Of a stretch of 64,000 nt of DNA, positions 1-64,000 are shown piece after piece. The first letter of the stretch is position 1. Every line of letters starts with the position of its first letter. The notes below the pieces were generated by a model. The model was given only the letters and a program-made list of their open reading frames with translations, was not told the origin of the DNA and made no database searches. The DNA lies in assembly GCA_003151495.1 (NCBI GenBank), contig PLXR01000042.1, positions 84,523-148,522 of the forward strand, given 5' to 3'. Origin of the DNA: Opitutaceae bacterium. GTDB taxonomy: Bacteria; Verrucomicrobiota; Verrucomicrobiia; Opitutales; Opitutaceae. The translations under genes were made by a program, and so were the position numbers.

Positions 1-633
1 GCCGTGGAGCCGGTGTCCTACGGGATCGCCGACGGACGCACGACCATCCCGCTGCACCTTGAGCCGTGGGGCTCCGTCTTCGTGTTGTTCCGGAAGCCGA
101 CCTCGGAAGCCTCAAGGATGCTTCCTGCGGAAAGGGAGACGCCGCTTGCCACGGTGGATGGGCCGTGGAACGTGACCTTCCAGGCGGGCCGCGGGGCCCC
201 GGCCAGCGTCACGCTGGTCAAGCTGTCATCCTGGAGCGACAGCCCGGATGCGGGCGTGAGGTATTTCTCGGGCACCGGCACCTACACCAAGTCCGTGAAT
301 GCGCCTGCGAGCTGGTTTGCGAAGGGCGGCCGCCTGTGGATCGACCTCGGCGACGTGAAGAACCTCGCCGAGGTGACCGTGAACGGAAAGTCGCTGGGAG
401 TCGTCTGGCATGCGCCGTACCGGGTGGATGCGACAGGAGAGCTGAGGGCCGGCGCGAACGAGGTGTCGGTCAAGGTCACCAACTCGTGGGTCAACCGGCT
501 CATCGGCGACGAACAGCCCAATGCCGCGGTCAAATACACCTACGCGGACATCGAGCCCTACAAGGCGAGCTCGCCCCTGCAGCCGTCGGGACTGATCGGG
601 CCCGTTCGGATTTCCTCGGTGGGCACGCAATAG
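1..633 (+). CDS. Glycoside hydrolase, C-terminal jelly-roll/carbohydrate-binding domain (5' end outside window)
   Basis: The reading frame is open from base 1 and stops at 631-633. The C-terminal block WIDLGDVKNLAEVTVNGKSLGVVWHAPYRVD...NEVSVKVTNSWVNRLIGD is typical of the terminal domain of large secreted glycosidases (GH2/GH106-like). Confidence 0.7.
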   Translation, partial: AVEPVSYGIADGRTTIPLHLEPWGSVFVLFRKPTSEASRMLPAERETPLATVDGPWNVTFQAGRGAPASVTLVKLSSWSDSPDAGVRYFSGTGTYTKSVNAPASWFAKGGRLWIDLGDVKNLAEVTVNGKSLGVVWHAPYRVDATGELRAGANEVSVKVTNSWVNRLIGDEQPNAAVKYTYADIEPYKASSPLQPSGLIGPVRISSVGTQ

Positions 634-637
634 GCTC

Positions 638-1252
638 TTACGGCGCAGCCACGTTTTTCCCCGTCCCGCGCGCGAACGCGACAAGCGGGGAATAGTCCTG
701 CCCATCGGCGCTCCTCAGCGCGGCAAGGTATTCCCTGCGTCTTGCCTCGTCATTGGAAGACGTTCCTCCCCAGGGGAAGATCGGTCGGCCAAGCCTCAGG
801 GCAAGGATGTCGGCGGCAAGGCGCGAGTGGCGGCCGTTGCCGTTCGAGAACGGGTGGATGGACACAAGCCGGTGGTGAAAGCGGAGTGCCAACTCGTCCG
901 GGGGATGAGATGAGTTCTTCACCCAATAGTCGGCGTCCCCCAGGAGCGCACCAAGGTCCGGGAGAATCCGATGGGGCGGGACCCCTAGGGTCCTCTCCGT
1001 CGTCCGCACCTTGCCCGCCCAGCGCCACGTTGCGTCAAACATGTGCCGGTGCAGCTCCAGGAGGTAGGAGACATTGAGCACGTCCGCCGTGGCGAGCCTT
1101 CGCGGGCTCAGGGCCCACCTCCTCCCGGACATGACGTTCGCAAACTCCACCTCGTTGAGTTCGCGCTGCGTCGCCAGGCTGGGGATGAGCCCTTGGATCT
1201 CGTCCGCGGTTAGGGGAGTGTCCCCGAAGTCCGCCCGGTACAGCTCGCTCAC
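638..1252 (-). CDS. Fic family protein (mobile mystery protein B type)
   Basis: HPFSNGNGRHSRL matches the Fic motif HxFx[D/E/N]GNGRxxR. The GTG start at 1250-1252 overlaps the TGA of the upstream HTH gene (GTGA), indicating translational coupling. Confidence 0.9.
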   Translation of the reverse strand: MSELYRADFGDTPLTADEIQGLIPSLATQRELNEVEFANVMSGRRWALSPRRLATADVLNVSYLLELHRHMFDATWRWAGKVRTTERTLGVPPHRILPDLGALLGDADYWVKNSSHPPDELALRFHHRLVSIHPFSNGNGRHSRLAADILALRLGRPIFPWGGTSSNDEARRREYLAALRSADGQDYSPLVAFARGTGKNVAAP

Positions 1253-1653
1253 GAGAGTTCGCGCGGGTTTGCGACGGCCTGGCCCTCCAGCGCCATCGTG
1301 CGCTGAACCGAGTCGAGAGCGTCATTCTCCGCGGCCTGCGCAAGCGTCGAAAGCGAGCCCTGCTTAGGGACAATGGCGTAGACCAGGCGGCAGCCCATGG
1401 CTTCTGCGGCCGATTCCAGCCTTTTGAGTGAGATCGTACGGGCTGCCTCCGACTCCTCGGCCTGTTTCACTGCCTGGGGTGTCTGGCCAAGGCGGACAGC
1501 CACGGCCTTCAGGCTTAGTCCGAGGGCTTGGCGGATGGCGCGCAGCCAGCCTGCCGAGGGACGCTCCATCGCTGCAATGGGCCTTTCAGAAGAGAGTTGC
1601 TCCTCCAATTGGCGTAAACGTAAAGGTTGAATGTTTACCTTATTCATAAACAT
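1249..1653 (-). CDS. XRE-type helix-turn-helix protein (mobile mystery protein A type)
   Basis: 134 aa with an HTH-like segment WLRAIRQALGLSLKAVAVRLGQTPQAVKQAEE. It lies directly upstream of, and overlaps, the Fic gene. ATG at 1651-1653, with an alternative ATG at 1645-1647. Confidence 0.8.
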   Translation of the reverse strand: MFMNKVNIQPLRLRQLEEQLSSERPIAAMERPSAGWLRAIRQALGLSLKAVAVRLGQTPQAVKQAEESEAARTISLKRLESAAEAMGCRLVYAIVPKQGSLSTLAQAAENDALDSVQRTMALEGQAVANPRELS

Positions 1654-1693
1654 ATAAGATTTCTTTTGGTGATAAATGTCAATCTATAGATTG
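1654..1693 (-). promoter_or_regulatory. Putative promoter/operator of the HTH-Fic operon
   Basis: On the minus strand, TTGACA (plus-strand coordinates 1677-1682) is followed by a 17-nt spacer and TCTTAT (1654-1659). The perfect 14-bp palindrome CAATCTATAGATTG (1680-1693) overlaps the -35 element. All of this sits in a locally AT-rich stretch. Confidence 0.45.
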
Positions 1694-1937
1694 TTTTTTG
1701 GCCGCAATTCGACCGTACTCTTGGTTCTTCAGCTCCTGTACCGACTATCCCTTGTCTTCACTAGGGCATCCAGACCGACCGGCCGACCGATCCGCCTTGG
1801 AGGCAGGGCCATGGGGGCACCTCAAATCCACAAGGCGAATCAATGAAAGTTCTCCAGCAACGTCATGAATCCTCCAGTATCAGTCGGGCCTTCAGGAATG
1901 ACCCATCCAAGACCGGTTCATGAAGGCAGTGGGCGAG

Positions 1938-3008
1938 CTAATGGGTTAGGCCGATGTGATCGCGATCCAGGATCCAGGGATTGTTGAGCGCAGCGGCGGC
2001 ATTCCGGGTGGAGGCCATGCCCCATCCGACCTTGCCGGCGTTCAGGTCCCACCACTGGACAAAGAGCACGGTCCTCGGCATTTTTGTTTCCAGGGCGGAC
2101 ACGAGGTCAGTCTCCTCGAAGGTGAGATCGCCGCCGTCGGGACCCTTGGGGCCGAACTCGGCCATGCATACCAGTTTTCCGGTGGACACCATCGTCCTGT
2201 AGGCATCGACGACAGAGGCGTCGCCTGGGCGATCCGTGTACACGTCCTGGCCAATCAGGTCGACATAGGAGTCCCCGGGATAGTTGGACATCGTCGGGAC
2301 GTCGGGCTGGCCGGACTCGAAGAGCCAGACCAGGTTGTGGAGACCCTGGGTCTTTTCCATGTAATCGTGGGTGAACCGCCATAGGGCGATCATCTGTGTG
2401 GAGTTCTGGCGTGCCGTTCCCCACCAGAACCAGCCGCCCCCGTTCTCATGGAACGGACGGAAGATGACAACGACGCCGGCGTCCTGAAGTTCCCTGATGC
2501 CCGCTGCGACGCGGCTCAGGGAATTCATGAAGGCTGAATTCGTAGGGGTACCCGGTGCCAGCAGACCTGCGGCGTCGAGCTTCGAGGTGTCGTACACGGG
2601 GCCTCCGGTCGTGGGATTGGACATGTGGAGGTTCAGCGCCACGAGACCGCCGGCCTTCCAATATGAGAGTGCGCTCCGGTTGAAGGACGTGATGGGGATT
2701 CCGCCCGTCTGGTCGTAGAGGTAGTAGTCGCCGCTTATGAGCCCGAGCCACCTTCCGGTGCTGGCGTGAATGGTTTCAACGGGTGCCAAGTCGCCGGTGC
2801 CGACATATTGCCCGGAGATCGTGTGTTTGCCCTCGATCTGCCGCAGAAAGGCGATCAGGTCCGCGGGAGTCTGGATCCCCGGGGGATGAGCCCGAAGGCA
2901 AGGGAGAGGGACGAGGGCTGCGAGGAGGAATACGTATCTGGGCCATGTGGCCAACCGCGCGCGTGCAACACTTAGGCGGTGAGGTTGCCGTCCGTTGTGC
3001 GTTTTCAT
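1938..3008 (-). CDS. GH26 family beta-mannanase-like glycoside hydrolase (secreted)
   Basis: FRPFHENGGGWFWWG matches the GH26 signature RPxHExNGxWFWWG. I trimmed the start to the internal ATG at 3006-3008, which gives the signal-like N-terminus MKTHNGRQ...YVFLLAALVPLPCLRA. The upstream 141 codons of the ORF look non-coding. Confidence 0.85.
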   Translation of the reverse strand: MKTHNGRQPHRLSVARARLATWPRYVFLLAALVPLPCLRAHPPGIQTPADLIAFLRQIEGKHTISGQYVGTGDLAPVETIHASTGRWLGLISGDYYLYDQTGGIPITSFNRSALSYWKAGGLVALNLHMSNPTTGGPVYDTSKLDAAGLLAPGTPTNSAFMNSLSRVAAGIRELQDAGVVVIFRPFHENGGGWFWWGTARQNSTQMIALWRFTHDYMEKTQGLHNLVWLFESGQPDVPTMSNYPGDSYVDLIGQDVYTDRPGDASVVDAYRTMVSTGKLVCMAEFGPKGPDGGDLTFEETDLVSALETKMPRTVLFVQWWDLNAGKVGWGMASTRNAAAALNNPWILDRDHIGLTH

Positions 3009-3454
3009 GAATCCACCAGAATCGTATATGCTGGGAGGCACCGCAACGGAGAACCCATCGTCCTCGGGTTTTGCATTCTCCAGGTCCCGGAATATGTCCG
3101 ACAAACGGAGAGATTCGGGGCAACCGTGTCGTTCCCGGGGGAGAATCCCTCTCCAGCCTACGGGAGGGAACCCGAAGAATTCATCCAGCTGCGGTTGTTC
3201 TACCGGACATCTTGGTTGGGTGGGGGGCGATCCGCCCCGTAAGGGATGATTCACTGTGGAAAGCGTCCTCACGGCCGTCCCGCCCGTGGGAACGCTCGGT
3301 TTCAATTTCGAGAAATCCAAGCCGCAGCCGGGGCACCAGGAATTGGCAACCGACTCATCGTCAGCCACTAGCGATATCGCGTTGAACTGGTATGGGACGT
3401 GCAATCCCGTGGGGATGGCCCAATTCGCCAAATGACCCTCGGTCGCAGCCGCTT

Positions 3455-5893
3455 ATGATTTCTGAAATCCAAATTGCCCTTCGACGCCTGGCGAAATCGC
3501 CGCTGTTCACCACGACGGCGCTCGCAACCCTTGCCCTTTGCATCGGTGCCAACCTGACGATATTCGCGGTCGTCGACGCGATACTGGTCCGCTCGCTTCC
3601 ATTCCCGCACGCGGATCGGCTCGTGAGGCTCTATTACGTCTACCCGAAGCTGCCGAGCGCCCAGCCGGGCGCCTCGCTCACGAATTACTATGAGCGGCGC
3701 GGCAAGATCCCAGCCCTGGCCTCCCTCTCGGATATAGATGAAAACACCTCCGTGATCGGCGAGAGCGGGGCCACGTCGATAGAGAACCTCGGCAGGGTGA
3801 CTCCGGAATTCTTCAGCACGCTCGGGGTCACTCCAATGATGGGGCGCGCCTTCACCGACGCGGACATGACCTACCAGACCGACCACGTCGCCATCCTCAG
3901 CTACGAGTACTGGCAGTCGACGTACAACTCCGACCCCAACGTTCTCGGCAGGCACATCCGGATGGACGGCGACCAGAAGACGATCGTCGGCGTGCTGCCG
4001 CCGCGCTTCCACTTCCTCTCTTTCCGGACGCCGGTCTACATGCCGCTTTCGTCCGAGGAGGCCGAGCGCGCCGTCGACGCCCGGCACAGCGTCGGGAAGA
4101 TCCAGATCGCCCGGATCGCGGACGGCGCGACGCTGGCGGACGTCCAGCGGCAGATCGACGCCCGCGATGCTGAGCTGGCCCCGGAGTTCCAGGAGGCGAA
4201 GCTCATCGAGGAGGCGGGGACCCACACGGTGGTCGCACCCCTGCAGGCCGACTACGTGGCCTCGGTTCGGCCGATGCTCCTTCTCCTCCAGGCGGCGGCG
4301 CTCTTCCTCCTGCTGATAGGATGCGTCAACCTGGTCAACCTGCTGCTCGTCCGCGCAAGCGACCGGTCGCGCGAGATGGCGATCCGCCGGGCGTTGGGCG
4401 CCGGGCGGCGCCAGATCATCATGGAGGTCATGACGGAGACGATGTTGCTGGCCGCGATAGGCGCCTCGCTCGGGCTTTGGCTTGGCGACCTGGGCATACG
4501 GGTCATCGGCACGCTTGGCATCGACCAGCTTCCCCTTGGCGCGGAGGCTGTGTTCAACGGGCGGCTCGCGGTTGCGGCGGTCCTTGGGGCACTCGTGATT
4601 GGCGCGTGCTCCGCGGTGCCGGTCTCATGGTTCAACCTGCGCGGCGGGCTCTCGGGCGCCCTGAAGTCCGGGACGCGCGGGGGCACCGCAGGCTCTGCCG
4701 CCCTGCGCCTGAGGCGCGGCTTCATAGTCGCCCAGATCGCCCTCGCGTTCGTGCTGCTGACGGGCGCCGGGCTGCTCGGCATGAGCCTCCGGCGGGCGAT
4801 GGCGGTCTCGCCCGGGTTTCGCTCGGACCATGTGATCACCGGACAGTTCAACCTCACGTGGCACAACTACCCCCGGCTGGACACCTTCCACAATTTCTTC
4901 GACAGGCTCTTTGAAAAGACGGCCGGCCTGCCCGGGATATCGGCGGTCGGCGCGACCACCGCGCTTCCCGTCTCCGGGCAGACGGGCGGCGACGCCATGA
5001 CGATCCGGGGATACGTGCCGCCCCGGGGGGACCCGGGTCTCCTCGTCCACGACGACATTGCCGTCGCTGGCGACTATTTTGCCGCGATGGGCATACCCCT
5101 GGTCAGCGGAAGGTACCTGGGCGCCGCGGATGCCACCAGCTCCCAGCCGACCTGCGTGGTCGACGAGACCTTCGCCCGGCACTACTGGCCCGACGGCGGC
5201 GCGGTGGGGAAGGAGGTCTATCGCGGCTCGAGCCCGGCGCCCGACGCCATCTATTACAGGATCGTCGGCGTCGTGGGCAGCGTCAGGCAGTCGGACCTGA
5301 CCGAGAAGCAGGGCCGCGGGTCGCTTTACGTCCCGTTCAGCCGCGAATATGCCCGCAAGTACACCCTCGTGGCCCGGACGAGCCTGCCCCCCGAGGCCGT
5401 TGCGAACACGCTTGTCCGGCTGGTGCGGGAGGCGGATCCGGACGTGCCGCTCACAAAGCTTCGCACGATGGAGGTCAACGTCAGCGACAGCCTCTCGACG
5501 CGGCGCACCCCGGCGCTCATGGCCGGGGTGTTCGCGGCGACGGCCCTGTTTCTCGCGACATTCGGCCTCTATGGCGTAATGGCCTATGCCGTCGCGCAGC
5601 GCACGAGGGAGTTCGGCGTCCGGATCGCCCTCGGCGCACAGGACCTGGATGTGCTCAGGCTGGTCTTCGCCGAGGGGGTGCTCCTTGCCGCGATCGGGCT
5701 CGGAGTGGGAATCGTCCTCTCCCTGCTGCTCACGCGATTCATGTCCTCGTTGCTCTACGGGGTCGAATCAAACGATCCCCTTGCCTTTGCCGGGGTCGCG
5801 GCCGCCATCACCCTGGTTGTCAGCGTCGCGTGCCTCCTGCCAGCCCGCCGTGCGACCAGGGTCGACCCGATGGTCGCCCTGCGGTCCGAGTGA
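3455..5893 (+). CDS. ADOP/MacB-like ABC transporter permease (duplicated FtsX-type orphan permease)
   Basis: The N-terminus MISEIQIALRRLAKSPLFTTTALATLALCIGANLTIF and two FtsX-like 4TM modules separated by large periplasmic domains are typical of the duplicated orphan permease family. No adjacent ATPase gene is present. Confidence 0.9.
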   Translation: MISEIQIALRRLAKSPLFTTTALATLALCIGANLTIFAVVDAILVRSLPFPHADRLVRLYYVYPKLPSAQPGASLTNYYERRGKIPALASLSDIDENTSVIGESGATSIENLGRVTPEFFSTLGVTPMMGRAFTDADMTYQTDHVAILSYEYWQSTYNSDPNVLGRHIRMDGDQKTIVGVLPPRFHFLSFRTPVYMPLSSEEAERAVDARHSVGKIQIARIADGATLADVQRQIDARDAELAPEFQEAKLIEEAGTHTVVAPLQADYVASVRPMLLLLQAAALFLLLIGCVNLVNLLLVRASDRSREMAIRRALGAGRRQIIMEVMTETMLLAAIGASLGLWLGDLGIRVIGTLGIDQLPLGAEAVFNGRLAVAAVLGALVIGACSAVPVSWFNLRGGLSGALKSGTRGGTAGSAALRLRRGFIVAQIALAFVLLTGAGLLGMSLRRAMAVSPGFRSDHVITGQFNLTWHNYPRLDTFHNFFDRLFEKTAGLPGISAVGATTALPVSGQTGGDAMTIRGYVPPRGDPGLLVHDDIAVAGDYFAAMGIPLVSGRYLGAADATSSQPTCVVDETFARHYWPDGGAVGKEVYRGSSPAPDAIYYRIVGVVGSVRQSDLTEKQGRGSLYVPFSREYARKYTLVARTSLPPEAVANTLVRLVREADPDVPLTKLRTMEVNVSDSLSTRRTPALMAGVFAATALFLATFGLYGVMAYAVAQRTREFGVRIALGAQDLDVLRLVFAEGVLLAAIGLGVGIVLSLLLTRFMSSLLYGVESNDPLAFAGVAAAITLVVSVACLLPARRATRVDPMVALRSE

Positions 5894-5960
5894 CAAACCC
5901 AGGTCTTTGGGGCGGGTCGTCAGGCGGATTCGGGCCGGCGCCATCCCCGGCGTTGTCGTC

Positions 5961-6833
5961 CTATTTCGCCTCGGGTCCCGCGGCGCCGGGCACGGAGTGT
6001 TCGTGATTCCGGATGTGCTCCGGACAGTAGCACTCCTCGCCGGCGCACTTTGAACAATAGCGGAAATCGAGCTCGGGATTGGAGAGATCGGTCTTTCCGC
6101 AGACGCGGCAGCGATGCCGCGGCTGTGCGTTCCCGCCGCGGGCCTCGGAACGACCGGCGGACTTGACCATCTGCCGGCGGCGGTACCGCATGGTGTTTGC
6201 AATGTCCCGGCCGAAGAAGATCAGGTAGTTCCCCACGGCGGCGACGATCTGCAGCCGCCCTGACCAGCCGCCCACGACGAACTGGTAGCCATAGAGGAGC
6301 CATGTCGCGAGGGCCAGCCACTTGACCTTCACGGGAAGGATGAAGAAGAGGGCCAGCTCAAAGTCGGGATTGAGGTGCGCGAAGGCCAGGAACACCGAGC
6401 CCGCGATGAAGGCGTTCGTCACATAGCTGTCGGGCTGCAGGAAGGAGAGGCCGACGGTGAGCGCGGTGCCGAGGAAGATGAACAGGTTGTAGCGGAAGGC
6501 GCCCCAGAAGTCCTCGAGCGCGTTCCCCATCAGGCAGAAGATCCACCAGGCGAACGCGATGAACAGGAAGCTCGACGGGGGAGGTATCAGCAGGAACGCA
6601 AGGACGCGCCACCATTGGCCCGCCATCACGAGCCTCGGCACCAGGGGAAGGACGGTGGGATCGAGCTTCCCCATGAGGATGGCCGCATAGATCGCCACCT
6701 GGCCCGACACCAGGTAGAGCGACAGCCTCGGCACCGCGAGGCGTCCCAGGGATCGCTCCAATTTCGAGAGGATGGACATCGACTGAATCGTGTGGCTCCA
6801 AAGCCGTTGTGCAACCCGACCGTTGCGCGACAT
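5961..6833 (-). CDS. Polytopic membrane protein, rhomboid-like core, with C-terminal Cys-rich zinc-ribbon tail
   Basis: Multiple hydrophobic helices. AGQWWRVLAFLLIP and GNALEDFWGAFRYNLFIFLG resemble rhomboid GxWWRL and G..E..G..R blocks. The C-terminal CRVCGKTD...YCSKCAGEECYCPEH is a CxxC...CxxC...CxC pattern. An alternative start lies at 6779 (MSILSK). Confidence 0.6.
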   Translation of the reverse strand: MSRNGRVAQRLWSHTIQSMSILSKLERSLGRLAVPRLSLYLVSGQVAIYAAILMGKLDPTVLPLVPRLVMAGQWWRVLAFLLIPPPSSFLFIAFAWWIFCLMGNALEDFWGAFRYNLFIFLGTALTVGLSFLQPDSYVTNAFIAGSVFLAFAHLNPDFELALFFILPVKVKWLALATWLLYGYQFVVGGWSGRLQIVAAVGNYLIFFGRDIANTMRYRRRQMVKSAGRSEARGGNAQPRHRCRVCGKTDLSNPELDFRYCSKCAGEECYCPEHIRNHEHSVPGAAGPEAK

Positions 6834-6863
6834 TGAAGCCGCGGGGGTGCAGCGTCCCGGGGA

Positions 6864-7802
6864 TCAGCGGTGGGAGACCAGCGTCAGGACCACGCACCCT
6901 CCGACGGCGATCACGCCTCCGACAATCGAGCGGCGGGAGGGGCGGTCGCCCTCGAGCCAGAACGCGATGGGGATGGAGACCAGCGGCGTCGTGGCCGCGA
7001 TGGGCAGGACGATGCCGCTCGGCGTCGTCGCCAGGGCCCATTGGAAGCAGCCCACGCCGGCGACGGGGCCGGCAAGCCCGTTGGCGAGCGTCCACAGCCA
7101 CGGGGCCCGGCCCCTGGCCGTGCCCGGGGGCGGAGAACCCGGCAGCCTTCGAAGGATCCTGAGGACAAGGAACCAGCCGAGCGTGAAGATAAGCCCGGCC
7201 AGGAGCCGCTCGTATGCGGCCGTGAGACCGAAGGTCACGTTTGAGACGGACTCTCCCGCGGCGGCGGCGACCATGACCGCTTTGCGGCTAAGGAGGGCGG
7301 CGCCCAGCCCCTGTCCGCACGCCCCGATGAAGCCGAAGAGGAAACCGACCGGCTTCACCCTTACCATTGGGGGGCTCGACCGGCCCGGCGCGATGGCGAC
7401 TGCGACCCCTGCGAGAATCACCGAGCCGCAGGCGACCTGCGCGACCGAGAGCCGCGTCCCGAGCCACCACCATTCGCCGATCGCGGCGAGCGGGGCCGCG
7501 AGGCACTGGACCATGAGAAGGGTGATGCGGGAGCCGAGAAGGGGAAGGGCGCCGTAGGTGCCGAGGTCGCCGAGCCCGAGGCCTATCGCCCCGCTCAGGA
7601 AGAACCAGGCCGTGCCGGCGCTCGTGAAACCTCCCCCGATCGTGTGGGCGAACAGCCCGAGGACCAGGACACCGATGGCAAGCCGGCTCAGGTTCGCCCT
7701 CAGTGTGCCGAGCAGGCGGATGCTGTGGCTCGCGCAGGTTGCGTTGAGGGCGAAGAAGAAGGAGGTGAGGAAGGCGGGGATCAAGCCGGGAGCCGCATTC
7801 AA
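6864..7802 (-). CDS. EamA/DMT family transporter
   Basis: Ten-helix-like hydrophobic profile with two EamA-type halves (LGTLRANLSRLAIGVLVLGLF..., ...TPLVSIPIAFWLEGDRPSRRSIVGGVIAVGGCVVL). The first ~80 codons of the ORF are Arg/Gly/Pro-rich and were discarded. The TTG start at 7800-7802 is a proposal only. Confidence 0.75.
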   Translation of the reverse strand: MNAAPGLIPAFLTSFFFALNATCASHSIRLLGTLRANLSRLAIGVLVLGLFAHTIGGGFTSAGTAWFFLSGAIGLGLGDLGTYGALPLLGSRITLLMVQCLAAPLAAIGEWWWLGTRLSVAQVACGSVILAGVAVAIAPGRSSPPMVRVKPVGFLFGFIGACGQGLGAALLSRKAVMVAAAAGESVSNVTFGLTAAYERLLAGLIFTLGWFLVLRILRRLPGSPPPGTARGRAPWLWTLANGLAGPVAGVGCFQWALATTPSGIVLPIAATTPLVSIPIAFWLEGDRPSRRSIVGGVIAVGGCVVLTLVSHR

Positions 7803-8059
7803 CGGGGGTAACCCGGCATGGCCAACCCGAAAGCAACGCCCGGGGAAATCGCCGCGCCAGCCCCGGGACCCGCCGATGTCACGATTGAGTGTCGGCAATG
7901 AACCGGGGCCCGCACCCCAGGGGCGGGGACCGGATCCCCATGCTGCTGCGCCGCTTGGGGCGCTTCGCCCCGCGAGGGGGAATCCCGGGGCGTCGCAGCC
8001 CGGCGGCACAGGCCGCGCAACGCGGGCCCGGATGCCCTGTCTCAAGATCCTACAAGCCC

Positions 8060-8323
8060 ATGAAGAACCGAATCCAGACCGCCATCCAATTCCTGCTCAT
8101 CCTTGACGGGTTCTTCGCGGGGGTGCCCCAGGTCTGCCGGATCCTCGAGCGCCGGTCATCGGCCGACGTGTCGATCCTTTCGTGGGCATGGATGTCTGTC
8201 ATGGCCGCCCTGTGGGTCTACCAGGCCGTCCGCGACAGGAGCCCCGTGCTGCTGTGGAGCAGCGTCATCTGGGGGATCAACAACGCCTCCGTGGCCGTCG
8301 TCGCCGCGATCTACAGGCATTGA
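8060..8323 (+). CDS. SemiSWEET / PQ-loop 3-TM sugar transporter unit
   Basis: 87 aa with three hydrophobic helices and the PQ motif GVPQVCRILERRSSADVSILSW. ATG at 8060 inside a longer ORF whose upstream part is Arg/Pro-rich. Confidence 0.8.
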   Translation: MKNRIQTAIQFLLILDGFFAGVPQVCRILERRSSADVSILSWAWMSVMAALWVYQAVRDRSPVLLWSSVIWGINNASVAVVAAIYRH

Positions 8324-8347
8324 ACCCGGAGCCGCGGCCAGGGACCC

Positions 8348-9247
8348 TCAGCCGCTCCCCTTGCGGCCCGGAAACGTGAGCTCGGCGATTCCGCTCTTGT
8401 CGATGTCGCCGAGGCCGAGCGCGACCATCCGGTCGTACTGGGCCTTCGTGGCGGCCGCGAGGGGGAGCTTGAGTCCCTTCTCCACGCCGAGGGCGAGCGC
8501 AATGCCGCTGTCCTTGGCGGCGTGCGCCGCCGAGAAGAAGCACGAGTGCTCGCGGTTCACCATGTCCTCCCCGTCGGTGGCGACGACCCGGGATGCGGCG
8601 CCGGTCTGGGAGAACACCTCCATCAGGGTCGGCAGGTCGAGCCCGAGGGCGGCGCCGAGGCCGAGGCCCTCGGCAAGCCCGGCGGTGTTGATGTTCATGA
8701 CCATGTTGACGAGCGCCTTCACCTGGCCGGCGGTTCCGGCGGGCCCGATGTACCGGAGCAGCTTCCCATTGTCGCTGAGCTCGGAAAGCACCGGCTTCAG
8801 CCGCTCAAACACGGCTTCCCTGCCGCCGCACATGAGGTAGAGGGTCCCCTTGAGGGCCTGGGGGATGCTCGAGGCCATGCAGGCCTCGAGGGAGGAGGCG
8901 CCGGCCTTCTCGGCCGCCGCCTCGATCTCGACGTGGACGGCGGGGCTTATCGTCGCGCAGTTGACGAAGGTCTTGCCCGACGCCCCCAGGAGGAGGCCGC
9001 TCGAGCGGTCGAAGAAGACCGAGCGCTGGGCCTCGTCGTCGGTGACGACCGTGAAGATGAGGTCGGCGGATGCGGCGACCGACACGGGCCTGTCGCAGGC
9101 CTTGGCCCCGAGCTCGGTGGCGACGGCCTGCGCTGCCTGCGCGTTCCGGTCGTACACGGCGGCGACGGTGTAGCCGCGCCCCTTGAGGCAGCGGGCCATG
9201 TTGGCGCCCATGCGCCCGACTCCTACAAATCCGATTGTGGGTTTCAT
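8348..9247 (-). CDS. NAD(P)-dependent 3-hydroxyisobutyrate/6-phosphogluconate dehydrogenase-family oxidoreductase
   Basis: N-terminal Rossmann motif IGFVGVGRMGANMARCL. Length and C-terminal helical domain are typical of the HIBADH family. Confidence 0.88.
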   Translation of the reverse strand: MKPTIGFVGVGRMGANMARCLKGRGYTVAAVYDRNAQAAQAVATELGAKACDRPVSVAASADLIFTVVTDDEAQRSVFFDRSSGLLLGASGKTFVNCATISPAVHVEIEAAAEKAGASSLEACMASSIPQALKGTLYLMCGGREAVFERLKPVLSELSDNGKLLRYIGPAGTAGQVKALVNMVMNINTAGLAEGLGLGAALGLDLPTLMEVFSQTGAASRVVATDGEDMVNREHSCFFSAAHAAKDSGIALALGVEKGLKLPLAAATKAQYDRMVALGLGDIDKSGIAELTFPGRKGSG

Positions 9248-9259
9248 GGGGTGGGGATC

Positions 9260-10123
9260 TCAGGTCCTGGCAGCGGCGTAGGCGGCGACGGCCGCCTTCC
9301 ACCGCTTCTCGATGATCGCGCGGAGGACCTTTGCGTCCTCCCAGCTGTTGGGCAGCTGCTCGAGGTTGTAGCCCCCTCGGACGGGCCCCATCTCGGGGCA
9401 GGCGAAGAAATCGCGGTCCCTCTGGTTCACCGCAAGCCAGGTCTCAAGGGTCTTGTCCAGGACAGGGAGCCACTGGACGAACTCGTGGGAAAGGCCCCTG
9501 CCGGCGCGGGTCACCGGGACCTGGCAGTGATGGCCGTTGAAGGGCCTGAAATGGAACTGGCGGGCGTGCTGGACGAGCCTGGGCGCGGGGAAAAGGCGCT
9601 GCCAGTACGGCGGGGCGAGATGCTTCACGACACCGATGTGGGAGAGGTCCCAGGTCATCGGGAGGAGCCGGCCGGTCGCCCTCCGGTAGCCCGCGGCGAT
9701 CGCGTAGGTCTTCTCGGGGGTCTCGGTGCAGGTGTCACGGTGGACCTCGATGTCGCAGGGAACCCCGAGGTCCTCGCCGTCCGCGACGATGCGGACCGCC
9801 ATGCGCACCGCCCTGTCGACGGGCGTGTCGTGGTCGCCGAGCTGGACGTTGATGCGTAGCGCGCCCCCGTCCCTGTTGCGTTCGATCTTGGAGCGGAACT
9901 CCGAGGGGGTGGAGGAGGAGATGTAGCCCACGGTGCAGAGGCCGTGCTTCCGGGCGAGCCGCCCCTGCCTGCTGTCGAGCGCCGCCGAGAACCCGTCGAA
10001 GCCCGCCTCCCTGACGGCGGCGAGCTTCCGCTCGAGGGACCATTCCCGGCGGGCGCTCGGGTAATCCCAGAGCGACCAGAGGTTTGCGATCAGGCGGAGG
10101 CGGGGCAGCGCGGCGGGCTTCAT
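9260..10123 (-). CDS. Sugar phosphate isomerase/epimerase (xylose isomerase-like TIM barrel)
   Basis: The ATG at 10121-10123 overlaps the stop of the upstream GH127 gene (ATGA). Sequence is of the AP-endonuclease-2/xylose-isomerase-like barrel type (LAAVREAGFDGFSAAL...INVQLGDHD...). The upstream 254 codons of the ORF are a shadow. Confidence 0.7.
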   Translation of the reverse strand: MKPAALPRLRLIANLWSLWDYPSARREWSLERKLAAVREAGFDGFSAALDSRQGRLARKHGLCTVGYISSSTPSEFRSKIERNRDGGALRINVQLGDHDTPVDRAVRMAVRIVADGEDLGVPCDIEVHRDTCTETPEKTYAIAAGYRRATGRLLPMTWDLSHIGVVKHLAPPYWQRLFPAPRLVQHARQFHFRPFNGHHCQVPVTRAGRGLSHEFVQWLPVLDKTLETWLAVNQRDRDFFACPEMGPVRGGYNLEQLPNSWEDAKVLRAIIEKRWKAAVAAYAAART

Positions 10124-12096
10124 GGGGAGGCGGGAAAGGTCATGCGGCGCAGGGTGGCGGCCTCGCTGCCCATCGGGACCAGCGCCACGGCCTCGGGCTT
10201 CATGGTGTCCAGGTTCATGAGGGTGCCCTCGAGGAGGGCGGGCGGCGAATCCCACGGGTACCGGGCGTCCGCCTTCTGGTTGGGCACGAGCCGGAACGCC
10301 AGCCCCGAGGGGGCGGTCAAGTTCACGAGCGCGAAGCGGGCCTGTCCCCATGTGACCGGGGAGACCGTGTAGTCGTGGAATCCCGGGACGGGATAGTCCT
10401 TCGTGGACTGCCGGATCCCGGGGATACCGAGCGCGTAGAGCAGAGGCCCGCGCCTCAGGTAGAACTCCCCGTTGTTCGCGGGGATGGGCTGGACCGCCGC
10501 GGCGAAGGAAAGGCCGACCGTGTCGCCCTTTTGCCAGTTCTTGGACACCAGGTACCAGTCGCCGGCGCGGTGCGCCACGGCGCCCGGCGCCCTGAGGGTG
10601 ACGCTTGTCGCCCAGGAGGGGACCCGGACGTGGAGCGTGAACTCCACCGGGGAATCCGGCTCGACCCGCAGGAGGATGTCCTCCGAGAAGGGGTAGCTGG
10701 TCTCCTCCGCCAGGCGGACGCCCGTGCCGTTCACCGCCGTGCGGACGTCGCAGGGCCCGTAGAGGACCATCGCGAGCCCGTCGGGCGCCCGCATCCACAT
10801 GTTCCGGACGAAGATCGGCCCTATCTGGGTCAGATTCGGCGGGCAGCAGTTGGCGACATCCTCGTGGGCCGGCGAGAACAGGCACCGGTTCATAATGGCG
10901 CCGTCGATCTTATAGATGTTGTCCTTGGTCACGTAGTCCACCCCCGTCCCGTCCGAGAGACGCGACCCCTGCACGGAATTGTAGAAGGTGGTCTCGGCAT
11001 GGTCGGCAAGTGTGGCGCGTCCGGTCTTCTGCGCCGCGCTCAGGAGGGAGGTCATCCACTCCTTCTCGGCGCAGCCCTCGTAGCCGACCTTGTCGGGGTC
11101 TGTAGGCTTGTTGCCGATGAACTCGTCGGACACCGGGCCGCCCGACGGGGAGACGTAGGGCCACGACTTGGCGAGCGCCTGCTCGCCGGCGGCCATGAGC
11201 ACCGGGTCCCCGGTGACGTAGCCCGCCCAGATGGGGACGCGCAGGCACTCATAGGTCGTCGCCCCGTGGCCCATGAAGGGCCGGTCCTGGGCCAGGAGGC
11301 TCGCGATCGTGACGTCGATCTTGGGGTCCACGTCCCTGCTGTAGTCCCGGTAGAGGTAGACCCCGAAGTCGCGGTAGGCCCTGTCGCCCGTCAGGTCGTA
11401 GAGGCGCTCGGCGACGTCGACGTACATCAGGTTGTGGTTCATGGTGCCCGGGCCGTAGGGGTCCGTCTTTCCCTCCCCGTAGTGGCTCATCGTGAGCCGG
11501 GCGGAGCGCTCGACCGCGCTGAGCACCTCGGGCTTCCCCGTCGCCTCGTAGTAGGCGATCAGCCCGCGCAGGATGGTCGTCTGCGTCCAGAGCTCGCCGT
11601 TGTCCAGGTTGCCCGCCGGGAAGCGAAGCGTGGGCCCGTAGATCCCCAGGTAGCCGTCGGGATCCTGGGTCGCCAGGAGCGCGGCCACCCGCGTGTCCGC
11701 CTCGGCGCGGAGCTCGGGGACGCCCGTCAGGACCGCCATCATCGTGTTGCCGCTCCTCCAGTTGCCCTCGGTCTCGCCGGGCCACCACATGCCCTCGGCC
11801 CCGCCCCAGCTCCCGCCGCCCGCGTTCTGGTAGTGCTCGGGCGTGTTGCGGTTGACCCCGAAGATCTGGGAGCCGGCCGTCTTGGGCGCGATCTCGGGAA
11901 GGTGCCCCGCGAACCCGGACCTGAGGTCGCGGATCATCTGCTCCCGGATCCAGCCGCCGGGCATCACCTCGCCGAAGCGCAGGAGCCGGAACTGGGGCTC
12001 GACCCCGTAGTCGGCGGGCGCGGACACAGCCCCCCTCGAGGGGGCGGGTGCCGTGAGGAGTCCGCCTGCCAGGATCAGGAACGTCGTCGCGCGCAT
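10120..12096 (-). CDS. GH127 family beta-L-arabinofuranosidase-like protein (DUF1680)
   Basis: E-x-C (YEGCAEKE) and the CCPPN motif match the Zn/Cys catalytic site known for GH127 HypBA1. Signal-like N-terminus MRATTFLILAGGLLTAPAPS from the ATG at 12094-12096. Confidence 0.82.
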   Translation of the reverse strand: MRATTFLILAGGLLTAPAPSRGAVSAPADYGVEPQFRLLRFGEVMPGGWIREQMIRDLRSGFAGHLPEIAPKTAGSQIFGVNRNTPEHYQNAGGGSWGGAEGMWWPGETEGNWRSGNTMMAVLTGVPELRAEADTRVAALLATQDPDGYLGIYGPTLRFPAGNLDNGELWTQTTILRGLIAYYEATGKPEVLSAVERSARLTMSHYGEGKTDPYGPGTMNHNLMYVDVAERLYDLTGDRAYRDFGVYLYRDYSRDVDPKIDVTIASLLAQDRPFMGHGATTYECLRVPIWAGYVTGDPVLMAAGEQALAKSWPYVSPSGGPVSDEFIGNKPTDPDKVGYEGCAEKEWMTSLLSAAQKTGRATLADHAETTFYNSVQGSRLSDGTGVDYVTKDNIYKIDGAIMNRCLFSPAHEDVANCCPPNLTQIGPIFVRNMWMRAPDGLAMVLYGPCDVRTAVNGTGVRLAEETSYPFSEDILLRVEPDSPVEFTLHVRVPSWATSVTLRAPGAVAHRAGDWYLVSKNWQKGDTVGLSFAAAVQPIPANNGEFYLRRGPLLYALGIPGIRQSTKDYPVPGFHDYTVSPVTWGQARFALVNLTAPSGLAFRLVPNQKADARYPWDSPPALLEGTLMNLDTMKPEAVALVPMGSEAATLRRMTFPASP

Positions 12097-12210
12097 GAAC
12101 CCCAGGATAGGGGAAATTCCACGCGCGTCCAATCCCGCGTGGGGCCCGGTGTGCGGGGTTTCATCGGGGGAGGTCCGGTCGTCCTGGGTCATCATGGGTT
12201 TCATGCGGGT

Positions 12211-14505
12211 TCAGAATTCATCATAGGCCACCTGGCTCGGCGAGACCCCGGCCTCGGCCAGCATCTTGAGGCAGGCCCTGATCATCATCGGCGGGCCGCA
12301 CAGGTAGAATTCCACGGCCCTGGGATTCGGGTGTCCGCGGAGGAGCCGCTCCCGGACCACCTCGTGGATGAACCCGACGTCCCCCTTCCAGTCGTCCCCC
12401 GGAAGCGGCGAGGAGAGCGCGAGGTGGAACGAGAAGTTCGGGTGGGCCTCGGCAAGGCCCTCGAAATATCCCCCGTAGAAGATCTCCTGGCGCGAGCGCG
12501 CCCCGTACCAGTAGCTGACCCTGCGGGCCGTCCCCTCGGTCTCCAGGAGATGCGAGAGGTGGGAGCGCAGCGGGGCCATCCCGGCCCCGCCCCCGATGTA
12601 GACCATCTCCTTGCCCGTCGGCTTCACGTGGAAGTCCCCGAAGGGCCCTATCGCCGTCACGGTGTCGCCGGGCTTTAGGTTGAAGACATAGGACGAACCG
12701 ACCCCGGGGGGGCAGTCCTGGCCCGGGGGGGGCGTCGCGATCCGCACGTTGAAACGCAGGAGGCGCTCCGTCGCGGGGTTGTTCGCCATCGAGTAGTTGT
12801 TGCGCCTTCCCGGGGCGGTGTTGCGGGAGGCGAGGTCGAAGAGGTGGTGCGTCCTCCATACGGAGGCGTAGGGCTCCGGTATGTCGAACCCGTCGAACCG
12901 GATCAGGTCGTAGGCGGGGATGTCGACCTGGAGGTAGTCCCCGGGGGTGAAGGCGATCCTCTCGGCCGGGTCGGCGGCCTCGAGCACGAGCTCCTTGATG
13001 AAGGTCGACACGCAGGCGTTGCTCACGACCCGCAGCGCGAAGGTCCGCGGCGCCCTCATGCCGGACCCGCCGGGCTTCAGGACGTTCATGTGGATCCGGC
13101 CGGAGCGCTCCTCGATCGGGTAGGTGGCGAGGCCGCGGCAGATGGGGGTGCGCGCCGGGGACCCGTCGGCGAGGTTGAATCGGCCGTTGTGCTTCGGGCA
13201 CTCGATGATCCCCCCCTTGACCAGCCCGTCGGACAGGTGGGTGTTCCCGTGGGTGCACATGCCGTCGATCGCGAAGAGCCGGCCGTTCTCGTCGCGGCAG
13301 AGGGCGTAGCTCTTCCTCCCGTGGTCGAAGCGGATCACGTCGGCCGGCGCGAGGTCGGCGGAAGCGCAGACCTCTATCCACCCCTGGGCGTCCGGCGCGG
13401 CGTCCCCGACCCGCGCCGTGCCCGGGTCGGGCCTCCGGGACCTCGGCTCGGGAAGTTTCCGCTTCACGCAGTACGACGGGTCCCTCACCTGCCTCAGGAG
13501 GGAGGGGACGATCTCGCGCCACGCCGCGAGGATGCCCGGGTAGGGCGTCGGCATGTCGTCCTTCACGACCTCGTGCAGGCGGGGGAGCGCGTGGTAGGGG
13601 ACCAGCGGGAACATGTGGTGCTCCACGTGGTAGTTCATGTTCCAGTAGAGGTACCGGTGGACGAGGTTCATGCGCACCGTCCTGCAGTTGAGCCGGTGGT
13701 CGAGGACGTTCTCGGCGAGCCCCGCGTGCTGGGTCAGCCCGTAGACCACCATGAGCCACGCGCCATAGATGTTGACGAGGCCCACGTACATGAGGGGCAG
13801 GATGCTCCGGGTCGCGACCGCGAGCCCGACCACGCCCGCGTAGATCAGCAGGCAGACGCGGGCCTTGCGGTATATCTTCGGGAATTCGGTCGGCGGGATG
13901 AACGTCCTCTCGTCGTCACCCATCCGTCCGAACGAGTGCATCACGATGTGCTTGAAATACTTCGGGTAGACCGGGAGGTTGAAGAAGCCCAGGATGATCA
14001 TCCCCAGGTTCGGGGGCCGGGGCACGGCGATCTCGGGGTCGCGGCCGACGATGATCGTGTCGCTATGGTGGCGGGTGTGGCTCCACCGCCACACGGTCGA
14101 CTCGCGCATCACCATGAAGGACGCGATCTCATAGAGCGCGATGTTCATCCAGTCGGTCCTGAAGGCCGTGCCGTGCCCGGCCTCGTGCCAGCGAGAATCG
14201 GAGGTGGTGGCGTAGAGCATGCCGTAGACCGCGAAGGGCAGGATGGCCCACCACGATCCCCAGAGGGCGTACCCCGCGCAGCCCGACCCGAGGATGAGGG
14301 CGAACCAGAGGATCGTGTCGCGCAGCGCCGGGCCGTTGCGCCGCTCGAGGAGCCTCCGCATCACGGGACGCGGGACGGGGGACTGGTACCAGTCGGCCTC
14401 GGCGAGGCCCGCCTCGACGGCGCGGGCCGCGTTCACGCCGACCAGGCTGTAGTCCAGCGTGGCGGGCGGGGGCGTGAGCACCGGGGATCCTGGGTTCTCG
14501 CTCAT
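12211..14505 (-). CDS. Fusion protein: membrane fatty-acid-desaturase-type di-iron domain + Rieske [2Fe-2S] domain + NqrF-like FAD/NAD(P)H reductase domain
   Basis: His boxes HEAGH, HTRHH and HVEHH. Rieske ligands CTHGN...CPKHNG. The reductase part (RNNYSMAN, GPFGDF, YIGGGAGMAP, WYGARS, CGPPMM) closely resembles the NqrF/FNR fold. Single uninterrupted frame. The ATG at 14503-14505 was chosen 13 nt downstream of the preceding stop. Confidence 0.88.
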   Translation of the reverse strand: MSENPGSPVLTPPPATLDYSLVGVNAARAVEAGLAEADWYQSPVPRPVMRRLLERRNGPALRDTILWFALILGSGCAGYALWGSWWAILPFAVYGMLYATTSDSRWHEAGHGTAFRTDWMNIALYEIASFMVMRESTVWRWSHTRHHSDTIIVGRDPEIAVPRPPNLGMIILGFFNLPVYPKYFKHIVMHSFGRMGDDERTFIPPTEFPKIYRKARVCLLIYAGVVGLAVATRSILPLMYVGLVNIYGAWLMVVYGLTQHAGLAENVLDHRLNCRTVRMNLVHRYLYWNMNYHVEHHMFPLVPYHALPRLHEVVKDDMPTPYPGILAAWREIVPSLLRQVRDPSYCVKRKLPEPRSRRPDPGTARVGDAAPDAQGWIEVCASADLAPADVIRFDHGRKSYALCRDENGRLFAIDGMCTHGNTHLSDGLVKGGIIECPKHNGRFNLADGSPARTPICRGLATYPIEERSGRIHMNVLKPGGSGMRAPRTFALRVVSNACVSTFIKELVLEAADPAERIAFTPGDYLQVDIPAYDLIRFDGFDIPEPYASVWRTHHLFDLASRNTAPGRRNNYSMANNPATERLLRFNVRIATPPPGQDCPPGVGSSYVFNLKPGDTVTAIGPFGDFHVKPTGKEMVYIGGGAGMAPLRSHLSHLLETEGTARRVSYWYGARSRQEIFYGGYFEGLAEAHPNFSFHLALSSPLPGDDWKGDVGFIHEVVRERLLRGHPNPRAVEFYLCGPPMMIRACLKMLAEAGVSPSQVAYDEF

Positions 14506-14518
14506 CGCGGGGGCGGGG

Positions 14519-15922
14519 TCAGGTGTTCCAGCCTCGCTCGATCTCCTCGAGCGTCCTGCCCTTCGTCTCGGGGACGAACCTCCAGACGACAAGGATCAGC
14601 ACGGCGCAGAACGCCGTGTACACGTAGAACGGGAACGCATGGTGGAAGTGCTGGACGAACCACGAGCCCTTAGCGTCCATGAGCGGGAAGGACTGCGTCA
14701 CGAGGTAGTCGGCTGTCCACAGGAAGAAGGTCGCGAGCCCGAGCGCCCTGCCGCGCACGGGGGTGGGGAAGATCTCGACCAGGATGACCCATGTCACGGG
14801 CCCGACCGAGAGGCCGAAGGCGGCGATGTAGACCAGGATGAAGGCCAGCATCCACCCGCCGGTCGACGCCGGGTCGGCCACCGACTGCGCCATGACGCCC
14901 ATCGCGAGGAGGGCCAGGCCCATCCCGGCCGTCCCGAGGAGCATGAGCGGCCTTCGGCCCCACCGGTCGACCGAGGCGATCGCGACCAGCGTGAAGATGA
15001 CGCCGGAGCCGTTGATGATCACCTGCTGGAGGAGGCCCGCGTCGACGCCGGTCGAGGCGGAGAGGCTCCTGAAGATGGTGGCGCCGAAGTACATGAAGAC
15101 GTTGATGCCCGTGACCTGCTGGAGGACGGCGAGCGCGATGCCGAGGACGAGCGGCCTCCGGAGGGTGGGGGAGAAGAGATCGACGTGCAGCGCCTCGTCC
15201 CTCGCGATGGCCTCCCTGATCTCCGAGCTCTCCGACTCGCAGAACCCTGCGCCGCCCACGCTCGTGAGGACCGACCGGGCCTCGGACTCGCGCCTCATCT
15301 CGATCAGCCAGCGGGGGCTCTCGGGGATGCGCAGGAGCAGGACGGCGAAGAGCGCGGCGGGCGCGATGCCCGTCGCGAACATCCAGCGCCATCCCGTCGC
15401 GATGAGCCACGCCTGGTCGCCGTGGCCGGCGATGAAGTAGTTTATGAAGGACGTCGCGGCGATCCCGCAGACGATCGCGATCTGGTTCACCGCGACCAGG
15501 CGCCCCCGGACCCCGGCGGGGGTGATCTCGGCGATGTACATGGGCGTCGCGATCGAGGCGATCCCGATGCCGACCCCGCCCAGGAACCGGAAGAGGATGA
15601 AGGTCCAGATCTCGCTTGGGAGCGCGGTGCCGATCGCCGAGGCGAAGAACATGGCGGCCGAGAGGAAGAGCGGGAGCCTGCGGCCGAACCGGTCGGAGAG
15701 GGCCCCGACGAAGACCACGCCGGTGGCGCACCCGATCAGGACGCAGCCCGACACCCAGCCCTTCATGAGCGCGCCGAGGCCGAACCTCGCGGTCAGCGGC
15801 TCGATCGCTCCCGAGATGACGCCCGTGTCGTAGCCGAAGAGCAGCCCCCCGAGGGCCGCCACGAGGCAGATCGGCAGCAGGTACCGGAAATTGACGGTGA
15901 CCGGCGGTTGGGGCTCGTGCAT
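14519..15922 (-). CDS. MFS sugar porter family transporter (sugar:H+ symporter)
   Basis: GGLLFGYDTGVISGA, DRFGRR and PESPRWL sugar-porter signatures with a 12-TM profile. ATG at 15920-15922. Confidence 0.92.
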   Translation of the reverse strand: MHEPQPPVTVNFRYLLPICLVAALGGLLFGYDTGVISGAIEPLTARFGLGALMKGWVSGCVLIGCATGVVFVGALSDRFGRRLPLFLSAAMFFASAIGTALPSEIWTFILFRFLGGVGIGIASIATPMYIAEITPAGVRGRLVAVNQIAIVCGIAATSFINYFIAGHGDQAWLIATGWRWMFATGIAPAALFAVLLLRIPESPRWLIEMRRESEARSVLTSVGGAGFCESESSEIREAIARDEALHVDLFSPTLRRPLVLGIALAVLQQVTGINVFMYFGATIFRSLSASTGVDAGLLQQVIINGSGVIFTLVAIASVDRWGRRPLMLLGTAGMGLALLAMGVMAQSVADPASTGGWMLAFILVYIAAFGLSVGPVTWVILVEIFPTPVRGRALGLATFFLWTADYLVTQSFPLMDAKGSWFVQHFHHAFPFYVYTAFCAVLILVVWRFVPETKGRTLEEIERGWNT

Positions 15923-15965
15923 CGCGGGGTGGGGTGTCGGCGTGGCGCCGGGGGCGGAGCCCCCC

Positions 15966-17258
15966 TCACCACCAGGATCGTCCGACGTAGGCGGGCTTCG
16001 GAAGATCCCAGCTGGGGGCGGAGGGGGCAAGCTTGGCAAGCACGTCGGCGAGCAGCGGCGAGCCGGCCGGGGGCTCGCCCAGGTCCGGGACGGCCATCAG
16101 CTCGCCGTCGCGAAGGGCCGACGCGTGGGCGATGATGCCGGGGACGTTGTAGCGCGCGGCCGCCCACACGTGGTTGGGCGGGAGCGTGCCGGTCGTGCAG
16201 GCGCGCACGAAGTCGTCCACGAGGAAGAGGTGGGAGCCGTGGTGGCCGGTCGGCATCACGGCCAGCTCGGGGGGAAGGCGCCAGGTGGGGTGCACGGGCG
16301 CCATGCCCGAGTGGAAGTCGTGCTGGGTCCCGTCCTTGCCCTCCGCGTCGGCGCCGTTCCCGGCGGCGGCGCGGCTGCAGCGCAGGAGGTCGTTCAGGGG
16401 CGTCACCTCGCGGGCCCGGTTCACCCAGACATCCCCCTCGGGCTGCTCCTCGAAGCATCCCTCGGTGCCGAAGAGGCTCAGCCGCACGGAGCGCCCGCCC
16501 CAGTGGCCCACGCGGCGCAGCTCGTTGATCCGGGCCGAGCCCCCGTCGCTCGTGCGGAAGAGGGCGGTCTCGTTGCTGAACGCGTTGTCCCACTGGTTGA
16601 GGCCCTTCCCGAAGATGCCGTCCCCGCTCCCGTCGACCTGGCCGAGGCAGGACACGCGCGTCATGTGGGCGCCGGTCACGCTGACGATCATGCTCATCGT
16701 GTGGGTCGGGTAGAGCATGGGCGGGACCCCCGCCGTCCTCTTCCAGTCGGGTCCGCCGCTGTACTGGAAGGCCTGGTAGAACCCGTGGGACATGTCGTGC
16801 ATGTACTCGCCCTCGCCGTAGACGAACCGGCCGAAATTGCCCCGCCTCCACATCTCCCGGCAGAAGATCGCCGAGGGGTAGTAGTAGCTGGTCTCGCCCA
16901 GCATGTAGGTGAGCCCCGTGCGCTTCACGGTCTCGACCAGCTCGCCCAGGTCCTCGACCGTCACGCCCGCGGGGACCGACGAGTACACGTGCTTGCCGGC
17001 CTTGAGCGCCGCGATCGCCTGCCGCCCGTGCATCCAGCGCTGGGTGAAGATGGCGACCGCGTCGCAGTCGCTCGCGAGGAGCTCCTCCATCGAGGCGTAG
17101 GTCTCCGTGACGCCGGCGAGGGACGCCTCGCTCCTGAGCCGCTCGGGAAGCAGCTCGGCCATCGAGACCCCGCGCACCTGCGGGTGCGCCTTGAAGAGGG
17201 GCGCGAACGCTCGGGCAAAGCTCCCTGCGCCCAGGATTCCGACCTTAATGGGCTTCAT
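15966..17258 (-). CDS. Gfo/Idh/MocA family oxidoreductase
   Basis: N-terminal Rossmann MKPIKVGILGAGSFARAF with a typical length of 430 aa. The 805-aa ORF's upstream portion overlaps the next gene in another frame and was rejected. Confidence 0.88.
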   Translation of the reverse strand: MKPIKVGILGAGSFARAFAPLFKAHPQVRGVSMAELLPERLRSEASLAGVTETYASMEELLASDCDAVAIFTQRWMHGRQAIAALKAGKHVYSSVPAGVTVEDLGELVETVKRTGLTYMLGETSYYYPSAIFCREMWRRGNFGRFVYGEGEYMHDMSHGFYQAFQYSGGPDWKRTAGVPPMLYPTHTMSMIVSVTGAHMTRVSCLGQVDGSGDGIFGKGLNQWDNAFSNETALFRTSDGGSARINELRRVGHWGGRSVRLSLFGTEGCFEEQPEGDVWVNRAREVTPLNDLLRCSRAAAGNGADAEGKDGTQHDFHSGMAPVHPTWRLPPELAVMPTGHHGSHLFLVDDFVRACTTGTLPPNHVWAAARYNVPGIIAHASALRDGELMAVPDLGEPPAGSPLLADVLAKLAPSAPSWDLPKPAYVGRSWW

Positions 17259-17410
17259 GGGCGGGGCTGCGGCCGTGGGACTTGGGCATCGCGGCGAGTA
17301 TAGGTCGATTCCCTCCCGGTTGCCTCCTACCCAGCGGCGAAGGTCTCCCGAAAAATAAGGTCCCCCCCGCCGTGTTACGTTCCCGTGGCACGGCGCGGGA
17401 GCCGGGCCGC

Positions 17411-18439
17411 CTACTTCCCGACGGGATCCGGTCCCTTTGGGAGGAAGTCGAAGCTGACGAATTTCTCGAGGGGGACGGGCGCGTCGAGCAGCTTGAGCTC
17501 GACCAGGGTGCCGACGATCTCCCTCATCCGCCCCGGAGTGATCTGCCCCATCCGCTCGCCGCGGGCCGGGTCTCCCTCGACGAGCTGGTAGCGCTTCATC
17601 GCCGCGATCGAGTAGTCCATGAGCGCCGGCGACTGGGAGGGGTTCTCGGCCTGGATCCTCGCGCGTGCCTGGGCGGCGTCGCCGTGGAGGTACTCGGTGT
17701 AGCCGCGGATGGTCGCGGCGACGAAGCCCCGGACCGCGTCCGGGTGCCTCTCCGCGAAGGCGCGGCTCGTGAAGATCACCCGGTAGGGGTCGTAGCCCCC
17801 GCCCGCGATCAGGAGCGCGCGGGTCTTCACCCCGTTCAGCTCGGCGAAGTAGGGCTCGTTCGTGATGAAGCACTGCTGGATGAACTCCCTGTTGGTCATG
17901 AACCGCCCGACGCCGTAGTCCATCGGGATGATGCTGAAGGAGACCCCGTAGTGCCTCTGCACGAAGTCGATCCAGTGGGCACCGGGGCCCCCCATGACGG
18001 TCTTCCCGTCCAGGTCCTTGAAGGTCCTCACGGAGCCGTCCTCGTGCATCATGATGGCCTGGGGGTCGTGCTGCATCTGGGCGCAGACGATCAGGAGCGG
18101 CAGGCCCTGGTTCACGGCGAGGATCACGTCGTCGCACCGCCCCATTGCGAATTCCATGCGGCCGGTCCCGACCGCGGGGAGCGGGTAGACGACGGGGCCG
18201 CCCGCGAGGATCGTGACGTCCAGGCCGGCGTCCCGGTAGTAGTTCTTCACGAGCGCCTGGAAGTGGCCCCCGTGCTCCGGTGAGGGGTACCAGTCGAGCT
18301 GGAACCCCACCTTCATGGGCGGCTTTCCCCCGCCGGAATCCGCGCCGGCGGAGGGCTTCGCGGCCTCCGGCTGCCGGCTGCATCCCGCGGCGAGCGCGGC
18401 CGCGAGAAGAAGGAGGCGCAGGCAGTGGCGTGCGGGCAT
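17411..18439 (-). CDS. ABC-type substrate-binding lipoprotein, NMT1/THI5-like (NitT/TauT family)
   Basis: Signal/lipobox MPARHCLRLLLLAAALAAGCS. Body of periplasmic binding protein type (VGFQLDWYPSPEHGGHF...). Confidence 0.8.
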   Translation of the reverse strand: MPARHCLRLLLLAAALAAGCSRQPEAAKPSAGADSGGGKPPMKVGFQLDWYPSPEHGGHFQALVKNYYRDAGLDVTILAGGPVVYPLPAVGTGRMEFAMGRCDDVILAVNQGLPLLIVCAQMQHDPQAIMMHEDGSVRTFKDLDGKTVMGGPGAHWIDFVQRHYGVSFSIIPMDYGVGRFMTNREFIQQCFITNEPYFAELNGVKTRALLIAGGGYDPYRVIFTSRAFAERHPDAVRGFVAATIRGYTEYLHGDAAQARARIQAENPSQSPALMDYSIAAMKRYQLVEGDPARGERMGQITPGRMREIVGTLVELKLLDAPVPLEKFVSFDFLPKGPDPVGK

Positions 18440-18458
18440 TTCGGTTGTGTCCACGAAC

Positions 18459-18863
18459 CTAGGTCCTGTCCTCATTCCAATCCTTTTGTTCCTTAATCAC
18501 CTGGAGGACCAGGGGCACCGTCGCGGAGCGGGGATTCGCCGCGACGACGGGGCTCATGAAGGTGCGGTAGAGCGCGGTCGCCAGGGACGGCGGGAGCGGG
18601 GTCCCCGCCGGCGGTCCCGCGGGCGCCGCGCCCGCCCGGACCAGGTCGGGAAGGAAGGACTGGAGGAACGCCAGCGCCATCCACAATTTCCTGCAGTTCT
18701 CGGCCCTGGCGGGATTGCCCGCCTGCACCCGGTCGAAGTATTCGGACACCCGGGGAAGGTCGCCCGCGGACAGTTCTCCCCTCGAGAACCAATGTTCGAG
18801 GTCCCGGCTCCAGTCCTCCGGCGGATAGAGCTTTTCAACTTCGTTGGCTGAGGGCGTGGCCAT
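18459..18863 (-). CDS. Hypothetical protein
   Basis: 134-aa ORF with non-shadow-like composition (MATPSANEVEKLYPPEDWSRDLEHWF...), heading the co-directional cluster. No family recognised. Confidence 0.5.
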   Translation of the reverse strand: MATPSANEVEKLYPPEDWSRDLEHWFSRGELSAGDLPRVSEYFDRVQAGNPARAENCRKLWMALAFLQSFLPDLVRAGAAPAGPPAGTPLPPSLATALYRTFMSPVVAANPRSATVPLVLQVIKEQKDWNEDRT

Positions 18864-18895
18864 GCAGCTTTCGGTTTTGCCGCGTCTTGTAGCGA

Positions 18896-20317
18896 ATGGG
18901 TTTCTCCGTTTGTCCGACTCCGTCCGTTCGTGACTCGAATTGCATTCCGGCGGAGGTTGCAACAAAATCCATCCCCGTGCACCTCTTCCGCCGCGCCCGG
19001 ATACCGATCGCCTGCCTGCCGGCGCCGCTCAACGCGCCGGCCGGGAGGGCTGACGACGCACAGGAGCCCTGGCGCGAATGCGACGTTCTTGTAGACGGCA
19101 GCCGGATCGCGGAGGTGCGGGACTCCGTGGTGCCCGGGGCCGGGGACGCGTCCGGCGCCGCCGTGACCGACCTCGGGGGCGTCCTCGTTTTCCCGGGGCT
19201 CATCGAGGTCCACACCCACCTCGACAAGTGCCACACGTGGGACAGGGCCCCGGGCCTGCACAGCGACTTCTGGGAGTCGAACGCCGCGCTCAGGGTCGAC
19301 AGCGCCCTCTGGACCGAGGAGGACGTCCACCGGCGCGCGGACTTCGGGCTGCGCAGCGCGTGGGCCCACGGAACCTGCGCCCTGCGCACGCACGTCGACA
19401 CGAACCTGGGGAAGGGGATGGGGGCCCATGCCGCCGTGGCGAGCCTGCGCTCCGAATGGGCCGGCCGGATCGCCATCCAGACCGTCAGCCTTTTCAGCTT
19501 TGAGGACATCTTCAGGGGCGGGATGGAGCACGCCATGGATCTGACGGCCAGGCACGGGGCCACCGCCTTCGGCGGGTTTCCCCAGCCCAGCCCCGATCTC
19601 CGGCGCCAGCTCGACCGCCTGATGGCGGCCGCCTGCGAGCTCGGCATCGGCCTCGACCTCCACGTGGACGAGAGCTCGCTCGCCGGGGCGGAATGCCTGA
19701 GGGCGACCGCGGAGGCGGTCCTCAGGAACAGGTTCCCCCATCCCGTGGCCTGCGGCCACAACTGCTCCCTCTCCGTGCAGGCGCCCGAGCGCGCGCGTGA
19801 GACGATCGCCCTGGTGAAGGAGGCGGGCATCGGGATCATCTCCCTGCCCCTCACGAACCTCCACCTGCAGGGGCGCGCCCGCGCCGCGGCCCCGCCGGGC
19901 TCGGCATTTGGAGCGCCCCGGACGCCGCAGTGGCGCGGGCTGACGCTGGTCCACGAGTTCATCGAGGCGGGCGTCACGGTCGCCTGCGGGGGCGACAACG
20001 TGCGCGACGCGTTCATCGGGTGGGGCGACTTCGACATGGTCGAGGTCTACGTGGAGAGCGTCCGGCTGGCCCACCTCGACTCCCGCCTGGCCTTCTCGCC
20101 GTCGGTGGTCACGACGGGCCCGGCGGCCATCATGGGGCTCCCCGGCTACGGCCGGGTGGCGCCGGGGTCGCCGGCCGACCTGGTCGTGTTCCCGGCGCGC
20201 AGGCTCTACTCCCTCCTCGCCCGGCCGTGGGCGCCGCGGCGCCTCATCCACGGGGAGGCGTTCAGGGAGGCCGCCCTTCCGGACTACGGCGAGCAGGAGC
20301 TCTGGCCGGGCGCCTGA
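18896..20317 (+). CDS. Amidohydrolase superfamily, cytosine deaminase-like
   Basis: Metal-binding GLIEVHTHLDK (HxH) near the N-terminus, later HVDE and a C-terminal GSPADLVVF, typical of CodA-like deaminases. The start is uncertain. Confidence 0.8.
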   Translation: MGFSVCPTPSVRDSNCIPAEVATKSIPVHLFRRARIPIACLPAPLNAPAGRADDAQEPWRECDVLVDGSRIAEVRDSVVPGAGDASGAAVTDLGGVLVFPGLIEVHTHLDKCHTWDRAPGLHSDFWESNAALRVDSALWTEEDVHRRADFGLRSAWAHGTCALRTHVDTNLGKGMGAHAAVASLRSEWAGRIAIQTVSLFSFEDIFRGGMEHAMDLTARHGATAFGGFPQPSPDLRRQLDRLMAAACELGIGLDLHVDESSLAGAECLRATAEAVLRNRFPHPVACGHNCSLSVQAPERARETIALVKEAGIGIISLPLTNLHLQGRARAAAPPGSAFGAPRTPQWRGLTLVHEFIEAGVTVACGGDNVRDAFIGWGDFDMVEVYVESVRLAHLDSRLAFSPSVVTTGPAAIMGLPGYGRVAPGSPADLVVFPARRLYSLLARPWAPRRLIHGEAFREAALPDYGEQELWPGA

Positions 20318-20326
20318 GCGCCCCTG

Positions 20327-21157
20327 TCAGGACTCGACCCTGCGCCGGAAGGCCTGCGGGGTCGTCTTCACGAGCCGCACGAACGCCGCGTAGAACGAGC
20401 TCTGCGAGCTGAAGCCGCTGGCGAGGGCCACGTCGATCACCTTGTCGTCCGTCGTGAGGAGGAGCCTCTGGGCATGGGTGATCCGGTACTGCAGGAGGTA
20501 GTCCCTGATGGTGACTCCGCAGTGCCTCCTGAAGAGCGGCATCGCATAGTTGGGGTGGACGTTCGCAGCCTTGGCGATCTCCGCCACCGTGAGGTTCTCC
20601 TGGAACCGCTCGGCCATGCACTTCGCCATGCGCTCCACCCGCTGCAGCCCGACGGTGGATTCCCCCTCGCTCCAGCGCGTCGACGCGTCGGCCACCTTCG
20701 AGTACGCCTGGTCGGCGAGCCAGAGGAAGCACGCCTCGAGCTCGAGGAGGAGCCGCCTCTGCTGGGGCCTTGTCGGGTTGCGCAGCTCCTTGACCCAGGC
20801 GCGCAGCTGGAAGCGGTCCCCGAAGGTCGCGGGGGCGAACCACCAGTTCCCCTCCATCAGCTCGCGCACGAAGCGCTCGGGAAGCCCCCAGGCCCAGACC
20901 CACGCGAGGGGGACGGTGATCCAGGCCATCTCGGTGCCCGGGTCGACCTGGACCAGGCTGTGCGGCGTCGATCCCCAGAAGAGCGCGAGCCGCTTCGACT
21001 CGAGCCGGCGCATGGATCCGCGGTGCAGGTAGGTGACCCCGCCGCGGAACACGTAGTTCAGCTCGACCTCGTGGTGGTGGTGGATGAGCCCCATCGGCTT
21101 GGGGAGGCTCAGCAGCCTGGCGTTCAGGCCGAAGGTCTGGAATCGGACGTCGGTCAT
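20327..21157 (-). CDS. AraC family transcriptional regulator (cupin + HTH_AraC)
   Basis: C-terminal AraC HTH (LTVAEIAKAANVHPNYAMPLFRRHCGVTIRDYLLQYRITHAQRLL...GFSSQSSFYAAF) and an N-terminal cupin-like domain. Confidence 0.92.
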   Translation of the reverse strand: MTDVRFQTFGLNARLLSLPKPMGLIHHHHEVELNYVFRGGVTYLHRGSMRRLESKRLALFWGSTPHSLVQVDPGTEMAWITVPLAWVWAWGLPERFVRELMEGNWWFAPATFGDRFQLRAWVKELRNPTRPQQRRLLLELEACFLWLADQAYSKVADASTRWSEGESTVGLQRVERMAKCMAERFQENLTVAEIAKAANVHPNYAMPLFRRHCGVTIRDYLLQYRITHAQRLLLTTDDKVIDVALASGFSSQSSFYAAFVRLVKTTPQAFRRRVES

Positions 21158-21159
21158 GG

Positions 21160-21259
21160 CCTTATTTTGCAGGAATCGTGCCCGCGGGCCCCGCCGAACA
21201 CAAACGACAAAAGGGGCCGGGCCCGCGAATGCATCGGGAGAGACCTTATTTTCTAGGAA
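21160..21259. promoter_or_regulatory. Direct repeat of a 16-mer in the AraC / TonB-receptor divergent intergenic region
   Basis: CCTTATTTTGCAGGAA (21160-21175) and CCTTATTTTCTAGGAA (21244-21259) match at 14/16 positions, with starts 84 bp apart. Both are AT-rich islands in GC-rich DNA. Confidence 0.35.
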
Positions 21260-21497
21260 GGCTTTTCCCGGGGCGAGGAGGCAGGCGGCGGGGATTCCCC
21301 CTATACTGCCGGCGATGCTCCACGCTCAGGTGGAGTGCCCGCACAATGAAATCCACCGACCTCGGACCCGGCGCGCAGGAAGCCCCGAGGGTGTCGTCGC
21401 TCCACTTTCCAGAAACCAAGAACAAGGCCGTCAACGCTCGCGCCCCGAAGTGTGAAGGTCTCCAAGCATGACAGCGGCAGTCTCCTAACCAACTAAA

Positions 21498-24041
21498 ATG
21501 AACACGACCACCACCAAGCTGATACGTGCCAGTTTCGCGACGGCCTGCGCGGCAGCCGGCCTCGCAGCCGGGCTAAGCGCGCAGAGCTCCACGCCCCCCC
21601 CGGCCGCGGACAGCACCCCGGTCTCAAGCACGAAGGTGACCACCCTTGCGAAGTACGTCGTGAGCGACGTGCCGATCGAGGACCAGGTGCTCCCGACGGT
21701 CCGCCCCCTGGGCGACGTCATGGGCGATGACCGCAACATCCTCGACATCCCGCGCTCCGTCTCGTCGGTGAACACGGCGCTGATGGAGGACCGCATGGTC
21801 AAGAACGCCATGGATTTCGGGCAGTTCGCACCCGGAGTCTACTCCGCGGCGCAGTACGGCATCCCGTCGGTCCCCTTCATACGCGGCGACCTCTCGCAGA
21901 TCTACATGGGCGGCCAGCAGGTGCCGTTCTCGCGCAACTCGACGCCCCCTAGCTTCAACGGCGTCGACGCGTTCAACATCGTGAAGGGCCCGGGGTCCGC
22001 GGTCTACGGGCCCCAGACCGAGGGATCCGGCGGCTACGTGGACTTCGTGATGAAGGAGCCGTTCTTCGACCACCAGCGCACGAACGTCAGCCTCACCATG
22101 GGCTCCTGGGCCAGCGGCCACTCCTACTCGAACCCCGAGGTGACGATCGACACCGGCGGCCCGGTCTCCGACAAGCTCGCCTACCGCGTGAGCTACCTGA
22201 GCCGGTACGGCAACGGGTACTACCTCAACGACCACGACCAGACGCAGGATGTCTATGCCGCGCTCACGTACCTGCCCAACCCGAAGGTGAAGCTCGAGGC
22301 ATGGGCCCAGGTCTACGAGGACCGGACGAACGAGATCGCGGGCGTCAGCCGCGTCACGGAGGACTTCATCAAGAACGGCAACTACATCGCGGGCCCCGCG
22401 TCCCCGACGACGACCGGCCCCACGGCGTACTTCGGCTACGACATCATCACGTTCCCGAACCCGCCGCCCTACACGTTCGGCAGCGCCACCGACGGGTCCT
22501 TCGCGACCGTGAACCCCGCAACGGCGCACACCGTGAAGCTCCCGGGCTACATCGCGCTCATCAACCCCTCCGACGTCGCGCGGGCGTTTGCCGCGCAGGG
22601 CCAGTTCAAGGCGACCGTGTCCCTCACCCCGGAATCGTCGCTGGTCAACCGGCTCTTCCTGAGCACCGGGCACTCGAACAAGTCCGAGGCGGGGGGGTAC
22701 AGCGAGTACGTGCCGAAGGACATCTCGATCCAGGACAGGGTGGAGTACCTCGACAAGTTCACGGTCGGGAAGTTCGACAACAGCGTCATCACGGGCATCG
22801 ACTTCAGGTACATGGAGCTGACCTCCTACCAGGACTACCAGACCGAGCCGCTCGGCTACTATGACCTGACGCAGCCCCTCTCGCTCATCAGCTACCCGGG
22901 CTACGCACTGGAGGGGAACACCTGGGGCGGCGGCATGCGGGTCCCCGGCACCACGGGCTACAGCGCCGCGCCCGGCACCGTCGCCAACGTGCTCGAGGAC
23001 GAGTACGACACGGCGGCGTTCTTCCAGGACGACATCAAGCTGACCTCGAAGATCACCCTCACGGCGGGCTACCGCTTCGACAACATCTCGGTCCACGGCG
23101 AGAACCCGCCGTTCATCCAGTACGGCTACTACAACAGCTTCTTCACCTACGTCCCGCTCGCGGCCCCGGTCAACATCCCCGCCGGGGGATCGTCCGCGAC
23201 CTATACGGGCTACAACAACAGCAGGACCGTCAACGACCAGTCATTCTTCGCCAGCCTGACCTACAAGCCGACCGAGGATTCGACGTTCTACCTCACCTAC
23301 GACCACGTCGACGCAGTCCTCGGGTCGTCGAACTTCGGCGGCGTCGATGCGGAGTACCTCGACCAGACGCTGAGCACCAAGAGCACGCTCTACGAGGCCG
23401 GCTACAAGCAGAGCTTCCTCAAGAACACGCTCTACTTCGCCGTGGACGTGTTCCAGCAGCTCAAGTACGGCTCCCAGATCACGGGCGGGAAGTTCCCGAT
23501 CAAGGACGACGGGATCGAGTTCGACCTCGTCTACCAGCCGAGCAAGGCGTGGAACTTCAACGCGAACCTGACCTTCCAGGACGCCACCGCCTACGGCGTC
23601 TTCTTCCAGACGACCGGCAACTACCTGGACATGTTCTCGTCCCAGACGTCCGTCGACGGGAAGGTCGGCACGGACAAGGGCTCGCCGAACTTCACGCTCT
23701 ACTTCCCGCCGGGCGGGCGGATGCGCGCCCCCGGCATCCCGCAGCTCCAGGCGAACGCTTTCGTCGAGTACACCTCGCCCATGGGCTGGGGAATCGGCGC
23801 CGGCCCCCAGTTCATGGGCAAGGGTTATGCCAACGACCAGGACACCCTCTACATCCCGGCCCAGGTCGAGGTCGACGGGTATATCTTCTATGGCCGGCGC
23901 AGCTGGGACGTCCGGGTCAACGTGAACAACGCGCTCAATGCGCGGCTGGTCGACCCGATCGACGTCAGCTTTGCGGGCAACAGCCTGATCTTCGTCCGCC
24001 CGCCGATCAGGGCGTCCATCACCCTGCGGCTGCACTACTGA
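21498..24041 (+). CDS. TonB-dependent outer-membrane receptor
   Basis: Signal peptide, plug-domain blocks (DIPRSVSSVN, VPFIRGD, NIVKGPGSAVYGP), a long beta-barrel with alternating aromatic pattern, and a terminal aromatic residue. Confidence 0.9.
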   Translation: MNTTTTKLIRASFATACAAAGLAAGLSAQSSTPPPAADSTPVSSTKVTTLAKYVVSDVPIEDQVLPTVRPLGDVMGDDRNILDIPRSVSSVNTALMEDRMVKNAMDFGQFAPGVYSAAQYGIPSVPFIRGDLSQIYMGGQQVPFSRNSTPPSFNGVDAFNIVKGPGSAVYGPQTEGSGGYVDFVMKEPFFDHQRTNVSLTMGSWASGHSYSNPEVTIDTGGPVSDKLAYRVSYLSRYGNGYYLNDHDQTQDVYAALTYLPNPKVKLEAWAQVYEDRTNEIAGVSRVTEDFIKNGNYIAGPASPTTTGPTAYFGYDIITFPNPPPYTFGSATDGSFATVNPATAHTVKLPGYIALINPSDVARAFAAQGQFKATVSLTPESSLVNRLFLSTGHSNKSEAGGYSEYVPKDISIQDRVEYLDKFTVGKFDNSVITGIDFRYMELTSYQDYQTEPLGYYDLTQPLSLISYPGYALEGNTWGGGMRVPGTTGYSAAPGTVANVLEDEYDTAAFFQDDIKLTSKITLTAGYRFDNISVHGENPPFIQYGYYNSFFTYVPLAAPVNIPAGGSSATYTGYNNSRTVNDQSFFASLTYKPTEDSTFYLTYDHVDAVLGSSNFGGVDAEYLDQTLSTKSTLYEAGYKQSFLKNTLYFAVDVFQQLKYGSQITGGKFPIKDDGIEFDLVYQPSKAWNFNANLTFQDATAYGVFFQTTGNYLDMFSSQTSVDGKVGTDKGSPNFTLYFPPGGRMRAPGIPQLQANAFVEYTSPMGWGIGAGPQFMGKGYANDQDTLYIPAQVEVDGYIFYGRRSWDVRVNVNNALNARLVDPIDVSFAGNSLIFVRPPIRASITLRLHY

Positions 24042-24070
24042 GCCGCCTTGCGGGCGGCACGGGCCGCGCT

Positions 24071-24096
24071 ACTGTGGACAGGCCGCGAACCCGCCG
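24071..24096 (+). terminator. GC-rich hairpin downstream of the TonB-dependent receptor gene
   Basis: GGCCGCGAACC-CGCC-GGTTCGCGGCC forms a perfect 11-bp stem with a 4-nt loop, 30 nt after the stop codon. There is no U-tract, so intrinsic-terminator function is uncertain. Confidence 0.45.
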
Positions 24097-24132
24097 GTTC
24101 GCGGCCTGACCTGCCTTAAGGACACCCCGAGG

Positions 24133-25287
24133 ATGCCCACCTCATTCGACAACAACCTTCCGCGCAGGCTGCGCTTCGGCCGGGGACTTAGCGGGGAGCT
24201 TGCCGCGGAACTGCGCCGGCTCGGGTGCTCGAGGCCCTTCCTCGTCACCGACCGGGGCGTCAGGGCGGCGGGGCTCGTGGCGAGGGTCACCGGTCCCCTC
24301 GCCGGCGCCGGGATCACGTTCGCCGTCTTTGACGAGACGGAGCCCGAGCCGCCCTTCCTCTGCGTGGCCGCCGCGGTGGCCTCGGTTCGGGGCTCCTTCG
24401 ATGCCGATGTCGTCGTGGCCCTCGGCGGCGGAAGCGTGATGGACACCGCCAAGCTCGTGGCGGCGACCCTCCTTGACGGCCGCGATGCGGCGCTGCTTGC
24501 CGGGATCGGCAAGGTCGGGCGGCGCCCGCTGCCGCTCGTCTGCATCCCGACGACCTCGGGAACGGGCTCGGAGGCGACCCCCGTGGCCATCTTCACGGAC
24601 CCGGGCACCGGGTCGAAGGTGGGGGTCGTGGACCCCTGCCTCGTCCCCGACCTGGTCCTCCTCGATCCCGAGCTAACGGACGGCCTTCCCGCGCTTCCCA
24701 CGGCGGCGGCGGGCATGGATGCGCTCGTGCACGCCCTCGAGGCGTTCATTGCGAAGGTCGCGACGCCGCTTGCGCGGGGGCTCGCCCTTGAGGCGGCCCG
24801 GAGGATCGGACCGGCGCTCCCGGCGGTGTGCCGCGACGGCGGCGACCGCCCGGCGCGGGATGCGATGCTCATCGGTGCCAACCTGGCGGGCCTGGCCTTC
24901 GCGAACTCGTCGTGCTGCGCGGTCCACGCGCTTGCGCTGCCGCTTGGCGGGCGCTTCCACATCGCCCACGGGGTCGTGACCGGCACCCTCACGGCCGAGA
25001 CCATGAGGCACAACCTCCCTGCGATCCGGGAGGACCTCGCGGTTTTCGCGGGCGCGCTCGGGTGGAGGGACGCAACCGCCGACAGCGTCCCCGACCGGTT
25101 GGCGGCCCTTGCGGACAGCATCGGGTTGAAACAGGTCCTGGATGCGGCGGCGGTGCCAACCTCGGCGCTCGAGGAGCTGGCAAAACAGGCGGTTGCCAAC
25201 CGCCGCCTGATGGACCCCAATCCCCGTCCGGTCACCGTGGAGGACGCGGTTGCCATCTACCAAAGGACGCTTGGAACCCATGCCTGA
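24133..25287 (+). CDS. Iron-containing (group III) alcohol dehydrogenase
   Basis: The GGGSVMDTAK motif and His-rich metal-site region (HALEAF..., CAVHALALPLGGRFHIAHG). Confidence 0.9.
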   Translation: MPTSFDNNLPRRLRFGRGLSGELAAELRRLGCSRPFLVTDRGVRAAGLVARVTGPLAGAGITFAVFDETEPEPPFLCVAAAVASVRGSFDADVVVALGGGSVMDTAKLVAATLLDGRDAALLAGIGKVGRRPLPLVCIPTTSGTGSEATPVAIFTDPGTGSKVGVVDPCLVPDLVLLDPELTDGLPALPTAAAGMDALVHALEAFIAKVATPLARGLALEAARRIGPALPAVCRDGGDRPARDAMLIGANLAGLAFANSSCCAVHALALPLGGRFHIAHGVVTGTLTAETMRHNLPAIREDLAVFAGALGWRDATADSVPDRLAALADSIGLKQVLDAAAVPTSALEELAKQAVANRRLMDPNPRPVTVEDAVAIYQRTLGTHA

Positions 25288-26809
25288 CCCTGCCGCAACC
25301 CTGCTTTCGGAACTCGGAGTCCGCCCGGGACTGTGGGTCAACGGCGGCTGGCAGGAGGGCGGGGGAGGGGGGACCACCGTCCGCAACCCCGCGACCGGCG
25401 CCGAGATAGCGGCGTTCCGCCTCGCCGGCGCCGGGGACTTCCGGGTTGCGATCGACGGGGCGCAGGCGGCCTTCACCGCGTGGCGGAGGGAGCCGGGCGC
25501 CGCGCGGGGCGACCTCCTCAAGCGGGCGGCGGCGCTCCTCCTGCAGCGCAGGCGGGGCGTCGCGGAGCTCCTCACCCTCGAGCAGGGCAAGCCGCTGTCC
25601 CAGGCCCTGGGCGAGGTGGACTACGCCGCGAGCTTCTTCCAGTGGTTCGGCGAGGAGGCCCGGAGGCCGCACGGCCGGCTCCAGCCCCACCCCCAGCGGG
25701 GCCGCGAGTACCGCGTGAGGCAGGTGCCCGCGGGCGTCGCCGGGCTGGTGACGCCCTGGAATTTCCCGCTGGCGCAGGGGGCGAAGAAGATCGCGGCGGC
25801 GCTGGCGGCGGGGTGCACGGCGGTCTGGAAGCCCTCGGAGCTGACCCCCCTAGTCGCGCTGGCGCTCGGCTCGGTGCTCCGGGAGGCGGGGCTTCCCGAG
25901 GGCGCCCTGCAGGTCCTCCCCGCGCCCGGGCCCCTGGCGGGCGAGGCGCTCACGGCCGACCCGAGGGTTCGGGTGCTCTCCCTTACCGGTTCCACCCCCA
26001 CGGGCCGGACGCTCCTGAAGGAGTCGGCGCGGCACCTGCCGCGCCTTTCCCTGGAGCTCGGGGGCAATGCGCCCTTCGTGATCCTTCCCGACGCCGACCT
26101 CGACGAGGTCGCCCAGGACCTCGTGAAGCTCAAACTCCTCTGCTCCGGGCAGGTGTGCGTGACCGCAAACAGGGTCTTTGTCCCCGCCTCCCTCGAGTCC
26201 GCGCTCATCGCGAGGCTCCTGCCCCTGTGGCGGGCCCTCAAGGTGGGCAACGGCCTCGCGGAGGGCGTGGACGTGGGGCCGCTCATCCATGCAAAGGCGT
26301 GCGAGCGCGTGCGGGGGCTGGTCGAGGAAGCGCTCGGGCTCGGGGCCGAGCTGGTCTGCGAGAATAGGACCCACGAGGGGGATCCGTCGCTCGGGGGCGG
26401 GAGCTTCTTCGCCCCGGTGATCCTCGGGGGCGTGCGCGACGACATGCCGCTCGTGCGGGACGAGATCTTCGGGCCGGTGCTGCCGCTCCTCAGCTACACC
26501 GACCTTTCCGATGCCGTCAGCCGCGCGAACGCGACGGCGGCGGGGCTGGCCGCCTACGTGTACGGCACGGACCTTTCGCTTGCCAACGCCGTCGCGGAGG
26601 AGCTCGAGGCGGGAATCGTGGGCGTGAACGAATGGCGTCCTCTCCGGGCCGAGATCCCCTTCGGGGGGACGAAGACGAGCGGCCAGGGATGGGAGGGGGG
26701 CGAGGAGGGCCTGCGCGAGTTCTGCGAGCTGAAGGTCATCGCAACCCCCAGCCCGTCCCTCCGCCCGGCGGCTGGGGCGAGCGGCACCCGCCCCCCGGGC
26801 GGGACCTGA
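25280..26809 (+). CDS. NAD(P)+-dependent aldehyde dehydrogenase (succinate-semialdehyde dehydrogenase-like)
   Basis: VTPWNFP, ELGGNAP and catalytic-Cys region CSGQVCVTANR. The ATG at 25280 overlaps the ADH stop (ATGCCTGA). Confidence 0.9.
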   Translation: MPDPAATLLSELGVRPGLWVNGGWQEGGGGGTTVRNPATGAEIAAFRLAGAGDFRVAIDGAQAAFTAWRREPGAARGDLLKRAAALLLQRRRGVAELLTLEQGKPLSQALGEVDYAASFFQWFGEEARRPHGRLQPHPQRGREYRVRQVPAGVAGLVTPWNFPLAQGAKKIAAALAAGCTAVWKPSELTPLVALALGSVLREAGLPEGALQVLPAPGPLAGEALTADPRVRVLSLTGSTPTGRTLLKESARHLPRLSLELGGNAPFVILPDADLDEVAQDLVKLKLLCSGQVCVTANRVFVPASLESALIARLLPLWRALKVGNGLAEGVDVGPLIHAKACERVRGLVEEALGLGAELVCENRTHEGDPSLGGGSFFAPVILGGVRDDMPLVRDEIFGPVLPLLSYTDLSDAVSRANATAAGLAAYVYGTDLSLANAVAEELEAGIVGVNEWRPLRAEIPFGGTKTSGQGWEGGEEGLREFCELKVIATPSPSLRPAAGASGTRPPGGT

Positions 26810-27044
26810 CCGCTCCCGTGGCGCCGCTGCCGTCCGGCCTTGTGGGATTCGGGGACATCCTGGATGTGCCCTGGCCTTCCCCTGCGGCGGCGGACGGCAT
26901 GCGCGTTCTCGACGCTTTGGGGACGCGCAACGCCGGGATTCGAGCCGAAGCCGAACCTTTACGTTGCCCTGAAATCCGACACCGCATCATGATCCCGACA
27001 CCCCATCCGGCCGGCCTTTGCCGGAGCTGCGAGCCCCCTCCATC

Positions 27045-28187
27045 ATGAGCACCCTTCCCGATCCCTTCCGCGACAAACGAAAAGAGGCGGGAAGCCTCGA
27101 GTGCGAGTTCCAGGGCGAGAGCATCCCGATGATCCTGCGCCACGAGGACGTGCGCAAGGCGGCGAAGGACTGGAAAACGTTCAGCTCCGACGCCCCGTTC
27201 CGGGTTCCGATCCCGTCCGAGGAGGACGTCAGGACGATGAGGCAGCTGCCGATAGAGACGAACCCGCCGGACCACACCGAGTACCGCGAGATCGTCGAGC
27301 CGTTCTTCCGCAGGGCGAAGGAGCCCGCCGTGATCGCGCAGGTTGAGGCGCTGGTCGACGGGATGATCGGGGAGGCGCTCGGCAGGGAATCGATCGAGGT
27401 GGTGCGCGAGTTCGCGCTGCCCCTGCAGTCGCGCGCGCTCACCTACCTCCTCAACATGCCGGAGAGCGAGGCGGCGACGTGGATCAGCTGGGGCACCCAT
27501 GTCTTCCGCGACGGGGGCTCAGGGGAGAAGAAGGGGGCCGCCCTCGAGAAATACCTCCACGGGCAGCTCGACCGCGCCGCCAGGGACCCCGGGGAGGACT
27601 TCTTCAGCGCCCTCACGAGGGCGAAGTTCCGCGGGCGTCCCCTGACCCGCGACGAGATGATGGGGTTCGCCAACCTCACCTTTGCGGGCGGGCGCGACAC
27701 GGTCATCCACATGACCTCCTCGGTGATCGCGTACTTCTGCAGCCACAACGAGGCCCTGGGCTTCCTGCGCGAGGATCCCTCGAGGATCGTCCACGCCAGC
27801 GAGGAGTTCTTCCGGGTCGTTACGCCCCTGACCCACATCGGGCGGGTGTGCCCGGTCGAGACCGACGTCCATGGGGTCACCGTGAAGCCGGGCGGCCGGG
27901 TGTCGCTCTGCTGGGCCTCGGCCAACCAGGACGAGAACGCATTCGAGGCGCCGGGGGAGGTGCGCCTGGATCGCAAGCCGAACCCCCACGTCGCCTTCGG
28001 GATCGGGGCCCACGTGTGCCTCGGCGCCCCCCATGCGAGGCTCCTCGTCCGCACGCTCCTCCAGAAATGCGCCGACCGCCTCTCGGGCATCACGCTCCTG
28101 TCGGCGAAGGAGCACGTGGAGAAGGAGGCGGAGTACGAGCGCTCGGTCGGCTACGAGTCCCTGACGGTCAAGATGGCGCGACTCTAG
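27045..28187 (+). CDS. Cytochrome P450
   Basis: Heme-thiolate loop FGIGAHVCLGAPHARL (FGxGxHxCxG) and I-helix FAGGRDTV. Confidence 0.92.
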   Translation: MSTLPDPFRDKRKEAGSLECEFQGESIPMILRHEDVRKAAKDWKTFSSDAPFRVPIPSEEDVRTMRQLPIETNPPDHTEYREIVEPFFRRAKEPAVIAQVEALVDGMIGEALGRESIEVVREFALPLQSRALTYLLNMPESEAATWISWGTHVFRDGGSGEKKGAALEKYLHGQLDRAARDPGEDFFSALTRAKFRGRPLTRDEMMGFANLTFAGGRDTVIHMTSSVIAYFCSHNEALGFLREDPSRIVHASEEFFRVVTPLTHIGRVCPVETDVHGVTVKPGGRVSLCWASANQDENAFEAPGEVRLDRKPNPHVAFGIGAHVCLGAPHARLLVRTLLQKCADRLSGITLLSAKEHVEKEAEYERSVGYESLTVKMARL

Positions 28188-28237
28188 GCGGGGCGACGCC
28201 CGCCGCGCCCCTGCGGTCCCTCCCCCCCGAACGCCTT

Positions 28238-29104
28238 ATGCCCCAGAATCCAGGCCCCGACCCGAAGGGTGGCTCGACCGCCTTGAGTATCCTCAGGGCG
28301 ACCCCGGCGGGCCTGTCCACCCACGAGGATTCCGTGGCGACCGAGGAGCCGCTGGAAATCCAGCTCAGCTACGAGAAGCGCGGGGTGCGCGTGACCAGGA
28401 GCGTGTCGGTCACCATGCGAACCCCGGGGAACGACGAGGAGCTCGCCGCGGGATTCCTCCTGGGGGAGGGCCTGATATCGGAACGCGGCCAGGTCGCCGG
28501 GATCGCTCCGGTGAAGGAAAACACGGTCCAGGTGAGCCTTGCGCCCGGCGTGGAGGTCGACCTGCGCGCGCTGGAGCGCCACTTCTACACGACCTCCAGC
28601 TGCGGGGTCTGTGGGAAGACCTCGATAGAGGCCCTGGGCATGGCACGGCAGGTCTCGCTCCCGGCCGACGGCCCCGTGATGGACTTCGGGACCCTCCTGC
28701 GCCTGCCGGAAACGCTGCGAGGGGCGCAGAGCGTCTTTGAGCGGACGGGCGGGCTGCACGGGGCGGCGCTCTTCGATCCCGCGGGCCGCCTGGTCGCGGT
28801 GCGCGAGGACGTGGGCCGCCACAACGCGGTCGACAAGGTGGTCGGCGCGGAATTCCTCGCGGGGCGGACGCCCCAATCTCGTGCGGTCCTTGTCGTGAGC
28901 GGAAGGGCCAGCTTCGAGCTGATGCAGAAGGCGCTCATGGCCGGCATCCCGATCCTTGCGGCGGTGGGGGCCCCCTCGAGCCTCGCCGTCGAGCTTGCTC
29001 GGCACCACGGGGCGACGCTCCTCGGATTCGTCCGCGACGGCCGCATGAACATCTACTCGGGCGCCCACCGCCTCCGCGAGGTCCAGCCTGCGGCGGCGAA
29101 CTGA
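28238..29104 (+). CDS. fdhD: Formate dehydrogenase accessory sulfurtransferase FdhD
   Basis: SSCGVCGK active-site loop, GGLHGAALF and GRHNAVDK. The stop lies 3 nt before the Mo-enzyme gene. Confidence 0.9.
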   Translation: MPQNPGPDPKGGSTALSILRATPAGLSTHEDSVATEEPLEIQLSYEKRGVRVTRSVSVTMRTPGNDEELAAGFLLGEGLISERGQVAGIAPVKENTVQVSLAPGVEVDLRALERHFYTTSSCGVCGKTSIEALGMARQVSLPADGPVMDFGTLLRLPETLRGAQSVFERTGGLHGAALFDPAGRLVAVREDVGRHNAVDKVVGAEFLAGRTPQSRAVLVVSGRASFELMQKALMAGIPILAAVGAPSSLAVELARHHGATLLGFVRDGRMNIYSGAHRLREVQPAAAN

Positions 29105-29107
29105 GCC

Positions 29108-31489
29108 ATGGCGCCCCCCGAGAACCCTTCGCCGGCGGCCCAGACCCCTGTTGAGCTTGAGGGGACCCGCATCGGGGAGGCCGGCGCCTCGGCGGCGGCG
29201 GGACTCAAGGCCGTTTTCGAGACCCTCGCCAGGAGTTACGGGGAGATGGGGGTCCTCCGCGGGACGAGGATGCTGCTCGAGATCAACCAGAAGGACGGCT
29301 TCGACTGCCAGAGCTGCGCGTGGCCGACCCCGGACGGGGAACGCCACGTGGCGGAGTTCTGCGAGAACGGTGCGAAGGCCGTCGCGGACGAGGCCACGAG
29401 GACCATGATCACGCGCGAGTTCTTCGGGCGCCACAGCGTGGCTGAGCTCGCCGCCAGGTCCGACTACTGGCTGGGCAAGCAAGGCCGCCTGACGGAGCCG
29501 ATGGTCCTCAGGCCGGGCGCGTCGCACTACGAGCCCATTGCCTGGGACGACGCCTTCGCGCTCGTGGCCGCGGAGCTGAAGAAGCTGGCCTCGCCGGACC
29601 AGGCCTCCTTCTACACCTCCGGCCGCACGAGCAACGAGGCCGCGTTCCTCTACCAGCTCTTCGTCCGCGCGTTTGGGACGAACAACCTGCCGGACTGCTC
29701 GAACATGTGCCACGAGTCGAGCGGCGCCGCGCTCAGCCCGATGATCGGGATAGGCAAGGGCTGTGTGACGCTCGCCGACTTCGAGAAGGCCGACGCCGTC
29801 TTCATCGTGGGGCAGAACCCGGGCACGAACCACCCGAGGATGCTGACGACGCTGCAGGCCGCGCGGCGGCGCGGCTGCAGGATCGTCAGCATCAACCCCC
29901 TGCCCGAGCTCGGGCTCGCGCACTTCAAGAACCCCCAGGAGCTCATGAACCCCCTGCGGGTCCCCGGGATCCTCTTCGGGAAGGGCGAGGCCATCGCGGA
30001 CCTGTGGCTGCCGGTGCGGATCAGCGGGGACATGGCCGTCTTCCAGGGGATCATGAAGGAGATGATTGAGGCCGAGGAGGCTCGGCCCGGGACGGTCCTC
30101 GACCGCGCGTTCATCGCGGGAAGCACGGCGGGATCGGAGGAGCTCCTGGCGCACCTGCGCACGGTGACCTGGGAGGAGATCACCTTGGCGACCGGCCTTT
30201 CGCGGGAGCAGATCGGCCGCGCCGCCTCGGTCGCCATCGGCTCAAGAGCCATCATCGCCTGCTGGGCGATGGGCCTCACCCAGAACAGGGACGCCGTAGG
30301 CACCATCCAGGAGATCATGAACTTCCTGCTTCTCGGGGGGAACATCGGCCGCCCGGGCGCCGGGCCCTGCCCGGTCCGGGGCCACAGCAACGTGCAGGGC
30401 GACCGGACCATGGGGATCTTCGATAAGCCCTCGGCGCGGTTCCTCGACAGCCTCGGGGCGGAGTTCTCGTTCAAGCCCCCGAGGGCCGACGGCCTGGACG
30501 TGGTGGCCACGATCAAGGCGATGCACGCGGGGCGGGTGAAGGTGCTCTTCTGCATGGGCGGCAATTTCCTGTCGGCGACCCCCGACACCGAGTTCACGGC
30601 GGAGGCGCTGCGCCGGTGCGCGCTCACGGCGCAGGTTGCGACGAAGCTCAATCGCTCCCACCTGGTAACGGGGGCGACCGCCCTCATCCTGCCGTGCCTG
30701 GGGAGGTCGGAGGTGGACCGCCAGCCCGCGGGAGACCAGTTCGTGACGGTCGAGGACAGCATGGGGATCATCAACCCCTCCCGGGGGAGCCTCAGGCCGG
30801 CCTCGGCCGGCCTCCGGAGCGAGCCGGCGATCGTCGCCGGCTTGGCCAAGGCCGTCCTGGGGCCGTCGGTTCCCGCCGACTGGGACAGCCTCGCCGGGGA
30901 CTATGATCGCATCCGCGACCGCATCGAGCGGGTCGTCCCCGGGTTCGCGGACTTCAACCGGCGCATCCGGCTGGGCCCGTTTTACCTGCCGAACGCCCCG
31001 CGCGACGAGCGGAGGTTCCCCACCGCGGGTGGGAAGGCGAACTTCATCGCCCACACCCTCCGGCGCGAGACCCTCGGGCCCGGCGAGCTCGTCATGATGA
31101 CGATCCGCTCGCACGACCAGTTCAACACGACAATTTACGGGCTCGATGACCGCTACCGCGGCATCTACAACGGCCGTCGGGTGGTCTTCATGAACGGGGC
31201 GGACATCGCCGAGCGCGGCCTGGTGCAGGGACAGCTGGTCGATCTCACGAGCCATTTCAATGGCGAGCGGCGCAATGCACCGTCCTTCATGGTGGCGCCC
31301 TTCGACATGCCCAGGGGGTGCGCCGCGACTTATTTCCCGGAGGCCAACGTGCTGGTCCCCGTGGACAGCGTCGCGGGGGTGAGCAACACCCCGACCTCCA
31401 AGTACGTCGTGATCACGGTCGCGCCGGCGGCGGATCCCGAGACAGGGGCGGCGGCTCTTCGCGCGGAGTGGGCGCAGGGCCCGGGTTAA
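29108..31489 (+). CDS. FdhF/YdeP-family molybdopterin oxidoreductase
   Basis: N-terminal GFDCQSCAWP...EFCENGAKA, typical of the YdeP subgroup. MopB-type domains throughout and a C-terminal barrel domain. Confidence 0.88.
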   Translation: MAPPENPSPAAQTPVELEGTRIGEAGASAAAGLKAVFETLARSYGEMGVLRGTRMLLEINQKDGFDCQSCAWPTPDGERHVAEFCENGAKAVADEATRTMITREFFGRHSVAELAARSDYWLGKQGRLTEPMVLRPGASHYEPIAWDDAFALVAAELKKLASPDQASFYTSGRTSNEAAFLYQLFVRAFGTNNLPDCSNMCHESSGAALSPMIGIGKGCVTLADFEKADAVFIVGQNPGTNHPRMLTTLQAARRRGCRIVSINPLPELGLAHFKNPQELMNPLRVPGILFGKGEAIADLWLPVRISGDMAVFQGIMKEMIEAEEARPGTVLDRAFIAGSTAGSEELLAHLRTVTWEEITLATGLSREQIGRAASVAIGSRAIIACWAMGLTQNRDAVGTIQEIMNFLLLGGNIGRPGAGPCPVRGHSNVQGDRTMGIFDKPSARFLDSLGAEFSFKPPRADGLDVVATIKAMHAGRVKVLFCMGGNFLSATPDTEFTAEALRRCALTAQVATKLNRSHLVTGATALILPCLGRSEVDRQPAGDQFVTVEDSMGIINPSRGSLRPASAGLRSEPAIVAGLAKAVLGPSVPADWDSLAGDYDRIRDRIERVVPGFADFNRRIRLGPFYLPNAPRDERRFPTAGGKANFIAHTLRRETLGPGELVMMTIRSHDQFNTTIYGLDDRYRGIYNGRRVVFMNGADIAERGLVQGQLVDLTSHFNGERRNAPSFMVAPFDMPRGCAATYFPEANVLVPVDSVAGVSNTPTSKYVVITVAPAADPETGAAALRAEWAQGPG

Positions 31490-31848
31490 CCGTGGGGTTT
31501 CGGCCGCAGCGGCCGCCCAGGTGCCCTCCCTACTCATGCTTCCATGCGGTCTAGCGTCCCCTGAAGGCCGCTAATATTACGTGATTCCATGTGGTCCGCC
31601 CAAACGGGGAATCATCCTCGGAGTCGTCCCAGGTGCGCTGCAGGCCCGTCGCGATATTGATGATGAAGGTTTAAGCCATGGCGACGGTCCGCGAAATTCG
31701 GCGCACCAGGGTCTTCCTGCCCCGCGGTTGCCGGGGCGGCTGTTGCCGCGGGAGACCTTATTGGATTGCAGCCTGACATTCCGGATGGATTTCCTCCGTT
31801 GAGCGAAAGATCCCATTTTCCTTCGCATCAGCGACAACCCATTCTCCC

Positions 31849-32853
31849 ATGCCGCTCTATTGGATGATATCGGACCGCAACGTGCTCGCCGACGGGTTCG
31901 GGGGCGACTGCGGGGGATTGTCCTATTGGGTGAGCGATGGGGGTGCGCTCGACTCGTTTGCGAGCTGGACCCGGAAATCGCACGATGACTTCAAGAACGC
32001 GCTGATTTCGGCGGCGGACAAATTCCCCATCCTGTCGCAGGCGGAAAACGAGAAGCAGCAGCACGTGACGTTCATGGTGCACGGCTACAACGTGGGATGG
32101 GGGGATGCGGCAAAGCGCTACCAGCAGCTTTGCACCAACCTCTTCAGCGGCCCGAACTCGCTGGGGATCTGCGTCAGCTACGACTGGCCGTCGCTGGGAA
32201 GCGTTCTCGGCTATCTCCCGGACCGCGAACACGCGCGCGCCTGCGCCTCGGACCTGGCGACGGTGCTGTCGGAGCTTTACAGCTGGCTGCTGGGGAAGCA
32301 GCAGGGAGCGGCCGATCCTGCGACGGCATGCAAGGCCAAGCTGTCGATCGTGAGCCACAGCATGGGCAATTATCTCATGCAAAAGGCGATGGCCAGCGCC
32401 TGGGCCAGGACGAATCAGCCCCTGCTCGCGAGCCTGATCAACCAGCTTGTGATGGTCGCCGCCGACGTGGACAACGATCTGTTCGAGCCCACGGCAAACG
32501 ATGGCGCGGACGGCAATGCGGTGGCGAACCTCTGTTACAGGGTCACGTCGCTCTATTCCGGCAGGGACGCGGTGCTAGGGGCGTCGGCCGGGCTGAAGCA
32601 TTTCGGGACCCGGAGATTGGGGCGCAGCGGACTGGCGGTCGAGCCGCCAACGGGCAAGGACAACATCTGGGATGTCGACTGCTCGGGGTTCTTTCCCCCG
32701 GCGGTGGAGGGCCTCCAGATCCACAGCGCCTATTTTGACCAGCCGGAGGTCATCTCGCTCATGGGGAAGCTGCTCATCGGCCTCGACCGGACCGTGCTCG
32801 AGGCCACGGGGGCGACAAAGGGAAGCCTCTGGCCCGTGCCGCCCGCCCAATAG
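31849..32853 (+). CDS. Alpha/beta hydrolase, DUF900-like
   Basis: FMVHGYN, the nucleophile elbow VSHSMGN (GxSxG variant) and VAADVD. It follows a 360-bp lower-GC intergenic region, and the gene's GC looks lower than that of its neighbours. Confidence 0.75.
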   Translation: MPLYWMISDRNVLADGFGGDCGGLSYWVSDGGALDSFASWTRKSHDDFKNALISAADKFPILSQAENEKQQHVTFMVHGYNVGWGDAAKRYQQLCTNLFSGPNSLGICVSYDWPSLGSVLGYLPDREHARACASDLATVLSELYSWLLGKQQGAADPATACKAKLSIVSHSMGNYLMQKAMASAWARTNQPLLASLINQLVMVAADVDNDLFEPTANDGADGNAVANLCYRVTSLYSGRDAVLGASAGLKHFGTRRLGRSGLAVEPPTGKDNIWDVDCSGFFPPAVEGLQIHSAYFDQPEVISLMGKLLIGLDRTVLEATGATKGSLWPVPPAQ

Positions 32854-32919
32854 GGCGGCATGCTGATTCCCGGTCCGGGCGGCCGCGCCTGCCTTGCCGA
32901 CTCCCACGCGCTGGAGATG

Positions 32920-33855
32920 CTAGCCGTGGAGCAGCGGGAGGCGCTCAAGCGAGGCCCCCGTGCGGACGGCGACGAGCGCGCACACCTTGGGGACGTACAT
33001 CCGCGTCTCGGAGGGCAGGGCGGCCGCGATTCCTGCAAAGTCGTTCGCGCCCCGCGAGGCGAGCAGGCGGCCGACCCGCCCCTCCCCGGCGTTGTAGGCG
33101 GCGAGCGCGAGCGGCCAGCTTCCGAATTTCAAATAGAGCGAGCGGAGGTAGCGGGCGCTCGCGCGGGCGGATTTCTCGGGGTCCGACCTGTCATCGGGCA
33201 GGAACGTGCTGAGGCCGAGGCCGTGGGCCGTGTCGGGCATGAGCTGGAACAGACCCCTGGCGCCGGACGGACTGCGTGCGGAGGGGTTCAGGCTTGATTC
33301 GGCCTCGGCTATCCACGCCAGCTCGGGGGGCACGCCTTCTGCGGAGAAGGCCGCACGGAGCACGGGCATGAGCCCGGCCGCGGCCGCAGGCACCGGGCGG
33401 CTGCGCTCGCGTGACATCCAAAGGTCGTAAAGGGGGACGGAGGACGACGGGACGCGAACGCTCGGGGTGCGGGGAGGGGGCTCCCTCGACTGGGCGACCG
33501 CCTGCTTTGCGGCCTCGATCTCGTCAATCCGCAGGGCGAGCCAGTCGGCGTAGTCCTCGTTTCCGGGCAACGCCCGGAGCGCCGCAAGCGCGGTGCGCGC
33601 CTCGGGCTCGTACCCGGCGAGCTCCTCGAGCGAGTTGCCGTCAAGCGCGCGCTGAAGCCTCGCGGCAAACTTGTCCCAGTCGTCTTTCGTCGGAAAGGTA
33701 TACTGCTCCTTGACGTCGGCGGGCGCATATTGGTCGAAGAGGCTCTGCCCGAGATTGTAGAGAGCGTCGGCATCCGCGGGCGTCGGGGTCGGCTCGGGGG
33801 CCGCAAGAAGGGCGCCGGTAGCCAGAAAGAGGATCCATCGCACGCGTCTGATCAC
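32920..33855 (-). CDS. Lytic transglycosylase (SLT domain)
   Basis: AWIAEAESSLNP (catalytic ES), GLFQLMP and AYNAGEGRV. The GTG start at 33853-33855 gives the signal peptide VIRRVRWILFLATGALLAAP. Confidence 0.88.
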   Translation of the reverse strand: MIRRVRWILFLATGALLAAPEPTPTPADADALYNLGQSLFDQYAPADVKEQYTFPTKDDWDKFAARLQRALDGNSLEELAGYEPEARTALAALRALPGNEDYADWLALRIDEIEAAKQAVAQSREPPPRTPSVRVPSSSVPLYDLWMSRERSRPVPAAAAGLMPVLRAAFSAEGVPPELAWIAEAESSLNPSARSPSGARGLFQLMPDTAHGLGLSTFLPDDRSDPEKSARASARYLRSLYLKFGSWPLALAAYNAGEGRVGRLLASRGANDFAGIAAALPSETRMYVPKVCALVAVRTGASLERLPLLHG

Positions 33856-34119
33856 CGCCAAATGATACTCGAGAGTCCCCGCAAGACGAGCCGCGGCAGC
33901 CGAATTTCCGGGACGCTTCGAGTCGTGCGCCGGATGGGGCGGGATCGGGACTCGGGACCCATGGCGTTGTCCGAAGAAGCTTGCTGCCAAAACCCACCCG
34001 TGTCTTTAGGGTGGGTTCGAGAAGCAGCGATACCCCTGTTCCCCAGACACAACACCGCAAGATCCCGTGCTACCCCGCATCCTCGAGGCGGGTCGCACAC
34101 CCCCCAATCAGACAGCCCC

Positions 34120-34677
34120 ATGAGCGATGCCACGCGAATCCTGCAGGAGGGAGGCCTTGCGGACGCACGCGCCTCGGAGGAGCTCCTGCCCATGGTCTAC
34201 AAGGACCTGCGCCGGCATGCGGCCGTGAGGATGGCGGGCGAGGCCCCGGGCCAGACGCTTCAGCCCACGGCGCTCGTGCACGAGGCGTGGCTACGGATGT
34301 CGGGCAAGCGGGCGAGCGTATGGCAGAACCGAGCCCACTTCTTCGGGGCGGCCTCCGAGGCGATGCGCCGCATCCTGATCGAGAAGGCCCGGTACAAGGC
34401 CAGGCTCAAGCGGGGGGGCAATCCCGTCAGGCTCGACATCGAGAAGCTCGACCTGGTCGCGGCGTCCCCGGACGAGAAGCTCGTCCTGATAGACGAGGCC
34501 ATTGAAAGGCTCAGGGCCCAGGACCCCGAGAAGGCGCGGGTCGTCGTGCTCAAGTTCTTCGAGGGCCTCACGAACAAGGAGGCCGCCGAATGCCTCGGGA
34601 TAGCCGAGCGGACCGTGGAGCGGCACTGGGCCTACGCCAAGGTCTGGCTGTTCCAGAGCATCAGGGCTGCGGGCTGA
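34120..34677 (+). CDS. ECF-type RNA polymerase sigma factor (Sigma70_ECF / TIGR02999-like)
   Basis: LLPMVYKDLRRHAAVRMAGEAPGQTLQPTALVHEAWLRM is the family hallmark. C-terminal region-4 HTH NKEAAECLGIAERTVERHW. Confidence 0.92.
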   Translation: MSDATRILQEGGLADARASEELLPMVYKDLRRHAAVRMAGEAPGQTLQPTALVHEAWLRMSGKRASVWQNRAHFFGAASEAMRRILIEKARYKARLKRGGNPVRLDIEKLDLVAASPDEKLVLIDEAIERLRAQDPEKARVVVLKFFEGLTNKEAAECLGIAERTVERHWAYAKVWLFQSIRAAG

Positions 34678-34706
34678 GGCCGACCCGCGGGACGGACACC
34701 CGGACG

Positions 34707-36926
34707 ATGAACGCCACGAGGCATGACGAGGAGGCCGTCTTCATCGCGGCGCGCGAGTTCGGTGACCCCGTGGCCCGGAGGGACTTCCTCGACACGGCGT
34801 GCCGGGGGGACGCCGAGCTGCGCGCGCGGGTGGAGGGCCTCCTGGCCGCGGAGGCGGAGGCCGAGCAGTTCTTCACGGAGGGCAGCACGGCGATGAGCCT
34901 CGCGGGACCCGCGGCGCCCCGCTCCTGGAGTGCGTCGACCGCCGGGGAGGCTGTCCTCCCGGGGCTTGTCGAGGAGGAGTCCGTCGGGACGCGGATCGGG
35001 CGCTACAAGCTCGTCCAGAAGATAGGGGAGGGCGGCTGCGGCGTCGTCTACATGGCCGAGCAGGAGGAGCCCGTCCGAAGGCGCGTCGCCCTGAAGATCA
35101 TCAAGCTCGGGATGGAGACGAAGAGTGTCATCGCGCGCTTCGAGGCCGAGCGCCAGGCGCTCGCGATGATGGACCATCCCAACATCGCCCGGGTCTTCGA
35201 CGCCGGGGCGACCGACCGCGGGTCGCCCTATTTCGTGATGGAGCTGGTGCGCGGGGTGCGCATCACGAAGTACTGTGACAAGAACCGCCTCGGCATCCGC
35301 CAGCGCCTGGACCTCTTCATCCAGATCTGCCACGCGATCCAGCACGCCCACCAGAAGGGGGTCATCCACCGGGACATAAAGCCCTCGAACATCATGGTCG
35401 CGATGCACGACGGCGTGCCCGTCCCGAAGGTGATCGACTTCGGGATCTCCAAGGCGACCGACGCAAGGCTTTCGGACAGGCTCTCGTTCACGGCCTACGC
35501 CCAGGTCATAGGCACCCCCGACTACATGAGCCCGGAGCAGGCGGACGTGAGCGGGCTGGACATCGACACCCGCAGCGACATCTACAGCCTCGGGGTGCTG
35601 CTCTACGAGCTCCTGACGGGAAGGACGCCCTTCGACACGAAGGAGCTCCTCGGGGCGGGGATCGACGACTTCCGGAGGACGCTCCGCGAGAGGGCCCCGC
35701 CCCGGCCCTCCGAGCGCCTCCTGACGCTTGAGCGCGCCGACGTCGTGGCCGCGGCGCAGTGCCGGCAGACGGACCCCTCGAGCCTCTACTCGCTGCTCCG
35801 GGGCGACCTCGACTGGGTTGTCATGAAGGCGCTCGAGAAGGACCACAGGCGCAGGTACGAGACGGCCAACGGGCTCGCGATGGACATCCACCGGCACCTG
35901 GGCTGCGAGCCGGTCACGGCGCACCCGGCGAGCGGGCTCTACCAGTTCAAGAAGCTCGTGCGAAGGAACCGGGTGGTGTTCGCGACGGGCGGCGCGGTCG
36001 CGGTCGCGCTCGTCATCGGCCTGGGGACCTCGACATGGCTCTTCCTCAGGGAGAGGGAGGCCCGCCAGCGCGCCGTGACGGCCGAGCAGCAGCAGGCGCA
36101 CCTGCGCATCGAGGCCGAGTCGAGGGCGAGGGTGACCCAGGCCGCGCTCCTCGTCAGCCAGGGGAAGTTCGACGAGGCCGACCGCCTCCTCGGCGAGGTC
36201 ACCCTGGCGCAGCCGACGGTGGAGGGCGCCGCCGTGCTCCGCTCGGTGGGGGAGTGGCACGCGCTCAGGGGGCACTGGAAGCTCGCCGCGGACCGGTTCA
36301 CCCGCCTGATCCAGGTGGACCTGCTGGACGGGTGGGATGTCTACACCCTGGACTACCTGAGGCTCGGCCCGGCGTTCGTCGAGATGGGCGACTCGGTCGG
36401 CTACGAGCGGTTCCGCGAGGACGCCGTCGCCCGGTTCGGGGGCAGCGGGTGCCCCGCGGGGGACCGGATCCTGAAGATCTGCCTCCTTGCGCCTGCGGAC
36501 GGCCGGCTCCTTGCGCTGCTCAAGCCGGTCGCCGCAGACGCCGCGAGGTCGTACTCCGAGTCCGACCAGGCCGGCGACGGCTTCAAGGCCGCATGGGACT
36601 GCGTCTCGCTGGCCCTCTGGGAATACCGCGAGGGAAACTTTGCCAAGGCGGCGGAGTGGGCCAAGCAGTGCCTCTCCTATCCGGAGAAGAACGCGCCCCG
36701 CGCGGCGACGGCCGAGACGATCCTGGCCATGGCCCAGTTCAGGTTGGGCAAGCCGGACGTGGCCGCCGCCCAGCTGCCGGCCAACGAGGAGAGCATCGAG
36801 GGACGGCTGAAGGGCCGCCTGGACCTCGGAACACCCGTCCAGGGTTTCTGGTTCGACCGGGCGTTCGCAAGGATCCTGTCGCGGGAGGCGAGGGCGCTGA
36901 TAGACCCGCACGGCACCTGGCAATAG
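34707..36926 (+). CDS. Ser/Thr protein kinase with TM helix and TPR-like C-terminal domain
   Basis: IGEGGCGVVY...ALKIIK, HRDIKPSNIM, DFGISK and GTPDYMSPEQ. TM helix VVFATGGAVAVALVIGLGTSTWLFL. The gene starts 30 nt after the sigma factor gene. Confidence 0.92.
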   Translation: MNATRHDEEAVFIAAREFGDPVARRDFLDTACRGDAELRARVEGLLAAEAEAEQFFTEGSTAMSLAGPAAPRSWSASTAGEAVLPGLVEEESVGTRIGRYKLVQKIGEGGCGVVYMAEQEEPVRRRVALKIIKLGMETKSVIARFEAERQALAMMDHPNIARVFDAGATDRGSPYFVMELVRGVRITKYCDKNRLGIRQRLDLFIQICHAIQHAHQKGVIHRDIKPSNIMVAMHDGVPVPKVIDFGISKATDARLSDRLSFTAYAQVIGTPDYMSPEQADVSGLDIDTRSDIYSLGVLLYELLTGRTPFDTKELLGAGIDDFRRTLRERAPPRPSERLLTLERADVVAAAQCRQTDPSSLYSLLRGDLDWVVMKALEKDHRRRYETANGLAMDIHRHLGCEPVTAHPASGLYQFKKLVRRNRVVFATGGAVAVALVIGLGTSTWLFLREREARQRAVTAEQQQAHLRIEAESRARVTQAALLVSQGKFDEADRLLGEVTLAQPTVEGAAVLRSVGEWHALRGHWKLAADRFTRLIQVDLLDGWDVYTLDYLRLGPAFVEMGDSVGYERFREDAVARFGGSGCPAGDRILKICLLAPADGRLLALLKPVAADAARSYSESDQAGDGFKAAWDCVSLALWEYREGNFAKAAEWAKQCLSYPEKNAPRAATAETILAMAQFRLGKPDVAAAQLPANEESIEGRLKGRLDLGTPVQGFWFDRAFARILSREARALIDPHGTWQ

Positions 36927-37016
36927 CAGGGCCGTGCTGTCGGCTTTGCCCCAGGGAAGGCGCATGAGGGGCAGGGCAACCCCCCGCCACGAACACGGGC
37001 GGAACGCCCGGGCAAC

Positions 37017-39155
37017 GTGCCTGCAATATCCCCCGTCCCCGTCCGTCCTCCCCGGGGCGCGGCGCCTTGGGCGCGCGCCGGGGCCGTGCCCTGGCTTCGA
37101 CTTGCCGCCGCGGGGCTGGTCCTCCTTGCCGCGCCGGGCCGCGCGCTCGCGGCGGACTGGGCCCTCACGGGGGCGTTGGGCGCGCACGACCCGGGCATCA
37201 TCAAGGAGGAGAACACATGGTGGGCGTTCTCGACCGGCCCCGGGATCCCGGTGAAGCATTCGCCCGACGGGCTCGCCTGGGCCCAAGGGGCGCCGGTCTT
37301 TCCCTCGGAGCTGGCCTGGTGGCGGACCTATGCCCCCACGATGGGGCCGAACGACGTCTGGGCCCCCGACGTGCACCGGTTCGCGGGGCGCACCTGGTGC
37401 TACTACTGCGTCTCGGAGTTTGGGAAGAACAACTCGGCCATCGGGCTCACCTCCTGCAGCAGCGTCGCCGTGGGGGACTGGCGCGACGACGGCCTAGTCC
37501 TGGGCTCGGCGGCCGGGACCGACTCGTTCAACGCGCTCGACCCGGACCTGGTGGTCGACTCGGCGGGAAATCCCTGGCTCGTATACGGCTCCTATTTCGA
37601 CGGGATCCATGTCGTTCGCCTGGACCCGGCGACCATGAAGCCGACCGGGAGCGCCACGTCGATCGCCTCCAGGCCCAACGGGATCGAGGGCTCCAACATC
37701 GTCCTCCACGGGGGATACTACACGCTCTTCGCCTCGATCGACCAGTGCTGCCAGGGCGTGAACAGCACCTACAAGATCGCCTTTGGAAGGTCCCTGGCGA
37801 TCACGGGGCCCTACGTCGACCTGTCGGGTGCCGCGATGCTGGGCGGCGGGGGGACTGTGCTCGACTCCAGCGGCGCCCGGTGGAAGGGGCCCGGGGGGGA
37901 GAGCGTCTATGACGACGGGAACGGGTGGGTCATCGCATTCCACGCCTACGACGCCCAGAACAGCGGGGCTCCGACATTGATGATCAGCGACCTCTACTGG
38001 GACGCGGGCGGTTGGCCCTCCCTGGCGGCGCCGGCCCCGCCGGCGGCCCCCGTCTTCACCACCCAGCCGTTGTCGGTCGCGGTGGCCGGCGGGATGGTCG
38101 CCCTCGACGCCTTCGCGAGCAACGCGCCGGCCTACCAGTGGATGAGGGGCGGCACGGTGCCGGTCGCGGGCGCAACGGGCCCCATCCTGGTCCTGGACGA
38201 CGCCTCCTCAGCCCTGGGCAGCTACACGTGCGTCGCCACGAACGCGGCGGGCACGGCGACGAGCACTGCGGCGGTCGTCTCCCTTGCGGGTTCCTCCGAC
38301 CCGGGGCGGATGATCAACCTCTCGTGCCGGGCGCTCGTCGGCACCGGGGCCAATATCCTGATCACCGGGTTCGTGGTGGGCGGCCAGGGCACTTCGGGAT
38401 CCGTGCCCGTGCTCATCCGCGCCTCAGGGCCCGCGATCGCGGCGGCCCCGTTCAACGTCTCGGGCACCCTTTCGGATCCCGGCCTCCAGGTCGACATGCT
38501 GGGAGGCGCGGGCGGGGCCGTGCCGGTGGCCTCGAACTCGGGATGGGCCGGGTCGCCGGCCATCTCCGAGGCCGCGAGTTCCGTGGGGGCCTTTGCCTGG
38601 GGAAACCCCTCGAGCGCGGACTCGGCGGTTGAGACGACGCTTGCAGCCGGGCCCTACACGGCTGAGGTCTCGGGCGCGGCGGGGGACACGGGTGTCGCCC
38701 TCGCCGAGGTCTACGACGCGACACCCGGCGGTTCGCGGGTGGCGTCGTCGCCCCGGCTTGTGAACCTCTCGGCGCGGGTGGCCGTCGGAACCGGGGCCAA
38801 CGTGCTGATCGCGGGGTTCGTGATCGGGGGATCCTCGGCCAGGACGGTGCTGGTCCGGGCCTCCGGTCCCGCGATCGCGGCCGCGCCGTACAACGTTCCC
38901 GGGACGCTGCCCGACCCGCAACTGACGCTTGCGAGGCCCGGCCCGGGCGGGGTGGTTTCGGCAAACACCGCATGGGGCGGCGCCGCCGCGATCACTGGGG
39001 CGGCCGCCGGGGTCGGCGCGTTCGGGTGGAGCGACCCGGCGAGCAGGGACTCGGCGATCCTCGTGACGCTCCCGCCGGGGGCGTACACGGCGACGGTCGC
39101 CGGGGCCGCCGGCGACACCGGAGTTGCCCTGGTCGAGGTCTACGAGGTACCTTGA
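37017..39155 (+). CDS. GH43 endo-arabinanase-like hydrolase with C-terminal Ig-like domain and two tandem ~149-aa repeat modules
   Basis: AHDPGIIKEENTWWAFSTG, VWAPDV and the five-bladed propeller pattern. Ig-like block YQW...GSYTCVATNAAGTATS. The GTG start is uncertain. Confidence 0.88.
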   Translation: MPAISPVPVRPPRGAAPWARAGAVPWLRLAAAGLVLLAAPGRALAADWALTGALGAHDPGIIKEENTWWAFSTGPGIPVKHSPDGLAWAQGAPVFPSELAWWRTYAPTMGPNDVWAPDVHRFAGRTWCYYCVSEFGKNNSAIGLTSCSSVAVGDWRDDGLVLGSAAGTDSFNALDPDLVVDSAGNPWLVYGSYFDGIHVVRLDPATMKPTGSATSIASRPNGIEGSNIVLHGGYYTLFASIDQCCQGVNSTYKIAFGRSLAITGPYVDLSGAAMLGGGGTVLDSSGARWKGPGGESVYDDGNGWVIAFHAYDAQNSGAPTLMISDLYWDAGGWPSLAAPAPPAAPVFTTQPLSVAVAGGMVALDAFASNAPAYQWMRGGTVPVAGATGPILVLDDASSALGSYTCVATNAAGTATSTAAVVSLAGSSDPGRMINLSCRALVGTGANILITGFVVGGQGTSGSVPVLIRASGPAIAAAPFNVSGTLSDPGLQVDMLGGAGGAVPVASNSGWAGSPAISEAASSVGAFAWGNPSSADSAVETTLAAGPYTAEVSGAAGDTGVALAEVYDATPGGSRVASSPRLVNLSARVAVGTGANVLIAGFVIGGSSARTVLVRASGPAIAAAPYNVPGTLPDPQLTLARPGPGGVVSANTAWGGAAAITGAAAGVGAFGWSDPASRDSAILVTLPPGAYTATVAGAAGDTGVALVEVYEVP
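38307..39152 (+). repeat. Intragenic tandem duplication encoding two ~149-aa modules
   Basis: Module 1 is RMINLSCRALVGTGANILITGFVVGG...GDTGVALAEVYD. Module 2 is RLVNLSARVAVGTGANVLIAGFVIGG...GDTGVALVEVYE. The period is about 447 nt. Confidence 0.8.
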
Positions 39156-39168
39156 CGGCTCCACCCCC

Positions 39169-39555
39169 ATGAGATTCCCGTCGGCCGGTCTTGCATTCGC
39201 ACTCATCCTCTCGGGCGCCGCCTGCGCGTCGCGCGCTTCCTCGCTCGCTTGGGAGAGGACCGTGCAGGAGGTCGCGGCGAAGCCGGGCCAGGAGGTCGTC
39301 AACTTTGACTTCCCGTTCCGGAACACGGGCGGCGCGGCGGTCACCATTGTGTCGGCGGAGGGGAGCTGCAGGTGCCTGGCCGTCGAAGTCCCGGCGCCCA
39401 CGGTCGCCAGCGGGGCGGAGGGCCACGTGCTCGTGGCCTTTTCCGTGGGCGGCGCCAGGGCCGTGCAGGAGAAGTCCGTCACGGTCGTGACGGACGAGCC
39501 GGGACGGGTGCCCGTGACGTTGGTCCTGCGGGTCGCGCCGCCGGCGACGGGCTAG
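39169..39555 (+). CDS. DUF1573 domain protein (secreted)
   Basis: Signal peptide MRFPSAGLAFALILSGAACA. FDFPFRNTGGAAVTIVSAEGSCRCL is the DUF1573 hallmark. Confidence 0.8.
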   Translation: MRFPSAGLAFALILSGAACASRASSLAWERTVQEVAAKPGQEVVNFDFPFRNTGGAAVTIVSAEGSCRCLAVEVPAPTVASGAEGHVLVAFSVGGARAVQEKSVTVVTDEPGRVPVTLVLRVAPPATG

Positions 39556-39610
39556 CAGCGGGTTCTCGCGGCCGCGAACCGGAGTCGTAACGTGGTTGAT
39601 CGCAGTTCAT

Positions 39611-39616
39611 TATAAT
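39611..39616 (+). promoter_or_regulatory. Candidate -10 element upstream of the second TonB-dependent receptor gene
   Basis: A perfect TATAAT sits inside the only AT-rich island (TTCATTATAATTTAACC) of the 39556-39714 intergenic region, 99 nt upstream of the ATG. No convincing -35 element at 17-nt spacing. Confidence 0.3.
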
Positions 39617-39714
39617 TTAACCTGGGTTTCACGCGGGGCGCTGTCGGGTTTGCAGGACGGATGGCGCATTAGGGTCGATCCCCTAACTCCAAAACACCGA
39701 CACCCGCCCCATCC

Positions 39715-42444
39715 ATGACCACGATCGCCGACACCCTGCCCGGAAGGTCAATCCGCCGCCCCGAGGCGCGAACCACGTTGCTCCTCACCCTCGCCCTGCT
39801 CGGGGCGTCCCCCGCACTGGCCCAGCAGGCCCAGGCGCCCGCCCCGGCGGACTCGAATGCCGCGCCCGTTGTCATGGAGACGATGACGGTGTCCACGGTC
39901 CGGGCCAGCCTGATCACGGCCCAGGAGCTGAAGCAGAACGACCCCAACCTGATCGACTCCATCGTCGCCCAGGACATCGGAAAATTTCCCGACAACACGG
40001 TGGCGGAGGCGCTCCAGCGGATCCCCGGGGTCCAGGTCTCGCACACCGCGGGGGAGGCCAACAGCGTCGTCATCCGCGGCCTGCCCAACATCGAGACGAC
40101 CCTCAACGGCTATGAGGTGTTCACGGGCACCGGCCGCGGCGTCGCCTTCCAGGACATTCCGGCGGAAATGCTCGCCGGGATCGACGTCTACAAGTCCATC
40201 GGGGCCGACAAGATCGAGGGCGGCGTCGCGGGGCTGGTGGACATCCGGCTGCACCGCCCCTTCGACTTCTCGGGCCCCGAGTTCGCGGTCACCTCGCGCG
40301 GCTACTACAGCGACCAGGCGAGGAAGGACAGCTACAACGTGAGCTTCCTGGCCAGCGACCGCTGGAAGTCGGGCAACACCGAGTTCGGCATCCTGCTCGA
40401 CGTCTCGCAGTCCCGCCAGCTCTACGAGGACCAGATCGCGGACAACTACGTCCACTTCGGGGCGAACGGGGAGCAGTTCGACCTGGCGACGGACTCGACC
40501 GGCGCCCGCGGCTACTATGCCGACAACTACGGGCTCCAGCTGATCCCGGGAAGGCGCACCCGCCCGGCGGCGTCCCTCATGCTGCAGTGGAAGAACGACG
40601 ACGGCCTCTCCCTCTACTGGGACAACCTGTTCACAGGCTACCGCAACGACCACCAGGTCGACTTCTTCATCCCGATCCCGAGCTGGGGCGGCTACACCGA
40701 CACGGTGACGCTCTTCCCCGCGGGCTACGAGGGCTACACCGTCCCCGAGACCTATGACAACCTCGCGACGCCCGCCCGCTTCGTGAAGAGCTTTGTCGCC
40801 CACAACACGAACACGATCGCAAGCGAGCAGTCCTTCAGCGACAAGACGAACACCTACCAGGGCGCGGTGGGCGGGGCCTGGGACAAGGACCGCATCAAGG
40901 TCGACGGGGAGGTGAGCTACAACTTCACGACGGTGAACACCCGGGGCATGATCCTCGACACCCTCGTCGTCACCCCGACCCTCGCGGTGACGTACAACCT
41001 GAACGCGCCGACGTCGATCAACATGTCGGGCGTCGACTACACGAACCCCGCGAACTTCCACCTCCTGCAGTACTTCGACCAGTGGGGGCGCGACCACAGC
41101 ATCCAGTACGCCGCGAAGAGCGACTTGATTGTGAAGCTGGACTCGCCCGCGCTCAAGTCGCTCAAGTTCGGCGTCCGCTACTCCGACCGCAGCGTGGATT
41201 CCCACTCGGACAATCCCGGGAGCACGGGCCTGCCGTTCCCGCTGGCGACGAGCGTACCGGGGCTCGAGAGCCTCTCGCCGTCGGCCCCCTTCGTGTCGTC
41301 GAGCCAGCTCAACGTGCGCCAGTGGGTCGCGCCGAACCCGGGCTTCATCCTCTCCAACGCCGACACGCTCCGCCAGCTGGCCGGCCAGCCGACGGGCCTG
41401 CCGCAGGTGGACCCGTCGCGCACCTTCCTCGACTCCGAGAAGGACTTCGCGGCGTACGCCCTGGGCGTGTACCACGCGGACCTCGGGGGGATGCCGCTCG
41501 ACGGGGAGTTCGGGCTGCGGTTTGTCGACGCCCACGACGGCCTCGGCGGCTACGAGCGGCAGAACGTGAACGGGTCGTCCACAGGGCCCTTCGCGCTGAC
41601 GACCGTCAGCACCTCCCGCTCGGACGTGCTCCCGACCGTCAACGGCCGCGTGAAGCTGACGGACACGCTCCTCCTGCGGGCCTCGGTCACGAAGACCGTG
41701 ACCCGCCCCGACTATGCCAGCCTCAACCCGGCGGTGTCCCTGACCTCGCCGGGGCCGACGCTCCCGGGACAGGGCTCGGGCGGCAACCCGAACCTCGATC
41801 CCATCCGCTCGACCAACTATGACATGTCGCTGGAATACTACCCGGCGAAGGCAAGCCAGGTCACGGTGGCCGGGTTCTACCGGACGATCGACGGCTACAT
41901 CCAGAACTACGCCGGCGAGGAGACGATCAACGGCCACCAGTACAGCGTGACCCGCCCGCGAAGCACCCACAACGGCACGCTCCAGGGCCTCGAGGCCGGC
42001 TATCAGCAGTTCTTCGACTTCCTGCCGGACGCCTTCAAGGGGCTCGGGATGCAGGCAAACTTCACCTACATCGACGGGAAGACGGAGAGCCCGCTCACCG
42101 CGCAGAAGACCCCGCTCGCCCAGGTTTCCCGCAAGAACTACAACGTCGTCGGGATCTACGAGAGGGGGCCCGTCTCGATCCGGCTTGCGTACAACTGGCG
42201 CGACCGGTTCATCGACAGCTTCAACCAGCCCGGCATCCAGCCGACGACCGTCTGGGTCCAGCCGAACGACCGCCTCGATTTCTCGATGGACTACGACATC
42301 ACGAAGAACCTGGCGCTCACCTTCGACGCCACGAACATACTGGACCACAAGTACCACGACAACTTTGGCAACCTCTCCATGTTCACGCGGGACGTGCGCA
42401 GCTACGACCGGACCTACGGGATCGGCCTGAGATACCGCTACTAG
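39715..42444 (+). CDS. TonB-dependent receptor (TIGR01782-like, glycan-uptake type)
   Basis: Signal peptide, plug blocks (IDSIVAQDIGKFPDNTVAEALQRIPGV, VVIRGL) and a barrel ending ...YGIGLRYRY. Confidence 0.92.
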   Translation: MTTIADTLPGRSIRRPEARTTLLLTLALLGASPALAQQAQAPAPADSNAAPVVMETMTVSTVRASLITAQELKQNDPNLIDSIVAQDIGKFPDNTVAEALQRIPGVQVSHTAGEANSVVIRGLPNIETTLNGYEVFTGTGRGVAFQDIPAEMLAGIDVYKSIGADKIEGGVAGLVDIRLHRPFDFSGPEFAVTSRGYYSDQARKDSYNVSFLASDRWKSGNTEFGILLDVSQSRQLYEDQIADNYVHFGANGEQFDLATDSTGARGYYADNYGLQLIPGRRTRPAASLMLQWKNDDGLSLYWDNLFTGYRNDHQVDFFIPIPSWGGYTDTVTLFPAGYEGYTVPETYDNLATPARFVKSFVAHNTNTIASEQSFSDKTNTYQGAVGGAWDKDRIKVDGEVSYNFTTVNTRGMILDTLVVTPTLAVTYNLNAPTSINMSGVDYTNPANFHLLQYFDQWGRDHSIQYAAKSDLIVKLDSPALKSLKFGVRYSDRSVDSHSDNPGSTGLPFPLATSVPGLESLSPSAPFVSSSQLNVRQWVAPNPGFILSNADTLRQLAGQPTGLPQVDPSRTFLDSEKDFAAYALGVYHADLGGMPLDGEFGLRFVDAHDGLGGYERQNVNGSSTGPFALTTVSTSRSDVLPTVNGRVKLTDTLLLRASVTKTVTRPDYASLNPAVSLTSPGPTLPGQGSGGNPNLDPIRSTNYDMSLEYYPAKASQVTVAGFYRTIDGYIQNYAGEETINGHQYSVTRPRSTHNGTLQGLEAGYQQFFDFLPDAFKGLGMQANFTYIDGKTESPLTAQKTPLAQVSRKNYNVVGIYERGPVSIRLAYNWRDRFIDSFNQPGIQPTTVWVQPNDRLDFSMDYDITKNLALTFDATNILDHKYHDNFGNLSMFTRDVRSYDRTYGIGLRYRY

Positions 42445-42565
42445 GGCCCGCCCCGGGGCAGCCTGCGCGAAACGGAGCCGGCCCGGCAGGGCGGCGCCGG
42501 CCCCTGCGTCCCCGCCCGAGCCCGTTGATTTTGACCCCGAAATTCTCAATATCCGACCCGAACCG

Positions 42566-44530
42566 ATGAACACGCGGAGGCTTCTCCCCCTTGCAGTCCT
42601 GCTCGTTGCGATCCCCCTCGCTCACGGAGGGGCCGTCCTGCGGGTGCAGGCCGGCCAGCCCGGCGCGCGGATCAACCCGGTCATGTGGGGGGTCTTCTTC
42701 GAGGACATCAACTTCGGCGCGGACGGCGGGCTGTACGCTGAGCTGGTTAAGAACAGGGGGTTCGAGTTCCCGGAGCCGCTCATGGGGTGGACGACGATAA
42801 GCCCGTCCCTCGCCAAGGGGGAGGTGACCGTCCGGACGGATTCCCCGTTCGCGGACGCGAACCCGCACTACGCGAGGATCGTCTCCGAGGGGACGGCCCC
42901 GCTGGGGCTCTCCAACGAGGGGTTCCGCGGCATGGGGGTGCGGAAAGGGGAGGGCTACGCCTTCTCGGCGCAGGTCCGCGCGGTCTCCGGGGCGCCGGTG
43001 CTTTCCGTCCGCCTCTACGGCGGGGACGGCGCGGTGCTCGAGACAGTGGAACTCAAGGGCCTCGCCGCGGGATGGCAGAGGGTCACCGCGACCCTTCGGC
43101 CCGCGGACACGGACGCCAGGGCCCGCCTGGCGGTCCTCGTCATCGGCAGGGGCTCGGTCGACGTGGACTTCATCTCCCTGTTCCCGGAGCGGACCTGGAG
43201 GAACCGTCCCGGCGGCCTGCGCGCCGACATGGTCCAGTCGCTGGCCGACATGCACCCGGGCTTCGTGCGCTTCCCCGGGGGATGCATCGTCGAGGGCAGC
43301 GTTCTTTCCCGGCGCTACCAGTGGAAGAACACCCTCGGGCCGGTCGAGGGCCGCAAGCTCGTCGTCAACCGCTGGAACTACGAGTTCGTCCACCGGCCGA
43401 CTCCCGACTACTACCAGTCGTTCGGGCTCGGCTTCTACGAGTATTTCCAGCTCTGCGAGGACATCGGGGCCCAGCCGCTGCCGATCCTGAACTGCGGCAT
43501 GGCCTGCCAGTTCAACTCCGCCGAGGTGTGCCCGCTGGACCAGCTAGACACCTACATCCAGGACGCCCTGGACCTGGTCGAGTTCGCCAACGGTCCGGCC
43601 GAAAGCACCTGGGGCGCGAGGAGGGCCGCGATGGGCCACCCGGAGCCCTTCGGGATGAAGATGCTCGGCGTCGGGAACGAGCAGTGGGGCCCGCTTTACT
43701 ATGAGCGCTACGAGAGGTTTGCCCGGGTGCTGAAGGAAAAACACCCGGAGATCTCGCTCGTGTCCGCGGCGGGTCCCGAGCCGGCTGATGCGCGCTTCGG
43801 CCTGGCGTGGTCAAGGCTCCGGGAGCTCCATGCCGACATCATCGACGAGCACTGCTACGCGGCCCCCGACTGGTTCTTCTCGAACGCGCACCGCTATGAC
43901 CGGTACGACCGGAGCGGCCCCAAGGTCTTCATGGGGGAATATGCCGCGCAGAGCGTCGCGACCGTCAACGTGAAGAACCGGAACACCTTGGAATGCGCCC
44001 TCTCCGAGGCCGCCTACATGACCGGCCTCGAGCGGAACGCGGATGTGGTCCGCATGGCGTCCTACGCGCCGCTTTTCGCCAACACCGAGGCATGGCAGTG
44101 GACGCCGGACCTGATCTGGGTGGACAGCCTGCATGTGGCCCTCACCCCGAGCTACTGCGTCCAGAACCTGTTTGCACGGAACCGCGGGGACCGGGTGCTT
44201 CCGGTCGAGCTGTCGCAGGAGGACGGCAATTCCGGCCGGGGGCTGTTCGCCTCGTCGGTGCTGGACGAGGGCACCGGCTCCGTGATCCTGAAGCTCGTGA
44301 ACGCCAACCACGCGGACTCGAGGCTCACCGTCCGGCTCGAGGGGGCCCGCACGGTGGCCGCGGGGACGATCACGACCCTCGAGGGGGATTCCCCGCAGTC
44401 CACCGACTCCCCCGCGAGCCCCGGGAGGGCGGCCCCCGGGGAGCGGAGCTTCTTTCCGTCGGGCCCGGTCTTCGACGTCATGCTGCCTGCGGATTCGTTC
44501 ACGGTCATCCATGTGGGCGCCTCAAAATGA
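42566..44530 (+). CDS. GH51 alpha-L-arabinofuranosidase
   Basis: GGLYAELVKNRGFEFP, VRFPGGCIVEG, GVGNEQWG and the C-terminal beta-sandwich. Confidence 0.9.
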   Translation: MNTRRLLPLAVLLVAIPLAHGGAVLRVQAGQPGARINPVMWGVFFEDINFGADGGLYAELVKNRGFEFPEPLMGWTTISPSLAKGEVTVRTDSPFADANPHYARIVSEGTAPLGLSNEGFRGMGVRKGEGYAFSAQVRAVSGAPVLSVRLYGGDGAVLETVELKGLAAGWQRVTATLRPADTDARARLAVLVIGRGSVDVDFISLFPERTWRNRPGGLRADMVQSLADMHPGFVRFPGGCIVEGSVLSRRYQWKNTLGPVEGRKLVVNRWNYEFVHRPTPDYYQSFGLGFYEYFQLCEDIGAQPLPILNCGMACQFNSAEVCPLDQLDTYIQDALDLVEFANGPAESTWGARRAAMGHPEPFGMKMLGVGNEQWGPLYYERYERFARVLKEKHPEISLVSAAGPEPADARFGLAWSRLRELHADIIDEHCYAAPDWFFSNAHRYDRYDRSGPKVFMGEYAAQSVATVNVKNRNTLECALSEAAYMTGLERNADVVRMASYAPLFANTEAWQWTPDLIWVDSLHVALTPSYCVQNLFARNRGDRVLPVELSQEDGNSGRGLFASSVLDEGTGSVILKLVNANHADSRLTVRLEGARTVAAGTITTLEGDSPQSTDSPASPGRAAPGERSFFPSGPVFDVMLPADSFTVIHVGASK

Positions 44531-45590
44531 GGGGCCGCCCCCGGGCCCCGTTTCCCTCGCCGCGCGGCTGACCACGTCGGCGGCCTCCGCTGCGTGCGCC
44601 TGCCTGGCGCTCTGGGCGCCGTTCGCGGCCGCCCCGGGTGCGGCGGCGGCGGACTGGCCGCTCACCGGGGCGCTGCGGGTGCACGACCCGTGCATCGTCG
44701 AGGACGGGGCGACCTGGTGGGTCTTTGGAACGGGGCCGGGCATAAGGTCAAAGTCATCTTCTGACGGGTTGAACTGGACGGACCGCGGGCCGCTCCTCAA
44801 GTCCGAGCCGGCTTGGTGGCGGACCTACGCCCCGTCGATGGGAAAGCTGGATGTCTGGGCTCCCGACGTCCACCGATTCAACGGGAGGTTCTGGTGCTAC
44901 TACAGCGTCTCGGAATTCGCGACGAACCATTCGGCCATCGGCCTCCTGTCCTGCGAAAGCCTGGCCACGGGCGCCTGGCGCGACGATGGCTTCGTGGTCA
45001 GCTCCGTCGACGCGACCTCCGCCCGCGCCACGTCGGATCCCGAGCGGCGGCTCGATCCCTCGGGAAGGCCCTGGTTCAACACGATAGACCCGAGCCTGGC
45101 GACGGACGCCTCAGGCGCGCCCTGGCTCGTGTTTGGCTCATGGTTCGACGGCATCCATGTCGTCCGGCTCGACCCGGCGACGATGAAGCCCGCGGGGCCT
45201 AGCACCGCGGTCGCCTACAAGCCGAACGGGATCGAGGCCCCGAACATCCTGTACCGGGACGGCTTCTACTACCTCTTCGTCTCGGTCGACAAGTGCTGCC
45301 AGGGGGTGAAGAGCACCTACAAGATCGCCTATGGGCGGTCCAGGGTGATCACCGGGCCCTACGTCGACCGCGCGGGGGCGCCGATGCTGGAGAGCGGCGG
45401 CTCGATCCTCGCCGCGGGCGGCACCCGGTGGAAGGGCCCGGGGGGGCAGACCGTGTACCAGGGAGCGAGGGGGTGGATCGTCGCCTACCATTCCTACGAC
45501 GCCGAGCGGAACGGCGCCCCGATGCTGAGGATAAGCGACCTCCTCTGGGACGCGGGCGGGTGGCCGACCCTGGCGGAGCCCCGGTCCTAG
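44511..45590 (+). CDS. GH43 endo-arabinanase-like hydrolase (paralogue of the 37017-39155 catalytic domain)
   Basis: VHDPCIVEDGATWWVFGTG, VWAPDV and DKCCQGVKSTYKIAYGRS closely parallel the other GH43. Overlaps the GH51 3' end by 20 nt. Confidence 0.88.
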   Translation: MWAPQNEGPPPGPVSLAARLTTSAASAACACLALWAPFAAAPGAAAADWPLTGALRVHDPCIVEDGATWWVFGTGPGIRSKSSSDGLNWTDRGPLLKSEPAWWRTYAPSMGKLDVWAPDVHRFNGRFWCYYSVSEFATNHSAIGLLSCESLATGAWRDDGFVVSSVDATSARATSDPERRLDPSGRPWFNTIDPSLATDASGAPWLVFGSWFDGIHVVRLDPATMKPAGPSTAVAYKPNGIEAPNILYRDGFYYLFVSVDKCCQGVKSTYKIAYGRSRVITGPYVDRAGAPMLESGGSILAAGGTRWKGPGGQTVYQGARGWIVAYHSYDAERNGAPMLRISDLLWDAGGWPTLAEPRS

Positions 45591-45599
45591 CGCGGCGCC

Positions 45600-47087
45600 T
45601 CAGGAGACCGCGTACTTCGCGCGCCTCTCCGCCAGCTCCACCTGGATGCGGGCGCCGAGCTCCTTGCCGATCGGATAGGCCGACAGGCAGAGAAGCCCCA
45701 GCACGAACGGAACCGCGGAGAAGAGGGTGGCGCAGAGCCTGATGCCGAGGAGCGCGTGCTCCGTCTGGTGGGCGTTCGGGACGTAGTCGTAGAGCGCGAG
45801 GAGCCAGGCGCTGAGCGCGCCCCCGAGCCCCAGCCCCGCCTTGAGCGCAAAGAGGATCCCGGCGTAGATGAAGCCCGTCGCCCGCCTGGAGTTCTTCCAC
45901 TCCGAGAAATCGGCGACATCCGCGATCAGGACCCAGAGGAGCGGGACCGTCGGGCCCCATCCGATCGTCCAGAGGATGGAGAGCCCGAACAGGAGGTTGA
46001 TGGAACCGGGCGGGACGATGAAGATGACTGCCGTCACCAAGGTGGAGAGCGACATCCCCGCGAGGAACACGGTCTTCTTCCCGAACCGGTCGGAGAGGGG
46101 CTTTGAGAGCACGATGCCGACGATCTGGACGATGTTGCCGGCCATGAGGAAGACGCTGAGCGCGACGGACGCCGAGTTTGAGCCGTCGGGCTTCGCGATG
46201 AGTCCGAGCGCGTCCAGGGCCGACTTCCACCACGACGGCGAGCCGGCGCCCGTGTCCCCCAGGCCCACTTCGCCGAGGAACGCCTTGAGCTGGATGGGAT
46301 CGAGGTAGTAGGCGAAGTAGTAGTTCATCGAGCTGCCCCGCAGGACGAGCGTGATGAAGATGAGGAGGGTGAGGATGAACATCATCACCCAGGGGAAGCA
46401 GGTGAAGACGTCGACGACGTCGCGCTTGAGGGAGCTCTTCTGCCTGGGGTCCGGCAGGACCCGCTCGCGGGTCACCGAGAAGGTCACCAGGTACAGCACC
46501 ACCATGGTCGCCCCGAATATCGCCATCGTCATGGACCACCCGCGGGCGGAGTCCCCGTTGCCGAGCTTGTCCACGAGCGGGAGCGCGAGCGCGGTGATGA
46601 GGAACTGGCCGGAGAGCGCCGCCACGAACCGGTACGACGCGATGCTCGTCCGCTCGCCCGAATCCGGCGTCATGACCCCCATGAGGGCCGAGTACGGCGT
46701 GTTGTTCGCCGAGTAGAGCATCATCAGCAGGATGTAGGTCACGCTGGCGTAGACCAGCTTGCCGGTGGGGCTGAAGTCCGGCGACCTGTACACGAGCCAG
46801 AACACGAGGCCGAACGGCACGGCCGTCCACAGGATCCATGGCCGGAACTTCCCCCAGCGGGTCATCGTCCGGTCGGCCAGGGCGCCGACGATCGGGTCGA
46901 TCACCGCATCGGCGCCGCGGACGAGAAGGAACAGGGTTCCCACCGCCACGGCCGACAGCCCCACCGTGTCCGTGTAGAAACGGGTCTGGTAGAGGATCAT
47001 CGACATGAAGAAGAAATTCGTGGCGATGTCGCCTAGGCCGTAGCCGAATTTCTCAAGGCGGGGCAGTCTCGTGGTCGGGGTGCTCAA
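45600..47087 (-). CDS. Glycoside-pentoside-hexuronide (GPH):cation symporter
   Basis: N-terminal KFGYGLGDIATNFFF motif and a 12-TM profile (MelB/XylP-like). Confidence 0.9.
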   Translation of the reverse strand: MSTPTTRLPRLEKFGYGLGDIATNFFFMSMILYQTRFYTDTVGLSAVAVGTLFLLVRGADAVIDPIVGALADRTMTRWGKFRPWILWTAVPFGLVFWLVYRSPDFSPTGKLVYASVTYILLMMLYSANNTPYSALMGVMTPDSGERTSIASYRFVAALSGQFLITALALPLVDKLGNGDSARGWSMTMAIFGATMVVLYLVTFSVTRERVLPDPRQKSSLKRDVVDVFTCFPWVMMFILTLLIFITLVLRGSSMNYYFAYYLDPIQLKAFLGEVGLGDTGAGSPSWWKSALDALGLIAKPDGSNSASVALSVFLMAGNIVQIVGIVLSKPLSDRFGKKTVFLAGMSLSTLVTAVIFIVPPGSINLLFGLSILWTIGWGPTVPLLWVLIADVADFSEWKNSRRATGFIYAGILFALKAGLGLGGALSAWLLALYDYVPNAHQTEHALLGIRLCATLFSAVPFVLGLLCLSAYPIGKELGARIQVELAERRAKYAVS

Positions 47088-47174
47088 GGGTGTGGGGAGG
47101 GCTGGGGTCCGCGGCGCACGGCTGGCGGGGGCAGCGCGAGCTCCGGCGAACGGTGGGGTTGGGGAGCGTCCCTG

Positions 47175-49193
47175 TTAGGGGTTTCCCTGGATCTGCGCAA
47201 GGATTTGCCGAGTGGTGTCGTTCGGGGGCCGGACCTGGAGGTAGGCCTCGACCTGGCGGAACGCCTCGTTCCGGCCGTCCGGAACGCCGAGGAGCGCGAT
47301 CGCAAGGTTGAGCCGGATCTCCGCGAAGCCGGGCATGAGCCGTATCGCCTCCTTGTACTGTTCGACCGCCTCCTCGGGCCGCCCCTGGGCGTTCAGCGCC
47401 AGCCCGAGGTTGTTGCGCACCTCGGCGCTCCCGGGGTTCAGGCGCAGCGCCTCCCCGTACTCCGCGATCGCGTCGTTCAGGCGGTCCCGGGACTCGGAGT
47501 ATGCGTCACCCAGGTTTGCGTGGGACTCGGGAAGGTCGGGCCTTAGGCGGACGGCCTCCTCGTACTGGGCAATGGCCTCCCCCAGGTGGCCGGGCTCCTT
47601 CAGGAACGCCGTCCCCAGGTTGTTGCGGGCCGCGACGAACTCGGGCTGCAGGCGCACCGCCTCCCGGAACTCGGCGATCGCCTCGGCGGATCGGCCGGGC
47701 CGGGCGGCGAGCGCGGCGCCCAGGTTGTTGTGGGCCTCGGCGAGATCCGGCTTCAGGCGGATCGCCTCCCGGAACTCGGCGATCGCCCGGTCGGCCTCCC
47801 CGCGGTCCCCGTAGCACAGGCCGAGGTTGTTGTGGGCCTGGGGATATCCCGGCCTCGAGCGGAGCGCCTCCTGGAACTGGGTGACCGCCTTTCCAGGGTC
47901 CCCGTGGTCCCGGTACCACACGCCGAGGCCGTCGCGGGCCATCCAGCAGTCCGGGTTCTCCGCGAGGGTCGCCTGGAAGAGCGTGCGCGCGTCCAGGAAT
48001 GTCCCGCTCTGCGCGTTGGCGACGAGGGCGAGGACGGCGACCCCCGAGGCCGCGAGCGCCCAGCCGAGAGCCTGGAGCCCCGGGGCCGCCCGGCCGATCA
48101 GGATTGCGAGGCCCGCGGAGGCCGCCGCGATGATGCCGAGCGTCGCCTGGTACTGGAAATGGTCGGCCACGTACGAGAAGAGGAAGGGGTAGACGTTGAA
48201 GAAGCCGAGCGCCGGGAAGAGCGTGCCGGCGAAGAGGAGCCACGCGGCCAGGGGGCCGCGCGAGCGCCGGCGCACGAGCCAGAGGACCACGGTCAGAGCG
48301 AGCGCCGCGGCGAGGTACGGGGCCCAGCCGCCGGCCTGGGCGCGCACGTCCCACCGGGGATAGATGAGGGCCAGGGGGGACGGCCAGAGGAGCTTTCCCA
48401 GGTAGAACCAGAGAGCGCGCCCGGCGAGGAGGCAGCGCTCGACAAGCGTCAGGTCGAACGCGGCGCCCTGCGCGCCCCCGATCGTGCGCTCCACCCACGA
48501 GGTGAGGAGGCCGCTGGCCGCGGCCGCCGCGAACCACGGTACGAGGGGGGCCGCGTCCCTGCGCCACGAGAGGGCGCCCCTCTCCCACCAGAGGACGACG
48601 AGGAGCGCCCCGGGAAGCGTCGCGGTCACCGACTTGGTCAGGAGCGCCATGACAAAGAGCGCCGTGGCGAGCCCGTAGGCCCTCGCCGCATGCGCCGTCC
48701 CCCGCTCGCGGTCGAAGCGGAGGTAGGCCATCGCCGATAGGAGGTAGAAGGCCAGGGAGAGCGTGTTCTTCTGCTCGGAGATCCAGGCGACGGACTCGAC
48801 GCAGACCGGGTGGACTGCGAAGAGGATGCCCGCGAGGCGGGCTCCGGGGACGCCGAGACGCTGGAGGATGAGGACCAGGAGGAAGGCGCAGAGCGCGTGC
48901 AGGAGCACGTTGGCGAGGTGGTAGCCGACGGTCGCGTCCCCCCAGGCGATGTGCTCGAGCCAGAACGCGCTGTGAAGGAGCGGGTAGTACTGCTGCGTGG
49001 CGTGGAAGTCGGTCCATATCCTCCACAGGCCCCCAAGGGACTGGAGGCCCGGCCGGGTGATATGGGCATCGTCGTCCCAGACACGTGCGCCCCCGAGGGC
49101 GGGCCAGTAGACGACGAGGCTGACTCCGAGGATCGCGGATGCGGTCAGCCAGGGGTTGTCCCGGGGCGTTGGGGATGTGCGCGGGCCCTCCAT
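47175..49193 (-). CDS. TMTC-like polytopic membrane protein with C-terminal TPR repeats (PMT_2/DUF1736-type putative glycosyltransferase)
   Basis: N-terminal ~430 aa are polytopic, with YHLANVLLHALCAFLL. The C-terminus holds about 7 TPR units (AxxNLGxxxxxxGxxxEAIxxFxEAxRLxP). Confidence 0.85.
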   Translation of the reverse strand: MEGPRTSPTPRDNPWLTASAILGVSLVVYWPALGGARVWDDDAHITRPGLQSLGGLWRIWTDFHATQQYYPLLHSAFWLEHIAWGDATVGYHLANVLLHALCAFLLVLILQRLGVPGARLAGILFAVHPVCVESVAWISEQKNTLSLAFYLLSAMAYLRFDRERGTAHAARAYGLATALFVMALLTKSVTATLPGALLVVLWWERGALSWRRDAAPLVPWFAAAAASGLLTSWVERTIGGAQGAAFDLTLVERCLLAGRALWFYLGKLLWPSPLALIYPRWDVRAQAGGWAPYLAAALALTVVLWLVRRRSRGPLAAWLLFAGTLFPALGFFNVYPFLFSYVADHFQYQATLGIIAAASAGLAILIGRAAPGLQALGWALAASGVAVLALVANAQSGTFLDARTLFQATLAENPDCWMARDGLGVWYRDHGDPGKAVTQFQEALRSRPGYPQAHNNLGLCYGDRGEADRAIAEFREAIRLKPDLAEAHNNLGAALAARPGRSAEAIAEFREAVRLQPEFVAARNNLGTAFLKEPGHLGEAIAQYEEAVRLRPDLPESHANLGDAYSESRDRLNDAIAEYGEALRLNPGSAEVRNNLGLALNAQGRPEEAVEQYKEAIRLMPGFAEIRLNLAIALLGVPDGRNEAFRQVEAYLQVRPPNDTTRQILAQIQGNP

Positions 49194-49249
49194 CCGGGGA
49201 CTCTACCGGGCGCGATTCGCCGGGTTCAATCCCGGCGTGGTGCGCCCCC

Positions 49250-49618
49250 TCAGGTCTCGAGCTGGAACCTCGGGAGGTCGGGCAAGTCGAGGCTGCGGCG
49301 AAGCTGCACGACGAAGGCGAAGTAGCGCTCGGGGTGCTCCTGGCCGCTGTACATCCGCTCGAAGGTCGTGCGCCAGAACTCCGTCCACGTGTCGATGCTG
49401 CCGGGCGGCGGCAGGCCCTTGTACTCGCGCCCCACCTCGGCATCCAGGGCCCCCGAAAGGATCCTCCAGTTCCTCGGGCTGTCGAGGACAAGGACGTTGC
49501 CCTCGGGCTGCCTGCGCGTGTCGAGCCCCGTCAGGGCCCAGGTGGGCACCATGTCCGCGGTGGCGCAGCCGGGCCCGAGGACAAGGAGGGCGAGAATGAT
49601 GATCGCGAGGCGTTTCAT
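49250..49618 (-). CDS. Small secreted/lipoprotein, function unknown
   Basis: MKRLAIIILALLVLGPGCATAD is a signal with Cys. The gene lies 34 nt downstream of the duplicated gene pair and 56 nt upstream of the TMTC-like gene. Confidence 0.6.
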   Translation of the reverse strand: MKRLAIIILALLVLGPGCATADMVPTWALTGLDTRRQPEGNVLVLDSPRNWRILSGALDAEVGREYKGLPPPGSIDTWTEFWRTTFERMYSGQEHPERYFAFVVQLRRSLDLPDLPRFQLET

Positions 49619-49652
49619 GTTTCCGGTCGCGGCGCCGAGCCGCGCCTCGACC

Positions 49653-51050
49653 CTATATCTGGAGCTTTCCGAGGTTCAGTGAGGCAATCCCCTCGACGGG
49701 CTTCCCGCGGGCCAGGGCGGGCTTGAACCGAAGGCTCTTCACCACCGACCTGAGGAAGGGATCCTCTATCGCCCTCGAGCACTGGGCGTCCGCGTAGGGC
49801 TCGTCCGCAAGCCCGTCCTTGGACACCCGCGCGAAGAAGGTGTCGGCATATTTTCCCGCCGCGAGGCGCGTGGGGAGCTCGGCGGGCAGCCTTCCCATCG
49901 CGGCCACCGCGGGCAGCGTCTCGTTCGCGTGGGAGCTAATGTACTCCATCTTTACGTACTCGAAGGCCTCGTCGCGGGTGAGCTCGACCCGCCGGGACGA
50001 GATGTTCGTCGCGATCTCCTGGCCGCGGTCGTAGAGGTGGAGCTGGAAGTCGACCAGCTCGTAGTTGAACGGGAACCCCTCCTCCGTGAAATGGACGTGG
50101 GTCGGGTGGGAGTAGATCGGGTCGAGGGCCTGCGCGTAGACCAGGTTCTGGACGACGCCCGGCTTGCTTCCCGGTGTGCGGAAACGGGTCATCGTGACGA
50201 CATAGGGGGTGTTCAGGGTCCTCGGGGACGCGACATCGAACTCGATGTCCATCGCGTCCATCCCCTCGGTCACCAGCCGCCCCGCGGGCTCGTCGCCATT
50301 CGCGGTCTGGCTTGCCGCCGAGGCGGCGCCCTGCTGAGCGACGGCGATTACTCTCGCCTGCGAAATGGCAGCAGCGGCCGTATACTGTGCGATGAAAGCG
50401 CCGACGTCGGCTCCAGTATAACCACCCTTTGGAACCACATAGGGAGCCCCCTTGGATGATCCCGCTTGGATTCGCAAAGCGGCGTCGCCGAATTGGTTGT
50501 CCGACGCTGCGAAACCGGCCATTGGCCCGAGCGCCTTGTTCGTTGCGGTATCGGCGACGTGCTGGGCGTTCGCCGACACGGCGAGGAGGTCCGCGTTTGT
50601 CGAGGCCGCCTGGGAAAGGCCCCGGGTCAGGAGGACGCTCGGGTCGTTGGCGTAGGAATAGGCGGGCACCCGCCTGAATCCCTCCAGCGTCGCGGCGACC
50701 TCGGTCAGCTTGAGGGAAGGGGTGATCTTGAGGTTGAGCGGCGCCCTCTTTGCCGAGACGACCTCGTCCTTGCCGTTGATGACGATCACCCAGGACGATC
50801 CGATCACGTTGCGGACGGGATAGAGGCTCTTGTCGAGGTTGACCGAGATGTCCGCGCCCATGAAGAGCGTATGGGTCTTGGCCTCGCCGACGACCACCGG
50901 CTCCATGACCACCGGCTTCATGATGACCCGAGGATTGTCACTTGTCTCGGCCTGGGCCCGCAGGGCGAGGACGAGGAGGACGAGGATCGGAAGCGGGAAC
51001 CTGCGCGAAGCGGTCCTGCGAACCGGGCGGGTGGGTGGGTGGGGTATCAT
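49653..51050 (-). CDS. TonB C-terminal-domain-containing exported protein, copy A
   Basis: 465 aa with N-terminal signal/anchor RRFPLPILVLLVLALRAQA. The C-terminal ...LRSVVKSLRFKPALARGKPVEGIASLNL matches the TonB_C pattern (rF.PA..nGkPv). Confidence 0.85.
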   Translation of the reverse strand: MIPHPPTRPVRRTASRRFPLPILVLLVLALRAQAETSDNPRVIMKPVVMEPVVVGEAKTHTLFMGADISVNLDKSLYPVRNVIGSSWVIVINGKDEVVSAKRAPLNLKITPSLKLTEVAATLEGFRRVPAYSYANDPSVLLTRGLSQAASTNADLLAVSANAQHVADTATNKALGPMAGFAASDNQFGDAALRIQAGSSKGAPYVVPKGGYTGADVGAFIAQYTAAAAISQARVIAVAQQGAASAASQTANGDEPAGRLVTEGMDAMDIEFDVASPRTLNTPYVVTMTRFRTPGSKPGVVQNLVYAQALDPIYSHPTHVHFTEEGFPFNYELVDFQLHLYDRGQEIATNISSRRVELTRDEAFEYVKMEYISSHANETLPAVAAMGRLPAELPTRLAAGKYADTFFARVSKDGLADEPYADAQCSRAIEDPFLRSVVKSLRFKPALARGKPVEGIASLNLGKLQI

Positions 51051-51111
51051 GTTCAGTCCGGGGCGTTGCCTTCACTGCATTCTCTGCCTGCTCCGTGCCA
51101 GGCGGCGTGCC

Positions 51112-52509
51112 CTATATCTGGAGCTTTCCGAGGTTCAGAGAGGCAATCCCCTCGACGGGCTTCCCGCGGGCCAGGGCGGGCTTGAACCGAAGGCTCTTCA
51201 CCACCGACCTGAGGAAGGGATCCTCTATCGCCCTCGAGCACTGGGCGTCCGCGTAGGGCTCGTCCGCAAGCCCGTCCTTGGACACACGCGCGAAGAAGGT
51301 GTCGGCATATTTTCCCGCGGCGAGGCGCGTGGGGAGCTCAGCGGGCAGCCTCCCCATGGCCGGCACCGCGGGGAGCGTCTCGTCCCGGTGGGAGCTGATG
51401 TACTCCATCTTTACGTACTCGAAGGCCTCATCGCGTGTGAGCTCGACGCGCCGGGACGAGATGTTCGTCGCGATTTCCTGGCCGCGGTCGTAGAGGTGGA
51501 GCTGGAAGTCGACCAGCTCGTAGTTGAACGGGAACCCCTCCTCCGTGAAATGGACGTGGGTCGGGTGGGAGTAGATCGGGTCGAGGGCCTGCGCGTAGAC
51601 CAGGTTCTGGACGACGCCCGGCTTGCTTCCCGGTGTGCGGAACCGGGTCATCGTGACGACATAGGGGGTGTTCAGGGTCCTCGGGGACGCGATATCGAAC
51701 TCGATGTCCATCGCGTCCATCCCCTGGGTCACCAGCCGCCCGGCGGGTTCGTCGCCATTCTCCGTCTGCGCCAGGGCCGCGTGGGCGACGCCGCCCTCGT
51801 ACATCGCGGCAATCTGCTGGCTGGACATATTCACCAGCATCATGTCGGAGGCTCCGGAAATCACGGGACCGATCTGCCCCGGCACGGCCTTAGCAGGGTG
51901 GGTTATCGCGGGATTGACCATGGCGCCATAGAGCAGCGCCTTGTCCCCGAACTGGTTGTCGGCCCCGGCGAAGGTGGCGGCCGGCCCGAGCGCCTTGTTC
52001 GACACCGTGTCGGCGATGTGCTGGGCGTTGGCGGACACGGCGAGGAGGTCCGCGTTCATCGAGGCCGCCTGGGACAGGCCCCGGGTCAGGAGGACGCTCG
52101 GGTCGTTGGCGTAGGAATAGGCGGGCACCCGCCTGAAGCCTTCCAATGTCGCGGCGACCTCCGTCAGCTTGAGGGAAGGGGTGATCTTGAGGTTGAGCGG
52201 CGCCCTCTTTGCCGAGACGACCTCGTCCTTGCCGTTGATGACGATCACCCAGGACGATCCGATCACGTTGCGGACGGGATAGAGGCTCTTGTCGAGGTTG
52301 ACCGAGATGTCCGCGCCCATGAAGAGCGTATGGGTCTTGGCCTCGCCGACCACGACGGGCTCCATGACGACCGGCTTCATGATGACCCTAGGATTGTCAC
52401 TTGTCTCGGCCTGGGCCCGCAGGGCGAGGACAAGGAGGACGAGGATCGGAAGCGGGAACCTGCGCGAAGCGGTTCTGCGAACCGGGCGGGTGGGAGGGGG
52501 GGGTATCAT
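51112..52509 (-). CDS. TonB C-terminal-domain-containing exported protein, copy B
   Basis: 465 aa. Nearly identical to copy A outside a central ~61-aa segment. Confidence 0.85.
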   Translation of the reverse strand: MIPPPPTRPVRRTASRRFPLPILVLLVLALRAQAETSDNPRVIMKPVVMEPVVVGEAKTHTLFMGADISVNLDKSLYPVRNVIGSSWVIVINGKDEVVSAKRAPLNLKITPSLKLTEVAATLEGFRRVPAYSYANDPSVLLTRGLSQAASMNADLLAVSANAQHIADTVSNKALGPAATFAGADNQFGDKALLYGAMVNPAITHPAKAVPGQIGPVISGASDMMLVNMSSQQIAAMYEGGVAHAALAQTENGDEPAGRLVTQGMDAMDIEFDIASPRTLNTPYVVTMTRFRTPGSKPGVVQNLVYAQALDPIYSHPTHVHFTEEGFPFNYELVDFQLHLYDRGQEIATNISSRRVELTRDEAFEYVKMEYISSHRDETLPAVPAMGRLPAELPTRLAAGKYADTFFARVSKDGLADEPYADAQCSRAIEDPFLRSVVKSLRFKPALARGKPVEGIASLNLGKLQI

Positions 52510-52756
52510 GTTCAGTCCGGGGTCTTGCCTTCACTGCACTCTCTGCCTGCTCCGTGCCAAGCGGCGTGCCCTGTTTCTAACACCCTTTCCCCGAGGATAA
52601 AGCGGAATTGGGCACTTTCGTGTAACCGCCCCGTTACCGGCATAGTGGTTGGGGGTGCCCAGTCTAAGGGGCTGTCGGGCGCGGGGAATTGACGCAGGCA
52701 ACCAACGGCGAGATCGGGTTGGCGCCCGTCCCATCCATGGATTAGCTGGGGAGACG

Positions 52757-53173
52757 ATGAAGCTAGCCGCCACCTCCGGCACCCTTCGGGTGGCCGCACT
52801 GATCGCCCTGCCGGCCGGGGCCCTGGGATCGGTCGGCCTCACGCTTGGCGTGGGCCACCGGAACGATTCCCGAATCCTGGTCCTGCTCTTCGCGGGCTGG
52901 GTGCTTTCGCCGTTCATCGCCGCGGCATGGGGGAGCCTGTCTTCCCGACGCTGGCCGGCATCGGCCCAGGCGGCATTCCACGGCGCGGCGGTGGTCCTCG
53001 CGCTGGGCTCCCTGGCCGCCTACGGGATCGCCGTTTGGGGCGACCTCCGGGTCAAGCCCGCCCTCCCGTTCCTCGTTGTTCCGCTCGTGTCATGGGTGCT
53101 GATCGCGGCATTTGCCCTGGTTTTGAGGTTGAGGAGGGGCGGCATGAAGGCACCGGGCCCTCCCCAGGCATAG
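52757..53173 (+). CDS. Small 4-TM membrane protein, function unknown
   Basis: 138 aa with four hydrophobic helices. ATG at 52757. Confidence 0.55.
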   Translation: MKLAATSGTLRVAALIALPAGALGSVGLTLGVGHRNDSRILVLLFAGWVLSPFIAAAWGSLSSRRWPASAQAAFHGAAVVLALGSLAAYGIAVWGDLRVKPALPFLVVPLVSWVLIAAFALVLRLRRGGMKAPGPPQA

Positions 53174-53189
53174 GGCCCGCGGGGTCCTG

Positions 53190-54635
53190 TCACTCGATCC
53201 CCACGCATCCCCTGACCGAGTCGACCAGCACCTGGGCGTCATAGCCCACGCCCCCCTTGAAGACGGTCTCGACCTTGCGGATCTCCTGGATGGAGGCGGA
53301 CGGGTCGCCGGCCACCACCACGAGGTCCGCAAGCTTTCCCGCCTCGATGGACCCGACGTCCTTGTCCACCCCGAGGAACCGGGCTCCGTTCAGGCTCGCC
53401 ACATGGATCGCCTGCACCGGGCTGAAGCCCGCCTCAACGAGGAGCTCCACCTCCCTGAGGCTCCCGAACCCCGCGATCGCGTTGCCGGCCCCGGTCGGGT
53501 CCGTGCCGGCGACGAGCAGCCCGCCCCGGTCGGAATACACCTTCTCGAGCTTCATCAGGTTCTCGAAGACGGGCGCGAAGCCCGGCGCGCCCTTCCGGTT
53601 GTACCTCGCGTAGCCCGCGAGGTAGTTCTCCCGCGCGGGCTCCGACATCACCTCGAGCTCGCGCGCGCTCAGGAGGGGCCGGCCGGCAACGAACCCCTCG
53701 AACACCGAGAGCGTGGACGTGATCGCGACGCCCTTGCCGATGAGCTTTGCGACCAGGGCGTCGAACCCGGGCGAATCCGCCCTCAGGGTCTCGAGGCTCT
53801 GGTCCATGACGGTCGGCAGCGGGATCTCCCCGACCTTCTTTCCCCTGACGAAGTCCGTCGAGGCGAAGAAGCCGTGCTCCAGGTCGTCGATGCCGAGGTC
53901 CGCGGCCTCGCCGTAGGTCAGCGCACCGATGTGGCCGGTGGCCTTCATGCCGCGCTTGTGGGCCGCGGCGATCGCGGCGCCGGCGACCTCCGGCGTCACA
54001 TGCATGTAGAGCTTGATCGAGGTGAATCCCTGGTCGGCCCAGTAGTTGACCAGGCTTACGGCGTCCTCGGGGCCCGAGACCGCGTGCAGCTGGGCGATGG
54101 GGGAGGGCGGGCCCTCGATGTAGGGGGCGGTCAGGTGGATCCGGGGGCCGGGCATCTCCCCGGCCTCGACCCTGCGGCGGATCTCCATGTCGGCGTAGGG
54201 CTCGACGGAGCCGCCGGTGCGGATCGTCGTGATGCCGCAGGCCAGGTAGAGCCTGGGGAACGAGTAGTCCATCTGGTTCGTGTGGAAGGGGTGGCTGCCC
54301 ACGCGCACGGCGTAGTACATGTGCTCGTGCAGCATCACGAGGCCCGGGATGACCGTCTTGCCCGAAAGGTCGATCACGGTGGCCCCGGCCGGCACGGCCA
54401 CGGAATCCGGGGCACCGAGCGCCGCGATCCGGCCGTCCCTGATGACGATCGTCTGGTCAAGGGACGCGGGGGTGCCGAGCCCGTCGATCACGCGCGCATG
54501 GACGAGCGCGACCACGGGCGCCTTGACCGAAATCTCCGGCCGCGCGTCGGCCGCGCGGAGCGCGGGACAGAGGGCGAGGGCGGCCGCGCCGAGGCTCGCA
54601 AGGATGATGGGAAGGGTCTGGGGGGCTCGGCTCAT
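53190..54635 (-). CDS. Amidohydrolase family protein (secreted, imidazolonepropionase/prolidase-like)
   Basis: Signal peptide MSRAPQTLPIILASLGAAALALCPALRA. VIPGLVMLHEHMYY (HxH metal site) and C-terminal GKLADLVVVAGDP. Confidence 0.88.
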   Translation of the reverse strand: MSRAPQTLPIILASLGAAALALCPALRAADARPEISVKAPVVALVHARVIDGLGTPASLDQTIVIRDGRIAALGAPDSVAVPAGATVIDLSGKTVIPGLVMLHEHMYYAVRVGSHPFHTNQMDYSFPRLYLACGITTIRTGGSVEPYADMEIRRRVEAGEMPGPRIHLTAPYIEGPPSPIAQLHAVSGPEDAVSLVNYWADQGFTSIKLYMHVTPEVAGAAIAAAHKRGMKATGHIGALTYGEAADLGIDDLEHGFFASTDFVRGKKVGEIPLPTVMDQSLETLRADSPGFDALVAKLIGKGVAITSTLSVFEGFVAGRPLLSARELEVMSEPARENYLAGYARYNRKGAPGFAPVFENLMKLEKVYSDRGGLLVAGTDPTGAGNAIAGFGSLREVELLVEAGFSPVQAIHVASLNGARFLGVDKDVGSIEAGKLADLVVVAGDPSASIQEIRKVETVFKGGVGYDAQVLVDSVRGCVGIE

Positions 54636-54810
54636 GGGATTCCTGGGATTTGGGTTCGGGCTCCGGGTCGTCGGGCCCGGCGGTTCGCGTCGGAGACCCT
54701 GCCTCCGGCGGGCCGCGTTGTCCATCCCGGGGTGCCCCCGGCCCCGCGGCGAGGAAACGGATTGCCACCGGCTGGGGCGCGGCCGAGTCTCGCCGATCAG
54801 GAAATCCACA

Positions 54811-55440
54811 ATGTCGGCATCCCCTACAAGCGCGGGCCGGGTCGACCTTGGCGCCGAGCCCCATCTGTTCCGGGCCCCCGTGGTGATCCTTGCGGGGGGC
54901 GCCGACCGGGAGGGCAGCGCCTCCATCGAGGCCGCGCGGCGGCTCTACCTCGCGTGCTTCTCCGGGTTCACCGGGACCCTGGTCTCCGGGGGCACGCTCT
55001 CGGGCGTCGCGGGCCTGGCCGGCGAGCTGACGGCCGCCTATCCGCAGATCACCTCCATCGGCTACATCCCCGAGAGGCTGCCGGCGAGCGCGCGGCGCGA
55101 CGAGCGGTACTCCAGGTTCCGGACGTCCCCGACGGACACGTTCACCGTCGCGGAACCGATGCAGTCGTGGGCCGACATGCTCCTTTCGGGCGTGGACCCC
55201 CGGTCGGTCTCGCTGCTCGGGTGGGGAGGCGGGGCGATCGCCGCGCAGGAGTACCGGGTGGCGCTCGCGCTCGGGGCGCGCGTGGGGCTCGTCGAGGGCA
55301 GCGGCCGGTCCGCGGGCGACCTCCTCGCCGACCCCGCGTGGGCGGGCTCCCCCAACCTTTACCGCCTGCCCGCGGTGGCGGCCGCCCTCCGGGCGTTTAT
55401 CCTGCCGGAGCTGCGCGACAGGGGAGGGAAGCCGACGTGA
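54811..55440 (+). CDS. SLOG/LOG-like Rossmannoid protein (possible LSDAT-type ligand sensor)
   Basis: 209 aa. It reads strand-loop VVILAGGA, Gly-rich loop LVSGGTLSGVAGLAGE, IGYIPE, then LLGWGGGAIAAQEYRVAL (compare LOG PGGxGTxxE) and VGLVEGSGRSAGDL. The stop overlaps the next gene's start. Confidence 0.65.
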   Translation: MSASPTSAGRVDLGAEPHLFRAPVVILAGGADREGSASIEAARRLYLACFSGFTGTLVSGGTLSGVAGLAGELTAAYPQITSIGYIPERLPASARRDERYSRFRTSPTDTFTVAEPMQSWADMLLSGVDPRSVSLLGWGGGAIAAQEYRVALALGARVGLVEGSGRSAGDLLADPAWAGSPNLYRLPAVAAALRAFILPELRDRGGKPT

Positions 55441-57248
55441 GCGGGTCCCACGCGGCCCCGGTGCACCACGAGAGGCCCCGCTACCAGTGGTGGGCCTACA
55501 TGGGCATCGGCCTTGCGGCCGTGACGCTCGGGCTCTGGGGCTACTGGGGCCCCGAGAACTCCCAGGCGGCGGGGGAGGTATCGCGCCTGGCCGTCGCCAG
55601 CACCGTGGCCTACGACACGCTCCTCCTCTTCGTCCTCCACCCCGCCCACGTCGAGGGAGCCCACGGGTGGAGGATCGAGGGTGCGAAGTGGCTCGCGGCG
55701 ATCCTCTCCCTCTGGACCGTGACCGGGGCGCTCAGGCGGGTGTACGCGATGGAGCTCAGGCATTTCCGGCTGGGCTTCAGCAGGGACCACGTCGTCGTCT
55801 GCGGGGCGGGCTGGCGCGGGCTCCCGCTCGCGGTCGACTTCGCGCGGGCCGCCGGCCCGGGCTCTCCCAGACGGGCGGAGAAGGTGATCGTCATCGAGAA
55901 GGACCCGGCCTCGCACGGGATCGCCGTGTGCGAGAAGCTCGGGATACCCTACCTGGTCGCTGACGCCACGGACCCGGGCGTCCTCAGGAGCGCCGGGGTC
56001 CACAAGGCGCGCATCCTCGTGGCGGCCTGCGCGGGCGACGGGACCAACCTCGAGGTCGCGATCCGCGCGGGGGAGCTCGCGCGGGACAGCCGCCCGCAAG
56101 GCTCGCCCCTAAGGTGCTACCTGCACATCTCCAGCCTGGACCTGAGGACGGCGGTGCGCCGCCGCAGCTTCGTCTCGACCCACGAGAAGAGGATCGAGAT
56201 CTCGACGTTCGGCTTCGACGTCTACGAGAACAGTGCGCGGCTCCTCTTCGCGGAGCACCCGCTCGACTGGAAGCCGATCGGCGCCGACAGCCCGCTCCAG
56301 GTGAACCTGCTCATCATCGGCCTCGGCGACATGGGCGAGAACGTCCTGATCCAGGCGGCCCGGATCGGGCACTTCGCGAACGGGCGGAGGGTCCGGGTCA
56401 CGATCGTCGACCGAGCGGCCTCGGCCCGGGCGGCCGACCTGAAGGAGCGCTACCCGCAGCTCGACCAGGTCTGCGACCTCGACTTCCGAAGCCTCGAGGC
56501 GAGGGATCCCGCGGTGTCCGCGCTGGCGTCCCGGATCATGTCCGACCCCGGCAGCCTCCTGACGTGCGCCATCTGCCTTCCCGACGGCGCCCTCAACATG
56601 GCGCTCGGGCTCAAGCTGATCGACGAGAGGGCGTTCCACTCGACGCGAAGCCCGATCCGGGTCCGGGTGCCGACCCGCTCGGGCCTGACCCTCCTCCTCT
56701 CCGAGGAGAGGCAGGAGGAATTGTTCGGGGACCAGATCCGGCCCTTCGGGATGCGGGAGGATGTCTGCAACCGGCACACGCTCGAGCAGCCCCAGATGGA
56801 GGCCATCGCCCGCGCATTCCACGAGGACTACGTGCGGCGGGAGTCCCTGAAGGCGGGGGCAAAGGGCGGGAACTCCTCCATGGTCTCGTGGGAGGAGCTC
56901 CCGGACGACCTCAAGCGCTCGAACTACCACGCCGCGGACCACGCGGAGGTAAAGATACGGGCGCTCGGCTACCGCATCGCGGAGTCCCCCCGGGGGGTGG
57001 AGCCGGTCACCGCGTTCACGGACGGGGAGATCGAGATCCTCTCCCGCATGGAGCATTTCCGGTTCTGCGCGGAGCGCCTCCTCGGCGGCTGGCGCTACGA
57101 CGCGAACGGCAAGGACGCGGTCAACAAGACGAACCCGACGCTCGTGCCGTGGGACGGCCTCAACGAGGCCGAGCGCGACAAGGACCGCGAGCAGGCGCGC
57201 GAGATCCCGCAGATCTTCTCGAGCGCGGGGCGCGTGGTCTGCCGGTAG
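55437..57248 (+). CDS. Membrane protein: 3 N-terminal TM helices + two TrkA_N-type Rossmann domains + C-terminal RyR (ryanodine-receptor repeat) domain
   Basis: The GTG at 55437 overlaps the upstream TGA (GTGA). TM helices are WWAYMGIGLAAVTLGLWGYW, LAVASTVAYDTLLLFVL and WLAAILSLWTVTGAL. Rossmann motifs are VVVCGAGWRGLPLA and LLIIGLGDMGENVL. The RyR-type blocks are IARAFHEDYV...WEELPDDLKRSNYHAADHAEVKIRALGY and HFRFCAERLLGGWRYD...NPTLVPWDGLNEAERDKDREQAREIPQI. Confidence 0.8.
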   Translation: MSGSHAAPVHHERPRYQWWAYMGIGLAAVTLGLWGYWGPENSQAAGEVSRLAVASTVAYDTLLLFVLHPAHVEGAHGWRIEGAKWLAAILSLWTVTGALRRVYAMELRHFRLGFSRDHVVVCGAGWRGLPLAVDFARAAGPGSPRRAEKVIVIEKDPASHGIAVCEKLGIPYLVADATDPGVLRSAGVHKARILVAACAGDGTNLEVAIRAGELARDSRPQGSPLRCYLHISSLDLRTAVRRRSFVSTHEKRIEISTFGFDVYENSARLLFAEHPLDWKPIGADSPLQVNLLIIGLGDMGENVLIQAARIGHFANGRRVRVTIVDRAASARAADLKERYPQLDQVCDLDFRSLEARDPAVSALASRIMSDPGSLLTCAICLPDGALNMALGLKLIDERAFHSTRSPIRVRVPTRSGLTLLLSEERQEELFGDQIRPFGMREDVCNRHTLEQPQMEAIARAFHEDYVRRESLKAGAKGGNSSMVSWEELPDDLKRSNYHAADHAEVKIRALGYRIAESPRGVEPVTAFTDGEIEILSRMEHFRFCAERLLGGWRYDANGKDAVNKTNPTLVPWDGLNEAERDKDREQAREIPQIFSSAGRVVCR

Positions 57249-57269
57249 GGCCGGCGGGCGGGAACCCCC

Positions 57270-58226
57270 CTATGGGGCGGGCGCCGGCGAGGAGGGCGCC
57301 GGCCCTCCGTCGACCGTCGAGGCCTCCATGATCTCCACGCGGGTGCCGTCGGGATCGAAGCAGTTGACCTGCCGCTTCCGGTTGACGCCCGCCTTCACCG
57401 CAGTGGTCGCCTTGCAGCCCGCGGGAAGCGCGCGTCCCCGGAGGGTCGCCTCGGCCGCGCGGACGTCCGGCACCTCGAGGCAGAGGTGGTTTAGGACGTG
57501 CAGGCTCTCGACCGACGGCGGGGCGCGGGTCAGCATGAGCTCGATGTAGTCCTCTCCCTCGGGGAGCCTCTCGTTGACCCAGCTGAGCATGATCCCGTCG
57601 CTGCTTCCCCTCCAGAATTCCCGGAGGCCGAGGACGTCGCGGTAGAACCCGAGCGACCGCCCGAGGTTGGCGACGGTGACGCCCGCATGGCTGATCCGCG
57701 CGGCGATGCGGGAGGCGGGGACGTTCCTCCCGCTGTTCCCCACGGTCCATCCGTCCGGCTCATACTGGACGAACTCCACGATGTGGCCGTCCGGGTCCTC
57801 CGAGAAGAAGTTCAGGTTCCCGATCCTTCCCTTTTTCACCCGGCCGGGCAGGGGCCCTCCCCCGGGGCTCCTGACTCCCCTCGCGGCCAGGTAGCCAAGC
57901 ATCGCCTGGGCGTCGTCGGTCTCCAGGGCGACGTGGTAGAGGCTGTCCCCGTTTGCCGGGGGCTTGCCCGCCAGCGGGAACAGCTCGACCGTCTGTCGGT
58001 CGTTCACCTTTATCCAGGCGATGCCGACCGAGCCGTCCTTGTTGGTCAGCGAGTACGGCTCGTCGAAACCGAGGTAGCCCCTGTAGAACTCCCGCGACCT
58101 CGCGAGGTCCTTCACCCACAGGCCCAGGTGCGATAGCCCGGTTATCCTCGGGCGCGGCGGGGCCGGCTCGGCCGCCGAGAGGACGGCCCAAGCGGGTGCG
58201 AGAAGGAGGAACGCCCTGGCCTTCAT
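57270..58226 (-). CDS. VOC (glyoxalase/bleomycin resistance/dioxygenase) family protein, multi-domain, secreted
   Basis: Signal MKARAFLLLAPAWAVLSA. Repeated VOC starts ITGLSHLGLWVKDLARSREFY and ISHAGVTVANLGRSLGFY. Confidence 0.82.
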   Translation of the reverse strand: MKARAFLLLAPAWAVLSAAEPAPPRPRITGLSHLGLWVKDLARSREFYRGYLGFDEPYSLTNKDGSVGIAWIKVNDRQTVELFPLAGKPPANGDSLYHVALETDDAQAMLGYLAARGVRSPGGGPLPGRVKKGRIGNLNFFSEDPDGHIVEFVQYEPDGWTVGNSGRNVPASRIAARISHAGVTVANLGRSLGFYRDVLGLREFWRGSSDGIMLSWVNERLPEGEDYIELMLTRAPPSVESLHVLNHLCLEVPDVRAAEATLRGRALPAGCKATTAVKAGVNRKRQVNCFDPDGTRVEIMEASTVDGGPAPSSPAPAP

Positions 58227-58245
58227 GTCCTCCCGGGCGAGGCCG

Positions 58246-59346
58246 TCATCCCACCTTGACCCATGCGTTCTCCCGCGCGCCCCGGTACATGGCCTCCATC
58301 GCGACGACCCGCGCCGCGGCCTCCCCCGGTGTGACCAGCGGCTGGTCCGCCGACCCCGCCAGCGCGGCAAGGAACTGGTTCATCGGCGCCTTGGGCTCGG
58401 CAGGGAGCTTCAGGTAGGGCTCGGAGCTCTTCGCCCCGGCCCTGGCGCTGTTGTAATAGAGATGGTCGTTGATGATCACCGCGTGGCCCTCGGTGCCGCT
58501 TATGAGGAGCTTGACCGGGTCCTCGATGTCCACCCAGCCGGCCGCAAGGGTGCCGATGACGCCGTTCCCGAACTTGATCAGCGCCTCGCCGGTCTCGTCG
58601 CAGTCGCCGTAGTTCCCCGTGACGGGCCTTATCACGGCCGTGGCCGACTCGGGGGCTCCCATGATCCACATGAGGATGTCGAGCTTGTGGGTGCCCAGGT
58701 CCCCGAATGCGCCGACCCCGGAGATCCTCGGGTCGGCCATCCAGCGCCATTCGGTGTCAAACCACCGGCCGAGCGAGCCGTTGTGGCAGTTCGAGCCGCG
58801 GACCCGCGTGATCTTCCCGAAGTTTCCCCTGGCGACCTGCTCCCTGAGGAAGATGTGCTTCGCGTCGGTCCGCATGAAGTAGCCGGTCGTGAAGATGAGG
58901 CGGGCCCCCTCGATTGCCGCCGCCATCTCGAGGCTCTCCCTGCCCGTGATGCCGAGCGGCTTCTCGACGAACATGTGCTTCCCCGCCTTGGCGGCGGCGA
59001 GGACGAGGTCGTGGTGGCGGTTGGTCTCGGAGCAGATGACCACGCCCGAGATCTCGGGATCGGACAAGATGTCGCCCGGTCCCGCGACGACCCGGGCGCC
59101 GAGCTCGGCGGCCCACTTGCCGGCGCGGGCTGCGTCGTGGTCCCAGACCGACTTCACGGCCACGTCCGCCCGGCCCTTCAGGATCTTCACGTAGCCCGGG
59201 GTGTGGATGTGCGCCGCGCCCACGAGCCCGAGCGTCAGCCTCGCCCCGGGCTCCGCCCGGGCTACGGAGGGGAGCGCCGTGGCGAGGACCGCCACTCCGG
59301 CGGTGGTGATGAATTCGCGGCGCGTGAGGTTCGGTTCAGTGGGCAT
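58246..59346 (-). CDS. Gfo/Idh/MocA family oxidoreductase with twin-arginine (TAT) signal
   Basis: MPTEPNLTRREFITTAGVAVLATALPSVARA is a TAT signal. Rossmann LTLGLVGAAHIH.... Confidence 0.88.
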   Translation of the reverse strand: MPTEPNLTRREFITTAGVAVLATALPSVARAEPGARLTLGLVGAAHIHTPGYVKILKGRADVAVKSVWDHDAARAGKWAAELGARVVAGPGDILSDPEISGVVICSETNRHHDLVLAAAKAGKHMFVEKPLGITGRESLEMAAAIEGARLIFTTGYFMRTDAKHIFLREQVARGNFGKITRVRGSNCHNGSLGRWFDTEWRWMADPRISGVGAFGDLGTHKLDILMWIMGAPESATAVIRPVTGNYGDCDETGEALIKFGNGVIGTLAAGWVDIEDPVKLLISGTEGHAVIINDHLYYNSARAGAKSSEPYLKLPAEPKAPMNQFLAALAGSADQPLVTPGEAAARVVAMEAMYRGARENAWVKVG

Positions 59347-59443
59347 GGGATTCTTGGGGGTTGGGCGCAGGGCCTGGCGAGAAGGCGCGAAGTGTGGGAC
59401 CGGGCGGGGTCGCGGGCAATCCTATGCACCGCGCCAGGGGCCG

Positions 59444-60973
59444 TCAGTTGATCCCCATCGATTCGCAGCACTTCGTGAAATTGTAGCCATAGATCGACAG
59501 AGTGATGGCCAGCTGGAGCTGGGTCGGCCGGTGGAAGAGGGTCCAGGCGACCAGGCGCCAGTACTGGAAGCGCTCGCGGCCCATGACGCCCAGCTTCACG
59601 CCGGACAGGGACAGCGCGAGGACGTGGCGCCAGCTCAGGGGCGCCGTCACCTTCGGCCGCTTGTACTCGCGCAGCAACGTGCGGATGCGCTGATAGTAGA
59701 GCTTTGGGGAGTAAATGCGCCTGAGGATGTCCCGGTATCCGTCCATCAGGAGCTGCGGCGCCATCCTCGGGAGAAAGTTCATCGTGCCATCGACGTTGTT
59801 GCCGCTCGAGTCCCCGATTAGCCTGCCCTCGCCCTTCAGCCGGGCGTGGAGCTTCGTGTCGGGAAGGGCGTTCAGGAGCCCGACCATCGCGGTCACGATT
59901 CCGCTCTTCTGGATGAAGTCGACCTGCCGCTGGAAGATGCTCGGCTCGTCGCTGTCGAAACCGACGATGAACCCGCCCTGCACCTGCAGGCCCGCCCGCT
60001 GCATCCGCTTCACGTCTGCCACGAGGTCGCGCCCCTGGTTCTGCCGCTTGTTGCACTCGGCAAGGGCGGCCGCGTCAGGCGTCTCGATCCCGACAAACAC
60101 TGTGTCGAAACCCGCCTCGGCCATGAGCCGCATGAGCGCCTCGTCATCGGCCAGGTTGATCGACGCCTCGGTGTAAAAGGGGACGCCGCAGCGGCGCGAG
60201 CGCTGCCACTCCACGAGGGCGGGCAGCAGCTCGGTGATGAGCGTGCGCTTGTTGCCTATAAGGTTGTCGTCGACGAAGAACACGGGGCCGCGCCAGCCGC
60301 ACCCGACGAGGCTGTCGAGCTCGGCGATGATCTGGCCCGCGCTCTTGGTGCGCGGGCGGTGGCCGAACTTCGCCGTGACATCGCAGAACTCGCACTCGAA
60401 CGGGCAGCCGCGGGAGTACTGGACGCTCATCGAGGCGTAGCGGCCCAGTCGCGCAAGCCCCCAGCAGGGGACGGGGGTGGTGTGCATGTCGGCGTATCCG
60501 CTCGTCCTGTAGACGCGCTTCGCGCATCCCGCCTTCAGGTCGCTGAGGAACTGGGGCAGCGTGATCTCGGCCTCGTTAAGGACGAAGTGGTTCACTCCGG
60601 GGAACTGCTCGTGCTCGCTCGTGAAGAGCGGCCCACCGGCGACGATGGTCTTCCCCGCGGCCCGGCTTCGGTCGATCACGCCCTGCGCCGACCCGCGCTG
60701 GGCGATCATGGCGCTCACGAGGACCAGGTCGGCCCACTTGAGATCGGAGTCCTTGAGCGACTCGACGTTCATGTCCACGAGCCTCGGGTTCCACTCCCTC
60801 GGGAGCATCGGGGCGATCGTCAGGAGTCCGAGCGGGGGAAGGGAGGCGCGCTTCCAGACGAATTTCAAGGCATGCTTGAAGCCCCAGAAGGTCTCAGGGA
60901 ACTCGGGATAGACCAGCAGCACGTTCACGAGGCTTTTGATTCTATTGCCGGCCGTGGCCGAAGGGAAGCCCAT
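59444..60973 (-). CDS. B12-binding radical SAM protein (DUF4070-type C-terminus)
   Basis: N-terminal cobalamin-binding-like domain (VLLVYPEF...PPLGLLTIAPML...DLVLVSAM) and radical SAM cluster motif CPFECEFCD (CxxxCxxC). ATG at 60971-60973. The upstream 218 codons of the ORF are rejected as shadow. Confidence 0.88.
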   Translation of the reverse strand: MGFPSATAGNRIKSLVNVLLVYPEFPETFWGFKHALKFVWKRASLPPLGLLTIAPMLPREWNPRLVDMNVESLKDSDLKWADLVLVSAMIAQRGSAQGVIDRSRAAGKTIVAGGPLFTSEHEQFPGVNHFVLNEAEITLPQFLSDLKAGCAKRVYRTSGYADMHTTPVPCWGLARLGRYASMSVQYSRGCPFECEFCDVTAKFGHRPRTKSAGQIIAELDSLVGCGWRGPVFFVDDNLIGNKRTLITELLPALVEWQRSRRCGVPFYTEASINLADDEALMRLMAEAGFDTVFVGIETPDAAALAECNKRQNQGRDLVADVKRMQRAGLQVQGGFIVGFDSDEPSIFQRQVDFIQKSGIVTAMVGLLNALPDTKLHARLKGEGRLIGDSSGNNVDGTMNFLPRMAPQLLMDGYRDILRRIYSPKLYYQRIRTLLREYKRPKVTAPLSWRHVLALSLSGVKLGVMGRERFQYWRLVAWTLFHRPTQLQLAITLSIYGYNFTKCCESMGIN

Positions 60974-61054
60974 TAGGGGCGCGCCCGGGAATGGCCGCGG
61001 ATGGGGCTTTATCTGGGCGGCGGGCTCTGCACATGATGGCGCATCGAACGGCCC

Positions 61055-62884
61055 ATGCCCGCACCCCCCACCGAAAGCCGATCGGCGCCCCCTGCTGGAA
61101 CGCGGGGCCACCCGCCCACCAGCGCGAGGCTCCGGTCGTTGGTCGTGCTGCTTATCCTCTGCGCGACCGCGTGGACCTTCGGGCATGTCGTCGGGTTCGA
61201 GGCGCTGCCGCTCGTGGACGACGACACGAACATATTCTTCAACCCCCACATGTCGACGCCGGGCGGTCCCGCCCTCGGATGGATGTTCACGAACCTGGAC
61301 TATGTGCACCGCTACATGCCGCTCGGCTGGCTCGGGTTCTCGGTGGTCTACTCCCTCTCCGGCCTCGATCCCGCCGGCTACCATGTCGCCAACCTCGCGC
61401 TCCACGGGGCCGACGCCTGGCTCCTCTTCCTGCTTGTGGCCCGGATCCTCCGCCGGTTCCTGCCCGGGGAGGCGGAGGGGGACCGCCTCCTTGCCGCGGG
61501 CGCGGCCGCGCTCCTCTGGGCCCTGCACCCGCTCAGGGCGGAGTCGGTGGCGACCTGCTCGGGCCTTTTGTATTCCCAGGCCCTGTTCTTCGCGCTCGCG
61601 GCCGTCCATGCGCGGCTCTCGGAGCACGAGGCGCGGGGTCGCGGCGCGTCCGGCGCCGGGTGGCTCGCCCTCGGCTTCGCCTTCTACGCCGCCTCTGTGC
61701 TGACCTATCCGGTCGCTCTCTTCCTTCCGCCCGCGCTCCTCGTCCTGGATCTCGCCTGGGTGGGCGGCGTCAGGAAGGGCGTCCTTGTCGGGTTTGTCGG
61801 GTGGGGGCTCGTCGCCGCGGGCTCGGTGGCCCTGAACATCGTGGCCCGCTTCACGGTTACATCATACCTTCTGCCCGGTACCCTGAGGCAATTCGGGGTG
61901 CTCCAGCGTGCCCTGCAGGCCTCGTATGTCTACGCCGTGTATGTCCTCAAGTCCTTCTGGCCGCCGGCGATCCCGAGGATGCCCGACACCATCCTCTTCG
62001 ACCTGGACCCGCGTGCGCTGTCGTGGTGGCTATGGGCCGCCGCGGTTGCCGCGATCTCCCTCGGCGCATGGGCCCTCAGGAGGCGGGCGCCCTTCGTCGG
62101 CCTCGGGTGGGCCGCGTACCTCCTCATCCTCGTGCCCAACCTCGGGCTCATGGAGAACCCGCACACGGTCGCCAACCGCTACACCTACCTGCCGGCCTGC
62201 GTCCTTGCGGTCGTCCTGGCGTTTGCGCTTCTGCGGATCCGGCCCGCGCTCAGGCCCTTGGCCTGGGCGGCGTGCCTCGCGATCGGCGGCGCGCTCTCGC
62301 TCCAGGCGGCGCGGGAGGCGGCGGTCTGGGAGAGCACGCACGCCTACCTGGTGTCGGTCCGGGACGGGACGAGGCTGGATGCGGTCCGCGAGATCACGAT
62401 ATCGCGGCTTGCGCTCCTTCAGTTCCTGCGTGGCGACGTCCGCGGCGGGCGCTCTGGCGCCTGGGAGGAGCTGCAGCGGGCACCCGCGACCGAGGGCGTC
62501 ATCCTTGTCTGGAAGGAGATGGCCCCGGCGAGTCCGCTCCCCCCCGAAATCGCCGGGCGCACGCTCCAGGAGTGGCCCGCCGCCCCGTGGGCCGTTGTGG
62601 AGCTCGACCTGGCGCAGAGGCAGGTGAGGGAGGGGAGGATCGACGATGCGCTCGCTCACCTCGACCAGGCCCTCGCGCTCAGCCCGGACTACGCGGACGC
62701 GCGGTTCAACCGGGCTGTCGTCCTAGCCGAGACTGGGCGGATGGGCGCCGTCCACGACTGGCTCGTCTTCCGCGGGAGCCCCGGGGCGGGGGACCGGGGA
62801 CGGGAGGCATTCCTGGCGTCGAAGATAAGGGCGCTCTATGAGGCGCGGGGGCTTCATCCCCCGCGAGCCCTCGCGGGGGCCTAG
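61055..62884 (+). CDS. TMTC-like polytopic membrane protein with short C-terminal TPR region (paralogue type of 47175-49193)
   Basis: DDDTNIFFNPH..., YHVANLALHGADAWLLFLLV and a polytopic profile. The C-terminal ALAHLDQALALSPDYADARFNRAVVLAETG is TPR-like. Confidence 0.82.
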   Translation: MPAPPTESRSAPPAGTRGHPPTSARLRSLVVLLILCATAWTFGHVVGFEALPLVDDDTNIFFNPHMSTPGGPALGWMFTNLDYVHRYMPLGWLGFSVVYSLSGLDPAGYHVANLALHGADAWLLFLLVARILRRFLPGEAEGDRLLAAGAAALLWALHPLRAESVATCSGLLYSQALFFALAAVHARLSEHEARGRGASGAGWLALGFAFYAASVLTYPVALFLPPALLVLDLAWVGGVRKGVLVGFVGWGLVAAGSVALNIVARFTVTSYLLPGTLRQFGVLQRALQASYVYAVYVLKSFWPPAIPRMPDTILFDLDPRALSWWLWAAAVAAISLGAWALRRRAPFVGLGWAAYLLILVPNLGLMENPHTVANRYTYLPACVLAVVLAFALLRIRPALRPLAWAACLAIGGALSLQAAREAAVWESTHAYLVSVRDGTRLDAVREITISRLALLQFLRGDVRGGRSGAWEELQRAPATEGVILVWKEMAPASPLPPEIAGRTLQEWPAAPWAVVELDLAQRQVREGRIDDALAHLDQALALSPDYADARFNRAVVLAETGRMGAVHDWLVFRGSPGAGDRGREAFLASKIRALYEARGLHPPRALAGA

Positions 62885-62902
62885 CGAGGGGTGTCGGGAC
62901 TT

Positions 62903-64000
62903 CTACACGTACTGCCGATAGGTGGGTTGGAACATGCGCTTTCGGATGTCCGCCCTGATGTTCCTGGGGCGCCGAACCCGGGCGACTTTGGAATCGTGCG
63001 CGACACGCGCCACCGCGGTCGCGACCTCGAGCGACACCTCGCGGATCGTGCCCAGGGGTGGGTAGACCCGGCCCTCGGCAAGGTCCTCGGGCCGCACAAG
63101 GGAGGCGAGCGTCGTCGCGGCCGCCAGGAACATGGCGTCGGTGACCTCGGAGGCCTCGGTGACGAGCGCGCCCAGGCCCACCCCGGGGAAGATGTACACG
63201 TTGTTCCCCTGGCCGGGCACGAGGCGCCGGCCCCCGAGATCCACGGGAGGGAAGGCGCTTCCGCTGGCGAAGATGGCGCGCCCCCCGGACCAGGCGTAGG
63301 CCTGCTCGGCGGTGCACTCCGACTTGGAGGTGGGGTTGGAGAGGGCGAAGATGACAGGCCTCTCGTTCTGCGCGGACATCGCCTCGACGACCTCGCGCGT
63401 GAACGCGGACGCCACAGCCGACACGCCTATGAGCGCGGTGGGTTTCAGCTGCCTCACCGCATCGGCCAGGGAGGCGACCGGCTCATGCTCGTGGGCGTAG
63501 GGAAGCTTGTGCGCCGCGAGCGCGCCGCCACGGCCGCGGGTCACAAGGCCCTTCGAGTCGACGAACCAGCATTTCTTGCGCGCATCCGCCTCGCTTAGGC
63601 CTTGCGCCTTTGCCGCGGCGACGAAGAGACCCGCGATTCCGGTCCCGGCCTCCCCGGCCCCGAGGAAGAGGAGGCGCTGGTCCCCGAGCGATCCCCCCGT
63701 GATGCGGAGCGCCGCGATGAGCCCGGCAAGGGCGACCGACGCCGTTCCCTGGATGTCGTCGTTGAAGCTGGGGAGCCTCGTGCGGTAGCGCTCCAGGAGC
63801 CCGAACGCCGTGGTGTTCCCGAAGTCCTCCCACTGGAGGAGCGCCTTCGGGAAGACCTCCTTGACGGCGCATACGAATTCCTCGACGAAGGCGTCGTATT
63901 CCGGCCCGCGGAGGCGGGGCTCCTGGACCCCGATATAGGAGGGGTCGGAGTGGAGCGCCTGGGTGTCGGTCCCGACATCGAGCGTGATCGGGAGCGTATA
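62903..64000 (-). CDS. NAD(P)-dependent malic enzyme (N-terminus beyond window end)
   Basis: The frame is open to base 64000 and reads ...LPITLDVGTD...FNDDIQGTASVALAG...FLGAGEAGTGIA...FALSNPTSKSECTAEQA... Confidence 0.92.
   Translation of the reverse strand, partial: YTLPITLDVGTDTQALHSDPSYIGVQEPRLRGPEYDAFVEEFVCAVKEVFPKALLQWEDFGNTTAFGLLERYRTRLPSFNDDIQGTASVALAGLIAALRITGGSLGDQRLLFLGAGEAGTGIAGLFVAAAKAQGLSEADARKKCWFVDSKGLVTRGRGGALAAHKLPYAHEHEPVASLADAVRQLKPTALIGVSAVASAFTREVVEAMSAQNERPVIFALSNPTSKSECTAEQAYAWSGGRAIFASGSAFPPVDLGGRRLVPGQGNNVYIFPGVGLGALVTEASEVTDAMFLAAATTLASLVRPEDLAEGRVYPPLGTIREVSLEVATAVARVAHDSKVARVRRPRNIRADIRKRMFQPTYRQYV

What the first reader, a model, noticed from the sequence alone, without database searches (positions are those of the whole stretch)
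54811..57248. Translationally coupled SLOG/LOG-like protein + 3TM-2xTrkA_N-RyR membrane protein: candidate nucleotide-sensing membrane or conflict module
Seen in the sequence:
- A 209-aa ORF has the strand-and-Gly-loop layout of the SLOG/LOG Rossmannoid superfamily (VVILAGGA; SGGTLSGVAGL; GWGGGAIAAQE).
- Its TGA overlaps the GTG of a 603-aa ORF (GTGA at 55437-55440).
- The downstream protein has three N-terminal TM helices, two GxGxxG Rossmann (TrkA_N-like) domains and a C-terminal pair of RyR-repeat blocks.

Established knowledge:
- SLOG domains bind nucleotides or nucleotide-derived ligands (LOG, DprA, and the ADP-ribose-binding N-terminus of TRPM channels).
- They recur in prokaryotic nucleotide-signal-dependent conflict systems.
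- RyR repeats occur in bacterial proteins together with TrkA_N.

Inference:
- The pair could be a ligand (NAD+- or ADPR-type) sensor gating or regulating a membrane effector.
- It joins, in one bacterial operon, two modules that animals use in Ca2+ channels (TRPM and RyR).
- I know of no characterised function for this pairing. It is not flanked by obviously related genes: a divergent amidohydrolase on one side and a convergent VOC gene on the other.
Basis: partly seen in the sequence, partly recalled or inferred. Interest (0 to 1): 0.8.

Follow-up and report, generated by a model that had tools for sequence, protein, structure and literature searches.

The report
Nucleotide sensor coupled to channel-like protein
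Two overlapping genes in an Opitutaceae-like bacterium encode a small TRPM-type nucleotide-binding (SLOG) protein and a membrane protein that looks like a diverged potassium-channel pore with two nucleotide-binding regulator domains and a ryanodine-receptor repeat domain; the pair is the cut-down remnant of a patatin–SLOG–channel operon and belongs to an uncharacterised, widely scattered family that keeps company with bacterial immune-type genes.

Summary
ORF A (54811-55440) is an LSDAT-type SLOG protein: Pfam LSDAT_prok reaches 24 bits against a cut-off of 25.4, its relatives pass the cut-off, and the best fold matches are TRPM2/4/8 MHR1/2. ORF B (55437-57248) starts at a GTG that overlaps A's TGA.

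B has two Rossmann/RCK-like domains and a two-repeat RyR domain. Its "three TM helices" are more likely M1, a re-entrant pore helix and M2 of a K+-channel-type pore without the TVGYG filter.

The pair is conserved in ten distinct solo-SLOG contexts, in both gene orders, usually with a 4-nt overlap. Close relatives carry a patatin phospholipase gene directly upstream, and this window has lost it. Both remaining genes are under purifying selection.

In other phyla the same SLOG is fused as RelA_SpoT-TPR-SLOG-RyR. B there sits beside NUDIX, STAND-RyR, TIR, SLATT, DUF4062 and cyclase genes.

Best reading (confidence about 0.5): a nucleotide-signal sensor that controls a cation-channel-like effector, derived from a conflict or immune module. 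Ligand, gating and ion flux are untested. I found no characterisation of the pair, but two key comparative papers could not be read.

The parts
54811..55440 (+). Gene A: solo LSDAT-type SLOG protein, 209 aa. Conserved loops are SGGTxSG (G60 G61 T62 G65) and GWGGGxIAxxE (G140 I143 E147).
   Evidence: ORF. Pfam LSDAT_prok 24 bits. Alignment A3 invariants. AF2 plus Foldseek to TRPM MHR1/2. dN/dS 0.30 against L001.
55421..55428 (+). Shine-Dalgarno-like GGGGAGGG inside the end of gene A, 9 nt upstream of B's GTG.
   Evidence: Read directly from the sequence.
55437..55440 (+). GTGA start-stop overlap. This is translational coupling of A and B.
   Evidence: ATGA stands at the same place in L001, L004, L006 and L060.
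55437..57248 (+). Gene B: 603-aa membrane protein made of a pore-like module, two Rossmann/RCK-like domains and a RyR Repeat1-2-like domain.
   Evidence: dN/dS 0.19 against L001.
55473..55775 (+). B residues 13-113: M1 (15-37), re-entrant pore-helix-like segment (50-66, motif Y-x-T-L-Q/L-L-F), loop, and M2 (78-102). This is a K+-channel-type pore fold without a TVGYG filter.
   Evidence: hhalign against an MthK-like Ion_trans_2 profile gave prob 83-89%, P 2.5e-6 to 9e-6. The reversed control and 200 shuffled controls all scored lower. Charge topology. AF2 helices.
55785..56261 (+). B residues 117-275: first Rossmann/RCK-like domain (GAGWRG 123-128; acidic E154/D156 after strand 2).
   Evidence: Pfam TrkA_N 51 bits. 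Motifs. Foldseek to TrkA, GsuK and KtrA.
56298..56771 (+). B residues 288-445: second Rossmann/RCK-like domain (GLGDMG 295-300; invariant D325).
   Evidence: Invariant columns G295, G300 and D325. Tandem-RCK fold match of about 410 columns to TrkA.
56790..57245 (+). B residues 452-603: two RyR repeats forming a RyR Repeat1-2-like domain.
   Evidence: Pfam RyR 35.5 bits on the second repeat. Foldseek to the human RyR3 848-1055 domain, solved with ATP/ADP.
54566..54749 (.). Junction where the patatin gene of the syntenic relative is missing. 184 bp here stand in place of 1343 bp (L001 4597-5939).
   Evidence: blastn synteny of window against L001. No patatin anywhere in the window by tblastn.

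Best explanation
The two genes form one functional unit: a cytoplasmic nucleotide-ligand sensor (the SLOG protein) made together with a tetramer-type, RCK-regulated cation-channel-like membrane protein (B).

Shown:
- The domain identities.
- The start-stop coupling.
- Conservation of the pairing.
- Purifying selection on both genes.
- Loss of a patatin gene that is part of the operon in close relatives.
- The conflict-type company the family keeps elsewhere.

Inferred:
- B assembles like MthK or GsuK, with a membrane pore and a cytosolic ring of Rossmann/RCK domains, plus four RyR Repeat1-2-like domains.
- The SLOG protein binds a nucleotide-derived signal in its Gly-rich loops. Candidates are a RelA/SpoT-type alarmone, or an ADPR-type product of a TIR/DUF4062 enzyme.
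- The SLOG protein docks on B's cytosolic part. This may be the RyR domain, which directly follows the SLOG domain in the fused relatives.
- Docking opens or closes the pore, and the resulting cation flux depolarises the membrane.
- In the ancestral three-gene form the same sensor also served a CBASS-type patatin phospholipase, giving an abortive-infection or growth-arrest module.
- This window carries a reduced, still-selected two-gene version with no signal generator encoded nearby.
For: Domains and folds:
-.
- Pore homology: hhalign prob 83-89%, P about 1e-5 to 1e-6. Scores were 34.8 observed against 11.7 reversed, a maximum of 14.2 in 100 column shuffles and a maximum of 22.7 in 100 block shuffles.
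- Across 66 B proteins both the N-terminus (net +2.15) and the post-M2 segment (+2.79) are basic. The loops around the middle helix are acidic.

Linkage:
- SLOG->B with a 4-nt overlap in the window, L001/L005, L004, L006 and L060.
- B->SLOG, overlapping, in L066.
- Divergently oriented in L007.
- Adjacent in L061 and L068.

Effector swapping:
- Patatin+SLOG+B in five or more contexts.
- Patatin+SLOG without B in L067.
- SLOG+B without patatin in the window and L066.
- The relatives' patatin hits the PADLOC phospholipase-effector model at E 2e-27.

Wider family:
- The SLOG clade has 637 representatives at E<1e-30. Of 75 sampled, 40 carry RyR and 37 carry RelA_SpoT.
- B's neighbours include RelA_SpoT-TPR-SLOG-RyR with or without NUDIX, STAND-RyR, TPR-S cyclase, DUF4062-NACHT, SLATT and TIR, in about 24 of 41 genome loci across many phyla.

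Selection: dN/dS is 0.19 for B and 0.30 for the SLOG, against 0.19 for flanking housekeeping genes.
Against: - No ligand, interaction, conductance or phenotype has been measured.
- The K+ selectivity filter is absent, so B may not conduct, or may conduct something else.
- Single-sequence Pfam scans of the membrane part do not find Ion_trans_2.
- Neither protein hits any PADLOC model.
- The window locus sits among metabolic genes, not in a defence island.
- Roughly 40% of B loci show no conflict-type neighbour, and one clade follows purA/IMPDH-like genes.
- The window's SLOG lacks the RyR domain that the fused forms share with B.
- The test for cognate RyR-RyR similarity was weak (permutation p 0.047).
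- B homologues were not found on sequenced plasmids or phages.
Confidence: 0.5

Rival explanations
1. The pair is a housekeeping regulated cation/K+ channel. B is an ordinary RCK-gated channel used for ion homeostasis or energy-state sensing, and the SLOG protein is an accessory subunit that reports a metabolic nucleotide (NAD(H), ADPR, ATP/ADP, ppGpp). There is no role in conflict with phages or other cells.
For: - The window and its syntenic relative place the genes among metabolic genes: amidohydrolase, VOC, GFO_IDH_MocA oxidoreductase and radical SAM.
- dN/dS equals that of the neighbours.
- The patatin effector has been lost but the pair is kept.
- L063 and L064 place B right after adenylosuccinate-synthase-like and IMPDH genes.
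- Several B loci have only housekeeping neighbours.
- The fold relatives TrkA, KtrA, GsuK and MthK are physiological.
Against: - The distribution is patchy across more than 10 phyla, including an archaeon.
- B repeatedly lies next to TIR, STAND, SLATT, patatin, RelA_SpoT and NUDIX genes, with partners swapped between loci.
- The canonical K+ filter is lost.
Confidence: 0.27
2. The roles are reversed. The SLOG protein is a LOG-like enzyme (nucleotide N-glycosidase or phosphoribohydrolase) that makes or destroys a small-molecule signal. B senses that signal itself through its two Rossmann domains and its RyR domain.
For: - The family keeps LOG-like motifs: GGT..G, and GGGxIAxxE with a nearly invariant Glu147 and Arg99/Tyr100.
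- LOG and MCP are among the fold matches.
- B already has three potential nucleotide-binding domains. The RyR3 Repeat1-2 domain has been solved with ATP and ADP.
Against: - The best fold matches are the non-catalytic, ligand-binding TRPM MHR1/2 domains.
- In the fused relatives the SLOG domain sits next to a dedicated synthetase (RelA_SpoT), and a separate NUDIX hydrolase is often present, which leaves the receptor role for the SLOG domain.
Confidence: 0.12
3. The pair is a decaying remnant. After the patatin effector was lost, the two remaining genes have no function and are adjacent only by descent.
For: Patatin is missing relative to all closest relatives. No signal-generating enzyme is encoded in the 64-kb window.
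Against: Both reading frames are intact. The start-stop overlap and the SD-like site are kept, dN/dS is 0.19-0.30, and conserved motifs are intact. L066 shows another SLOG+B pair without patatin.
Confidence: 0.06

Closest known systems
LSDAT_prok SLOG family (Pfam PF18171; defined by Burroughs et al. 2015, NAR 43:10633) and the SLOG-SLATT-patatin-TIR conflict neighbourhoods
   Same: - It has the same domain family. A distant member, P0016 in locus L065, sits between a SLATT 2-TM gene, two patatin genes, a TPR-S gene and ThsB-type TIR genes.
- Here too the SLOG gene is paired with a patatin gene (in relatives) and with a membrane protein.
- A TIR/TPR anti-phage preprint lists LSDAT and patatin as accompanying domains (10.1101/2023.05.26.542521).
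   Different: - The membrane partner is not SLATT. It is a roughly 600-aa pore-like protein with tandem RCK and RyR domains.
- The window has no TIR, TPR-S or patatin gene.
- The window protein scores 1.4 bits below the Pfam cut-off.
TRPM2-type channels (SLOG/MHR1-2 + cation channel + NUDT9-H NUDIX)
   Same: - The SLOG model's best structural matches are TRPM2, TRPM4 and TRPM8 MHR1/2.
- Bacterial loci L017, L034 and L039 combine an LSDAT SLOG, a P-loop-channel-like protein and a NUDIX gene.
- The logic of a nucleotide ligand acting on a SLOG domain that controls a cation pore is the same.
   Different: - The parts are separate polypeptides.
- The pore is 2-TM MthK-like, not a 6-TM TRP pore.
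- The window has no NUDIX gene.
- Homology of the pores to each other is not claimed.
- The bacterial NUDIX is generic MutT/ADPRase-like.
RCK-gated prokaryotic K+ channels and transporters (MthK, GsuK, Kch, TrkAH/KtrAB)
   Same: - The layout is collinear: M1-P-M2-linker-Rossmann/RCK.
- There are two RCK-type domains per chain, as in GsuK and TrkA.
- Both GxGxxG sites and their acidic residues are intact.
   Different: - There is no TVGYG filter. The family consensus is Y-L-T-L-Q-L-F-x-L-E-S-G; in the window it is YDTLLLFVLHPAH.
- No TrkA_C domain was detected.
- It has an extra C-terminal RyR domain.
- It has a dedicated SLOG partner.
Thoeris (ThsB TIR makes a cADPR isomer; the SLOG domain of ThsA senses it) and CBASS (cyclic-nucleotide signal activating patatin CapV or TM effectors)
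   Same: - The sensor is a SLOG domain.
- The effectors are a patatin phospholipase and a membrane protein. The relatives' patatin matches the PADLOC phospholipase effector model.
- TIR, DUF4062, cyclase or RelA_SpoT genes lie beside family members.
   Different: - No ThsA, ThsB or CD-NTase model hits the window proteins.
- The SLOG belongs to a different SLOG family (LSDAT).
- The sensor is a separate small protein.
- No signal generator is present in the window.
RyR Repeat1-2 domain of animal ryanodine receptors (Pfam PF02026)
   Same: It is a two-repeat domain with E about 8e-6 to human RyR3 848-1055, a domain solved with ATP, ADP and dantrolene.
   Different: In bacteria it sits at the C-terminus of both B and its partners (RelA_SpoT-TPR-SLOG-RyR, STAND-RyR). 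That suggests an adaptor or nucleotide-binding role in these operons, which is inference.

Membership tests
LSDAT_prok / SLOG superfamily (PF18171) | Match to the family profile at the curated threshold | tested here: inconclusive
   The window protein scores 24.0 bits against a gathering score of 25.4 (E 2.6e-5). The orthologue L007 scores 33.8 bits and P0044 scores 29.8 bits. 62 of 75 sampled relatives match at E<=1e-3.
LSDAT_prok / SLOG superfamily (PF18171) | Rossmannoid SLOG fold, closest to the TRPM N-terminal MHR1/2 | tested here: met
   The AF2 model has pLDDT 86.6. Its top 23 Foldseek PDB hits are TRPM2/4/5/7/8 (E 4e-7 to 8e-6), followed by MCP and LOG.
LSDAT_prok / SLOG superfamily (PF18171) | Binds a nucleotide or nucleotide-derived ligand | not testable with these tools
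   Only conservation of the Gly-rich loops and of Glu147 is available.
RyR domain (PF02026) | Profile match above the curated threshold, and the two-repeat Repeat1-2 fold | tested here: met
   35.5 bits against a cut-off of 27.4 at residues 533-595. Foldseek aligns about 190 columns to RyR3 848-1055.
TrkA_N / RCK Rossmann domains (PF02254) | Profile match, GxGxxG motif and an acidic residue after strand 2 | tested here: met
   Domain 1 scores 51.2 bits against a cut-off of 23.8. Domain 2 is supported by the fold (TrkA and GsuK tandem ring, E 7e-8) and by invariant G295, G300 and D325.
2-TM P-loop K+ channels (Ion_trans_2; MthK/GsuK/Kch type) | M1, pore helix and M2 membrane module | tested here: met
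   Profile-profile probability 83-89%, with shuffle and reversal controls. Collinear with the following RCK domain. Charge topology. A single-sequence Pfam scan was negative.
2-TM P-loop K+ channels (Ion_trans_2; MthK/GsuK/Kch type) | T-V-G-Y-G-type selectivity filter | tested here: not met
   The family consensus is L-Q-L-F-x-L-E-S-G-x-V, and the window has L-L-L-F-V-L-H-P-A-H-V. B should therefore not be filed as a K+-selective channel.
2-TM P-loop K+ channels (Ion_trans_2; MthK/GsuK/Kch type) | Tetrameric assembly and ion conduction | not testable with these tools
   Only a monomer model could be made.
Thoeris | ThsB TIR signal generator plus ThsA effector with a SLOG or Macro sensor | tested here: not met
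   No PADLOC hit for either window protein. No TIR or ThsB-like sequence in the window by tblastn.
CBASS | CD-NTase cyclase plus a Cap effector | tested here: not met
   There is no cyclase in the window. Only the relatives' patatin resembles the CBASS phospholipase effector.
Nucleotide-signal conflict system in the sense of Burroughs 2015 and Kaur 2020 (PMC7159879) | Patchy phyletic spread, variable partners between close relatives, and effector/sensor/generator gene neighbourhoods | tested here: met
   This was tested on the family, not on the window locus alone. Loci come from more than 10 phyla. Partner swapping and gain or loss of patatin occur between 73-77%-identical relatives.
Nucleotide-signal conflict system in the sense of Burroughs 2015 and Kaur 2020 (PMC7159879) | Protects against phage or kills the cell on activation | not testable with these tools
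   No experiment was possible.

The most novel reading that the evidence does not exclude
Bacteria possess a previously uncharacterised class of nucleotide-gated ion channels. In it a TRPM-type SLOG sensor controls a diverged P-loop cation pore carrying RCK and RyR Repeat1-2 domains.

The sensor is either solo, as here, or fused to a RelA/SpoT alarmone synthetase and flanked by a NUDIX hydrolase.

If so, the SLOG + cation channel + NUDIX logic of TRPM2, and the nucleotide-binding RyR repeat of ryanodine receptors, would both trace back to one bacterial immune or stress module. The bacterial RyR domain would be the adaptor that couples sensors to the channel.
Probability: 0.25. Interest if true: 0.85.

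Novelty: new variant of a known kind. Interest (0 to 1): 0.64.

Why it matters
- It would give a first functional context for bacterial RyR domains and for the LSDAT SLOG family, from which the TRPM N-terminus is thought to derive.
- It would add a new effector type, an RCK/RyR-regulated channel-like protein, to nucleotide-signalling conflict systems. That effector may be driven by a RelA/SpoT-type alarmone rather than a cyclic nucleotide.
- It makes an old question testable with a two- or three-gene bacterial operon: were the regulatory modules of animal Ca2+-permeable channels (TRPM, RyR) already working with ion channels in bacteria?
- The family is almost wholly confined to uncultured lineages, which may explain why it has escaped study.

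Tried and rejected
1. **Membrane part of B against solved structures and Pfam.**
   - A profile search against PDB sequences gave only a chance hit to Adhesin P1.
   - Single-sequence Pfam scans found no Ion_trans_2.
   - The channel link rests on profile-profile comparison only.

2. **RyR as a locus-specific homotypic adaptor.**
   - Same-locus RyR pairs are barely more alike than cross-locus pairs (0.358 against 0.344 identity, permutation p 0.047, mirror-tree r 0.21).
   - I therefore treat the adaptor idea as inference from co-occurrence only.

3. **Known defence systems.**
   - Neither window protein hits PADLOC.
   - PHROGs gave only a weak hit to the RyR part.
   - There were no B homologues on plasmids or phages.
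   - There were no strong viral fold matches for the SLOG protein.

4. **Promoter and terminator scan of 54400-57500.** No sigma-70-like promoter was found, and the one terminator-like hairpin lies inside gene A at the chance rate.

5. **Partner genes elsewhere in the window.** tblastn with patatin, RelA-TPR, STAND-RyR, DUF4062, TPR-S cyclase, NUDIX, SLATT and TIR queries found only the pair itself.

6. **Literature.**
   - Burroughs et al. 2015 (PMC4678834) and Burroughs & Aravind 2020 are not held.
   - Kaur et al. 2020 and 2021, and a 2026 STAND survey, do not discuss RyR or TrkA in this context.
   - No paper in the library discusses LSDAT_prok function.

7. **Alignment A1.** It was too divergent to seed the genome scan, so a closer subset, A2, was used.

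8. **NUDIX subtype.** Only generic MutT/ADPRase-type matches appeared, so it says nothing about the ligand.


Full report
**1. What is in the sequence**

ORF A runs 54811-55440 (+) and encodes 209 aa from an ATG. ORF B runs 55437-57248 (+) and encodes 603 aa from a GTG. The bases GTGA at 55437-55440 are at once B's start and A's stop. A GGGGAGGG run at 55421-55428 lies 9 nt upstream of the GTG.

In four related loci (L001, L004, L006, L060) the same junction reads ATGAGCG(G/A). The B proteins align from residue 1, MSG(S/T)HA..PVHHERPRYQWW. The GTG is therefore the real start, and the coupling is conserved.

The window has 68.5% G+C, so long antisense ORFs over this region are expected and were ignored.

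**2. Domain calls**

ORF A:
- It hits Pfam LSDAT_prok ("SLOG in TRPM, prokaryote") at E 2.6e-5. The score is 24.0 bits, 1.4 bits under the curated cut-off.
- An AF2 model built on 16 homologues is confident (pLDDT 86.6, pTM 0.85).
- Its best PDB matches are the MHR1/2 SLOG domains of TRPM2, TRPM4, TRPM7 and TRPM8 (E 4e-7, TMq about 0.55-0.59). The molybdenum-cofactor carrier protein and LOG follow.
- A profile of the family also touches the TRPM2 chanzyme at the sequence level (E 0.005) over the GGT..G loop.
- Invariant positions cluster in two loops, SGGTxSG and GWGGGxIAxxE.

ORF B:
- It hits TrkA_N (residues 119-216, 51 bits) and RyR (533-595, 35.5 bits), both above threshold.
- GxGxxG motifs lie at 123-128 and 295-300, each followed by a conserved acidic residue.
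- The AF2 model (pLDDT 84.3, pTM 0.79) matches the tandem-RCK rings of TrkA and GsuK (E 7e-8 to 1e-6, about 410-450 columns). It also matches CASTOR, Slo1, KtrA and MthK.
- Its C-terminus matches the complete two-repeat Repeat1-2 domain of human RyR3 (848-1055; E about 8e-6, about 190 columns). That domain has been solved with ATP, ADP and dantrolene.

**3. The membrane part is probably a channel pore, not three TM helices**

- The model has three N-terminal helices: 15-37, 50-66 and 78-102.
- Across 66 family members the segment before helix 1 and the segment after helix 3 are both basic (net +2.15 and +2.79). The two loops around the middle helix are acidic (-0.24 and -0.70). By the positive-inside rule both ends are cytoplasmic, so the middle helix is re-entrant.
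- I compared a profile of this region with a profile of MthK-like Ion_trans_2 pores, built from relatives of P0042. The probability was 83-89% (P 2.5e-6 to 9e-6) over M1, the turret and the start of the pore helix: "G.GF..Y ... D.lY.TlQ" against "GT.GY.vIEGW..DaLYMTV".
- The global alignment is collinear through M2 into the HVVVCG.G..G start of the first Rossmann domain.
- Controls: the reversed alignment scored 11.7, 100 column shuffles reached at most 14.2, and 100 block shuffles reached at most 22.7. The observed score was 34.8.
- Single-sequence Pfam scans and a PDB profile search did not detect the relationship. It is a remote relationship.
- The K+ filter is absent. The family consensus is D-x-l-Y-l-T-L-Q-L-F-v-L-E-S-G-x-V-x-G-P. 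The window has AYDTLLLFVLHPAHVEG.
- The pore-helix residues Y59, Q63, L64, F65 and A83 are the most conserved positions of the membrane part.

I therefore read B as a diverged MthK/GsuK-type protein: pore plus two RCK-type domains per chain, with an added RyR domain. Its ion selectivity is unknown, and whether it conducts at all is unknown.

**4. The pair is a conserved unit, and this copy has lost a third gene**

Only 16 close SLOG relatives and 27 B relatives turned up in the 5.8-billion-protein index. The organism is close to uncultured Opitutaceae.

Contexts of the solo-SLOG clade:

| Locus | Arrangement |
|---|---|
| L001/L005 (73% SLOG, 81% B identity; syntenic with the window) | patatin -> SLOG -> B |
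| L060 (77% SLOG identity) | patatin -> SLOG -> B |
| L004 | patatin -> SLOG -> B |
| L006 | patatin -> SLOG -> B |
| L061/L062, L068 | DUF4062-Peripla_BP_6 -> SLOG -> B, with patatin convergent downstream |
| L066 | B -> SLOG, overlapping |
| L007 | SLOG and B divergently oriented |
| L067 | patatin -> SLOG without B |

B is adjacent to the SLOG gene in 9 of 10 distinct contexts, and patatin is present in 7.

Differences between the window and L001 in the blastn comparison:
- The window lacks L001 4597-5939, the patatin gene. It has 184 bp (54566-54749) in its place.
- The window has an extra VOC gene (57270-58370, minus strand) after B.
- tblastn finds no patatin elsewhere in the window.

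By parsimony the window lineage deleted patatin.

The remaining genes are not decaying. dN/dS against L001 is 0.30 for the SLOG and 0.19 for B, against 0.19 for the flanking amidohydrolase and the oxidoreductase.

The relatives' patatin matches the PADLOC phospholipase-effector model (E 2e-27).

**5. The wider families**

SLOG clade:
- A profile of the SLOG clade finds 1852 representatives at E<=1e-3 and 637 at E<=1e-30 among 1.84 billion.
- Most are 820-900 aa long, with the SLOG domain at about 490-680.
- Of 75 sampled, 62 match LSDAT_prok, 40 carry RyR and 37 carry RelA_SpoT. TPRs lie between the domains, and there are rare cyclase, kinase, NUDIX and STAND fusions.
- The solo 200-aa form seen here is therefore a minority offshoot of a RelA_SpoT-TPR-SLOG-RyR family.

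B family:
- It was found in 55 genome loci. These come from Verrucomicrobiota, Planctomycetota, Chloroflexota, Acidobacteriota, Gemmatimonadota, Nitrospirota, Proteobacteria, Firmicutes and other groups, and one Thorarchaeota MAG.

| Neighbour of B | Loci |
|---|---|
| RelA_SpoT-TPR-SLOG-RyR, often with a small NUDIX gene | L017, L021, L032, L034, L039, L069 |
| STAND-like NTPase-RyR proteins | L010, L013, L018, L030, L033 |
| TPR-S nucleotide cyclases | L035, L042, L053 |
| DUF4062-NACHT-WD40/TPR giants | L017, L018, L043 |
| A SLATT protein | L011 |
| TIR proteins | L019, L044, L069 |
| cNMP-binding plus NUDIX | L022 |

- About 24 of 41 strong loci have at least one such neighbour. Several of the rest have very short flanks or plainly housekeeping neighbours.
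- A distant LSDAT member sits in a classic SLATT, patatin, TPR-S and ThsB-TIR cluster (L065).
- This pattern is the signature used to recognise conflict systems (Kaur et al. 2020, PMC7159879): patchy spread, partner swapping between close relatives, and sensors, signal-making enzymes and membrane or lipase effectors side by side.

**6. Mechanism**

Shown: one operon with start-stop coupling, a TRPM-type SLOG fold, a pore-like module, two Rossmann/RCK domains, a RyR Repeat1-2 domain, and conserved co-occurrence with effector swapping.

Inferred:
- The SLOG protein is the receptor of a nucleotide-derived signal. It controls B, and in the ancestral operon it also controlled the patatin lipase.
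- Activation causes cation flux and depolarisation, with or without phospholipid breakdown.
- The signal is unknown. The fusion of this SLOG clade to RelA/SpoT synthetases, with NUDIX next door, points to an alarmone-type nucleotide. DUF4062, TIR and cyclase neighbours point to ADPR-type or cyclic nucleotides.
- The window encodes no generator. Here the pair must respond to a signal made elsewhere in the genome or to a general metabolite.
- In fused relatives the SLOG domain is directly followed by a RyR domain. B's own RyR domain is therefore a plausible docking site for the solo SLOG protein. The only test I could run, cognate RyR similarity, was weak.

Confidence in the whole chain is about 0.5. 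For its parts:

| Part of the chain | Confidence |
|---|---|
| Domain calls | above 0.9 |
| Functional linkage of the pair | about 0.9 |
| Pore-derived membrane module | about 0.75 |
| Conflict-type origin | about 0.6 |
| SLOG-gates-B | about 0.5 |

**7. Rivals**

- A housekeeping regulated channel (0.27). This is favoured by the metabolic surroundings here and by the purA/IMPDH-linked clade.
- Reversed roles, with a LOG-like enzymatic SLOG protein (0.12).
- A functionless remnant (0.06). Selection and the intact signals contradict it.

**8. Novelty**

- The domains are known. SLOG-based nucleotide sensing with membrane and patatin effectors is a known kind of system: Thoeris, CBASS, and the SLOG-SLATT neighbourhoods of Burroughs 2015.
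- What I could not find described anywhere in the searchable literature:
  - B as a channel-derived RCK+RyR protein.
  - Its coupling to LSDAT SLOG proteins.
  - The RelA_SpoT-TPR-SLOG-RyR partner family.
- None of these families hits PADLOC as a system.
- The two most relevant comparative papers could not be read, so prior mention cannot be excluded.
- I file the finding as a new variant of a known kind, of moderately high interest. The window itself holds a reduced two-gene copy.

Noticed in passing
window 49653-51050 (-) and 51112-52509 (-): These are tandem paralogues, each exactly 465 aa. They are 96-100% identical in DNA except for a central cassette (aa about 165-250) that falls to about 20-30% identity. 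They have a signal-peptide-like N-terminus and, on my reading, a TonB_C-like C-terminus. The syntenic relative L001 has a single copy (1631-3013). This looks like a duplicated envelope protein with a swapped variable cassette.
   Followed up: partly
window 57270-58370 (-): Relative to the syntenic locus L001, about 990 bp (57249-58240) are extra here, covering most of a VOC/glyoxalase-type gene (two VOC-like halves, signal-peptide-like start). In L001, B and the GFO_IDH_MocA gene are only 10 bp apart. Together with the patatin deletion this shows indel turnover on both sides of the pair.
   Followed up: partly
loci L034 5940-8444, L039 5745-8468, L017 13440-16055, L069 8596-11235: There is a large, apparently undescribed protein family with the architecture RelA_SpoT - TPR - LSDAT SLOG - RyR (820-900 aa). 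It has hundreds of 50%-identity clusters. It is usually encoded beside the B-type channel-like protein and often beside a small NUDIX gene.
   Followed up: partly
loci L013 3-2954, L018 171-2906, L030 4751-7942, L033 4644-7358, L051/L052: STAND/AAA-type NTPases (weak nSTAND5 matches) of 900-1060 aa end in a RyR domain and lie next to B. The RyR domain thus recurs on both partners of these operons, like an effector-associated adaptor domain.
   Followed up: partly
loci L061 2903-4993 and L068 3090-5180: A DUF4062 (TIR/deoxyribohydrolase-like) domain is fused to a Peripla_BP_6 ligand-binding domain. It is encoded directly upstream of SLOG-B, with patatin downstream. It is a candidate signal generator for this system.
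   Followed up: no
loci L063 1359-2891 and L064 2570-4102: In one B clade (47% identity to the window protein) the gene follows, at a 13-bp distance, an unusually long (510 aa) adenylosuccinate-synthase-like gene and an IMPDH gene, with no SLOG gene nearby. This may link B to purine-nucleotide metabolism.
   Followed up: no
locus L015 5028-6890 and 6983-8986: Two B-family paralogues lie in tandem in one uncultured bacterium.
   Followed up: no
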